A stretch of DNA of 64,000 nt, taken from contig CM030337.1 of the NCBI GenBank assembly GCA_017654855.1, positions 2,728,001 through 2,792,000 on the forward strand. The letters are read 5' to 3'. This document shows positions 1 through 64,000 of the stretch, piece by piece (the stretch's first letter is position 1; each line of letters starts with the position of its first letter). Position numbers and translations under genes: made by a program. The notes beneath the pieces are model-generated. The model searched no databases and was not told the origin of the DNA. It saw only the letters and a program-made list of their open reading frames with translations. The DNA is from Podospora anserina. Lineage: Eukaryota.

Positions 1-613
1 GTTAGATGAACGACGGTCACCTTACATATCCCTACATGTAACTTCCAATGTAACTCTGACACTGGGTAGAAGAACTTCATGATTTGATGAACTGCATGCA
101 TACCTGATATTTTTTTTGGCCGAAGAGTCTAGATCCTCTCTCTAAGGTAAAATCGATAGAACTGCGCCAAATAAATACCGAGGGCCACACATATGCCAGA
201 ACTGTGCCCTTGCATTGGTCAAAAGAGATGTTTTGGAAAAGGCCAGCCAAGACATTGACATATGGCCTTGGCGAGTCAGGACTCGTTAGATATTCGACCT
301 GTCAATGTTTAGTGGGTGTCCTGTCTGCCTAACCAAGTCGCAAAGTACCTGCCAGAGATCAATGGAAAAGTGTTACATCTGATAACTATCGGCCACAGAC
401 TCACGAAAGTGAAAAGATGGAGTGCCCATGACCAAGATGAAAAGCAGGGCGAACACCCCACACATCTACTAAAGTTTCCGATAGCATACATTGGAATTTT
501 GTTGATAATTCCAAGAGTAAAACGGCAAGAAACTGAGCTTGGCATAAGGTACGAGTAGATCAGGCGGTAATTGAGCATATGCTGGCTGCCCAAGCTGAAC
601 TGCAAGGTTGGAC

Positions 614-3600
614 ATGCAGAATTTCATGACAGACCCGGAACAGTCATTTGTTGGATCCGAGTCTGTCATCCCATCCTCCAGAGTTTTCGATCCCAGTTTT
701 GGCAACTTTCTGTCTGAGCTCGAGACGAAATTTACCCCAGCAGTGGCCTTTCTGCCTCCAGCTTTGATAGTTTGATCTGAGCATCGGCACACATTGTTTC
801 TCCAAGACCACCAACCAACCATTAGAGGAGATGGATGCTTTTTGGGAAAATCTCTCAAATTCCATGACCCTGCAAGACATAGAGTATGTTCTTGAACGTT
901 TTCAAGAGCTCTTCTCTACGAGGCAGCCACACGACTCTCCTAGCATGGCTTATCTCCTGAGCCAGGAGAGTCTCACATGGCAGTTGCACTTTGCCAAAAC
1001 TATGGACAGTGCTTCTCTCCAAAAAGCGCTCGAAACAAGCGACGCTGCTCTCTGCCATTTGCAACTTGATGGGCCCAATGGCCCTGATTCTGACAAGAGC
1101 GCGGTCTATGAGAGTGTCGCCAACAGTCGCTACACTCACTTTCAAGCAACTGGAAGTTTTGACAGCATCAAAGCTGCCATAGACCACTGCATTGTGGCAC
1201 TCAACTTTGAGGAGGCCGGAACTGCACGGTGGAGTGCTCTAGCCGTTGCAAAATTGAGCATTTACCTGATGGATCGGGTTGTGATGCTCCCTACACAGGA
1301 GCACGTTTCCGAAGCCGTGGAATTCTTTCGAAAACACTCTTCTACAGCAAACAAGCTCAGTCCAACCTACCACGCGCAGTTCCTATCTAGATTCAGCGTG
1401 GCTCTGTTTCACAAGTGCATGTTCGCTTCTGACGAGCCTGCCATCATGGAGGAAGCTCTGAAGCTTGGTTATCGGTCCATCGACATCATTCCGCCTGAAG
1501 CTGCAACCATGGAATACACAAATTGTGCCGGGATTCTTCAGCAACGCTTCCAACAAACCCTTCAGTTCAGTGTACTTGAGCACGCTCTTCAGATCTCCCG
1601 GTTGGCTGTGAAACATGAAGCGTCGAAGGACGTTGCGGAGAAGGCTGGGAAGCTGACGGCTCTCGGCAACATGCTGGTAACCAAATGTCAAAGATACATT
1701 GAAACCAAATCTCGGGAAGCGTTGCAAGCCTTAGAGGAGGCAATCCAGCTGGGTCGAGAGGCCGTCCGCACTCTGCAGCCAATAGACCCAAGTTCCAATG
1801 CACTTCTCAGACACGAAAAGTCCCATACGCTCACTTTGATTGCGCCATGGTTCGCCCTCAAATCGAGTGTAACCGGAGATCTTCGGTGTGGCGAGGAAGG
1901 TGTTCGGCTTCTTCAACAGGCCCTGACACTGACCTCGGATGGGCATCCAGCACGTCACCGAATTCTTACCTACTTGGCTCACATCCTCGAAACTCAACAC
2001 CAGATCTTGAAAGGCTGTAAGAATAAACGGCAGGCAATGGAAAAGCTGGACGAAGCCTTGAGATACGGCCGAGAGGCCGCTGAAGCAACACCGGAACTGG
2101 ACCCAGCCCGAGGCGAGCGTTATATGAATGTTGGCAAGATGCTTCTGAGCAAATGGCTCTTGAATGGAGACGACCAACCCGAAGAAGATGAAATGCTCGT
2201 ACTGGAGGCAAGGAAGCACTTTCGCTATGTGGCCAACCTAGCCTCGGCGCCACTTCTGTTGCGTTTGCCTGCGACAATTCAAGGGGCTCGACTACATCTG
2301 GAGAAGGGTGAAGTAACCGAAGCACACCAGCTCTTGCAGACCGGAATCTCCCTCTTGCCGACCCTTCACCCGCAAATTCTCTCTGCCGAAGACCTCAGGG
2401 CTACGTTGTCTCAAGTATCCGGCCTCTCTACATTGGCCGCCTCAGTCACCCTAGAAGCCGACAAAAGCCCCTTCGACGCCTTGATGTTTTTGGAGGCCGG
2501 CCGTTGCATCATTTCCGGGCTCTCCATGAGTCTCAAGACAGACATGATTCAGCTTCAGCAGAGAGACAAGGGGCTTGCTGATAGCTACGAGAATCTGAGA
2601 AAGAGGCTGGCTGCAGTTAGTCGACCTTCCCCCAGCGCATTGACCAGACCGCGACCTGTCGAAACGCAGCAGGAAGAGCTGCTTCAACAACTTTCACAAA
2701 TGGAGGGAGAGATACGAAAGTTGAAGGGGTTTGAAACCTTCCAGTTGCCCCTATCTGAAGAGATGGTCAGAGAGCTGGCTCAAGAGGGGCCTATTGTGGT
2801 TATCAATGTCACATACCGACGAAGCGACGCCATCATCATCACTCCTGATGAGATCAAGTCTGTGCAACTCCAACATCTCAAATATGAAGAACTGGACAAG
2901 AAGGTTGTTGTCTTTGAGAAGCTTGGAAACGGATCAAGACGCAACGTCGTAGTTGCAGATGAGTGCGAAGATGAGCCAGGAGACGAGGGTAGTGAAGCAC
3001 TGTATTGGCTTTGGAATGTCGCAGCACGTCCAATTCTGGATGAGCTGAGGGCTCATCTGGGGGATTCGAAGCGAGTTTGGTGGATTACAAGCGGACTGGC
3101 TGGGAGAGCGCCTCTCCACGCAGCCGGAAGCCATGGCTTCAACTCCACTGAAAACACACTTAGCCATGTCATCTCATCCTACATCTCATCACTCAAAGCT
3201 CTCCGATACGCGAGGCAGGCTGCCACATCTGTCAACGCACAGCCTAAGAGGAGCATGCTTCTGGTGACAATGCAAAAGAACCCTCCGCCGCATTGCAAAC
3301 TGGATACGAGACACGAAGAGAATGTGATTCGAAGCGTTTTTGGACAGGACATGCTACATCTCGAGCATCCAGATCCCGAGCTCGTCCTCAGGGAGATTCC
3401 CACCTGCTCTTTTGTCCACTTTGCCTGTCATGGGGCCTCCTTTAGTTCCGACCCGTCGAGAAGCGGACTTCTTCTGATCAAAGACGGGAAGGCCGCGATG
3501 CTCACCGTGGCTCAACTTGAAGAGGTTGATACAGAGCAGGCGGCGGTAGCCTATCTGTCTGCATGCTCGACAGCGCAGCAAACAGAAGGCAAGCTGGCCG

Positions 3601-3848
3601 ATGAGGCGATCCACCTCGGAAACACATTCCAAGCTTTGGGCTTTCAGCATGTAATTGGGACAATGTGGGGTGCTAATGACAAGGCGGCTGGGGATGTGGC
3701 AAAGAGATTTTATGCCAAACTAACCTCGGCGGGTGATATTGGTGTGGCACGGGCGTTGCATCAGAGCATGTTGGAGTATCGCAGCGCCACCACGGGCGAT
3801 GAGAGACATTTGTTGGCTTGGTGTCCATTCATTCATATCGGGGCCTAG
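614..3848 (+). CDS. Helical-repeat (TPR-like) + CHAT (caspase HetF-associated) protease
   Basis: ORF 831-3848 (1005 aa). CHAT motifs VHFACHG (His codon 3429-3431), YLSACSTA (Cys codon 3564-3566), LADEAIHLG, GFQHVIGTMW and terminal WCPFIHIGA; N-terminal TPR-like repeats (LEEAIQLGREAV, LDEALRYGREAA). Probable extra exon 614-742 joined in frame through intron 743-806 (less certain). Confidence 0.92.
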
Positions 3849-3974
3849 GCCTTACAATCTGGCGTTCCCACAACCATGTCCTTGCCGACAAGACCACTAG
3901 ATAGGTACCTTATATATCTGAGCTATTCCTCCACATACCCTCAAGTCCCGCTCTCGTCATCCCAACGACCCTAC

Positions 3975-4859
3975 TCAAGAATCACTATCATCCTCATCCG
4001 ACGACACATCAGACTCACAAGCCCACCCAAAAACAACTCTCTCCCCATCCACACTCTTCGCCTCAAAAAGCGCCTCAGCCCCCTGCCCCGTACCCTCCGC
4101 CAGCCCAGCCCCAAGGTACACCTCCCTCTCTCCCTCCTCCTCCTCACCCACCCTCCCACCAACCCCCTCAACAACCGCCTTCCACCGATTACTAACCCCC
4201 AACTCCGGCCTCGCACTCCCCCCCCAAAACTCCCTAATCTTCACCTTCCGATAAGCAATAGCATATATCCTCTCCCCCTCATTCATCACCCTAGTCCTCA
4301 CCCCTTTCTTCACTTCCCTCCCCCCCTTGACCTCAACATCCGTCAACCCAAGCAAATCTCCCCCAACAGCCCCAACCGGCATCGCAACCCCCCCCTGAAC
4401 CCCAACCCCCGACCCCCCCTCCTCCCTCTCAACAGTAGCATTCTCAAACGTCCTAAAACCAGTTATGAACTGCGGCGACAACCGCCTCACCCGGCAGTTC
4501 TCCAACCACCGCTGCATCTCCCCCCCGGTCTCGGGACCAAAAACGATGGACTGGAAGAGCTCGTCCGGGTTGTTGAGGGAGTAGATCTTGCCCGTGTCGG
4601 CCAGGATGCGGAGAACGGTCGACTTGCTGTACGACACAGAAAAGGACGCGAACTTGGTGGCGAGGACGTCGAGGAAGGTTTTGGAGCTGGCGTCGAGCTC
4701 GGCGGAGAAGAGCGCGTCGGGTTGGGTCGTGAAGGCGGATTCGGGGACGGGGTGGTAGGGTCGCTTGGCGTCTTGGTGGGGTTGGGTGAGGTGGGGGACG
4801 AAGCTGGCGAGGGAGATTTGGGAGAGGAGGTAGGGGGAGTTTGTGAGCATGAAGGCCAT
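3975..4859 (-). CDS. Fungal gasdermin-like pore-forming protein (RCD-1/HET-Q1 superfamily)
   Basis: Intronless 294 aa. Motif order matches fungal gasdermins: ISLASFVP, YSLNNPDELF, FITGFRTFENA, Gly/Val beta-hairpin region (GVGVQGGVAMPV...VEVKGGREVK), GERIYAIAYRKV, then an acidic tail. Adjacent to a CHAT protease. Confidence 0.8.
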   Translation of the reverse strand: MAFMLTNSPYLLSQISLASFVPHLTQPHQDAKRPYHPVPESAFTTQPDALFSAELDASSKTFLDVLATKFASFSVSYSKSTVLRILADTGKIYSLNNPDELFQSIVFGPETGGEMQRWLENCRVRRLSPQFITGFRTFENATVEREEGGSGVGVQGGVAMPVGAVGGDLLGLTDVEVKGGREVKKGVRTRVMNEGERIYAIAYRKVKIREFWGGSARPELGVSNRWKAVVEGVGGRVGEEEEGEREVYLGAGLAEGTGQGAEALFEAKSVDGERVVFGWACESDVSSDEDDSDS

Positions 4860-5637
4860 GGTGGTTGAACTTGTTGGGGGTTGCGGGGGTGTGTGGGCCG
4901 GCGTGGGCTCTTTGCGCTGATGAAGAAATATCTATGTTTGAATGATGTGAGTAGTGAATGATACTTCTGTTGGGGGACTTTATGGTTTACCAGATTGGTA
5001 ACAATCACAGATCTCCCTTGACAGAGTTCGGGTCTATTGCCAAAAGTCTAGATATCTTGAGACGCTGGAAATAAGCAAGACGGTCGACATGGCTTTAGGC
5101 TTGAATTGAGAGACTTGGGTGGAGTAGTTGGGTTGCATTCAGGCATGAGAAGACCAGTTACACGAGGGCGAGTATTGCTTTGTCCAATTACACAATCAAT
5201 TCAAGATGCTTATTCAATTCTCTCTGCCCAATTCGGGTCGAATGTGGTGCCATACGAGGAGTCCTTAGGCTTACGCGGTCATGACATTGAGAAGCACCGG
5301 AGTCATTAAATTGGGATGCCATTCCCGCTGTCAAAACTTAAATTCTGTCCTCGAAATGAGACAGTGGTATTAGCTTGTCTTGATCCTCGGCTCACAATTC
5401 GTACAGGTAGTCTTGATACAACGCTTCAAGCATCATGCTTTGATCAAGGAGTCGATGTGATGGTTCATACCGTTTCAATACCTTTTCTAAGGTATATTCT
5501 GGAAACAAACCTTCCCCCAATCTATGATACATATTACAGACATATACCACCAAGTCCCATTGTAGTCATGTACTCTATACCCCCTATATACCCACCCATT
5601 TAAACCCTCACATCTATCATCATACAAATGACCCCCT

Positions 5638-7599
5638 TTACCTCCTCTGCTTCAGCAAACAATGCCTCCCCCACTTCCTCCTAAACCCCTCAGGAATAAT
5701 CTCCCAATCAGGCATCCAAACCGCCCTCGCCAAAAACGGTGTGCTCTCCGCATCCAAGAAAGGAAGACACTTGACCTCCTCCCACCGATCCACATTCTTC
5801 GCATAGTCCGGCTCATTCGGCGGAAGCTCCACATCCCCCCTCTCCGGGAACTGCGTGTCCACCATGAAAACACACATCCTCAAGTCGACATACTTGCCCA
5901 TGTCCTCCTCGTTCTTGTTGTTCAACCCGATGGTAGGCAGCCAAGTCCCGCCAAAGAAGCCAAACCCAGTCGTGGCCTCGCTAAACTCTCCAGGAAGCAA
6001 GCCACGGAACTCGGAACGGACAAATTTGGCGTGCATATCCTTGGGGAGGAAGTACGAAGTAGGGAAGCGGTACCAATCCTTGCCAAAGCAGACTGTGTCG
6101 CCCCGTCCGCCGACCTCAAAGAGCGGATCGTAGAGGGACAATGGGGCGTGGTAGGCAGTGTACATGCCACCAATGCGGGCAAGACCGACAATAGCTGACG
6201 CCACGAGCCCAAGGCTGACCACAGCCAGCTTGAGCTTGGCAGGGATCTTTCCCACGAGCGTCCTGGGGCTTGCGTTACCAAAGAAGGTGAGGAAACTGTG
6301 GAAGGCCAGGGCAGCGTTGAGAGCCAGGAAAGGGTATACAGGGTACATGAAGCGCTCTTCCTTATGGGGCTGAAGGGTAAAGATGCCCAGCCACATGTAA
6401 AAGGGCGTCAAAAAGACAAAGGTACGAAGCCCAGACTGGAAAGTCTCTCCTGTTGAGCGCATGAAGAGCTTCTGCAAGAGGAACAGCGGTAGAGAAACCA
6501 GCGCAAGGATGAACCAGATGTTGAAGTTGAGCAGCAGGTTCTTGAAGTAAAAGGTCCAGGGCTCGGTGCCGTAGAGGTCGGGGCCGCCGGTCTCGGAGAA
6601 GATGTTGTACTTGATGATGTTCCAAGAGACAAGTTCAAACCTTCTGTAGAAAAAGGTGTTGATAGAAGCGTCAAGGCCCTATTGGCTAGTTAGCGTTGGC
6701 GTTTGACCCAGGCGGGTCATGAAAACTTACAACTAGAAGAACTCCGGCCATAACACCACGAAAAACGCGAAGCGCAGACTCAAACATACGATCCTGGTCA
6801 CTGACAGCAGCAAAGAAGATCTCCTCCGCAACGAATGGCGCGCAAAGAGCCGCGGCAAACGGCCAGCCAAGAACGCCTCCTACGGCGAACCAGAACATGC
6901 CCATCGCTGTCTTGATCCCACCGCGCCAGTTCATGAAGGCGGCCGCGCCAAGACAGGACATGTACATGGCAAAGCTCGAGGGAAGATAGGCCGTGCTCGC
7001 GTGGAAATTTCCGGGGCTGAAGATGGTGGCTATTATGAAGAAGATTCCAACACGGGGGCTCAGGGCCAGGCAGATGGAGCGCCACATCAAGGTCTGGCAG
7101 AATGCGCACCCCACGGCGAATGCATAGCGGAGGAAGTAGAACTCGGCCACCTTGTTAGAGTGAGGCAATAGGCGGCGAATATTGGCAACAATGGCGTGGA
7201 TAGCAATGTAGAACCAGCTCCTGATGCTGAACTCGGGGGAGTATTCCCAGGTCTGAAGACCGTAGCCATGGCTGAGGTAGTGGGTAGGTTCCCAGTAGTT
7301 GAACGTCTCGTCGCAATCTTGGATCGGGGAGAAGAGAGCTGCTACGGCATTGGCGGCTAGGAAGAAGTAGAAGGCAGAGATGGGTTGGATCGCGAAAGCA
7401 TCTTTGATAGCCCTGGCCGAGAAGCGCATGTCAGCTCAACATTCCCAAGTATGTATTCGCGGGACACCCGGTTGGGATATGACGTGGGTAGCAGAGAAAC
7501 TCACTGTTTCCTGGCGTGTTTTGCTGATGGATGTACGAATTCTCTCTTCTCCTGGCTGGGGGCAGGCTTGGGAGCTGCTGGTTTGGCTTTGGGAGCCAT
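5638..7599 (-). CDS. ALG9: Alpha-1,2-mannosyltransferase Alg9 (GT22)
   Basis: Exons about 7599-7505, 7412-6731, 6678-5638. Motifs IQDCDETFNYWEPTHY, QTWEYSP, QPHKEERFMYP, GKDWYRFPTSYFLP; multiple TM segments. Confidence 0.95.
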
Positions 7600-8168
7600 C
7601 GTGTTGTTTTGGACCCTATTCCGGGGCTGCAGGAGGAAAGTGATTACATTTAGCTGCCACTTTTTGCTGGAGCTGAAGAACACACACAGACGTCAGCTCT
7701 CCAGCGGCTTCGATGTCCCCAAGCCAAGACGTGCTGGCAGTCAATGCCGCTAACCGCCTCAGGTAAGGCGCCATTAAGCGAGCGATCCACTTCCCGAAGA
7801 GAGTCCGTGCGCGTTACTTGCCGGCGTTCTCTGAACTTTTTTGGATCCAGACTTTTTTTGCGTGGCCATCAGAGAACCTTTGCGACTTCATCAAAGGTTT
7901 TGAACAGTCTTTTCTCTGGTCGGAATAGGATATTTGGTTCATCTCTTCTTTTTTTTCTATCTTATCAGATCAGACTCTTTTCACGTCGAAATATCTCCTC
8001 TCTCTGCCATCTCGATATCATCGCCCTCACGACTTTCTTATCGCACCTGAGTCGCCTTATCGAGTATTGATCGATCGGAAAGCCTGTGAAGCTACTTCAC
8101 CAGAACTACAGCACCCTACATACTTCCCACCTCTTTTCACCACATTTTCCATTCAGGGAGTACAAAGC

Positions 8169-10427
8169 ATGGAAGCGTCCTCTATGCAGATCCCCGGCCT
8201 CAATCTTGGCCAGGGGCAAGCTGAGGAGAAGCCAGCCAGTGAGGTGACGCAAAACACTCCTGTCGTTGTAAGTTTTGCTCTTCAGGATTTCACAGTACAA
8301 TTGGCTAATGTTGCTCCGCAGTCGGAAAAGCAGCAGGAGAATCTATCTCCAGTGGTTGAGGCCTCTGCTCGCCCGGATGAGGGCATGGATCTCGATGTCC
8401 AAGAACCGGTCATCACCAACCAAACAGAAACCAGCACAAAAGAGGTGGTGTCTGTTGATGTTCAAATGAAGGCCACAGATCTTGATGTCCCAGGCAGCCC
8501 AGACGTTACTGACGCGCTTGAGGCTGCTCTTGCCGCCGAGAATGATGTCAAAGACATGGTGGCTAAAGCCCAGGAGTCTGTTACTGCTCCAGCGACTGTC
8601 ACTACAACGGAGAGCAATGTCAATGTCAAGGACACAGTCATGGCTACAACACAGGAGACTGATATTACAGAGACCATCAGAAATACGACAAACGAGACTC
8701 CCGTCCAAGATGGAGAGCAAGAGGAGGGCGAGCACCCAGAGTGGGAGATTGACTCTTCACCCTATGAGTCCTCAAGCTCCGATTCTTCAGATGATGACTC
8801 AGATGATGAAGACTATCCAATTCTCGGCGTCGAGGAAACCGCCCGGATGTTGATGGCTCTCGAGCATGATGGTGATGTGAACGGGTCTCGAGGCGTTAGA
8901 GAGCCAATCCGATCCAAAAACGAGAAGCCTGAAGAGGTGATCCCCAAGCCTGATGTTCAAATTCTCCCCGAGGATAAGATTGAGCTTTTGGGTCAGATTC
9001 AGTTCATTGTTGAGACCAATCTTGTCATCCAATCCTGCAAGTCCGCTGCAGAGCAGGTTCTAGACACCGGCACTGTACTGTGCAAGGAAGACCGCACCGT
9101 CATTGGTGCCCTGGCTGATGTGTTAGGCAACGTCAGAGATCCCAAGTATACGGTGGGCTTCGCCAACGAAGAGGAGATCAAAGAGCTTGGGCTGGAAGTT
9201 GGAATGCCCATCTTCTTCTCAACGAGGCATGCCAACTCTGTTTTCACCAAGCCGCTTATGCAAGCGAAGTACACGGATGCGAGCAACGTGCACGATGAAG
9301 AGCTTGCTCCCGAAGAGATGGAGTTCTCCGACGATGAGAAGGAACAAGAGTACAAGCGGAATAATAAGCTGCAGAAGCGAACGAACCGCGAGAAAAAGCT
9401 CGGGATTGAACCAGGAACTGGTCGCGGTGGCGGTCGCGGCGGAAAGTGTGGTGGTCGAGGCGGAGGTTCAGGCTGGGGCGCCCAACATGCTCCTAGCTCC
9501 TCCGTTGCGACAACAGCTACGCTCGATTATGATGACGACGATGGGCCTTACCGTCCATTGGCCAGACCCCCCGGATTTGGTTTACCTCCCAGGCCCCCGA
9601 GTCCGGCTCGCGACCAGCTGAACTTCGATCAGCATGGTGGTTTCGACAATCGAGGCCGTGACGATAACCGTAGTCATGATGGCTTCCGTGATCGAGGAAA
9701 CAGCCGTGGCAGGGGCGGCTTCAGAGGCAATTTCCGCGGTCGCGACAACGAAGGGGGTCCTCGCGGCTTTGGTCATGGGAGACATTCGTCTGTCTCGACT
9801 GATGTCTCCACCGCAACATCCGCAACTCTGCCAGCTTTCTCCGCCAGCGGCAGCCCTTCTCCCTACAGCTTACATGTCCGCCCTCCATTCCCACCCGTTC
9901 CAGCTCCTACCCAAGGCGCCTGGCCCGGCATGCCAGCTATTCCTTTCCCCCCTCCGCCGCACGGCTATTCAGCTGCTCAGCAGGCACCGCGTCCACCCAT
10001 TCCCGGACAGCCGCAGCCTCCTACGGGTGGGTTCACGTTTAACTATCCCGCCTGGCCGCAGGCTCAAACCCAGGCCCAGGGGCAGGGGTACGGTTATGCT
10101 CCAGTGGCTCCATCCCCAACCCCTCCCCAACAGCAGGCTGCGTACACTCAGCCGCCGAACTGGGCCGGCGCAGCCGCGATTCTCCATAATTTGGCGCAGG
10201 GTGCCTACGGGCAGCAGGCTCAGCAACAGGCTCAGCAACAGACTCCGCAGCAGGCTCAACAGCAGGCTCAACAGAGCTATCAAGGTCAGTCTGCTTATCA
10301 TCCCCAGCAGGGCTACCAAGGTCAAGCTGGTCACCAGACCCAGCAGAATGGAGGTCAGCAACAGGCTCAGACGCAAGCTCAGCAGCAAGCTCCGCAACAG
10401 CAACAGAATCAGTACTGGCAGCATTAG
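8169..10427 (+). CDS. NAF1: H/ACA snoRNP assembly factor Naf1
   Basis: Gar1/Naf1 domain (VLDTGTVLCKEDRTVIG...DVLGNVRDPKYTV), TDASNVHDEE..EEMEFSDDEKE motif, RGG boxes, Pro/Gln-rich tail. First ATG at 8169. Confidence 0.9.
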   Translation: MEASSMQIPGLNLGQGQAEEKPASEVTQNTPVVVSFALQDFTVQLANVAPQSEKQQENLSPVVEASARPDEGMDLDVQEPVITNQTETSTKEVVSVDVQMKATDLDVPGSPDVTDALEAALAAENDVKDMVAKAQESVTAPATVTTTESNVNVKDTVMATTQETDITETIRNTTNETPVQDGEQEEGEHPEWEIDSSPYESSSSDSSDDDSDDEDYPILGVEETARMLMALEHDGDVNGSRGVREPIRSKNEKPEEVIPKPDVQILPEDKIELLGQIQFIVETNLVIQSCKSAAEQVLDTGTVLCKEDRTVIGALADVLGNVRDPKYTVGFANEEEIKELGLEVGMPIFFSTRHANSVFTKPLMQAKYTDASNVHDEELAPEEMEFSDDEKEQEYKRNNKLQKRTNREKKLGIEPGTGRGGGRGGKCGGRGGGSGWGAQHAPSSSVATTATLDYDDDDGPYRPLARPPGFGLPPRPPSPARDQLNFDQHGGFDNRGRDDNRSHDGFRDRGNSRGRGGFRGNFRGRDNEGGPRGFGHGRHSSVSTDVSTATSATLPAFSASGSPSPYSLHVRPPFPPVPAPTQGAWPGMPAIPFPPPPHGYSAAQQAPRPPIPGQPQPPTGGFTFNYPAWPQAQTQAQGQGYGYAPVAPSPTPPQQQAAYTQPPNWAGAAAILHNLAQGAYGQQAQQQAQQQTPQQAQQQAQQSYQGQSAYHPQQGYQGQAGHQTQQNGGQQQAQTQAQQQAPQQQQNQYWQH

Positions 10428-13400
10428 GTACGTGCCATTCACTATGCTAGGCTTCTGAGCGAGCAAAACGCGGCCAACGGCCAGCAAGGCTCGACTGACA
10501 GTCAGGAAAGATCGGCGAACGACCGATCCGAGTCTCGACGTGACGCCTAACTGATCGAACGACCGCCTCCTTTGTTGGTTGTCGAGGGGTAGGACGTGGT
10601 ATGGAGGTTGGCTCATCGTCTTTGAGCAAGTGCTCCACGACAAAATATGGGTTTCTCCTTGGAACTCGGCGGAGCGATTGCCGACTTACACCAATAGTCG
10701 ATTTTGCTCAAGTTATGAGCGCGTGTGGAACGCACAAGATGGACCTGGCGGATGAGTCGTCTACCATGGGGTTTTTATTTTTATTTTCCCCAGCATTTTT
10801 TAATTGCTAGACTCGGGAATTTCGAGCCATAGGGATACCACCCGTCGAGTGGTTAGTGTGTACAGCAGAGGAGGAGGGGGTGGATTTCTTGTTTGCATAG
10901 TGTAGCAAGGATGGATGGGCGGATGAGCCGGGTGCATCATGGTGTTTCGGTTCAGCAAGAAGGCACTGTCTATGGGATGTAGGACTACTTGTTATAATGA
11001 TACCAGCACAGAGGTAGACAAAATGAAGAGTACTGTAAAACAAACCAGACCGTCTCGTAAAGGTTGATGGATTAGTGGATTGGAGATCAGGTCGCGAGCA
11101 GGTTCGGGACGGTAGCGTATTGCTTCGCCGCTGAGGGTGGCAAGCTGGAGGTGAAATACACCGAGCTTGATGCTCCCGTGACAGTTGCATTTTGTTTTAC
11201 GCCGTGATGGCTTTGCGGCGAGGCATAAGAGGCGTGGAAAGGAGCTGGGTTTGCCGTGATTCCCCGTTTCCGCGTCATGGATCACCTAGATACGGTCTAC
11301 AATTCGGATCAGATGTTGATCACTTGGCTTATTGGTGCATAATGTTGATGTGGGTAGTTGTTCAAAATTCCAGGTTTATGGCCCATCGTTGGCGATGCAT
11401 AATTCTCATGTGGGGAGTTCCAATATCTTGGACATTCAAGCATCGGAATAACCGTCAATGGAAGGAAGATCAACCATAGCAAACCTTGATGAACCATCGA
11501 AGCGTTGTGTTCTCATCGCGTTGATGCATTTTCTCAAGACAGATATCACCATTGATGGTCACAGCTTCAACACCAACACCCATGCTGTTCGGATCTCGGA
11601 ATGGCGTCACCTTTCAATCTTATCTCATCTTCCCCACGGCTTTACCGCCCTACAAATGGAGAAAGACAAGGCCCTCACGGTCGCAGGTCGCCGACCCGGC
11701 CGGTGCTCTCGGGCTCGGCGGCCGAGACAAAAGAAACGAGGGACCCTGAAAGTGCTCCGCTGATCGCGCGTGGAGAAAGAGGATTGAACGGCGCGGAAAA
11801 GGTGAAACGTTAGCGGCCGGCCCACACCAACAGTCCACTATCAACGACCACCACCCATCAAAAATTCCGAGATGGGAATTGAATTCCGATAAGACAACCA
11901 CAACAGGAGACAAGATCGCGGCGCAGTCTGGAGGGAAGCCAGTGCGGAAGAAAAAAAAAAAGGTCAAGTTCTTGTTGGCCTTAAGGATCAAAGTGATCGA
12001 CTTGCAGGTGGTTATGTAAAATCGTGCATATGAGGAGGGAAATGGTTGATCAATTGCCTAGAATGAGATGGTGCATGAGGCCCGTTGTTATGTAGTAATA
12101 TATTAGGGGTGTTGGTTAGCAGTGGTGGGTTGGTTTGCGGCGTAGAACGAAGTGAATAATTTCTTGGGTGTTTGGTGAGGCGTAAAAGGGTCAGCAGCAG
12201 GAAGAAAGCTGAGAATAGAAATTCCGATGGTGCTTGGGACCTGATGGACTGGAGAGGAAACTCAGCCACGGGGATTTGGTGAGAAGATGGACAGAGAGGG
12301 CGAGGAGAGAGAAAGGTCAAAAGTGGTGATCCAACAGCAGACAGGCGCTGCATTCTCACCTTCATCGTCTGCTTGGCCTGCGTGTGACGAGCGAGTCGCC
12401 TGTGTTGCCCTCACCCACCCAGTTGTGTGTTTGGAATGCAAACACCCATCGGGATCTCGCATGGGCGGCAGGATGGTGGCAGCAACAGCAGCAGTAGCAC
12501 AACACGTGGTGGGTAAAAACGAAACAACACACACACACACACACACACAGAAAAAGGAATTCTTGAAAGAAGAATGGAAGCCTTTTCCACGAGGCATCAA
12601 GAGACGGCGAACGACAGCGGCCAGTTGGCGGGGGGCGGCGTTTTTGGCTGATGCCAAAATAGTCCTAGCGGATCAAGGCGAGCAGTTGGCTCCACCTCGA
12701 AATACCCCGGCGGGCAGTTTTTACCAGCCAATGGCATCCCTGCCGACAATCTCGCTTCAGGGGTTGATCTGCGGCCCGCCAATCAGGAAAATGCGGTCCC
12801 TGAAAGGTTGGACGGGTCCATGCGTTGGGGTAGGGGAAGAAGAAACAAGCAACGAGAGCTCGTGGAGCTTGATGATCCAGAGGTGGTTTGGATGAAACGA
12901 AACATTATCGAATGGTTTTACCGTGATACGAGCAGATCGGAAGAGAATAGAGAGAAGGGATGGGAAAACAGGAAAACGGCGCAGTGTAGCGACGATCCCA
13001 AGAAGGGGGGACAAGGGGAGGCACAGCAAACCGCAACTCGTTAGACCCTTCCCTTTTGCATCGCTGTGACCCTGTAAGCTCACGGCTTGGCCTCACACAC
13101 AGCCTGCGTTCCTTTCGAGCATCTCGCTGATCCCGGCCACCCCTCCCCATTCCCAGCGACACCGTCAACAGCACCACCACCTTGCCGCTCTTGGGCTGGT
13201 CTTGGCTGCCATTCTGACTGCAGTTGCCTTCTCCTCTTTCCCTCTCGCCCTCCCTTCTCCTGCATCCCCCATTCCCGCTTTTCGTCCTACCACCTCACCG
13301 TCTCTGTCCACCAGACATCGCCGTCCTGTTGTCGCCGGGCATGCTGTCGTGGATGTTGTGAATCCTGACCATGATGCGCAGAGATTGACGCCAGCGAACG

Positions 13401-13639
13401 CTCACCTCTTCCTCTTTTCACCCGCCCTCTACCTTCCCTTGCAAGAGACTCTCTGTTTGCTACCGACCCCTTCATTCTCTTCCCGTTGCCGTGTTCCCGA
13501 GCCAGTTTGACACAGGACACCAACTCCATCGCCGGGACATTGCGATCCCATCTTTATTTATTATTATCTAGGACAGACGCTCAGGATTCGGACGAGAAGT
13601 TGAAGTTTACCAGAGATACCCCGTGCGACGACAGCTACG

Positions 13640-15295
13640 ATGACAGCACGAGAAAGGATGAGGAATGATGTGGTAGAGGTGGAGGCAGTCATTGCTGCGG
13701 CGCCGGCTACGAGGACAGCGGAGGAGAAGCCACTAAAGACACCACATATCGAGCTGCGAGGCCTGGAGGGGAGACAGGAAGCGATATTGCCTGACCAGAT
13801 CGACCCAGTGACCAACGCCCCCAACGACAGAATCATCATCGACAATTCGCTAGTGACCTCAACCCTCGTGGCACCTAGCGTCACCCCGGAGGTGTCAACC
13901 TCTCGAGGCACGCCATCATCCAGACCGACACAGGACACGAACACCAACACTGGCAACGCCGACGAAGGCGTAAGCGTCGCGGTCAAAGCTGGCATCGCAA
14001 TGGGTGTCCTCGCCGGCGTGCTAGTACTCTTCGTGGTGGTCTGGTTGATAATGAGCATGCGCAAGAAGAAGCAAGCCCGCAGACGCCAGCAGATCGAGGA
14101 CGATGAAAAGATCCACGGACCTTTCTCCGACAGCGCAGCCATATCGAGAAGCCCGCCCGCTGCTGCTGCCCCCAGCGCGGCTCCCAGACTGAGCCTCCGT
14201 CCGGTTTCTCAACTGTGGCAGAACTTGGCTCCTAGCGGGCACCCCGAGCGGAGGGCTTCTAGGGGTATCCAACTCACCGTCAACCCCGCCGGCCCGTCTC
14301 ATTCCCCGACAAACTCTCTGTCGCCGTTGAATCGTCCTAACCAAGGGGGTTCAGCTTGGGAGCGCCACAGGATGCAGTCTACCACCCCCACCGGGGACAA
14401 CCGCCCTGGCACCCGAGGGAGCGTTTACTCCCTCAATCCCTTCCACGACAGCCACTCCACCAGGAACTACAACAACGAGCCCGTCAGCCCGGTGTCTACC
14501 CTCGCGCCAGAGTTCCCTGCCGTCCCGAGCAAAAACCGCTCTCCAACACCAGAGCCAGTATCCCCAATAGATCAGGACACTGACCTCCCCGATTTTGGCG
14601 CCGGCTCCAAGCCTCTAACCCGCAAGACGTCCATCAACCACCACAATAAGGGGTTGCCCAAACCACTGGACCTGACGAAGCCACCATCCCCGTTATACGC
14701 CCCCGGCCCGGCATCCCCAGCAGGAACAGAATACAGCATGCACTCCATGTCCCCCTCAACTATGGTCCCCTCCTCCACATCAGCAGCCGAAATCGCCGCC
14801 GCCGGCGGGCCCCAAAACTCAACTGTGCATCGTGTCCAGCTCGATTTCAAGCCCACTCTCGAGGACGAATTAGGTCTCAAGGCGGGACAGCTGGTGCGGT
14901 TGTTGCACGAGTATGATGACGGCTGGGCGCTGTGTATTAGGCTTGATCGGTCGCAGCAGGGGGTTGTGCCGAGGACTTGCTTGTCTACACGGCCGGTGAA
15001 GCCCAGGCCGGCGCAGAACGGGCCGAGGGTTGTGCCCCAGGGGGGGTATAATAGGGGTGGGAATGGGAATAACACGGGGGGGTTTCCATCCCCGCCGGGG
15101 CAGCAACAAAATGGGGGTTGGCAGAGCGCGGAGAGGTCCGAGAGCCCGGGGAGTTTTTACTCGACGAACCAGGGGGTCAGTCCCAGTCCGGGGGGTGGTG
15201 GGAGTGGTGGGATTGGAACGATGAGGGGGCAAGGGGGGGGCGAGTATGAGATGCAGATGGGGGGGTTGAGCCCGGCGCCTGGGCAGGCTTATTAG
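13640..15295 (+). CDS. Single-pass membrane protein with C-terminal SH3 domain (Fus1-like)
   Basis: Ser/Thr-rich N region, TM (AGIAMGVLAGVLVLFVVVWLI) followed by RKKK, and SH3 (VQLDFKPTLEDELGLKAGQLVRLLHEYDDGWALC..GVVPRTCL). Start uncertain. Confidence 0.85.
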   Translation: MTARERMRNDVVEVEAVIAAAPATRTAEEKPLKTPHIELRGLEGRQEAILPDQIDPVTNAPNDRIIIDNSLVTSTLVAPSVTPEVSTSRGTPSSRPTQDTNTNTGNADEGVSVAVKAGIAMGVLAGVLVLFVVVWLIMSMRKKKQARRRQQIEDDEKIHGPFSDSAAISRSPPAAAAPSAAPRLSLRPVSQLWQNLAPSGHPERRASRGIQLTVNPAGPSHSPTNSLSPLNRPNQGGSAWERHRMQSTTPTGDNRPGTRGSVYSLNPFHDSHSTRNYNNEPVSPVSTLAPEFPAVPSKNRSPTPEPVSPIDQDTDLPDFGAGSKPLTRKTSINHHNKGLPKPLDLTKPPSPLYAPGPASPAGTEYSMHSMSPSTMVPSSTSAAEIAAAGGPQNSTVHRVQLDFKPTLEDELGLKAGQLVRLLHEYDDGWALCIRLDRSQQGVVPRTCLSTRPVKPRPAQNGPRVVPQGGYNRGGNGNNTGGFPSPPGQQQNGGWQSAERSESPGSFYSTNQGVSPSPGGGGSGGIGTMRGQGGGEYEMQMGGLSPAPGQAY

Positions 15296-16431
15296 GGGGG
15301 CTTTGTCTGCGGGGATGGGAGGATGGTGAAGTATGTACCTGGTTGGCATGGCCCGAGGGGTTGGGGTTTGAGTTTGAGGTGCCGGGTGGGAGGAGGGTGA
15401 GGGGAGGGTATAGGAGGTTTCCGGCGAGGCCTAGGGAGAGGCATTGTTGGGGAGATGGTGGAGAGGAGGAGGGGGTCGAGGTTGCCACCACGGCCGTGAA
15501 TGGAGGTGCTTTGCGATGGGTGCAGTGCTGTCGTTGGCAACAGGACCGCATCATGTGAGAAACACAAATGACGATGGGGAAAGGAACGACAGGAGGAGAG
15601 GGGGACTGGCTGTATCTTGATCCACGCAACGGTGTAAATGCCTTGCTCAAGTTATGGGTTTTCGGAGGGTGGGGTGTTTTATGTATCTGGTTCTGGGAAG
15701 GGAGTTGATGGCGTTAAGGGGACCTTGGTGTGGCATTTTTTCTTCATTTTTTTGGGTGGGGATGAATTTTTTTCATTTTATTTTTTAAAAAAAAACCGGG
15801 GATCTTCAAGTCACTCATTTGCGACCTTTTCTTCTCTATTGGAGAAAGGTATTTTTTGGAAGCTTTTTTTGGACCTTGTTTTGGAACTATGCTATGGACC
15901 TTTTCTCTTTTGGACCTTTTCTCTGTTGGTGGATACCTAACTACGACCTGCCCTTTGTGCGGGAAACGTACAAGCTTAAAGATATTCTTTTCCTTACTTT
16001 TGTGTGGCCTGTTAATGGCTTTCTTGTTTTGTTGAACTCTGGTTGGGAGTGTTCTTTGATGATCCAAGGGGGTGGGGGGGCGATCAGAGTTGTACATTGG
16101 CGTGTTGTTACAGTAGTACACGATGGGAGTTGTAGAATACAAGAGTTGTACCAAGACTTGACTGGATTTGAGGTTTTTCTTCCCGCCAAAAAATGATGGG
16201 ATGTCTAATCATGCTTCATGTCAACAGTACCTAGCACACGACTCCAGCTAGACGCTTGAGCTTGATCCGCCGAGCCCCCACATTCTGGCAATTTCAAGGA
16301 AAATACGCCCTCCTGCTTCTGGGCCAAGAGAGGACCAGCTGTTTATACGAGTCCGGAATATAGCTTCTTCCAGTAACCTAGATAGAAAATGCCCATGGTT
16401 AGTTTTCCTCAAAACGCTTTTCGCTGAAACA

Positions 16432-17525
16432 TCATGGGCCCCTCAACCCCGAAGCCATCAGATGCACTCGCCAATTATTCGGTCTCGGTCCCCTCTCAAC
16501 CACAAACGGTGCCCCCTCCAGGGTCTCGTTCTCAAAAAAGTGGTGGCTGGGCAGTCCACGCTTTGGCTTGAGGGGCAGGTCCGGGAGGGCCAAGACAAAC
16601 TGGTTCCTGTCCTTGACCTTGACGTTGAAGAGCTTGGCAAAGAAGCGGGTTTCGCTCATGCGCTTGTGCCAGTCCCGGAGGTCCCTCGTGTGAAACCAGA
16701 TGTGGAGGCTGTGCAGGTTGGGCAAGAGGGCGAGCTGGTCGCAGACGCGCTGCCAGGGGTTGGAGTGCATCGTGATGCCGGGGTGGGAGTCCTCGCTGCG
16801 ACCGTTGCTGCTGTTGCCGTGGCCAAAGGCAGGGTTGGGGCCTTCGTTTTCTTCCGAGGTTGGGAAGTAGAGCTCGGTCATGAGCTGGGTGGTGAGGATG
16901 CAGATTTCAAGGGAGCGGATGGGGAGCTTTTCGGGGTTGCCGCCGTAGAGGGAGAGCCATCCGTGTGCTTCGAGGAGGTCGGTGAAGACGAAGGTGGTGT
17001 TGGCGACGAGGGAGGGGAGGGCTTCGCGGTACCTGGTGGCGTGGACTGTTAGTTTAGGGGACTGCGGGGATCAGTGGTGAGGGTCACATACATCCTCTTA
17101 CACACCAGCATGGGGTTCATGAAGCCACTGGGCCCGGCATGTCCGACATTCTCCTCCCTCCACGAGTCGTTGGGGTTTTGGGCCCTGTGCCATTTGGCTG
17201 TCGACTGCTCGCAGCACCAGTGATAACACCATTCCGACTTCAACCGCTTCACCCAGTAGTACTCCTCCTGCGATCCTCTGGCGCTCTGGGTGAACTTCTC
17301 AAAACGAGTATCTCCAGTGGAGTAGTCTGCCACGCAGGGAACATGAGACCACTTGTCGTTGTCCTTGTATATGTGTTGCCTTGAACCACTCTCGCTCCAG
17401 ATGTCCTGGTAGATCAACTCCCGAATCTCCGGTGGCAGGAGGGAAAAGAACGGGGAGTCGTCCTGGGCTAAGGTGGTGGCCACCATGGTGTCCTGTGTCT
17501 GTTCTGGTGTCTCTTGTCGTCTCAT
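16432..17525 (-). CDS. Conserved fungal hypothetical protein with F-box-like N-terminal motif
   Basis: Exons 17525-17092 and 17032-16432 (GTATGT...CAG intron). SPFFSLLPPEIRELIY and LVCKRMYREA-type motifs. Confidence 0.8.
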
Positions 17526-18815
17526 GATGGGCCTTCAATTACAGGATATCTGCGAGCACAAGAACAACAAAAAGGAAAGAAACATGGGAGTAAGGTTACG
17601 TTGCGTTTTAAGTTCCGGGCCATGCCTGCCTTCACCGACCGCAGCTTTTCCCCCGCCTGCCACTCCTGCCTAACATCCGACTTACCTGGTAGCCTATCGA
17701 CCGGTGCAGACGGAGGCAACCCAATTGGATGGCCAGATGTCACATCGGTACTCAGACGCAGCTCAGACGCATGGACTGGTGCATTCATGCGAGCTGTCAA
17801 TCTTGACTGGCGCGGTTAAGCATGTGCTCTGTCAACTTCAACGTGGAGGACACGTGAACACGCGAAAACCTCCGTGGGAAGTGTGGTAGGTAGGGTAGCA
17901 CTGGACACAGTTTTTGCCATCTTGCCATGTGAAACGGAATCTGGTTTTCCGGGAAGGTCAGACAGCGGGAGGGAGACCATAGGGAGGCCATCGTGATAAG
18001 CCTTATCGTGGTGGAATGCGGGGAAGGCTGGAGCTGAGCCGGCGTGCGTGCGGAGTGGGCAGGTGGGGTAAGCCCCGGGCCCGGACCTTGGCCCCCGCGT
18101 TGGGAGGGGGTGGTTGATAACCTCTGGTCCTTCGGATCATGCCGGTCTTTCTGCGGAAGTCGAAACAAAATGTTTCGGAAGAAGTGATCAGGTTCACCGG
18201 ACACCGCGGAAGAATGGCCAACTCCCACGCTCCAGACTCGGAGACGGCCCCGAGCTGGGCCTCCTGTGGAGAGCTCGGCTTCCAGAAGATTCCCATTTGA
18301 CAAATCGACAGATCGGGGGGTCTTCAGCCAATGCCCCGCTTTCACCCGATCCCGCTGGTCCTCATCAGGCAGGACCTCCCCGCCGTGGGGTGTGTCCGCT
18401 GCTTGCTTGCTCCGGAGCCGCGATATCATTCACCGTCGAGCTGGCCTTGTTAACTGTCTGCTTCTTGCTCGTGTTACATCCTGTGGGCAGGTGACCAAAA
18501 CTGCAAAAGTAAGTCAACACATATCGTATTTCAAACCACGCCTCAACACCTAGTTAACAGGCCTCTTAACTTTCAGAAGGATGTAACTTGACAATAACTA
18601 CACGATTTACTGACTTGCAATACCAGTTATTTTCCCCAGAACCTGTGTTACCACCAGCCTGACACCACCCTCAACTTTTGGCAACAACGCCCCAAACCTT
18701 TCGAGCTTGATCAGCCCTACAACAGCGCCCACAAGCACTTACAGAGCTACCTACCTATCCCCTTCCAGACCTTCCATTCGATCCCCAGCGACAACCGCAA
18801 AAGCCCAAACCCACC

Positions 18816-19752
18816 ATGTCCAAATCTCAGCTCCTCCGCGAGGAAGGCAACCGCCACTTCCAAAAAGGCGAATACTCCCGCGCCGACGCGCTCTACTCCC
18901 AAGCGTACGCCCAGCTCACGGCCCATATCCACCCAACCCCCCCCCCCTTTCTTTCTAACCTTTCTCCCGCCTTAGCCTCAACCTCGACCCCACCAACCCA
19001 ACCCTCTACACCAACCGCGCCATGGCCCGCCTCCGCCTCTCCCAATGGGACCTCGTAATCTCAGACTGCGAATCCTGCCTCGGCCTCTCCCCCGACAACC
19101 TCAAAGCGCACTACTACCTCTCCCAAGCCCAGCTCGCCCTCCGCGCTTACTCGGACGCTCTCGAGCACGCGTACAAGGCGCACAAGCTGTGTGTGGCGGC
19201 GAATGATAAGTCTCTTGGGAACATCACCGCTCAGGTGCTAAAGTGTAAAAAAGAAAAGTGGGATTACGAGGAGAAGCGCCGGAGGAGGGAGACGGCTGAT
19301 TTGGAAGAGGAGGTTCTGATGCTGTTAAGGAAGGAGAAGAAGGAGGCTGTTGTTCTCTCTGGGGAGGAGGCGGAGGAGCTGACGAGGGAGTGGGAGGAGA
19401 AGCTGAGGCGGGTGAGGGAGGTTTTTGAGAAGGCGAGGGAGAAGGAGGAACGGAGGAGGGAGGTGCCGGATTGGGCGGTGGATGATATTACTTTTGGGTT
19501 CATGGTTGATCCTGTTATTGTGAGTGCCGCACCGGGACAGATTGGGGGGTTTGACTGGGCTGACAAAGGGCACAACAGACCAAAACAGGCAAGTCGTACG
19601 AACGAGCTGCTATTCTGGAGCACTTGAGGAGGTCACAGACAGATCCGCTTACCAGGGAGCCGCTTCAGGCGAGCGAGCTCAGGCCAAACTTGGATTTGAA
19701 GCAGGCTTGTAGCGACTTTTTGGAGGAGAATGGATGGGCGGCTGATTGGTAG
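18816..19752 (+). CDS. STUB1: CHIP/STUB1-like TPR + U-box E3 ubiquitin ligase
   Basis: Three exons (about 18816-18903, 18976-19519, 19579-19752). TPR (LREEGNRHF, YTNRAMARLRL), coiled coil, U-box (VPDWAVDDITFGFMVDPV..GKSYER..DPLTREPL..LRPNLDLKQAC). Confidence 0.92.
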
Positions 19753-20372
19753 GCTCACCTGCTGGAGCTGCATATTTCTGGCTACGTTTCAAAGAGTTTC
19801 ACATTCATTGCGGTTAGGGCGGTGGTGGTCTGCATTTTCTGGGAGGGCGAGCCAGGCGTTTCGCGGGAACCTCAGATTTGATACCTAGCAAAGGGGGGGG
19901 GGTCATTTGCTTCTGGGTAGAGGTCAAGTATGTGTCGAATTAGCGATTCATGTATCTTTCTTTTTAAACTTTTGCTTGTATGTATACACGTCGTGTACAA
20001 AATAACTGACACTTCAAAAGTAACTTGATGCGCCATGTTCATCGGGGACATAAACCCTGTCCGCCCTCTGTTCTATATGCCCGCCCGAGCCAGCACATCA
20101 CAAACGCCAGAAGAGCAAATGAATGGTCGATACTTTGTCTATTGCCTAGGGAAAGAATAGGGATCGAGCTAGGCAGCCAGAATCGTTTTCCCTCCAGCCA
20201 AACCGCGACTCCTAACCCCGTTAAAAGATAACCCTTCCCTTATCCTCCACTTTGCAAAATGGAAGCTTTTGTCCTCTGCCCAAGCACTTGATCACCTTCG
20301 CTAACAGGCTTTTGCTCACCCCCGTGAACGACAAAGAATCGATTTATTTTGTTTTCCTTCCCTCTAATTTAC

Positions 20373-22488
<2,116 letters not shown>

Positions 22489-22994
22489 GGTGATGCCTTT
22501 TCGCCTGTTGAAGTGAACTGAGGTGAGTATAACGTTCAGAGATCAAGATGGAGCCGCGTTTTTAAGGAAGAAAAAAAGGGGCGTGACTCTCGACGGCGAG
22601 GTTGAGTCAATGCCGGTCTCAGGTGTCCGGACGGCTGGGCGTTTTCAGAGAGGTGGCTACCCCACCATGGAACGGATACCCCTCCTTCTGATAGCAACGG
22701 CGGGAACAGGCCCAGGCCCGTAGACTTTTTAGCGGGGCATGCCAGTGGCCCAGCCAATTACAGGGCTGCCTTGGAGCTCAAGACCGGGATGGGATTATCT
22801 GCACCTCCGATAAAAAGTTCCTGAGCTAGGAGCCCGCCTTGCAGGGCAACGACGAAAGAGAGCTCGAGTCCCGACTGTGCCTGGAGCCTGTCAACAGAGA
22901 CCCAACGCCCCCTTTCCCCCTTCCACCCCTCCATCCCCCATATCCCCACCGCCACTCTCGACACTGTCAACACCGCACACATACATACATCGCG

Positions 22995-24846
22995 ATGGCT
23001 TCCATGTTCGAGCAGCCGAGAAACGGCACCCTCTTCCTGGGAGGCACAAAGATCTCCGGCACTGAAATCCGCGACCAGAACGGTTAGTCGGCCTCGTCAC
23101 CCACTATACAGCGGGGAGCTGTTCCGAAGCTCGATCATCCATGCTGACCACCGTTGCAGTTCTTGCTACGCAAGCCATCGCCAATGTCGTCAAGAGCTCG
23201 TTCGGCCCCAGCGGCCTCGACAAGATGATGGTCGATGATATCGGTGTGAGTGCCTGCTGCTGCCCCGCCCCGCCAACTGACCGCAACATCCCCCTGACAC
23301 GAAGGACAAACAGGATGTGACGGTGACAAACGATGGCGCGACTATCCTCAGTTTACTCGACGTCGAGCACCCCGCCGGCAAGATCCTCGTCGACCTTGCG
23401 CACCAACAAGATAAGGAAGTCGGCGATGGCACAACGTCGGTCGTTTTGATTGCGGCCGAGCTGCTGAAGAGAGGAAACGAGCTGATGAAGAACCGGATAC
23501 ACCCTACCACCATCATCACAGGTTACCGTCTGGCCCTCAGAGAGGCGGTCAAGTACATGAACGAGCACATCAGCATCAAGGTCGACAAGCTCGGGCGGGA
23601 GTCTCTGATCAACATTGCCAAGACTTCCATGAGCAGCAAGATCATCGGCGCCGATTCTGACTTTTTCTCGAACATGGTGGTGGATGCTATGCAGGCTGTC
23701 AAGACAACGAGCAACAAGGGCGAGACCAAGTACCCGGTCAAGGCTGTTAATATTCTCAAGGCCCACGGCAAGGGTGCTCTCGAGTCTGTGTTGGTCAAGG
23801 GGTATGCGCTCAACTGCACTGTCGCTTCCCAGGCCATGGTGACCCGGATAACAGACGCCAAGATTGCCGTTCTCGACATGAACCTTCAGAAGGAGCGCAT
23901 GAAGCTCGGCGTGCAAATCACCATCGACGACCCCGATCAGCTCGAGGCGATCAGGCAAAGAGAAGCGGGCATGGTTATGGAACGCGTGGAAATGATTCTC
24001 AAGGCCGGCGCCAACGTTATCCTTACCACCAAGGGTATCGATGACCTCTGCCTAAAGTTGTTCATTGAGCGCGGTGCTATGGCTGTACGTCGGTGCAAGA
24101 AGGAGGATCTCCGCCGCATTGCCAGAGCCACCGGCGCCACCATGCTCAGCTCCCTCTCAGACTTGAACGGTGACGAGAAGTTCGAGGCCTCCTATCTTGG
24201 TCACGCCGAGGAGGTTTCACAGGAGCGCATCTCAGACGACGAGTGCATCTTGGTCAAGGGCACCAAGGTTCACTCTTCGGCCTCCATCATCCTCCGTGGC
24301 CCCAACGAGTTCACCCTCGACGAAATGGAGCGCTCCGTTCACGACAGCTTGTGCGCCGTCAAGCGGACGCTGGAGAGCGGCAGCCTTGTCCCCGGCGGTG
24401 GTGCCGTCGAGACTGCGCTGCACATTTACCTCGAAGAATTTGCCGGCACAGTCGGCTCCCGCGAGCAGCTCGCCATTGGCGAGTTTGCCCAGTCATTACT
24501 TGTTATTCCCAAGACCCTGGCCGTCAACGCGGCCAAGGACGCCTCAGAGCTCGTCGCCCAGCTGCGGTCGAGACACGCGCTGTCGCAGCGCATCCAGGAG
24601 GGCGAGGCGAACGAGGACGAAAAGTCAGTTGCCCGCAAGAAGGCGTACAAGAACTATGGTCTTGACCTCATGAAGGGCAAGGTCGTGGACTCGATCAAGA
24701 ACGGCGTCATGGAGCCAAGCATGAGCAAGATTAGACAGCTGAAGAGCGCCGTAGAGGCGTGCATCAGCATCATGCGTATTGATACACTCATCAAGCTCGA
24801 CCCAGAGGCGCCAGCGGATGACGGACATGACGGACATGATCATTAG
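22995..24846 (+). CDS. CCT1: T-complex protein 1 subunit alpha (CCT-alpha)
   Basis: Three exons. [39 protein letters not shown] motifs; [11 protein letters not shown]-terminus typical of the alpha subunit. Confidence 0.96.
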
Positions 24847-25861
24847 AGGAAGGGAAGAGAAAAAAGTTAGATACCTTTAGTTCTGCTTGACACTTGGTTT
24901 TGAGTGTAAAATAACACCGTAAGACATATAATGAAGGGATGAGCAGCCTTTTTGCGTGTTGCTATCTACCTATGGAGACATATCATACCTCTCCTATCAT
25001 ATCATATCTCAAGAACTGGGTTTGGCGGTCGGTGCTGGTGCGGTGACGGAGGTGGTGCCGGGCCGGATACCGTCGGCTTACAACCGAAGGCCCAGCGCGG
25101 CCCCTCATCCGCTGTGGTACAGAGGGGGAGTCACGCCGGCGGCCGGATGACAGCCGCTAGACGAGACAGCAAACAGCAAAGTTGGCAAGAGTCTTTTGTG
25201 ACGTAAAATTTCCGGGGTTGGGCAGGTCAGATGGTCTGAGTTGTCTCTGCGGAGGGTTTCTTCTTTGAGGTGCTGATCGGTGGTTCGACCAATGGGCAAC
25301 AAAGAGCCAAAGGTACCGACCGGGACAGGATTCAACGGACGGAATGCTCTGCCGCCTTGAAGCTCAACTGTTTCTTAGTTCTCAAAGAGGAAAACAAATC
25401 CCGATACAATTGTAGATTGAGGAGACAAGATAGCCCCGTATGATCACTAGCCTTCTAGTCTTTTTCTAGCGCTGTGAGCGTTGCCAAGTGCGGTAGGTCG
25501 AGGGGGGACCGGGCGGGGCGGGGTGTGCCCGGTGCCGGCGTGCGGCGTTGCGGAGCCCGGATCGGTAAGCCACGGGTATCAATGGAAGCGAACGTTTGTC
25601 GAACCAATGATTGATCCACTTTTGCCGGGTTTCCGTTCCCCTTTTTTTGCGACTCGTCAATTGATGACTTGATTTAAGCTTCTGGCCAGCTGCTGCTGCT
25701 GTTTGATCTCAGGGGCTGGTGCTCTTCTGCTACCCCCTTTCTTTGTTTCTTTGAACACAGCACATTCCTGCTTGGTTGATCTTACCCCTTCGGATAGATT
25801 ATTTCGGCGATAGCTTCACCCACCTCTCAATCTCACTCTCGCCCTCATCGCCACCACCAAA

Positions 25862-27028
25862 ATGGGCTCCAACAAACCCGACTCCTCCCCCGACTCCTCC
25901 TCCCCTTTAATCACCCTCACAAACCCCACCCCCTCCGAACTCCCCAAAATCTTCACCCTCTCCCACCCCAAATGGGGCCCCGCGTTAACCCTGCAAGACT
26001 ACCTCGACAGAGAAGCCTACCTCACCACCGTGCCCCTATCCAAAAACGGGGGCATCACCCACTGGCTTTTGACTCTGTCCTCCCCCCCATCCCCCTCAGG
26101 GGAAAGACCAATCCTAGCATCATGCGAATCCATCAAGAAACGCGCCTTTTACACCACCCCCTCCGGCTCCGTCCGCGAGGGTGTCGCCCACGGCATCGCC
26201 TCTGTCTTCACCGACCCAGAGTACAGAGGCAGAGGCTACGCCTCGAGAATGATGTCTGACCTGGGCCAACGGCTCAAGACCTGGCAAGACGGCGGGGAGG
26301 ACAGGCCGGTGGTGTTTAGCGTGTTGTATAGTGATATTGGGAAGGGGTTCTATGCCAAGCATGGGTGGGCGCCGTTTCGGTCGAGTCATGTTTCTTGGAC
26401 GCCATCGTCCGCTGCCGGGTCGCCTCGAGGGAAAGGGGTCAAGACGATTGGGTATCATGAGCTGGCGGAGCTCTGCGCCGTTGATGAGAGGTTGCTAAAG
26501 GAACGACTGGCCAGGTTGGCGAAGGAGGATGGCGGGAAAAAGAGACATGTTGCTTTGGCGCCGGAGTTGGATCAGCTGCTTTGGCATTTGATGAGGGAGG
26601 ATTTCATGACGAAGCATATCTTTGGGAGGACGCCTGAGGTTAGGGGGGCGGTGGCGGGGGAGAAGGGGAGGAGGGTCTGGGCTGTTTGGACTAGGGGGTA
26701 TTATGGGGGGTTGGGGAAGACGGAGGGGAATACGTTGCATGTGCTGAGGGTGGTGGTGGAGGATGAGGAGAATACGGCTGAGGAGGAGCTCGTCGAGGGG
26801 TTTAAAGCGATTGTTGGGATTGCGCGGGCGGAGGCGGACGAGTGGAGGAGCCATGATGTGCAGATGTGGAATCCGACGGGGTTGGTGAGGGGGTTGGTGG
26901 AGAAGATTGGGGTTGAGTATGAGTTTGTTGAAAGGGATAAGGAGAGTATTGCTAGTTTGATGTGGTATGGGGAGGAGGAGGGGGAGGAGGTGGACTGGGT
27001 GGCTAACGAGAAGTATGCTTGGTGTTGA
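25862..27028 (+). CDS. GNAT acetyltransferase (LYC1-like lysine N-acetyltransferase)
   Basis: 388 aa. GIASVFTDPEYRGRGYAS (acetyl-CoA motif A), VLYSDIGKGFY, terminal NEKYAWC. Confidence 0.88.
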   Translation: MGSNKPDSSPDSSSPLITLTNPTPSELPKIFTLSHPKWGPALTLQDYLDREAYLTTVPLSKNGGITHWLLTLSSPPSPSGERPILASCESIKKRAFYTTPSGSVREGVAHGIASVFTDPEYRGRGYASRMMSDLGQRLKTWQDGGEDRPVVFSVLYSDIGKGFYAKHGWAPFRSSHVSWTPSSAAGSPRGKGVKTIGYHELAELCAVDERLLKERLARLAKEDGGKKRHVALAPELDQLLWHLMREDFMTKHIFGRTPEVRGAVAGEKGRRVWAVWTRGYYGGLGKTEGNTLHVLRVVVEDEENTAEEELVEGFKAIVGIARAEADEWRSHDVQMWNPTGLVRGLVEKIGVEYEFVERDKESIASLMWYGEEEGEEVDWVANEKYAWC

Positions 27029-27233
27029 AGGTTGTGGGTTTCAGTCATTGGAAGCGATCTTTCTTTCTCTACCTACTTCTTACGGGATATATTTTGCATT
27101 TTGCTACATATCGCATACGTGGTCTCTCAAGGCACTCTGACATCATCGAATTTGTCTCCATACGAGCGACATATATCTGTTCAGAGCATGGGAATCGTTA
27201 TATTCTTTTTCATACGCCTCAACAAGATCCTCC

Positions 27234-28257
27234 TCAAAGTCCAAACCACTCCAGATCAACCGCCTCAAACTGCGGCACCACATGCCCCACCCCACTAGCC
27301 GAATATCCCACCAGCTTCGTCCCATCCCCATACACCATCTTGGTGTAGCCCGCCGCCGGAACATTCGTCTCATTCCTGGTAAACTCCACCCCGTGAATCG
27401 CCCCCCACTGCTTAAGCTGCTCCTCAAAGTTGTGGAAATAGTTCACGAAAAAGTCATTATCCCCATGCCAGGTAGCAACCTTGGGATACTTCCACCCCTG
27501 GTTCCCCTTCCCTTTACCCTTGCCCTTCCCCTTGCCCTTGCCCTCAGGCAAAGGCGCCATCCCCCTCACCACCTCAGCCCATTCCTCCCCCGTCTTTCTA
27601 ATCCCCCCGTTGGCGCACGTCTGATCGGCGCTGATGGGGCTGCTGCCAGGGGAGCCAGCGAGACAGCCGGCTGGGACGCCGCTGTAGCAGGACACGGCGG
27701 AGAAGAGGTCGGGATAGGCCGAGGCCATGACGTTGGACATCATGCAACCTGAGGATGACCCGGTGATGAAGACCTTCTTGGGGTCGGCGTTGAAAGTGGT
27801 GGTGGCCCAGCGGACGATGGTGGCTAGGCCGGTGGAATCACCTCCTCCGTCGCGGGTGAGGGAGGCGGGGGAGGCGACGTCCCAGCAGTTATTGTCGTTT
27901 ATGGAGGATGGGTAGAGGACGACGAAGTTGCGGGAGGAGGAGAGGGTTTGGAATTGGGAAGTCATTTCGGCGTGCCCGGGGCCGGAGCCGAAGCAGCCGT
28001 GGAGCTTGGAGGGGTGTTAGCATGGAGATAACGGGGAGTTAGAAAGGGGGAGGGGTGCCCACAGCGAGGATGATGGCTGGCTTGCCGGTCAAGTTGGAGG
28101 GGGCATAGAGGTGAAGTTGGAGGTTGGTGGGGTTGGATCCCCACGACGAGATCTGAGTGAGGACATCACGGGGGATGTCATTAGCACCAGGAGCGGAGGG
28201 AGCACCGTGGGCCACGGCAGCGGTACCAGCGAGGAGGACAAGGGACTTGAACAACAT
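27234..28257 (-). CDS. Secreted CE1 acetylxylan/feruloyl esterase (PHB-depolymerase-like)
   Basis: Signal peptide MLFKSLVLLAGTAAVAHG; WGSNPTNL, one intron before LHGCFG, nucleophile ITGSSSGCMM, WHGDND, GVGHVVP, terminal WFGL. Confidence 0.9.
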
Positions 28258-29337
28258 CGTGATGCCTAGGTATGACTGAGGTGAGAAGACAGACCACGGT
28301 GTAGAGTAAACAGAAACTAAATCTTTTTGGGGTGAGCGGATATTGGGATATTTGTACCTTGCATATCTTCCCCCCTCCCCCCCTCTCCCCCCCCCCAATA
28401 AGATCGCTCAGCTATAATTAAGCAATCAACGCACACCACCGTCATGATCTCATTACCGAATGGGACGGTGGCACTCGGTAGTCTGGTCCGTGGGCCGTAA
28501 CTGTGCCTAGGTAGGTATTTGGCAAACGTGAGTCATCCATGGCTCCGTTCCCCAGCGGGTTTGGCCTCGGTGGCCCTTATTCCCAAGGGGGAAGCAAGTC
28601 CTTGTTAGCACAAGCATGAAATGTATGTGGATAACCAGCGTTGCAATTGGCGCGGCTAACTATACCCGACGCTATTTTCTGAGCGCCTAAGTTTTGTGGT
28701 TACACCACCGCACTCGGCTGGACTGCCCTATCAGATACGCTAGCGTGAGGTAAGGATCTATACTTTCACGGTGTTACGGATAGAGTTATTGGAGGACGTC
28801 AGCGGTCAGACCTAGTAGTCAGCAAGCCACGTCCGAATATCAAGAGGCTGAGGCGTCCAACTGCTTTGTATTGACTTGGCTGCTGCCACCGGCTGTTCCT
28901 GTCGGCATCTGTGCTGGAGATGAAAATCGGACTTTTGCAACTTGAGGGAGGGAGACAAAGTCTGTCGTCTATTTTAAACTCCTAATTCATTTGGTCACAA
29001 AGAGTGTAGAGTCAAGGTGTTACGCGCGAAAAAGACAACGTGGATGTTGTACAAAAGAATGCTCTCACCGGATTTAGGCAGACATATGCTGTATCGTATG
29101 TATTTTGACGAAGTACACAAGCACCTCTTGAATGCACTGAGAATGACGTCGCCGCATAAGGTATGAAGCTTGGGGCCACAAGTTGGAGAACATGGGGATG
29201 CGCCTTCTCCTTCGAGAGCCAGGATAATCAAACTTCACTCCCCCGTGGCCCCCTAACACAAACGTCTAGTGAGAAGTCTGGCGCCAGCGGTGAGAGTTGG
29301 GTTGCTCTGTAGCGCGCCGGGCGCCGGGTACGAGGAT

Positions 29338-29425
29338 CTGGAGAGTCGCAGAAGGATCCGCTTACGAGAAGAGCCGCTTCAGGCGAGTGAGCTCCAGCCG
29401 AATCTGGATTTGTATCAGGCTTTTC
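29338..29425 (+). pseudogene. Degenerate fragment of the CHIP U-box exon
   Basis: gatccgcttacgagaagagccgcttcaggcgagtgagctccagccgaatctggatttg aligns with 19642-19698 gatccgcttaccagggagccgcttcaggcgagcgagctcaggccaaacttggatttg, with a 1-nt indel. Confidence 0.8.
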
Positions 29426-31323
29426 TTAGAGGGAAATAGATGCACCTCTACTTGGTAGATTGTGTTCTATCCATGATGTTTCACTTCGTCATTATGTCTT
29501 TTCCGAGAAGCTTCATGCCGCTGTCATTGCCCGTATTCTCGCAGTTCAAGATCCCTACGTCTAAGTGCTCGTTCGCATTCAGCATCGCTAGGGCGTGGAA
29601 TTTGGCAACACCTTTGATAGGGCAGATGGAGTGCCCCGATACGCAGCTGGAAATGTAAATCACACAAAGAGCTATGTGCCCATCATGAAGCCGTAGAATT
29701 CTGAGAAATATTCCACTTGACACATTGATCAGGCAGTTTGCAATTTCATGAATAGCATCAGTCTTGCAATATGCGATAGTACTACCAGCTCCAACTACAA
29801 GTATCTCTTGCTCCTCCTCTTCCGTTTCCAACACCCTCATCAAATCACGGCCAAAAATCCAGGAAGATTCGCCATGCTGATCAATCAAACGCTCGATGAC
29901 CTCCATCGAGGATACGCGACTGGAACATTGCATTCTGAAACCTCATTCTCGTTGGTGAACTTGCATTCACTACCTTGCTTATCAAGATTGCGAAACTAGC
30001 ATCATCGGTGTGTGAAAATCCCCTATTCATAGCTGAACAGCACAAGGCAGTTTTCTTCACCTTGTCACCACGGAGTGGTGATCAAAGTGGAAAAAAAAAA
30101 AAAGAGTTCTGGTTGCATCAGCGGTTTCAACAAGTGTTGAGCTAACTGGAGATAGTAATACCAGCCAGCCCCGAGAAACTGGGCGGACAAGCAAGAGCAG
30201 AACGGCGTGGGTACAAAAGTTTTCCCAGACACTTAAGTAAGCTCGACATCCAACTGCCCCCTCGCGGGGAAAGGACCACCAAGCTATGCACACAGCCCTC
30301 AAGAGGAGTGCGAGAAAGCTCGGGACAATACCATCGATAAAGAACCGATGCCCCCTGGCTAGAGGCTCCGAAACATCAAGATAGCCGGGAGGATACCGGC
30401 ACCGCTCGAAGATACGACCAGAGACAAAGGCGAGGAGTCCTGGGCCAAGGTACTGAGCAAGTAGCCAGAGGCACTGCCGTGCCGTAAGGTCGAGATATGA
30501 GGGCATAACGCTGTTTCGCTGTCGATTGGCAGACCCAATCAAGAAGAAAAGAGGCAATTTCAACAGAATGGATGGAAAATGGTCTTTTAAAGCCAACAGC
30601 ACCTCGAATCTGCACCTTCCATGACTGCAACCGTAATCACCTTGACATCATTGAAGTGGCAGAATGGAGATGAGCAAAATGGGAAGTTTGTGCTGTTGTG
30701 GAAGGAGAGACGTTGCTTTGTTGAGAAGCAGTGGTGGAACATGGCCGAGATGACCGAGATAGCTGAGGTGTCGATATGGAAAGGAAGGTAGCTAAGTGAT
30801 CCCAGTTACGTACTTGGCCTTCTTGCAAGAACTGACTTGGGTTGCAGGTTACCTGCCTTGCTCCGAAAGTCACTCTTTCCACGTCACTCTTCCCACCATG
30901 CAACGGAATGCGCTGGATGGCAGTTGTACCTAGTTGTTGACACCATCTGGGGGAGGAAAGATGTTGTCTGACTGAGATAAGGCGGCTACCTAGTATTCAG
31001 TCCCGTCGTTTCCCATGGGCTGGTGACAGCACGGCACATACCTAGAGCAGAACCAACCATGCCTAATCTTGTCCTCCCCAAACCAGCTGGCGGCTTCGCC
31101 AGCCCCGACGACATCCTGTGGGACTCCTGCCTGGACAGGTCGAGATTGTTTCGACGGTAGAGCGCTACGTGAAATGTTACTGGATTATGTCAAGCATCTA
31201 CAAGAACCTGGCTCCATCTCATCCACGCTTTCCATTCCGCTTTCCAACAGCGCAGTCAGTCTGTGGAACCAAAAGGATACCCTACCCACAGGGTAGGCCG
31301 GGTGGGTATATATCTCTACACAG

Positions 31324-31851
31324 TCACACCCTCCTGTAAACCCACACGCCCTCCCCCGCTTCGACGGCACCCTTCCGCATATCCTCCCCCTCCTTGTCAA
31401 CAGCCCACTCGTCAAATACTGGCCCAAACTCCTCCAGGTCTGCCCTAGGCCCGATCCAAACTACGATTTCCCCTTCCCACCCTGCCAGATAAGCCTTTAC
31501 CAAGGAGGGCTGCCTGGGGTAGACGAACAGCAGCGCACCCGCCTCCTTCAGCAAGCCACTGTCAACCACTGCCCATGTTCCTGTCACTGTCAAGGTGTTT
31601 TGCTCGGGAAGAAAAACGTTAACTGGCTTTGGGGCCGAGACCTCCACGCCGTAAATGCTATTCGAACGGGCCGGGTAGTGGTGTAGGAGCAGAGCTTCTA
31701 AGAGGCCAGGACCGGAGCCGATTGAGAGGGCTAGACTGGGAGGAGGAGGAAGGATGGTGTCGAGGAGGAAGAGTAATGGAAGCGAGAGGGAGCAGCATGA
31801 AGAGGGATGACGAATGGGGGAGGTTGATAGTTGTGGAAGACGAGTCGTCAT
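31324..31851 (-). CDS. Small SAM-dependent methyltransferase-like protein
   Basis: Motif I-like LSIGSGPGLLEALL, YGVEV, LLFVYPR, WIGPRAD. Likely ATG at 31851 (MTTRLP). Confidence 0.7.
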   Translation of the reverse strand: MTTRLPQLSTSPIRHPSSCCSLSLPLLFLLDTILPPPPSLALSIGSGPGLLEALLLHHYPARSNSIYGVEVSAPKPVNVFLPEQNTLTVTGTWAVVDSGLLKEAGALLFVYPRQPSLVKAYLAGWEGEIVVWIGPRADLEEFGPVFDEWAVDKEGEDMRKGAVEAGEGVWVYRRV

Positions 31852-32766
31852 TTCTGATGGGTGGTGGTGGTGGTGGTTGTGGTGATTGGTTGGTGATACG
31901 AAAGTGTAACAGTTTAAGCCGTTAGAATTTTCCACTGTTTCTACTGTCAGTGACATGGCTCCACAAAAATTTGACAAATTAACGTTATCTACCAATGAGA
32001 TCGGACCAGGTTCTTTTCCTTTTCACTTCGACGTCCCTCGCAAGAGTTCTCACACCTTGTTACCTACCTACACATAAACACCATCTTTTCATTCTTCTTC
32101 CTACACTAGCTGACCAACTCGGACTATTGGAAAGAGAAGTGGACCCATAGTCCGCGTCTACAGGAATTTGGGCTGGCTGAGAACAAGCCACAATCTTCCC
32201 CTCAACACTTGGCTTGATGCTCACCCGTGGCGCGCATTGTCCAAAGGAGACCAGTTCATCAACTGACAGCTTCCGACCTAACCTTTATTTGACATTGTTG
32301 GCCGCCATCGTACTGCTTGGTGCTTTAACATCACCACTCCTCACCACTTGGTCTGCGAGCCACATTTACTCAGAGGAGACTATATGGCACCGCCTAGCCT
32401 ACCGACTCCCACTCTGAGCCATCAAGTTCTATTTCAAGATCGACCATCACGACAACATCTAAATATCTTTGACTTTGCAGCCAGCCACAATGACAATATT
32501 TCACTGCTGACTCTCTATCGCCGCACTTTACGCAGATCCGTCCGCTGTTGATCCTTGCACTATGGCAGCCATGAAAGATAACCAGCCAGAGGATATCTGG
32601 ACTCCTATCGAAGACCAAAAAGTATTTAACAGCTTGACGCGCCGTCGAAACTGACCTCTCGACCGCCAACCTCTCAGTATCATCAAGACGCATATAGCAC
32701 CTTCAAAATCTTACCTTTTGACTACACACACTCTACCTTACCCTTCTTTACAGCACGACACTGAAC

Positions 32767-33864
32767 ATGGGCTGGTGGAGCTCTCTCATCCATGGCGTCG
32801 GTTCTGCCGTGGACTGGGTCAAATCAAACTCGGGCACCATTGGAACGGCCGCTGGGATCATCGCAAAGGTTGCCGGAGCTATCGCGGATGATCATAGTGA
32901 TCCTGTCGCCCAGATATTTCCCAACTTCACAAAGGCGGCTCAAAGACTCAAAAAGAAGGCCCAAAAGGGGGCCCAGGCAAAGCTCGACGAGGTTTCGGCC
33001 TCTCTCCCCGATCGCATCAAGAACGACAAAACTCGGAAAACCGAAGAAGCCGCCAGCCTGTCAGATTCAACCTTCATGTGGGTGGACCCAGCACCCTTGA
33101 ACCCAGACGGCCAGCCGAACAAGAGTCTTGTTCACGATATCGGAAAGATGCTCGCGCAGAGCAGCTTCCCAACTGTTCTCAAAGCAGGCAACGGCAAGGG
33201 TAAACGAGAGGGGTCCGACTCGGGCTTTCTGGACGTGGCACTGTCCATCGGGCAGGCCATCTTTGCCAACATGGGCACCGACGCCGAATATGCCGACGAT
33301 GACGGGATTGTGGTGTCCCCCTTCAGCATCTCCAGCGCCGACGGCTGCTGCACCATCTCGGGCTGCCACGCCTACTATCCGATCCCGCTCGGACAGACGG
33401 GCGCCAACTCTGTCTGGCACGCCGCGATAGTCATGAACAAGACCACAACGGAAGCATACCGGTTCCACGAGTTTGCGAGCACCAGGGCTCTGACCATTTC
33501 CCAGCCGGTCAAGATGGACAACGGCAGCGGCAACCCGCAGTGGCTCGTCACGATGAGCGTCCCGTGGGAGGACGCCGTGTCTGCCTCCAAGCTGGCTCCG
33601 GCGCTGCTGAATGAGCTCCAGAGCACCGACGTCACCCAGGTTGGCTGGCGGCTGTACTACCACTCGCTCGACGGGACGGACCAGCGGTTGAAGCTGCAGT
33701 GTCCGGACGGGTTTACCCCTGCCCAGGCGAAAGGTCTCGTTCGCGGGTGCATCAAGGATGTGGTCAGGTCCTCGGGCATGCTGTTGTCTCCCAACGCTAG
33801 CCCGTATCTCACCCCGGATATCCTAGTCACCATGTCTACGCTTGTCTTTGGCGGTGACAATTGA
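32767..33864 (+). CDS. Uncharacterised 365-aa protein with amphipathic N-terminal helix
   Basis: Intronless ORF with coding-like codon use, good start context (aacATGG) and a decayed paralog at about 36 kb. Confidence 0.85.
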   Translation: MGWWSSLIHGVGSAVDWVKSNSGTIGTAAGIIAKVAGAIADDHSDPVAQIFPNFTKAAQRLKKKAQKGAQAKLDEVSASLPDRIKNDKTRKTEEAASLSDSTFMWVDPAPLNPDGQPNKSLVHDIGKMLAQSSFPTVLKAGNGKGKREGSDSGFLDVALSIGQAIFANMGTDAEYADDDGIVVSPFSISSADGCCTISGCHAYYPIPLGQTGANSVWHAAIVMNKTTTEAYRFHEFASTRALTISQPVKMDNGSGNPQWLVTMSVPWEDAVSASKLAPALLNELQSTDVTQVGWRLYYHSLDGTDQRLKLQCPDGFTPAQAKGLVRGCIKDVVRSSGMLLSPNASPYLTPDILVTMSTLVFGGDN

Positions 33865-34687
33865 CGAGGCAAAGTCTTGATCGGATATCCAGTCTTTTTT
33901 TAATTTTTTATTTCTTTTTTATTTTTATTTTTATTTTTTTTGCACTTATCTCTTTGTGCTGGCAGGAACACAGCTGGGTGGGTAGGTGAGGTAGGTAAGA
34001 GGGAGCGAGTTGGAGGCTCGCCAAACTCGGGTTGATCAAAGTGGTTTTTCTTTTTCATGATGAACTTTTTATCTCTCTTTTATTTTTTCTTGTTTCTTAC
34101 TCTTTAAGTCGTCCTTCATTGAACCCCTTTCCCTCCATCTGGCTCACCGATGTCTTGTCATTGTTTCGGGATGTTGAATGGGGGTGCCCAGCCGTGTAGT
34201 TCACCCCCACTTGACACAGGTCATTTTACTCTTGTGGGCCCTTTCCCACTTGCGAACAATCGTTTAACCATGATCAGTTTTGTCATCTAGTCTTTTCGGT
34301 GGAGATTGCATGAATACACTCGGTGCCTTGATCAGCAAATTTTTTTTTTTTTTGAAAAGCTACTCTTTTTGCAAAATGCATGGTTGTTGTTGTTGTTGTT
34401 GGGTAGAAAAAATGAGGCTAGGTCGGCAACTCTGAAAAAGAGACGCAATTGGCTGGTTGTCTGTGCGAGATTACATAAAATTTGCTCACAAATGGTCCAG
34501 AAAGCAACTGGGGATTTCTTCTGTCATTATCCTACCTACAAACGTAGCCAATTGTCTAAAGCCTTGAGTCAAATGTGTAACATCAGAGGAATGGGCGACA
34601 AGAGCCGAGAATGAGAGACACGATTGGCTTTGGTCAGGGACGTTGACTCTTTCAACTTGACATTGGGCCGAGGGGTGTGTCATATGG

Positions 34688-34690
<3 letters not shown>

Positions 34691-34769
<79 letters not shown>
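34691..34769. repeat. (AG)n microsatellite, about 39 units
   Basis: Perfect AG tract seen directly. Confidence 0.98.
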
Positions 34770-34771
<2 letters not shown>

Positions 34772-35939
34772 TCAGAGGACAAGATCCGAAAAAGTTGGTA
34801 CGTGGTGGAGGGCCGCAGTGGATTCAAGTCAATTTCTTCAAACTTCCATCAGGAAATTCCCCGACTCTCTCATCACCACTTCCCACGGGAACTTTAACAT
34901 GACAGAGTTATCAGGGCTATTCCACTGATCTACATTGTGAATTACGGGCTTCCACCGACAAGAAACCCGGTAAAAGTAGATTTATAGGATTTGACGCGGC
35001 TTCATGGGGGAATGAAAGGCCCCGAGGGAACACCTTCTTTTTTGAGACGAGGTGAGAGGTCGGTGTGAAAGACTTTCTTGCATGAGAGTATGGCAGCTTG
35101 GGCATCTGAGAATTTTGATGGCCAAGAGTATGTATGAGACTTGCTCCCCAGCCAACCATTTCTTCCGTCTTCTTCAAACCCCGATTCTCTCAGGTATTAT
35201 AATGAATAATCTCCGGGGGAAAATTGATACCTGATATTCCTGCAGGGGCCGGAATTTCTTGATTGATGAAGTAGGATTTGCAGATTCATTAAAAACATGA
35301 TTGGCTCATGACTAGTGATTCTACCTATCCGGCAGGAGTATGGGGAAGGCGAGTATGTTGAGACAAACAACGCTGAATCGGGGTGGGAATTAGGTGTCGA
35401 ATTGAGCTTTGTCATGATCATACATATGAGGTGGTGTGATGACGGGATGTAGACCCGATTCACCGCGTTGCATCTTGTCAGCCGAGTGTGTGCTCCGGAA
35501 TCATGGTTCCAGCATGGGATATGTTGGGCTTCAGTGATGGACAGAAAGTAGCTCCAACTCCAACTGTCACCATTTCCTGATCTGTGATTGATTTGTGACA
35601 GCGAGCCATCTGGATTAGCAGAGCATGAGGTGATATTGGAGCCCAACGATGCACACATCAATCCTTCTTGGCTGCGGGGGTATCAGAGAGGCGGCTGAAA
35701 TTCAGGCAATTGAACATGAATTTCATATTGTGAATTTCCAAGACTTCAGAGAATCAGATATCAGGTATATAAAGCAGGAGTTCTCGTTTGATTCTCTGGC
35801 CTCTCTTCCCGGCCAGACATCTCTAGATCACTTCTCTCTTGCATCACATCAACATCGACTCAATTTGCTTCTAGTTGCATCGCCCGAGCCATAAGCAAAG
35901 ACCCTGCTCTGAAGATCACGGCGGCTACGGCTTCAGGGC

Positions 35940-36387
35940 CAATCGACATTCTTGTGGTTTGAGCCCTCGCCGAGTGACTCCAACGGCTAGCTGAACAAAA
36001 GTCTTGTTCAGGACGTCAGCAAGCTACTCGTTCAGAAAAGCTACCTCACCGGCAGTGACCCCACCTGGCTCGTCACAATGTCCATCAAATGGGAGGACTC
36101 AGTCACGGCCTCCGAGCTGGCCCCCGTCTTGAACGGGCTCGCTCCAGACTGATGATTTGCACGCCACTGGCTGGGTTCTCGTCCACCACTCGCTTGACGG
36201 CATGGACCAACACATCAAACTGCAGTGCCCGGATAACAACACTCCCGCCCAGGCCAGAGGTCTCGTGCGGCAGTGTGCCAAAAGTGCCATCCAATCCTTG
36301 ATCGCTGGGGCGATCACCCTGCCCTACCTCACCCCGGACATCTACGTCACCATGTCAACGCTTGTCTTGCCAAAAGCTGCATTCTGA
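35940..36387 (+). pseudogene. Decayed paralog of the 365-aa gene at 32767-33864
   Basis: Translates as QSTFLWFEPSP..NG*LNKSLVQDVSKLL, then PTWLVTMSIKWEDSVTASELAP, a frameshift, then GWVLVHHSLDGMDQHIKLQCPD..TPAQARGLVR..PYLTPDIYVTMSTLV, matching the intact gene. TAG at 35988-35990 and a large internal deletion. Confidence 0.9.
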
Positions 36388-37107
36388 TTTGCAGCATCGG
36401 AGAGCCGAGGCCACCCTAAGGTACGATGGGATGTGGGCTCACCGATAGAGGACGACGCCTGTCGTATTGACCTCTTCTAGAGGTGTAGGTTCATCTGATC
36501 AAGTCCGCGTTGAGGGAACCTCTGTTGTGATGGGACGGGCGGTATGTAAATGGGGTCTTGTTAGTGGTGTAGTGCACAATCGAAACCGAGCCTTGTTGTC
36601 AATCGCGTCGGGTCTTCTACATCATGCTCACACGTCTGCCCTTCACGAAGTAGTTAGCCAATAAGCAACATGTCTCATGAAGTTCCGTGTAAAACATAGA
36701 TGATGGACGGTGCCTTCAGTTCAACTTACACCCTTTCAACCTCTCCAGACCTATTCTCGCTCAGGGGTCCTCTTGGGCACCCTTGTTCACTTCCACAACT
36801 CAACCTCAATAAAGAAGTGAGTTTGTAGCTGGAAAGAGGTCATGTTACCTTTCAATCTAAATACCTAGGTAGTCTAGCCTCAGAAACGAGCAAAACTTGT
36901 CATCACGTCGTAGATCATGACCCGCCCCCCCTTTAGCCCCGTGTGATCTTTGTTTCCCTCAAGAGAAGAGAGAAAAACAACAGATCGGATATCAAAATGC
37001 CCTTCCATTCCTTCTTATAGCTCCGGGAAACAAACCAATCAAAAACTTCCTTCTGAAGCACTCCAGAAAAAAAAATAGAAAGAAAGATGAAATGAACGAG
37101 TAAAAGT

Positions 37108-38130
37108 TCACCCCACAACCTGCTGTCCGGTCTGCCCACCCCCTTGCGCATTAATCCCCTGCTGCTGCTGTTGATTCTCCTCCTTCTTCAACAACCTCTT
37201 CCGGTTATACAAATCCGTATTCAACACATTGACATACCCCCTCCTCCTAAGCTCCTCCTGAATCTGGCTCACCAACCTCCCCTCCCTCAACCAGCCGTCC
37301 ACCTCGGCGCTCACGAAATCCGGCAGCTTCCTCGCCCTCGGGTCGCTGGTGTCGGTGCTCGGTCCATGATTATGGACTTTATGTTCCTCGTTGGGGTAAT
37401 GCAGCACCCAGACGTCGGAATCCTTGGCTGTCTCGATGACCTCAAACTTGAAGAGACAGCCGCATTTCTTGGACGTTCTATCGGTAGTGGGCTTCCGCCT
37501 GCCTTCCTCTTTGGCCTTGACAAACACCGAGGGGTCGACGGGGGGTCGGTGGTGGCGGGCTTCGCCGCCACGGAAGCAGACCCAGCGGACTTTTCGCTTG
37601 CCGGTTACTTTTGCGCCGGCGATGCGCATGGAATAGCCTCGCGGGAGGGTCCAGGCGTCGAGGGTGGCTTGCATCGCGGCGCGGGAGTTGATGACGAAGT
37701 TGGGGGGTGGGGGTTCGAGGGGGATTATGGGTTGTTGGGGTTGTTGTGGGATGGCATGTTGCTGGTATGTGAAGTGTTGTTGCGGCTGCGTAGGTTGGGA
37801 TTGTTGACTTTGTTGTTGCTGCTGCTGTTGCTGTTGGGGTGGTTGTTGATGACCCCCCTGTGATAATGATCGCGGTGGTGGTGGAGGCGGCGGGCCGCCA
37901 GGGGCACCAGGAGCGGGTGGTCCCGCTGACGCCGGCGCACCGCCGCTGACTCCTCCTCCTGCCGGGACTTGGGCTGGGCCCCCACCACCGCTAGGTGCTG
38001 CACCACCACCAAAGTTTGGGTTCTGGCTGATCTTGAGGACAGCCTCGATGCGACTGAGGCGGCGGTCGATGGCAGTGAGGGAGTTGAACAAGGTGTTGAA
38101 CTGGCTGGGGGTCAGCGTGTTTGCTGCCAT
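37108..38130 (-). CDS. FAR1-like (Mutator-derived, WRKY/GCM1-type zinc finger) DNA-binding protein
   Basis: GYSMRI..VRWVCFRGG..RTSKKCGCLFKF..WVL..HNHGP pattern; Pro/Gln-rich N half; no transposase catalytic domain. Confidence 0.8.
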   Translation of the reverse strand: MAANTLTPSQFNTLFNSLTAIDRRLSRIEAVLKISQNPNFGGGAAPSGGGGPAQVPAGGGVSGGAPASAGPPAPGAPGGPPPPPPPRSLSQGGHQQPPQQQQQQQQQSQQSQPTQPQQHFTYQQHAIPQQPQQPIIPLEPPPPNFVINSRAAMQATLDAWTLPRGYSMRIAGAKVTGKRKVRWVCFRGGEARHHRPPVDPSVFVKAKEEGRRKPTTDRTSKKCGCLFKFEVIETAKDSDVWVLHYPNEEHKVHNHGPSTDTSDPRARKLPDFVSAEVDGWLREGRLVSQIQEELRRRGYVNVLNTDLYNRKRLLKKEENQQQQQGINAQGGGQTGQQVVG

Positions 38131-39629
38131 GGGTTCTCCAAAAGTACAGGGGATCCTGGCTGACAGAGAGCGATATTTTTGTTTGCGCCGCACTGTGTGT
38201 GTGTGTCTTTCCCCAGCTTTTTGGTGGTTTGTGTTGACAAAGTCCAGCCAGCCAACCGGGCGCCTGTCGGGTCGCGGAGAGTCCTGTGCGCTTCGCGCGC
38301 GTCACTCGGCTTCTGGTTTTTTTTTTTGGAAATGGTGAGGATATTGGAATAACAACAGACACGAGCCAAACAAACCAAGGCGAACAGGTTGCGCGCAAAA
38401 AAATAAAAAAATTCACATATCGCGGTTGGTGAGTGTCAGATCAGGGAAACGATGACGATGGGCCAAAGGTTGATAATGGGGATGGCTGAGAGCATCGGGT
38501 TCACGATTCTCGTCACGTGGTCTGCACGAATGAATGAGGCGGCGCTGCGGGAAAACAAATTGTGGGTGCCGCCCGATGCGGGGTTCGCGCCCAAATATTC
38601 AACCTCAGGCTTCTTTTCTACCCCTCTATTTTCTTTCTGCAGTGCAACCTATCACCATCTCACATCTCACAGACGCAAATGCGCTGCTCTTGCATAATCA
38701 GCTTTTGGCCAGCAGAGATAATCAGCTATCGTCTTGTTAGCAGCCATCGTAGAGGATCGTAACTTGGAAAGCGAACAAGTACTAATGCTGCCGGCGTACC
38801 AAAGTCGTGCATCTCTTCTCACGCAATTCTCTCAGACCTGAAATCCTAGAAACCAGACATGGACCCCCACCGGCCAGTGTGCACCTTAATGCCATAAATC
38901 TATCACGGTGTCTGAGATAGGGGGATGATAACTATCGATCGAAGTCTCAACACTCTTCTGGGTTGGCCATCTAGTCTGGGCAAGCAAAGTGGGTTCTGAA
39001 CGTTTCTTTTGGCCCCAGCCTGGTGTGAAGATTCGATTCCCAAACCATCAGCAGAGTACTAGCTGTTCAAGAAGTAGCTTCAGGAGAATGATGTGCTTCC
39101 CGAATTTCTGAGGTTATCCAAATCAAAACTACAGAATATTGTCATTTGCCCCAGGACTTGCTTTGGGAAGGTAATGCCCTACTTGATCTTTGTTTTCTCT
39201 CAAATGAGCAAACTCTCCAAGGAAGTCAGGAATCACCTGGTGTGCCGATTGTGTGTTCAATCAGTATCCCCCACTGGCATTACCTCATGGTTGCAACCCA
39301 GTGAGACAGTGGCAATCGGCCAGGCAACTCACCCTGCTATATTCGAACTTTACCAGTGCACCAACGGCAGACTTGGAGATGTTCGAGCCTGTGCTTGGGA
39401 GTAGGTTGGTAAGAAGAAGTGAAGAGGATTGGGGGAAGGGCGCGGTAGAGGAGGGGAAGGGATATGGGTTTACCGGAGGGGATAGACAAGTAATCATTGA
39501 AAGATGATAATGTAGGGATAGAATAGATGGCCGAGCTATTTCAGCAAGTTCAACGATCACGTAACAATGCCGTGCCTAGCCACACAACTCAAGGCCCTTT
39601 ATAGCCAGTTCCCAACCTCACATCAATCT

Positions 39630-40015
39630 CTTTAATCTCAGCAACATCTCCTCTTAGTCTGAGCTTTTACAGACTTAATCTTAGCTTTTAATAGTCTAAG
39701 CGCCGTCTAACCTTTAACTGTCTACTATATAAGCATAAGGGACTCTCTATCCCAACAGTAGTCCTCTCTAATCCTAGCCTCTGTCAGGATTTCTCAAGCA
39801 TTGCCCATTCACTATCCGAGCTTCCTGTTTGACACCCATGATACCTGCAACTATCCCAACTGAGCCAAGTCCAACTGCCAGGAGAAAAAGTGCTACCAAA
39901 AATAACATGCTGCCATGGCTGGTCTCTTTTAATACATGTATTAGAGTGGTGATTTTTATGCCAGTCCTGTGCTCATGGCTGACATGAAGAAGTGATGGCT
40001 GTGCGGTTGGTACTA
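39630..40015 (-). pseudogene. RIP-like degraded copy A of a local repeat (possible ankyrin gene relic)
   Basis: Shares cattgcccattcactatccgagc and cagtcctgtgctc...tgaagaagtga...gcggttggta with 50780-51000; TpA-rich with many stop codons. Confidence 0.6.
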
Positions 40016-42833
40016 AAGCTAGGCGTGTGGAATGGTGTTGTGAGAATTCTGGACAACAATAAACAGGCTGTTGAAAGACTTTGCTGCTCAAGGATACACA
40101 GTCGGTGTTGATCCCAAAAAGAATTCGCGATATACCTATGCAGGTGCCTGCCTGCCGTTTTTAGGGACTTTTATTGGATTGACAGTATGGGCTTGGCCCT
40201 GTGCGGAAATTCAAGCTGTAATAAAAGATTGAGTCGACTGATGGGGAGGAAAAGAAAAGGAGGTCCGTTGAGCGGGAGCGGACTTTTCTTAAATACATGT
40301 GGAAAAAGGACCGGCACCTTGCCGGGCCACCGACCTGTGGAAAAGCGTCCAGAAAAGCCGCCTTCATAGACACCGTAACCCCGTCTCTTTCAAGCCTTCA
40401 AACCACCCAATTATTTTACACAATTCCTTTCACCCATCTAGGCACAAACCGCGGGCAACCGAAGAACGAACGACATTCCATTTTTCAGTTCGAAACTTCC
40501 TGCCGTGATTCATCTTCCCGAGCTGGCCCTAGTGACCCAAAGGGCCTCAATGCGAACTTTCAAATCTGGGATATTTGAACCCGTGCTGGGCACTAGCACA
40601 GCAACATGATGTGGACCTGGGTTGGGGCCAAAGGGAACATTCTCGCCGTCTTGCGTCATCCATCATGGTAACTGCAAGCTTGCATCTTGGCTGGGGAAGG
40701 TGCGGTTTCTCACTTGGGAAAATTCACCCCAGGAAGGGCAAGGTACCTAGGTAAGTGCCGTTTGAGCAGGAGAGCGTTTTGTAGTTGCCCATTCGAGTAA
40801 CTGTCACTTTTGGACCATGTCCATTGGTTTGGGGTGCGGCCACAGGCCTGAGGGTATGAGTGAGGAAGTGGGGCTCTCGGAGGATTCGGGGGTTCAGGGG
40901 TCATGTATATAAACGGTCTGCTTCTGACATTCTATTCTAGACAGGGCATCGACTTTTATTTTTCTTCGTATTTTGTGCCTTGCACGCGTGCAGGCAATTC
41001 TGGCCCTCTGATCAGGCCAATCCGGTGCTTATTATGTGGCCTGCGAGCCCATAGTGTTTTTTCTTTGTCCTACGTGAAGTGCGGCCTGCGAGCGAGTCAC
41101 TGTCACGCAGGTGTGTTCATTCAGAGACCTGTTGAGGGTATATTTGTGGTGTTGTGGTTGTTTTGTGTGTTTTCTCACCATTTCACCATTGATGGGATTG
41201 GGCCGTGATGGGCTGACATGATTAGCTACCCACAAATGGTGGAGGCAATAGCAAACGCTGCGACAGGATTAAGGACAGCCATTGTGGCCTAGTCCTGTCC
41301 CTTGGATGTTTTTATTTATGGACGGATTTACATGGAAGATAGCAGTCTGCTGTACAAAAAGAGTTAGCCGTGGGCTAGGCTCAGTTAAAGGGGGCGGAGG
41401 CCGATTAAGATTGACATCAGGGCCCAAGATCGGCACGCCAGAAATATACGACTATTTGGATTCACAGGCTCCCGCTACGGAACACAACAACAACAACAAC
41501 AAGGCCACCATCGCCGAGCTTACTGCCGCGCCTGAGAGCGCCCACCTCGTCCTCGCGCGCTGCGCGTGCGGTGATCTCCACCGGTGTCCCAAACCCCCAA
41601 TTGACCTTGTACCGTAATTCATCCAAATTTGACTTACTACTTATCATAGCACTGTGCTGACTGAAGATTAGGCAAGAGCAAGGAATGATATTGGGGGGGA
41701 AGGATACAATGGGGACAGACCGCCGGCGGCGCTGGACGAGGTCGGCGCTTTTTCGGCAAGACGTTTTGGGTTGGCTGGCGTTTTTTCGCTCGCTCTGGCG
41801 ATTTGGGGCTGGGGTTGGGAGTCCGGGTGGTGATCGCGGAGGCGGTGGTGGTAGTAGTGCTTTTTTTTGGCGGACGTTTAGGGCTACGATCTTATATTTT
41901 TCCAATGCGCGGTGTGGGTGATGTAGCTTCTGCTGTGCCGCAGGCTAGGTTGCCTGACGTTATACAAAGGAATGATTAGATCACCGCTCTCTTACCTAGC
42001 CTTAGCAAGATACGGATGTAACGACCACGAGGATGATGAGAGCGATCGGTCAAAACGTACAGTCGATAGACAACAGCGATATGGTACCTAGATAGATTGT
42101 TTTTGTAGAGCTGGAAATAGATTATCGTGATAATGCGTAAACTGGGATCGCCGCCGGGTTTTATTTCTAAGTTTCAATGTTTATTTTCTGTTGGCGCTTA
42201 ACGGCCAAGCCTGAAGTGTTGGAAGATCGAGGGGGTGGATGTAGAGATACCATATGGAAATTCACCTCAGAATTTGGCAGAGAATTCTTCCAGAATCGAC
42301 ATCACATTTCCCTTGAATTGATTGTCTGCATGTTCAGAAGTTGCAGGTCTGCGTACGTTGGGCAGAGATTCGGCAGGAAAGGCATTCGATGCCTAGCCGT
42401 CGACCAACATGTGGTTTGCAGCGTGACGGAATTTTCCGTGGCTGACTTGCCACCTGACCCTGAGTTTTTTTTTACCTTGCCATTGCCCACGAAGTCGTTG
42501 AGATATTATCTGAAGTAGCGATGAAGGAACTCGAAGGAAACCAACCGGAGACTCTTGACGGCGCAAAGGGACTGTGACTAGAATTGATGATGGGGCTGAG
42601 GGTGTATCTTCTCCTGTCCCTACTTTAGAATGGCTAAAGGCTGGCCGAGTATCTTATAGTTGCTGGTGCGACTACCCGAGTTCTCGACTCCGCGGAATAC
42701 ATCGTGTTCAATGTCCAACAATATACCAAAAACACCCTCTCCGGTAACTGAAACAGTCATTGACCATCCTATAACCTGTCATCGGAGGATAGCATTGTAT
42801 GGCACTCGACATAACAAAAAATCCCTTGTCCAC

Positions 42834-44915
42834 TTACTCCAACACCACTCTCTCCTTCCTAGGCCCCGAGCATACAAAGTCCACTCCTGCCAAAGTATCA
42901 AGTGTGATGAATGTCTTCCTCCTGGCAACCCCTGAGCCAACTCCGCCAAATTCCAAAACAATCATGAAGACCTTCTGATATACCGGTCCATCCCTGCTGT
43001 TTCGGTAGGCAAACCTCTCAACGACCAAACACTCATATCCGCCAGAAGGAATCGTATTGCCGTGAATAAAATCTCGTTCTTTGATGTACCCCATCATCCT
43101 ATCTGTCCCAGGAAGCACAGCCTCGCTGAGTGGCTCAGTGCGTATCTCCAAACAAACTCGCCATCCTTCCACCTCGATCTGGGCCCCATTCACACCCAAG
43201 TACTGAATCTCCATGTCGCATGTCAAGTCACGAAATCGCATTCTTCTCTCCTCCCTGGACATCTGCAGCGCCTCATTGAGTGACACCTCCCCTTCCCAAC
43301 CGGCCCATGACCAGCTCGGAAATGCGCTTCTTCTCTTCGGCGTCCCGCCTTCGCAGAGATGCATCCACCCCAAGAACCGTGGAAAGGCTGCCAACGGAAG
43401 CCCCCAGACACACGCCGCAGCTGGAACGTTCTTCTCCAAGACCGCAATGATCCCGGCCAGCGCGTTGAGCGAATCCTCATCATTCGTCATCCGTCGAGCC
43501 GTATAGTCCATAATATAAGTCCAATACATGGAGCCGAGTAGATCATCAGGTGCCTGCTTCCACTGACTCAGTACCAACTCTACACTCTTCAAAATTCCCG
43601 GCATTGACTGGGGCCAGCTTGGCACAGTCTTTGTAATTTCCAGTGTTTCAGGCACCCTGTGCTCAGGACAGGCAAACTCGACCTGGGTGCTGGTGAAGAA
43701 GAGGTAACGGACTGAAAGCATCGATTCCTGTAGTGTCCATGCGCGTGTTGACCAAGTGGAGGCAGCGATCTCTTCCCCAACGGTTGGGGGAACGGTGAAG
43801 ACGGTGTGGCCTGCGATGGTCTCGCGCAATTGGTGAGTGCGGGGGCGGGCCACCCCGGGAAGGCCAGCATTAGAGTTGTTGCCTGCCACGGCAACGAGGG
43901 TGAGTGTGGCAGAGGAGTAGATCTGATCCATAATTCTGAGTTGCTTCTCCTTTTCTCTGCGTTGGATGGGAGTCGGGTTTGGGGTCTGATCGATGCAGAG
44001 GGCGTCGACCCAGAGATAGCGCCGACCAAGTCTACATGTGACGGCGATGGCGTCTTCGATCGTGTCGGGAAGCGTCTTGCCATCCAGAGCATCTGCGGCC
44101 GGCATGATGCCACCCCACACATAGCTGAGGGCAAAGTAGTCGCACCCGTCAGGATAGGGGACGACTTTACGGTCAATGACATCGATCATACGCGTGAGGG
44201 ACAGTTCCGGTGAGGCAGTGACCTGGCAGGTAGGTCCGTGATTCTTGATGCAGTCTTCCAATGCCCCCGAGAATCTTGAGAAGTCGACAAAGCGGTCAAG
44301 GTGTCTCGCATTGCCTGATCGTGTGGTTCCAGCAAGCGCAATCGACTCCCCAGTCCTATATCCAAAGCGGCGAACCTCGCCGCCCAGTGGCCGAGGTTCA
44401 CGTTCACTGATGATTGAGGTGCCCCCTGAATTGACACCAAGGAAAATGGCCGGGTTTGTTCTCAACTGCGCTGGAAACGAGTTCCACCCCCCTCGTTGGA
44501 CGTAGGACCGGAATGGTACGAGCTTGAGCATGACATCAGTGGTTCCAAGGCCTACTCTGGGGAAGATTCGAAAAATCAAGCGACAGAGCGGGCAGGATGG
44601 GGACAGTACCAGCGATGCCAGTTCGCCGAAATCCATCTCGTACTGCCGACTTGAGTGGCGGTAGTCGAGCGTGTGGTACTCAGGCTTGGAATTGTCCAAG
44701 GGGTTTGAGTCCTTGAAAACCCGAACAATGTCGAAGGCGGCACATCGTTGGCAAAGTGCGCTGGGTTGTTGCTGGAGTCCAAGGATGAGTGCCTCCTCAT
44801 GGGCTCGCAGAGGGGCAATCAGCTCGATGGCTTTTGACGTCGGAAGCGCAGCGCAGGGTTGGGAGATGGGCTCCACAGAGCGGCAAAAAACACAGAGCTT
44901 GGTTGGGGTTGCCAT
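42834..44915 (-). CDS. HET-domain (heterokaryon incompatibility) protein
   Basis: YFALSYVWG, LPDTIEDAI, RYLWVDALCIDQ, MDQIYSSATLTLVA, WSTRAWTLQE, FPSWSWAGW; N-terminal CxxC motifs. Likely ATG at 44915. Confidence 0.93.
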   Translation of the reverse strand: MATPTKLCVFCRSVEPISQPCAALPTSKAIELIAPLRAHEEALILGLQQQPSALCQRCAAFDIVRVFKDSNPLDNSKPEYHTLDYRHSSRQYEMDFGELASLVLSPSCPLCRLIFRIFPRVGLGTTDVMLKLVPFRSYVQRGGWNSFPAQLRTNPAIFLGVNSGGTSIISEREPRPLGGEVRRFGYRTGESIALAGTTRSGNARHLDRFVDFSRFSGALEDCIKNHGPTCQVTASPELSLTRMIDVIDRKVVPYPDGCDYFALSYVWGGIMPAADALDGKTLPDTIEDAIAVTCRLGRRYLWVDALCIDQTPNPTPIQRREKEKQLRIMDQIYSSATLTLVAVAGNNSNAGLPGVARPRTHQLRETIAGHTVFTVPPTVGEEIAASTWSTRAWTLQESMLSVRYLFFTSTQVEFACPEHRVPETLEITKTVPSWPQSMPGILKSVELVLSQWKQAPDDLLGSMYWTYIMDYTARRMTNDEDSLNALAGIIAVLEKNVPAAACVWGLPLAAFPRFLGWMHLCEGGTPKRRSAFPSWSWAGWEGEVSLNEALQMSREERRMRFRDLTCDMEIQYLGVNGAQIEVEGWRVCLEIRTEPLSEAVLPGTDRMMGYIKERDFIHGNTIPSGGYECLVVERFAYRNSRDGPVYQKVFMIVLEFGGVGSGVARRKTFITLDTLAGVDFVCSGPRKERVVLE

Positions 44916-45356
44916 CTTGATTTCGGCGCGGTGTAGAGTCGTGGCTGTGTGGATCTGCTCCTTCCTGCTGAAGGTAAGGTAGGAGGTATCTTGATCATCT
45001 CCGTTCAGCCACGGATGGTAAAAGAAAGCGCGGTGGCACGAGGTTGCCCGAGAGTTCCCCGCAACTGGGAGTGTCAAATCAAGAAGCAGCAACGGCAGCC
45101 TCGTCACGCAGCGCGAACCGGAATCTTGCTGCTGCCCCCATTTGGTTGTGTTATGGTTGCCAGAACTGACAGATTGAGGCTATACCTCTCTCATTCTTTC
45201 CTCATACGTTCTCACCAATTTCAACCATGCTAAAATGATTTCTCCCCGTCAAACCCGAACTTGTTTCCCTTCCCTTCGACACCCGTTCCTCCAGCGTCCT
45301 CTCCAGTAGCGATATTCGCCACGCCCCTAGAGTCTCAAGCATCAGCGTACCTCAAC

Positions 45357-46083
45357 ATGTCAGAAAATATTCCCAATAGACTCTGGCTCATGACTCCAGC
45401 GAGACGATCGGCCCTGGAAACTTCCTGTCCCAACCTCTTGGCTGCCTTTGACGCGGGCTTCCTTCACATCGCAACGATACATCACCAGAGCACTGTAGGC
45501 AAACATTTTTGTCTGTGTCATTCTTTTCTCATGTGTGCTGACACCCCTGGAAGAGCGACCTGCAAGACTTGGTTCCTTATACTGAAAACGGGAGTGAGAC
45601 GATCGCAATTTTCCTTTACAATCACGACGCCTACTTCAGCCATGACACTGGTGACGCTAGTCTCATGTTGGTGGCTGCCCCCGGCTTTATGCTTCATGCG
45701 ACCATAAGAGACGGCGCCATACATCCGCAACCACGGCTGGATCCGAGTCGTATGCCTTTCCACACAATTCCTCATTGGCCTTTGGCTCAGTGGACATATA
45801 TACTGACGAAAACGCCTACTTAGTGTCGATTGGGGCGGTTTGCAGGACGATCGATTTTGGTGACTGTGGCGCCGCCTGTGTGATTGTGGATAGGAATGGT
45901 CTCAACGAACTCCCTTGTGAGCTGGTAGAGATTGCGGTGTTGGATTTGAGGCCCGGGGCACGAGGACGTACCTGGCGACGGGCTCTGGCTGCACGTCTGA
46001 GCTTGAGGGCACGAGGACGCACCAGGCGAGGAGGACGCACCAGGCGACGGACTCTGGCTGCACGTCTGAGCCGGCCAGCGTGA
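45357..46083 (+). CDS. Three-exon orphan (about 197 aa) with a repeated Arg-rich C-terminal tail
   Basis: Exons 45357-45494, 45554-45749, 45824-46083 join in frame. Both introns have GT donors, CTGAC branch sites and AG acceptors. Confidence 0.7.
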
Positions 46084-46522
46084 CCATGCAGGCGGGTGCC
46101 ATTTGTTAGCGTTGGGGTAGAGGCATGGGTATATGTTTTCAAGCGTAGTATATTGATAATGAGCACCCTTTGTCAAACCTTGGCTGCCTTGAAATTGCCA
46201 TGTGAGGCCTCTTGGCTGGGTAATTTTCAACTTTCCAAGACTTAGGTCACGATGTGGTTAAGCTACCTGAAACTATGCAATGCAGTGAGGCCTGCCAGGC
46301 ATGGATGTTGTGCAACCTGAAGTGTTTATCTCGAATCAAAACGCAGCAGGAGCGAAAGCAGCAAATGAATGAAAGGCATCCGTTTGCTGCTTGACACGTG
46401 TGTCGTTTGCTCTTTCCTTTTTAAAAATGTCCCAAAATATCAGTCATCGTCCCACCACAACACCGAGGCATCCAGCATCAGACCATTGGCGATTTCAACA
46501 CGAAGACTGTACACATCGAGAA

Positions 46523-46966
46523 ATGGCTGCCCACATCAAGAACGCCGTGGGAATGGTAGCCCGCAATCCGGGGACTGCCGCCGTCGCTGGGGTTGTTACT
46601 GTCGGTGCAGTTGCGCTTGCTGCTCCGCTTGCGATTGCTGCGCCGGTTCTGGCTGCTGTTGGGTTTACTGCTGAGGGCGTTGCTGCTAGTATGTTTGCAC
46701 TTTTGAGTTGCCTTCTTCCAGCATAAACACCCCGTTGTGAGCACAGCTAACGAACGCTGTGATTTATAGCTTCCATCGCCGCCGGGATCCAAGCTGGCAT
46801 CGGAAACGTCGTCGGAGGTAGCGTGTTCGCCATTTGCCAGAGCGCTGCTGCTGGAGGAGCTGGAGCGGCGGCTGTTACGACTGGTACACAGGTTGTTGGG
46901 GGGATTGCTGCTGCGGGGGCTGCGTTGGGCAAGTTCCTCTGGGGAAGGGGGCGAGAGAGAGAATGA
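46523..46966 (+). CDS. ISG12/IFI6-IFI27-like (Ifi-6-16 family) small hydrophobic protein
   Basis: Exons 46523-46688 and 46770-46966 give LAAVGFTAEGVAATSIAAGIQAGIGNVVGGSVFAICQSAAAGG, the ISG12 motif. Confidence 0.85.
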
Positions 46967-47475
46967 ATGCGGGTGGGAGGATATGCTGGTTGTTGCTGAG
47001 GAAGATGACGTGCTGAGATTGTGAACTGGTATGGGTTATGGATTACATTTGATGGCAGGGAACGGATATGAATTTTGATGTTGCACTTGGTTTGGAAGCA
47101 GGTACGAGATCTCTCCCAAACGTGAACTTATTCCCACTTCCACGCATATGCACTTCGTCTGATCTCATATCCTCGCCTGTGCACCACTTTTGTTCTCACA
47201 TCGCCCAGCACAATCGACCAGGCAGGATTGGTTTATGATCGCATAGACCGGGTACTTTTCGGACACAATGAAAGTGTGCGGCCACCAATCAATCATAGCA
47301 TCATGTTCTAACGTCCAACGACGGACACATTTCGGCAACATTATGTACACAGTCACAACAGCCTCAATCGCCCATAAAAGACTGCTACTCATCTGCTCGA
47401 GATGAAATGATTCATCTCAATCATTTACTATCACCATCCACATTTTACAGTTGCAATAGTAGCGAAGAAAACATC

Positions 47476-48522
47476 ATGTCCGCCCAAGCTGCCATCCACA
47501 AAGCCGCGAAAGAGCTCAGCAAGCTCTTTGAAACCATCGACAAAACCGCCTCCTCTGCCACTGCATCTTGGGAGGATGTCCTCCTCGACAACGCACGCCG
47601 AGTCAGCACCCCACTTGTTATCCAGATGCTCACCCAGATGGGCATTGACTTGTATGGAACCAAATCGGTCGCCCCATTCAGGCTGTTTGAAAATGCCTGT
47701 GGAGCAGGTGTCGTGGCTCCTGTGCTTCAAAGGACTATCAAGCCAGATGTCTTGGCCAAGAGCAGCATTCTGTGCGGCGACTTCTCCACCCCTTGTATTG
47801 GGCTGATTGAGAAGAGGATCAAGGAGGAGGGGTGGGTGAATACTGAGGTGGGGAGAATCGATGCCCAGGTCCGTGTTTCCAATGTCTTCACAGATTTAAA
47901 CACTTGCTGATGGGGTAGTGATCCCTTGAAAAGAAAACGAAACTGCCATCGGCAAGCTTCGACTATGTGACGACCAATATTGGGTTCCATGTCGTCCCTG
48001 ACTCGGAAGCGGCTCTCGATGGTCAGTGAGAGTCCCTTGCCCCGTTCCCCGAACTACTTTGCTAACCCTCGCAAAGAAACCATCCGCATTCTCAAGCCGG
48101 GCGGTGTTCTTGGCTTCACCACCTGGCACCTCCCCCCAACCTGGGTCAACGACATCCGAGAAGCCTTTGCATCTTTCCCCTTTGAGGCACCATACACCTG
48201 GGCCCTGCAGATGACGGCCTGGGGTAAATGGTCTGATGTCTACTGGGTCCGGAAAACGCTCGCTGCCAAGGGGCTGGAGGATGTCAATGTTGATATCTAT
48301 GCTCACCTTAGCAAGGTGGACAACGCCGAGTATTTCGTCGGCCAGTTTGCCATGATGCTCGACTGGATTATGGATAGCGCTTGGAGTGGGGAGTTGAGGA
48401 AGGCGCACCCGAGGGAGGAGGTGCAGGGGTTGGTGAAGAACTATCTGGAGGAGAAGTACGAGGGTGGATCGTGGGATGTCAGTTGGGTCTCGGTCATTGC
48501 TAGCGCAAGGAGGCCTTTGTAG
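47476..48522 (+). CDS. Class I SAM-dependent methyltransferase
   Basis: Three exons. LFENACGAGVV, ILCGDFS, IDAQ, FDYVTTNIG, RILKPGGVLGFTTW. Confidence 0.88.
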
Positions 48523-49029
48523 TAGACCTTTGGGTCTATTAAACTCCTCGTGCAATGGACCTTGAAGATGTTGGGAAGCATCAAGCCCTAGATGAGGTCA
48601 GAAGGCCATGACAGGAAGCTCGGATGGTGAAGGGGAAATGCTTGGAGAGATCCTAGTAGAAGCCAGGACCATAAAAGACTACTGTTGGGATAGATGATCT
48701 CTCAAGCTTAGACGGTGGACCGTGAAAGCTAAGACTAATTCTTTCGTATACTATAACGCATATTATGATTGCTATGCGAGGTATCCAGCCATAGCGTCTC
48801 AACCTAGCATCATAAATTGGCTACACACCCAGCCTTCTTCAACTCCGTCATTATCAACCTACCAGCCCCACAATCCCCAGGCATCAGTACTGCAATTGTA
48901 GATGAGCGCCACCCTTTGACATTACATACTGTACATGAGGCTGAAATAAGCATACCATTCACCCGTCGTTACCGTCCCATTCAGTTGGACAGGCTGAGCA
49001 GACTGAACCTGAGATCCCCACCAATTTCC

Positions 49030-49175
49030 AGCAAGCCGTCCAGTTACCATTGATACCACCACGCGGAGGATCACTGGTCCTACACCTCCAGCCGTGGTGT
49101 TTTGGAGGATGACAAAGACAGCGCCAGCGGCAACGTTGCTGATAAAAAGTTGGGGTGCTGCTGCTTGTGGTCCTG
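49030..49175 (-). pseudogene. Relic of a second ISG12-like gene (second-exon equivalent)
   Basis: AAAPQLFISNVAAGAVFVILQNTTAGGVG resembles AAGIQAGIGNVVGGSVFAICQSAAAGGAG; the first half of the motif is absent. Confidence 0.5.
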
Positions 49176-50779
49176 AGGCCTGGGCATAGTAGCGAAGAAC
49201 ATTTTGCTGGTCTAAAGGGGGTGTTCTATCTCGGAAGATGGGTGAAGTGTGGTAATGTGTAAATGAATTCTGTGTTGGTGGTGATATCGACCGGGTGTGA
49301 CCTTGTTGGAGAAGAAAAGAGGGCTTTGAGGAGTTTAGTACTTGTGGAATATATACGTATTCTGTAGGCCTTCTTGTTGCACGGATTGGAATCGGTGGAG
49401 CAACCTTCGATGAAAGAGGTTTCACTTCAGGAGGGTTGTGGTTGTTGCAAGTTTATCACGGCCAGAAACGGAAAGAAATTAGATGAGACAATACAGGAGA
49501 CATCTAATAAAAAAAAAATCTGTTAATATAGAATTCCATTACCTTCCGCCTAGACTACAAGAGTTGGTGCTTCTCAAAGCATCACTTGATTGGAGGTGAG
49601 TGGCATAGACATGATGGTGTTGCTTGTAGGGCTATGTGGGTGGCAGCTCGTGACCTGGAAATTGGACGAAAGAAGGTCAAATCAAATGAACTCCAAACTC
49701 GAGTGACTTTGCGTAAAAGTTGGATGCTTGAGATTCGGTAAAAGAATAAGATACCTTGTCGAGATCAAGCCAGGATCCTGCCAAACTACCGGGCTGCTTT
49801 AAAGCAGAGAAATATCAGGTATGTGCGACTTCGGTGATGAGCGGCAAAAAAGCTTGCTGAACCCGGTCCTCCACTGTTCCCAACATGGTGAGGATACGAT
49901 CTTGAGTTATGATGTTAGACGCTTGCCGGAATCCTTGTTGGCCATCGTATGATCAAAGCCACCAAGTCGTCCTCTGCTGCGAGAGAAGAGTTAGCATCAG
50001 ACCAAGTGAGAAGAAGAGAGGAAAGTTCACCTTGTTTGCCGTGGTCAAGCTGGGTGTGGTATGCGTTTACCATTCCTACAGGCGTGACAGGCTGCTCCGG
50101 GCTCCATGAAATCAGCAAGCCAGACGGCCACTGCCCAAATGCCGTAGATCAAGTTGTAGACAAAGGTCAACACAACAGCCCAAGCCCAGCTAATCCAGAT
50201 CAGACTCATGAGGGAAAAGCGCCACGCTGAGTCCCATGATGCGGTGGCGATGGTTTTGAAAAGCAAACCAAAACATCTCAGCTGTCATGTCGCTAACGTA
50301 GCTCTGGATACAGGAGCTAAGAATTCTCGTCCAAGTTTTAGGTCAGCAAGCAGAAAATCGTAGTCGCGAAAATGGAGAGCAAGTATTACCAGCGACGGTT
50401 GGAGAGAAGCGTGCAAGGCTGAGAAAACATCTGCTGCTTTGATTACTAAGTCGACAAAAAGGCAAAAGGTCGCAGAGAAAGAGGACAGCAAACGACAACT
50501 AGCTTCTGGAAAGTAGAGCTAGCCTATCACGGCGAGTGAGTGCTATTTTCTGCCTTATTTCCTGTTTACGTGGCACACGATAGCAGTCCAGCGCTTCTCC
50601 CTATTGAAACCATCTCTTCTCGTTCCAAGAGGCCCATCTTCTAGATGCCTGATGACTGCTCGCCTGTCTAGATATGAAACGCCTTGTTTGTACCACTTAA
50701 GGGGCCATTTGGTCATAGACAGTGATTCCATCTTGCCATCCCTGCGTCGCTCATCCCATTTGTTGGGCTGTTCGGTATC

Positions 50780-51700
50780 GATAATCTCAGTACTACCTCT
50801 CTCTTAATCTAAAGCTTCATGGATTTAATTTTAGTTTTAAAAGTCTACTATCCAGGCTTATGGGATTATCTATCGCAACAATAGTCTTATTTTTTAGTCC
50901 TAGCTTCTATTAGAATTTCTCCAACCATTGCCCATTCACTATCCGAGCAGTCCTGTGCTCGCGGCCGAGACTTGAAGAAGTGACAGCTGGGCGGTTGGTA
51001 GGGTACCTAGATCCTTCTGCAAAGACGGGACTCCACGGTTCTTCAAGCCCTGATCACTGGCCCGGACCGCATGCCATACCGCAAGGACAAATGAGTCTGG
51101 TAGATACTAGGAAGAGATGAGTGATCCCAGCAGCTAGATCGAAGAAAGGACCCAAAGAGGCGACCAGGACGTAGGATATATTCTTACAAACTTCGGACTC
51201 GTCAGAAGAACCCGAAGGATGATGTTGGACAACATAAGGATGATCCTGCAAGAGGTCCAACCATCAGCAGCCAACCGCAGCGCTGGTTCAAGATCATGCT
51301 GCGTAACCTCAACTCGGAATTTTCCAGTCTCACAACAGCCGGGCATGCTCGATTCCTTCATCCATCATACTGACATCTGATAAGCACCAGGGCCAGGCAG
51401 TTGGCAATCCCGTCAAACACCAACCCCACCAAGCATCGGCATCGACGTCAACCATGATCAAGAAACAGATGGATACGCGGGTTTTTGTCTCTGGCCTTAT
51501 CCCTAGATCGGAAACCAGCCCCTATGAGGAAAAGCTTGATGGCTACTGCACGCCTGTCAACTGGAGATCGACCTGGCATCCCGAGCGGGTATTCTGCACG
51601 CCAAGTTGGATAAATGGAGTGCTGTTCCGGATCTGCCAGAGGGACTGACTGTATGAATCGAATCTCCTCAAAATCGAGGGCGTCATCCATTGTGAGACAA
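50780..51700 (-). pseudogene. Degraded copy B of the local repeat plus upstream ankyrin-like relic
   Basis: 50780-51000 is homologous to 39630-40015. Upstream minus-strand IHLFLDHG/DVDA across a frameshift looks ankyrin-like; multiple stops. Confidence 0.5.
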
Positions 51701-52222
51701 AGTTGGTTTGGCGTTGAAAAACGGGTTTGTATCATTGACTCGGGGAGATCCTTTGGGTTGTCTGCGAGACAAGATGATGAAATGAGATGGATTCCCGGGA
51801 AAAGTCAACCGCCAACTGAAAGCGGTTGATGGAGTCAGCCCTGGAGAAAGACCTGCCTGTGTTGGCTGAATGCGATGGCGCCCCTCAGGCGGCTCAGCCA
51901 ACCGCCCGCAGGCGGACGTTCGCCCGGGATTGGAATGCGGGCTCTTTTTTTTTGGTCAACTGATGCGACGTGACAGTGCATTCTTCATGTGAACAAAAAG
52001 GCCACCCGCCAAAGAAGTGGCCACTTGCTTCAGGCAGTCAAGCTCCGAAGTTTCCATGGAAAAAACGCTGGGGGCGGGAAAACAGGTATATAGGTCTCGT
52101 GCCGTCCCGCTTCTTCTAGATTACCCGTCTCTTCCATCGCAGATTTTGCTGTGCATATTGAAGTTCTGTTCCTCCTAGATTGTACCCCTCTTATACCGAT
52201 ATCACCGATACTCAACGCCGCC

Positions 52223-52369
52223 ATGAATCTCGACAGCTACAAAAAGGTCAACACCTACATGGAGGAGGAGGATCGAGAACAGGGGACCGGCGACAGATTG
52301 ACATGGATTGTATGCGGGACGCTCGTGGGCGCATTCCCTTTTGCTGTCTGGATTTGGAGCAAGTGCTGA
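52223..52369 (+). CDS. Putative 48-aa tail-anchored microprotein
   Basis: gccgccATG context, hydrophobic C-terminus LTWIVCGTLVGAFPFAVWIW, and a canonical intron 52379-52435 just downstream. Confidence 0.45.
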   Translation: MNLDSYKKVNTYMEEEDREQGTGDRLTWIVCGTLVGAFPFAVWIWSKC

Positions 52370-52855
52370 TGAGCGATGGTGAGTGCTTCCTCTCCCCGCT
52401 ATTCTTCAGGGCATCAATGCGCTGACATTCTGTAGCCCAGCAAGCAGTGCTCTAAACATTGAACGATTCTCTATTTTTCGCTAGATACCCATCAACCAGA
52501 TTGAACGCAGGAGGAGAGGAGGGAAAAAGCTATGGCGCACAGGGAAGAACGGGAGGACACATCTTCACCCGTGGCGCATTGCGCGGCCAGGCGACGGCAT
52601 CGGAAACAGCGGGGGAGTGAGTTCGGATTGGATTTCCAGCGCAACGGATTTGACAAGCCGGGAAAAGGCGGGGCCTGACCCGCAACACGATTTAGTTTGC
52701 ATTTTTCACCGCCTAACAGGCAGAATTAAGATACCCCACTAAAATTTTCAAGACGGCTCCAAGTCGATCGCATTTCCCAAGCTCTAGCTTTTGCGCGTTG
52801 CTCCAATTTGTGTTCATTTTGTCGCAACAAACCCCCCCCCCCCACCACATCCAAA

Positions 52856-55066
52856 ATGCCCAAACCAACAAAAAAGAACGCCGGCGCGGCGTCCAGTATC
52901 AAGGACGCCCGTTTTGCCAATTTCGAGACCGATCCCCGATTCCAATTGCCCTCGAAAAGAAACATCAAGACCAAGCTCGACAAGCGGTTCTCCAAGGTGC
53001 TCAACGATGACGAGTTTTTGGCTACGGCCAAGGTGGATCGCTACGGGCGGAAATTAGAGACTGATTCGAAGAAGAAGGCGTTGGAGAGGTTGTATGAGGA
53101 TGAGGAGGAGTCTGGGGAGGACGAGGAGGTGGTAGATGGGGAGGTGGAGAGGGATGATATTGTTCGTCGCGAGCTCGAGAAGGCTGATAAGAAATATGAT
53201 CCGGCGAGAGATGGCGGTTTTAGCTCCTCGGAGGAGGATTCGGACTCTGAGTCGGATGGGGAAAATCAGCCAGAGGTGGATGATGGGGAGGAGGAGTCGC
53301 GACCTGGGATTCGGTTGAGGAGGGAGAAGGAGGATGTGCCGGAGGGTGAGATCACCAATCGGTTTGCGGTGGTGAATATCGACTGGGATCACATCAAGTC
53401 TGTGGATCTGATGGCGCTTTTTAGCAGTTTCGTGCCGCCAGGGGGGAGGATTGAGAGGGTGTCGATCTACCCCAGTGAGTTCGGCAAGGAAAGGATGCAA
53501 AGAGAGGAGCTCGAGGGCCCACCACGAGAGATCTTCAAGAAGGGCAAGGGCGAGAACAGCGATGATAGCGGTGAGGACTCGGAGGGTTTCAGTGGCGAGG
53601 ATGAGGATGAGGATGACGAGGACTCTGACGAAGATTCTGACGAGGAGGTCAAGAGGGAGCTGTTAGCTGAGGGCGACGACAAGGACTTTGATAGCGACAA
53701 GTTGCGGACATACCAGCTCGACAGGTTACGGTACTACTACGCCGTGGCCGTCTGCTCCGACAAGGGCACAGCGCACAAGATTTACGAGGCCACCGACGGC
53801 ACCGAATATCTCTCCTCCTCCAACTTCCTCGACCTGCGATTTATCCCCGACGATACCACCTTTGACGACGAGCCAAGAGACGAGTGCACCGCTGTGCCAC
53901 CGGGGTACAAGCCAGTCGACTTCGTCACCGACGCGCTGCAACACTCCAAGGTCAAGCTCACCTGGGATATGCACCCGGAAGAGGTCAACAGGAAAGAACA
54001 AATCAAGAAAGCCTTTTCCGGCAGCAAAAACGACATTGCTGAAAATGACCTCCGTGCCTACCTTGCGAGCGACAGCTCTGACGATGGGGAAGACTTTGAA
54101 GATGAAGAGGAGGAACCAGAAGCCGCCACCGATGCTGCTGGAGGCGAGGAAGAAGAAGCCGAAAAGCCCCTCGGCAAAAAGGAACTCGCCCGCCGGAAAA
54201 TGCGCGCTGCTCTGGGCCTTCCCGAGGAGCCCACGACCAAAAAGTCCAAGTCTCCCGCCCCGGCGGGCGCGATGGAAATTACGTTTACGCCTGCCCTGTC
54301 AGAGTCGAATAACAAGAAGCCTGTGGAAGAGGAGACCACAATCGAGAAGTACAAGCGCCGCGAGCGCGAGAGGAAGGAAGCCAAGAGGCAAAAGATGCTT
54401 GCCAGACGCAACGGTGGTGATCCTGACAGGATGGGCGAATCTGATGTTGAAGAAGTTGCTGCTGCCGGGGACAACGCGGGAGGCGGAGACCTCGGCTTTG
54501 ACGACCCCTTTTTCACTTCTGAGCCCGTCGAGAAGTCCAAGTCTGCCATCCGCAAGGAGGAGCGGCTCAAGAAACGGGCGGAGAAGGAGAAGGAAGAGAA
54601 GGCTAGCAAGGCTGCCAAGGCGCAGCTGGAGCTGCTTATGGCTGATGAGAAGGGTGATGCGGACCATCTGGATCACTTTGACATGAGGGAGGTGATCAAA
54701 GCGGAGAAGCAAAAGGGCAAGAAGGGGAAGAAGAACAAGGGAAAGAAGGCGACGGACGGGGAGGGGGAGAAGGACGGGTTGCAGGATGGGTTCAAGATGG
54801 ACGTGGAGGATGAGCGTTTCAAGGCCGTGTTTGAGAGTCATGAGTTTGCTATTGATCCTTCCAATCCGAAGTTCAAGGCCACCGAGGGGATGAAGAAGTT
54901 GTTGGAGGAAGGGAGGAAGAAGAGGAAGGCTGGGTATAGGGAGGGAGAGGAGGTGGTGGTGAGGGAGAAGAAGAAGGTGAAGAAGGATGATGGTGATGGT
55001 GATGGGGGGGAGTTGAGTAGTTTGGTGGAGGCGGTGAAGAGGAAGGCGAAGGCGGGGAGGAAGTAA
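52856..55066 (+). CDS. ESF1: Pre-rRNA processing protein Esf1
   Basis: DARFANFETDPRF, VDRYGRK, RFAVVNIDWD, IYPSEFGKERM, LRTYQLDRLRYYYAV, LDLRFIPD, C-terminal DERFKAVFESHEFAIDPSNPKFK. Confidence 0.95.
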   Translation: MPKPTKKNAGAASSIKDARFANFETDPRFQLPSKRNIKTKLDKRFSKVLNDDEFLATAKVDRYGRKLETDSKKKALERLYEDEEESGEDEEVVDGEVERDDIVRRELEKADKKYDPARDGGFSSSEEDSDSESDGENQPEVDDGEEESRPGIRLRREKEDVPEGEITNRFAVVNIDWDHIKSVDLMALFSSFVPPGGRIERVSIYPSEFGKERMQREELEGPPREIFKKGKGENSDDSGEDSEGFSGEDEDEDDEDSDEDSDEEVKRELLAEGDDKDFDSDKLRTYQLDRLRYYYAVAVCSDKGTAHKIYEATDGTEYLSSSNFLDLRFIPDDTTFDDEPRDECTAVPPGYKPVDFVTDALQHSKVKLTWDMHPEEVNRKEQIKKAFSGSKNDIAENDLRAYLASDSSDDGEDFEDEEEEPEAATDAAGGEEEEAEKPLGKKELARRKMRAALGLPEEPTTKKSKSPAPAGAMEITFTPALSESNNKKPVEEETTIEKYKRRERERKEAKRQKMLARRNGGDPDRMGESDVEEVAAAGDNAGGGDLGFDDPFFTSEPVEKSKSAIRKEERLKKRAEKEKEEKASKAAKAQLELLMADEKGDADHLDHFDMREVIKAEKQKGKKGKKNKGKKATDGEGEKDGLQDGFKMDVEDERFKAVFESHEFAIDPSNPKFKATEGMKKLLEEGRKKRKAGYREGEEVVVREKKKVKKDDGDGDGGELSSLVEAVKRKAKAGRK

Positions 55067-55175
55067 TTTGTTTGATACTCTGGAGATATCACAGTGTAAT
55101 AAAGCCAGCCAGCCCAGTCACAAAGCAAGTCAAAAGTCCAAAGATTCCCATTGTCAGTTGGCAAACCTGCGCAGT

Positions 55176-56180
55176 CTACCTCTCAGCCCCAACAACAAGG
55201 TGACAAAACCTCGGGTGAGCATCATTGCAAAGCCTTCCCCCGACCACACCCTCAACAGCGGCCTCGTTTCCATTCATCCAAGCAACCACCTCCCATCCCA
55301 ACTCCCACAATGTCTTTCCCGCAAGGAACATCACCCCAAGAAACAAAAACCCAAGCAGCACCATGACCAAAAACTGGAAAACACACCACCAGCTGCTCTG
55401 GCAGTCCCCATACTGGAGCTTCTCACTCTCCAAATCCAACCCCTGAACTAAGCTAGGTGTGATCTCCAGCTCCTCTTCCATCTCGTCGTGGTACCAAGAT
55501 GCGCATTCTTTCTTGTTATCGCCAGTGGTGAAAGCGCCCAAAACGGATGTCAAGATATTGGGCTGGGTTTTAATCTCTGCGGAGGGTTGGTACGTGTGGT
55601 GAACTGGGAGGAGTGGCATTTTTGCCGAGAGTGTAGATAAATGCCTGCTTTGGTGGACTGGGCGAGTAGAGGGCATCATCTTCGGGGCTGGGGAGGGACG
55701 GGGGAAGAACGTCAGGGAGGGAGGGGCACGAGGTTGGTATTTCTTGTGGGAGCGGGACTTGTGGCTGTTGGTAAAGGAGGGAAAGACGGGGGCGGTGGCT
55801 ACGGTGGGGGAGGGGGCGAGGTAGGAATCTAGGTCTACGTGGTCGGAGTAGCAGTCTGAGTCTGAGGAGGAGTCGTTGTCGGGGTTGGTAGGGGGAAGAG
55901 AAGGGAAGGTGTGGTAGTTTGGCGAGGGGGTGTACGGGGGGTGGAACTGGGAGTAGGTTGGGGGAAGGGGGAAGAGGTCCGTGTGCCGGGAGATGGCGTC
56001 GTCGTTTTCAGTGGTGTTGGGGGCGGCGTGCTTCAGGTTGGCTGGGACGTAGCGGTAGCCGGAGAGGGTGTTGTTAGAAGTCATCGTGTCAGAGGTGTTG
56101 TGGACCGAGTTATCAATGCCAATGTCAATGGTGTCCCAGTTGGTGTGGTTGAAGATGGGACTCATGGGTGAACGGGGCAT
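55176..56180 (-). CDS. Hypothetical Pro/Ser-rich protein with C-terminal TM segment
   Basis: Long ORF; TM WWCVFQFLVMVLLGFLFLGVMFL. Start uncertain. Confidence 0.6.
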   Translation of the reverse strand: MPRSPMSPIFNHTNWDTIDIGIDNSVHNTSDTMTSNNTLSGYRYVPANLKHAAPNTTENDDAISRHTDLFPLPPTYSQFHPPYTPSPNYHTFPSLPPTNPDNDSSSDSDCYSDHVDLDSYLAPSPTVATAPVFPSFTNSHKSRSHKKYQPRAPPSLTFFPRPSPAPKMMPSTRPVHQSRHLSTLSAKMPLLPVHHTYQPSAEIKTQPNILTSVLGAFTTGDNKKECASWYHDEMEEELEITPSLVQGLDLESEKLQYGDCQSSWWCVFQFLVMVLLGFLFLGVMFLAGKTLWELGWEVVAWMNGNEAAVEGVVGGRLCNDAHPRFCHLVVGAER

Positions 56181-56729
56181 GATGGTGATGTTGAGAAAAT
56201 CAGACGCCCAGATAGTTGGCTGCGGACGGTGCGTCGAGTCCTCCAATGAATCGACCGTGCTGTGATAGTTGTCCTGGGAGCGCGGGAGGTGACTCCTGAC
56301 GAACAAGAAACAGAGCCAGGCTGCGGAGCGGACAGCATGGTTTATATCGATCTTGCCAAATGTTTGCAACACAATGCTGGCGCCATGGTGGACCCTGAAG
56401 GATCAAAGTGTATATGTTTGGCGTGGTCGCATCTGGAGAGACGATCAAGTCCGAACAGTGGTATAATTTCTCTCCTGTGGCGAGAATCATTCATAAGATG
56501 TTTCCGTCCTGCATTGGCCGTCTCCTGGTCGGGCAGGTCGATTTCCTGGTCGTGGCCCCCCGCGGGCCTGGGGTGACCATCCCAGAGGTAATCAAAAGCT
56601 GACATGATCGGGATGCCGCTTACGTTGGTCGGAGAGATTGGAATACAGAATTCGCTCGCTCCAGGTGTGCGCTTGCTTGAGACAAATGAGAAATAATCTT
56701 GCATCGTGACTCGAATAGAGCCATGGACG

Positions 56730-59580
56730 CCATCGAGTTGTCTTAGTGACAGGTGCCGCTGGTCCGTAAATTGGTGGAGATCAACAGGCGCGGGTTTCGA
56801 ACATGGAAATCATTGGGAATCGGCCGTTTTCATGGGCCTGTCGTGTTGAGGCCATCATGGTGGCCTTCATCCGCACAGGTGAGGGTTCCTTCAGGGTGAC
56901 CAGATGGGTCTGGGAGCTTCCATATGCTGTTAAACAACCAGAAAGATAAATCAAGAATATGACGGTTTCTTTGAAAAGAAAGTTGTAGACCTGGAGATAT
57001 GGATACTCTTTGATGTCGGCGGTACATTAATGGCAGTGTGTCAAATGAAGGAGACAACACTGAATGCTCCTTCCCCTCAGCCTACCTATTTCCCACGCAC
57101 TACGACATCGCAATCGGCATCCTCGGCATGCTGGAGCGACCAGAAGTGTCTATATTGTTCTGGGCACCCTTGATGAGCTGGAGAAGAATGATAGGGCCAT
57201 ATTTCTGGAGCGTCTAAGTAAAATGGTACTACAACTTGACACCAAAGCATCGGGAACAATCGTCACCAGCCGTGTCGATGCACTTATCACCACACATATG
57301 AACGCAGTGGGTGCATACTCTTTAAACCTCGATACCGCCAAGGGAAGCGAAACCGACCTCGCTGTCTATGCTACTGGGACTGTATCGGTACACGGCGACG
57401 AAAACACATTCTCAAACGAGCTGTGTCAAATCATCAGTTCAGAGTTGACGAGAAGAGCGCATGGCATGTTTCTCTGGGCCTCACTTGCTTGGGCTTTCTT
57501 CACCGATGGGGTTGGTATCTGGACAAAGAAGATTATAGCACAAAGGTTACAAGTCCTCCAACATCTACTACCTGGCATGGAGTCGCTCTACCAACGGACA
57601 CTAGACGAAGTGGGCCTCAGATATCGAAACGATTTGCTGCATTCGCTGCACCCGATTGTTTCTGCGGCAAAACCGCTAACCGTCGACGACCTTTCAATTG
57701 CGCTCGCTTCAAGAGAACGGCGAGATGAACTACGCGACATTGATCCTCGACTCAACGTGCAAGCCTTTTTCCGAAGCGCGTGTCCTCATCTCATCAGGAT
57801 TGGTAAGACGGGAATGGGAACCCTGGTTCACTTGTCATGCAAGGACTACCTCATTGGAGCTCCTATGATGAACAACAAGCCAAACAATTCCCATATCGAC
57901 GCGGTTACTGCCAATCTTGAGATGGGTCTTGATTGTCTCTCATATCTCGCACTTGACGGATTTGCAACCCATGACCTTGGAATTGCGTGTGAGCAGCACA
58001 AGTTTCTCTCGTACGCCTACGAATACTGGTTTCACCATCTTGAGGGCCGCAACGATCTAGCAGAAGACATTTGGCACTACCTTTCACGGCTTTTCGATCT
58101 GTCAACAAAACGTGTGAGATGGTATGATATTAGTGAGCTCGTTCTTCGTCTGTGGCACCATAACTTGTATTGCCTGTTCGAATCAGGGGTCAAACCGCCT
58201 TTTCAGCTGAGTCTCAACATTACCGACACTTACGGCGATCACTTCATACATGTTGTCGTCACCAATATGCGCAAGTTGCCACTTGAGGCTATGCGCTTTC
58301 TGACCAGCCTAGGCCTAGACATCAACGGCAGAACTCGGTTCAGACAGGCTCTATTACACAGGTGCATTCGAGAGTGGCAAGGTGAACAAGACCTCGCCAT
58401 CCTCCGGGAAGAAAGCGGCGAGACTCAGAAAGGGACCACCGAACCATTTGCATCAGAGAAAGCACTTTCCGAGATCCTTTCCTTTCCTGGGGTTGGCCCA
58501 GACGTGGTTGGCCTGTGAGGCAGACACCGCTGAGTTTTGCCCTCCATGCGGTATTAGACAAGGTTGTGTCAGTTCTTCTGGGCTGGCCAGACTTGGATTT
58601 CAGCAACCACTTGCTAGCATCACACAGGGCAACACAGGAAGGACTCTTGCCCGTGGTGGAAGCCCTCCTCAAATCGAGGTACCTCTACTCAAAAAAAGAC
58701 AGTACAGGGAGAAATATTCCTCCATGTTGCCGCGCGCAAAGGCCATTTCGAAGTCCTTAAGCTTCTAGCAGCCAAATGCCCACCCCATGTCCTAAATGCA
58801 AAAGACAACCAGGGATGGACGATTGCGCATCGAGCCATCACCTCTGGCAACGACGACATTTTTATGTAGCTGGCTGAGCACCTCTTGATTGTCCTTAGTC
58901 TCCGGGATAAACACGGCCGCCGACCCGTTGCCTTTGCTTCTGCATATGGGACTTTGATCATGCTGGAGGGGATACTCTACCAGCGGCCTCAGGACCTGAC
59001 ACTTGTGGACTCGTTTGGGAATACTCTCTTCCAAATGGCAGCCTTGGGGGTGAGCATCGAGGACTTTACATATCTCACTGAACTTTCCCGGGAGGGGCAT
59101 ATACGTCTTCCAGAAGCCAACAGTTGGGGTAGAACAGGGGTTGATCTCGCACCAACTGACAAGATGCGGGCTTACCTATTCGAACTTGGTTTCGGCCATT
59201 CACCCAGATATTTGGCGTTTCAAAGGCAGCTAGCAGAGAAAAACCAACAGCTTTGGAGGTTGAAGCTTGCCGAGATTCTGCAAGAGAGCTATAACGATGA
59301 ACGGGTTTGCTGTGGACTGACATCAGGGAACGATAGAAGAAGGAACAGGAGAATAGGGAGCAAGAGAGGAGGGAACAAGAGATCAGGAAACAAGAGAGCT
59401 TGGAACAAGAGGAGAAAAGGGGAAGGAAAAGGCCATTGGTGTGGGGGAAACTCCGAGAGAGACGCGAGGATAAGAAGTGGAAGACAGATAACCATTGAGG
59501 TGCACACGGCGACATTTCAAACCATTTTTCTAAGGGAGCTTTCAATTCCTTACTCCATACTACGGTACATACCTATCTGA
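56730..59580 (+). pseudogene. NACHT NTPase + ankyrin NLR-like pseudogene
   Basis: Broken Walker A (VVLVTGAAG then stop, about 56735-56770), degenerate Walker B (YIVLGTLDE), IVTSR, AHGMFLWASL, LVHLSCKDYL, FLSYAYEYWFHHL, ankyrin repeats (DNQGWTIAHRA, DKHGRRPVAFA). Stops at 58516 and 58868 plus frameshifts. Confidence 0.85.
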
Positions 59581-59804
59581 GCTTTTGCAGATATATCTAC
59601 TTTCCTTCTAGCGCAGTTTAACTCTAAATTGCCCCAGAAATCTCGTTTAAGAAAAGAAAAACGCACGCACGGGTCACCGAGTCTTTCGTTCCAGGCCACG
59701 GCGAAGCTGGGAGGAAGGTCTTATCGGATGGTTCTTGGCCGTTTGTAGAAAGCAAGGCGGTCGTTCTGTTTCTAGTCGCAAAGAAACAAAACATGTAGAC
59801 GGTA

Positions 59805-61018
59805 TCAATACTCCAAAGCAGCATCTGACCCATCGACATGCATCGGCACGTTGTCTATCAGCTTCTGTACTGCCCCATTCCCCAACTTGGCCGTGATACT
59901 GTCCCTGATGCGTGCCTGGACTTGCTCGTAGTGCCGTCTGGGAATAAACACAGCATCGCCAGCGGTGAGCAGCTTGAGCACGACCTGCAGCGAATGGTCA
60001 CGCGTGGTGGTCCAGTCCCCAGACACAATCTGGTTGCGCAGATCAAGAAGCCCGCGGCAGAGACGAGTCTCGGCACTCTGCTTATCTGTCACGTAGCTGT
60101 ACTTCTCGCCAATATCCTGTTTGAGCTTCTCCAGAGTGATCTGAAGGCTGTAGATAGCAGCGCTGAGGTTCCGCACAGTCATGGCAAGCTGGTAATAAGC
60201 CCTGCTCATGCTTTGTGCCCGCTCTTGCTCCCTCCGGTTGTCGGCGAGGGCGGTGTGGGCGAGCTTGAGGCGGTGCCTAGCATTTCGCATGACAGCGCGG
60301 TCAAAAAAGTTGGCAATCACATTGCCAACGTTCTGTGGGCAGATTATCGGTTAGCACACGCTTCGGACATTTCTAGATGAGGGTCATAACTCACGCCCAA
60401 CGCGTTTTGAGCATTCCGATAGTGATCTGCAAGAGCCTTTTCACGACTACGCCTTTCGTCAACTAGGCGATCCTGTCGAGCCTTTTGATCAAAAACGTGT
60501 GGAACAAAGCTGTTTAGTTCCGAGATCTTGGCCTCGAGGTTGTCGAGAAAGCACCCGACGCTGTCTTTCAGCTCCATGCAATCTCCTGCCTCGACACCAA
60601 GCTCCCACATGTGTTCCTCTGATACCTGACTGAGGTTCGAGAACTTGGCAGCTGTGGAGTCCAGTGTTTCCACAATGGTGCTGCTTTGGCGAGATAGCGT
60701 CTTGTCTCCTCTCTCGATGAGCAGCAGAGAGTGGACAACCACCTCGAGCGATCCACAGGCGACTTTTGCTCTGTCTTCAGTCCGCCGGACAGCTTTTGCC
60801 TCGAGTGAATTTATAGCCTCAGTCTTCTCTTCAAAAGCCTTGATATATCGGTGCGTCTCAGGCAACAGGAAGGCACTGTGCTTGTTCCGAAGTCGGTCTA
60901 TTCTGGTCAGGAGATTATTGATTCAAGCTCGATTGTTGCAGGACTTGCCGATTTTCTTCAGCGGATCTTTAAGCCAATCACAATCATCCCTCCATCGTTC
61001 CTCGAAAGCGTTATCCAT
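59805..61018 (-). CDS. Helical/coiled-coil protein of about 367 aa
   Basis: Exons 61018-60949, 60897-60395, 60332-59805 join in frame. Intron 1 has a GC donor (GCAAGT), CTGAC branch and TAG acceptor; intron 2 is GTGAGT..GCTAAC..CAG. Confidence 0.78.
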
Positions 61019-61510
61019 TGTGCTTGCTCTACAGGGGAGGCGGTGGGATATTCACTCGGTGGAACTTACCTGGTATCGACTGCAGGCCTAATCCTGAGTC
61101 TCATCTTTCCTCTCGCCTTCAAGAACCCTGCGTTAGGTCGGTTGGGTTGGGCTGGGTTGGGCACTGATGATCAACCCCGGCCAAGAAAGTCGTTTGGTGC
61201 GTGTGGTCCAATCAAGGCAACTTCACAACTCGATACAACAACGCTAAAATGGCCAGTAAGAGCCAGCCAGCTTTCCAAGGTGACAAATGAGAACGTGACC
61301 GTGTGAGGTAACTGGCACTTACGGGTCAGGGCTTTCCGGGATCGAGAGGCGGTCGTGTATAGGGGCGGGTTCGAACATCAACTCAACTGTCTTCATTTCA
61401 GGAATAGGTACCTTTGATTATATCCCCCACATCATCCTTTATGATTCCAAAACAGCACAACCGCTTCTTTCAGAGTCTACATCTGTTTCTTCACCCCGTT
61501 TGGCTTCACT

Positions 61511-64000
61511 ATGGCACAGTCAGCTCTCCTAGAGGTCCGGCAGATCCAAAACGACAAGCTCACGTCTGAGTATAGAGGCAAGCTCTCCAATCAGTTCGTC
61601 GACGAGTTGAAATGCTCTACGCTCTTTCAAGCCGACTGGTCCGAGCTCATCAGCGCCGCTCCCACTGCGCTCTCGTTGATGGGTTCTCTTTGGGTCGCAG
61701 CAGCAGACCCCATGGCCGAGAAGATTTCAATGGCCAAGTGCATGCCCACAGATGGTTTCCGATATATGACGAAGCGGGCTGAGCCAACGCTCAGATCATG
61801 CCTGGTTGATGGTATTCAGACTCTGTCCCCCAAATTACGGAGATTGTACGTTGCTAACCGCATGCAGTCTGCAACAACGGTGGACGAGCGGCCTTCACCA
61901 AAGCAGGTGCCAATATGGACGCACTGGAGATAAACAGCAGGCGTATCTGCGAGGAGCGGGTGAGTCGGTAGAATGATCTCGACGCTTGTCATCGGTGCTC
62001 ATGATGACTACCTAGATTCCTATGGTGTTCAAGCGTCTTGGGCCCTGCACCAAGGGGGAAGAGGAGCTGGAGGACTTCCGCGATGCGCTTGACGCTTTCA
62101 ACAAGGACGCAAAGCGATGCGCCGCTCTCGCCACCGAAACTCGCGAGGCATTCACAAAATGGGGCCTGATGGTCGGCGAGCTGAATGCCTGCACTGAAGC
62201 GGAATCCGGGAGAGCGTCGATTCAGAAGGACGCCATCAAGATTGACGAGGACGTGGCCAGGGTTCGGGCTCAATTCGAACGAATACAAGAGAAAACGGCG
62301 GTGGAGGAAGTAAAAGCGGCCGAAGTGGCTCTCAAGCGAGCCGAGAAACGTCTCGACACAGCTATCGACAAAATTCCCGGGCCGCTGGAGAACCTTGTGA
62401 CAGGTATTGTAAATGGGTACGTCTCGGCGATCCCCACCATCGTCTCTGCCGCTATTCCGGCCATTATGGCCAGCGTGAGTCCGGTGGGTGCAATGACTTC
62501 GGCAATCTCCTCGGTGAAGCAAGGCGTCGGCGCTGTGTTTCCTGGCGGCCACGCGGGCGCAGTCCCAGAATCAGCAATCACAGCCCCCGCAGTGCTAAGA
62601 GACCCCTCATACGCGGCAGCTATCGCGATTCGCGACTTGGTCAACCACTACTATGAGTATCTTGGTGGCGAGACTGGCGAATTTGATCAGTCGAAGTTTG
62701 TCGAGCATGAAGAGGCTGGGGCTCAGGGGATTCCCCAAGGAGTGTCATACTTTCTTGGGACCCTGGAAGGGCAGCAAGCCCAGCTGGAGTCCACAAATAC
62801 TGCTGCCAACAAAAAAATGCAGGCTGTGTTCAGCACACTCATCAAAGTTGGTTGAATATGCCCAGGTCTTGCAGTTGAAACGCATCGTGCACTGACACTC
62901 CACAGGTGACCAAGGACATTCGGACGCACTTGAGGGAAGGCGAGAATGGCATGTCTGATGCAAGGTTACCGGCTGACAGCCTGCGGAAATGGAAGAAGAG
63001 CGTCAAGAAAGCCCAGCAGGATGTCCTCCGCCTGAGCGTGGCTGGAAACACAGCTAGCTCTACCAATGTGCCGAATCCCTTTGCAAACATCAAAGTCAAC
63101 CCAGTGGACACCTCAGCCCGTAAGACTTTCCTATCCGTACTCGCAATGCGTCCCATCCTGACCCAAAATCACAGAGACTGCCCAGCTCAACTCAGCCATG
63201 CAAGCAGTCCAGCTGGCTCAGTCAGCGGCCGACGCCAAGCAAGACGCATACGACAGTGCCCTGATAAAACAAGCCAGGACCGCAGCAATGATGGTTGAGA
63301 TCCAGCAAAAGCTCACTCGACTCCAGGCGCAGGGCCGAACACTCGAGGAGATCAAGTCGGTTCTCCGCAGCTGTATCTCAATCCTGGTCGACCTCACGGT
63401 GCAGATTGCCAAGATCGAACAGTTCTTCACCATGCTGAGCACGGTCATCGACGAGATCATCCTGGTGCGCGCTGCCGAGTTCACGACCGAGATGGGCAAG
63501 GCCGGCCGGCGTGCCAAGGTCAACGGGCGGCTCAAGGTCGATGATCTATCAAAGCAGACCATCTACACCGCGACGCTACAGCTCAAGGGCTACTTTTCAG
63601 TCTTGCAAGACATCAGCTCCATGTACAACCGAGTAGACAAGCCCCATGTACGCGACGGTCTGGACCTTTGCAGCGAGCTGTCCAAGGGCGCGGCTCTCGG
63701 AAATGGCACAATGGAGATGCAAGATCGGTTGACCAGATACATGGAGGGGTCCGGTGCGGCCGTCGCCAGGATTGTGAAGGAAAAACAGGAAGAGCTCACT
63801 CTTGGTCTTCGCAGGCGCATCGATCAGGCGGCAAAGACAGCGCTCGAAATGGAGAGGGCCATTTCCTCCCATGGGCTTGTTGTGGATCAGGAAGCGAAGC
63901 ATGCCATCCAGGCTGGTGCTGAGACGGCCAAAGAGGATGCGAAGAAGCAAATAGAGGCAGCCATGTGGGCAGGCGAGAGAGACAGCTCAGAAGAAATTGA
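61511..64000 (+). CDS. Large all-helical protein with central hydrophobic segment (runs off the window)
   Basis: Exons 61511-61811, 61868-61959, 62016-62846, 62906-63119, 63175->64000 join in frame. DWSELISAAPTALSLMG, LRSCLVDVCNNG, coiled coils around LVTGIVNGYVSAIPTIVSAAIPAIMASVSPVGAM. Confidence 0.85.

Follow-up and report, generated by a model that had tools for sequence, protein, structure and literature searches.

The control over gasdermins in fungi is illustrated by HET-Q1 (278 aa), from which a partner protease, the S8 subtilisin HET-Q2, removes a short C-terminal inhibitory tail by cutting at F238↓A239 (the arrow marks the cut bond), about 40 residues from the C-terminus; the loss of a C-terminal fragment of about 5 kDa, which the initial annotation of the locus described here had cited, agrees with this site. 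Both L237 and F238 are required for the cut, and the truncation 1-238 is toxic, whereas 1-237, 1-247 and 1-261 are not. Moreover, HET-Q1-N binds acidic lipids only after the tail has been removed.

Separase, a clan-CD protease whose fold is said to resemble that of CHAT domains, cuts after Arg; its substrates and domain context are unrelated to those of Q2L-6, the CHAT protein considered below. In Runella zeae, according to the available text of Johnson et al. (bioRxiv 2021.06.07.447441), a Roc-COR-CHAT protease encoded beside a bacterial gasdermin (bGSDM) cuts it at L247↓G248, in a loop immediately ahead of a short C-terminal peptide that is inhibitory. The Craspases, in which the TPR-CHAT protein Csx29 acts on Csx30, cut at L↓D, M↓K and A↓S, sites that the accessible part of the report (PMC11106740) describes as non-conserved. 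The statement in the initial annotation that CHAT relatives cut after Arg does not hold for the proteases mapped in these two sources, which cut after Leu, Met or Ala.

The pair of genes on chromosome 6 of P. anserina was described by Clave et al. 2022 (PMC8851545), whose main text presents Q1-6 (Pa_6_6615) as a distant homolog of het-Q1 and Q2L-6 (Pa_6_6610) as a TPR-CHAT protein, of which residues 701-1005 formed the protease construct. According to this text, N-terminally V5-tagged Q1-6 (~35 kDa) is progressively processed in mixed lysates, but only if the CHAT domain of Q2L-6 is among their components, processing by HET-Q2 is absent, some Q1-6/Q2L-6 transformant pairs gave a barrage, and the CHAT domain triggers cell death. 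The main text, its preprint version and the PNAS commentary give neither a mapped cut site for Q1-6 nor the size of its processed form; a search of the literature found no later mapping of the site, and Clave et al. 2022 was the sole relevant paper. Since exactly this locus has already been described as a gene pair with a proteolytic switch, the analysis presented here reveals no new system; what it contributes is a sharper, testable hypothesis on a known pair, together with a motif analysis and a fold test.

Q1-6 resembles HET-Q1 in being a fungal gasdermin with a short C-terminal tail that would be inhibitory and removed by a partner protease. The two systems differ in that HET-Q2 is a subtilisin and het-Q1 is an idiomorph of het-Q2, whereas Q2L-6 is a CHAT protease and its gene is a neighbour of Q1-6. 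The Runella system shares with the present one a CHAT protease gene beside that of the gasdermin, but it is bacterial, with a 21-residue tail, Leu at P1 and Gly at P1', and, as far as the available text goes, with neither an acidic tail nor a conserved Arg. The Craspases share the TPR-CHAT architecture of Q2L-6 and provide its nearest solved relative, 7zoq, but they are RNA-guided, and their substrate, according to the part of the report consulted, is Csx30 and not a gasdermin.

The locus and its protease

In the window (the whole stretch of 64,000 nucleotides that was analysed), the two genes are convergent, and 126 nt separate their stop codons, that of Q1-6 lying at 3977-3975 on the reverse strand (Table 1). 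This is the published Q1-6/Q2L-6 pair of Clave et al. 2022 (PMC8851545), as follows from the exact primer matches, the spacing of these primers, the locus tags of the orthologs and the identity of the CHAT region. The promoter primers published for Q1-6 match exactly at 4864-4884 and 5713-5733, which reproduces the published 870 bp, and the reverse primer for the Q2L-6 promoter matches exactly at 809-830, where it abuts the ATG. The fourth deletion-cassette primer has no match within the window, as expected if its 836-bp amplicon begins a few bases upstream of the window. The cluster of Q1-6 at 90% identity includes orthologs in P. comata, P. pseudopauciseta (QC763_606615) and P. pseudoanserina (QC764_606615); orthologs of Q1-6 have locus tags ending in 606615 and those of Q2L-6 tags ending in 606610, and residues 701-1005 of Q2L-6 are 99% identical to P. 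pseudopauciseta QC763_606610.

Table 1. Features of the Q1-6/Q2L-6 locus, in window coordinates
Feature	Position	Strand	Basis or remark
Q2L-6 (Pa_6_6610-type) CHAT protease gene	831..3848	+	1005 aa; ORF, primer, ortholog identity
CHAT domain, residues 723-1005	2997..3845	+	Pfam PF12770, E = 1e-30; 107.6 bits (cutoff 24)
Catalytic His867	3429-3431	+	invariant in 63/63 homologs
Catalytic Cys912	3564-3566	+	invariant in 63/63 homologs
Q1-6 (Pa_6_6615-type) gasdermin-like gene	3975..4859	-	294 aa + stop; ORF, fold, primers, locus tags
Pore-forming core, residues 1-227	4179..4859	-	pLDDT mostly 72-97; ends at the conserved L220/N224/W226 element
Gly/Glu-rich linker, residues 228-246	4122..4178	-	predicted coil; no secondary structure in 228-246
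Arg236 codon AGG	4152..4154	-	candidate P1 for activation; Arg in 142/156 relatives and 7/7 Podospora-complex orthologs
Acidic tail, residues 237-294	3978..4151	-	58 residues; proposed inhibitory peptide
Tail strand T1, residues 247-253 (VYLGAGL)	4101..4121	-	modelled strand; holds the alternative candidate site L249↓G250
Tail strand T2, residues 261-268	4056..4079	-	modelled strand, block 261-270 pLDDT ~74; weak conservation, with gaps, in the family
Tail strand T3, residues 274-280 (RVVFGWA)	4020..4040	-	modelled strand, block 271-280 pLDDT 80

The nearest solved sequence relative of the CHAT domain is the TPR-CHAT protein 7zoq (E = 0.0017), whose His-Gly and Ala-Cys motifs are matched in the alignment by the histidine and cysteine of the catalytic dyad of Q2L-6. 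Another residue, Asp950 (3678-3680), lies four residues past Trp946; 90% or more of the 63 homologs share it, and it is a possible S1-pocket acid; the aligned position in 7zoq is Pro.

The gasdermin-CHAT pairing recurs in relatives. At least five relatives that carry the Arg discussed below have a CHAT ortholog apparently on the same contig: the pairs P0002/P0204, P0003/P0203 and P0004/P0206 come from contigs of equal length, and P0010/P0224 and that of P. pseudopauciseta from locus tags together with the contig. A metagenome scan for relatives of Q1-6 yielded two loci, one of which ends before any neighbour; the other (contig L001) encodes a gasdermin relative with R-G at 10001-10858 and a CHAT homolog at 15168-17552, 4.3 kb downstream. 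The L001 genes lie on one strand with this distance between them, unlike the convergent, adjacent genes in the window. A prediction of the complex between residues 701-1005 of Q2L-6 and residues 221-294 of Q1-6, made without family alignments, scored 0.20 and 0.12 where the mark is 0.34, and it weighs neither for nor against such a complex.

The other neighbours are housekeeping genes. One, at 5638-7429 on the reverse strand, encodes an Alg9-like mannosyltransferase over two ORFs, and it is likely to be split by an intron since a single profile is divided between them (positions 2-221 in 6686-7429 and 292-414 in 5638-6477). The other, at 8067-10427 on the forward strand, encodes a protein that has a Gar1/Naf1 domain and whose long C-terminus is rich in Gln.

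The fold of Q1-6

Curated sequence models did not place Q1-6 among the gasdermins: Pfam gave no family at E <= 0.1, PADLOC gave no model match for any of 19 clade members, and a sequence search of solved structures with Q1-6 alone and with two profiles found no gasdermin. The only match in this last search, a designer PPR repeat protein, was rejected because no single stretch passed. The place of Q1-6 among the gasdermins, which the initial annotation had proposed, rests on the fold of the predicted structure and on the published assignment. An AF2 model (macab36f1cd53) based on an alignment of 126 family members has a pLDDT of 80.1 and a pTM of 0.74, whereas with 19 sequences AF2 had given a poor model, of pLDDT 51. 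In the better model, Foldseek ranks 1-8 are all gasdermins (E from 2e-8 to 7e-5), with the RCD-1 pore at 2e-8 followed by bacterial, Trichoplax, GSDMD, GSDME and GSDMA3 gasdermins. VIA ranks 1-14 are likewise all gasdermins, with Z going from 12.1 down to 7.3; the RCD-1 pore (Z 12.1) aligns over 195 residues with an rmsd of 4.7, and a bacterial gasdermin follows at Z 10.8. As modelled, Q1-6 has a gasdermin fold.

The model contains two long extended hairpins, 43-95 and 142-192, and confidence within the core dips at the tips of two long hairpins and at 211-220. The motif YAIAYRKV, which had been taken for the last core strand, starts at residue 199 and does lie within the last long modelled strand (196-212), but the conserved core runs beyond it, to L220, N224 and W226. 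The model is closer to the pore forms of gasdermins than to the inactive monomers (the RCD-1 pore at Z 12.1 versus an inactive Bradyrhizobium gasdermin at Z 7.8), and the modelled placement of the tail is therefore not readable as the resting state. In the better model, VIA aligns gasdermin chains consisting of the pore domain only out to residues 258-263, whereas in the poorer model these alignments end at 223-227, both figures referring to first and last aligned residues only. Since these chains reach 258-263 in the better model, T1 may stand there in the place of the last core strand.

The arginine before the acidic tail

Translation of the ORF confirms that the linker motif VEGVGGR ends at Arg236 (codon 4154-4152) and that a 58-residue tail follows. 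The initial annotation had described these as 58 acidic residues; the tail does have this length and is acidic, but only 18 of its residues are (12 E and 6 D, with 3 basic ones), which gives a net charge of -15, a pI of 4.05 and a mass of 6.07 kDa. Residues 1-236 have a net charge of +3 and a pI of 8.99, and the difference in acidic residues between the two parts (18/58 versus 25/236) is significant (Fisher p = 2.7e-4). The block 231-240 around Arg236 is coil in the AF2 model, with a pLDDT of 56.

A profile search for the Q1-6 family returned 876 representatives at E <= 1e-3, and 156 full-length members (240-345 aa), chosen from the family hits, were aligned with MAFFT L-INS-i. HET-Q1 is not among 55 profile hits. 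Six of the family hits (P0036, P0106, P0110, P0126, P0096 and P0161; 446-604 aa) have an N-terminal PNP_UDP_1 phosphorylase-superfamily domain and match only the first half of the gasdermin profile (about positions 3-157), and another, P0051 (1047 aa), has the full gasdermin region followed by DUF7104 repeats.

An Arg ahead of the acidic run, which the initial annotation had proposed to look for in orthologs, is found both across the family and throughout the Podospora complex. W226 is present in 153/156 relatives, and seven residues past it lies a column with R in 142/156 (the rest being K in 5, M in 3, L in 2, and I, T, G and V in one each), which ranks as the 8th most conserved of 254 columns. 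The next column is occupied by G in 80, S in 31 and A in 18 of the 156, so that the family-wide motif reads W-x6-R-[G/S/A], and it includes Arg236 of Q1-6. As far as literature searches show, this motif is undescribed in print. A count made without the alignment gives R between W+4 and W+12 in 148 of the 153 sequences with the Trp, and at W+7 in 115 of them, against a chance expectation of about 26% for any five positions.

Q1-6 itself is one of the 14 exceptions in the Arg column. Its Arg lies off the column, at W+10, because of a three-residue Gly-rich insertion, and this spacing occurs in only 2/153 sequences. In the close clade of 19 sequences, R occupies one column in 18/18 relatives, with that of Q1-6 two columns further on; 16/19 have Gly after their own Arg, and the Arg is the only residue conserved at 90% or above between W226 and the C-terminus. 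Among seven near-identical sequences of the Podospora complex, R236 is invariant and is followed by Gly in four: residue 237 (4149-4151) is V in two (the window and one other), G in four and R in P. pseudoanserina, and it is the only three-state column among the 13 variable ones, in the printed alignment of these seven sequences as read by eye. Since residue 237 is G in 4/7 and the motif of the wider family is R-G, the ancestral local motif would be R-G as well. In one of the seven, Leu249 is replaced by Phe. Six of the 14 exceptions in the Arg column read M-G, L-G or I-G, and, because the Gly is kept, they look like a change at P1 rather than the loss of an Arg with a structural role.

The tail too has a common design. 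Past the Arg, family tails have a median of 46 aa (IQR 43-53), a median net charge of -14 and an acidic fraction of 0.34. Between the Arg and T1, the linker has 4-21 residues (median 8) and is acidic; T1 is amphipathic, with columns 248, 249 and 253 hydrophobic in 87%, 97% and 96% of relatives, and the T3 columns 276, 277 and 279 are hydrophobic in 84-87%. The order in the family is an acidic linker, T1, acidic loops and T3. An acidic tail with two conserved hydrophobic strands is thus, in the alignment, a family-wide feature. Because this order agrees with the modelled strands, which have pLDDT values of 74-80, and with the coil, the tail of Q1-6 is a typical member of a conserved design in which a cleavable linker is followed by docking strands. 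On the evidence of sequence, the Arg, the acidic run and the two hydrophobic tail motifs all exceed chance and recur across the family.

Where the tail may be cut

These observations are consistent with a mechanism in which Q1-6 would be held inactive by its own acidic tail, with the strands T1 (247-253) and T3 (274-280) docking back onto the basic core. Q2L-6, a clan-CD cysteine protease that has the dyad His867/Cys912 and, N-terminally, a long region that would act as a sensor, would on activation cut the exposed Gly/Glu-rich linker of Q1-6, most likely at Arg236↓Val237 within the W-x6-R-[G/S/A] motif. The freed fragment, of 25.8 kDa and net charge +3, would then oligomerise into membrane pores, and the cell would die. 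For Q1-6, what we infer is where the cut lies, that the tail inhibits and that the cleavage is direct. The proposal in the initial annotation that cleavage near Arg236 frees the pore domain agrees with the published CHAT-dependent processing and barrage at this locus; as to the bond itself, Arg236 is a plausible site, and a cut after it falls somewhat short of probable.

The bond Arg236↓Val237 is favoured because of the conservation of the Arg, its coil context, the small residue that follows it in the family, and the removal of all the acidic sequence that a cut here would bring about. In line with this last point, a fragment with the Arg as its last residue would be neutral or basic in 70% of 148 relatives, compared with 32% for one that ends in T1. 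Several points speak against it. By analogy, a cut after Arg would be without precedent among the CHAT proteases with mapped sites; Q1-6 is also an atypical member of the family, with its Arg at W+10 and Val instead of Gly after it in the window. Moreover, the pore-domain alignments reach to 258-263 in the better model, although they end at 223-227 in the poorer one, and the family probably includes S8-linked relatives, in which the conserved Arg would need another explanation. The published processing, finally, was seen in mixed lysates and could be indirect.

A cut at the start of T1, either Leu249↓Gly250 or the bond after it, would set free some 45 residues of tail with a mass of 4.5 kDa, close to the roughly 5 kDa lost by HET-Q1; the Arg would then serve otherwise, in lipid binding, in a salt bridge to the acidic tail or in an oligomer contact. 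The sole CHAT protease mapped on a gasdermin, that of Runella, cuts V-L↓G (V246-L247↓G248 in the available text), which resembles Y248-L249-G250 of Q1-6, and the HET-Q1 site, V236-L237-F238↓A239-G240, resembles the Y-L-G-A-G of Q1-6; L237 of HET-Q1 is also part of the protomer interface in the pore, and gasdermin pore-domain structures superpose on the better model as far as 258-263. Against this, the poorer model ends these alignments at 223-227, column 250 is unconserved in the close clade (G, E, Q and V in Q1-6 and its three closest relatives), the family consensus at this place is V-V-E-A, and the active fragment would keep a variable and strongly acidic appendage, with a median net charge of -2, such that only 32% would be neutral or basic. 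A cut in T1 is somewhat unlikely. Another possibility, suggested for Craspase too, is that the CHAT protease reads the docked tail by its shape and, paying little heed to sequence, cuts whichever loop is exposed: the bond could lie within the acidic stretch 238-246 or within the loops 254-260 or 269-273, and conservation would not predict it. The sites cut by Craspase orthologs are indeed not conserved, and for Jc-Craspase any single substitution from P4 to P4' is tolerated (PMC11106740, in the part available); several columns in the loops past T1 hold acidic residues in 58-75% of relatives, and D-G occurs at 271-272 in about half. Yet this D271-G272 pair is found in only about half of the relatives, Q1-6 and its closest relative have no Asp in 254-262, and the near-invariant R-G in a coil would be left unexplained; such a shape-directed cut is quite unlikely. 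Very unlikely is an indirect role for Q2L-6, which would activate or release another protease in the lysate, such as an Arg-specific metacaspase, that then cuts Q1-6. It would fit with the fact that the accessible accounts know Q1-6 processing only from mixed Podospora lysates and barrage and that metacaspases, in the sources at hand, cut after Arg or Lys, but the conserved pairing of the gasdermin and CHAT genes argues against it, as does the direct cleavage in both the HET-Q1/HET-Q2 and the Runella systems.

If Arg236↓Val237 is the true cut, this single conserved Arg-Gly bond would predict the active fragment for a whole clade of fungal gasdermins, and an Arg-specific member would be added to the CHAT proteases. 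A broader and more speculative idea, possible but tentative, is that W-x6-R-[G/S/A] would be the activation site common to hundreds of fungal gasdermins, that their TPR-CHAT partners would be Arg-specific, that the M-G, L-G and I-G variants would belong to partners with a switched specificity, and that residue 237 (V, G or R) would tune the firing of the death switch. The clade appears to include a CHAT-linked Coccidioides gene, and one member of the Q1-6 family, P0168, comes from Coccidioides immitis. According to a bioRxiv preprint, the maturation of spore chains in C. posadasii requires its het-q1 ortholog and the CHAT gene next to it, and P0168 is possibly, and only possibly, that ortholog.
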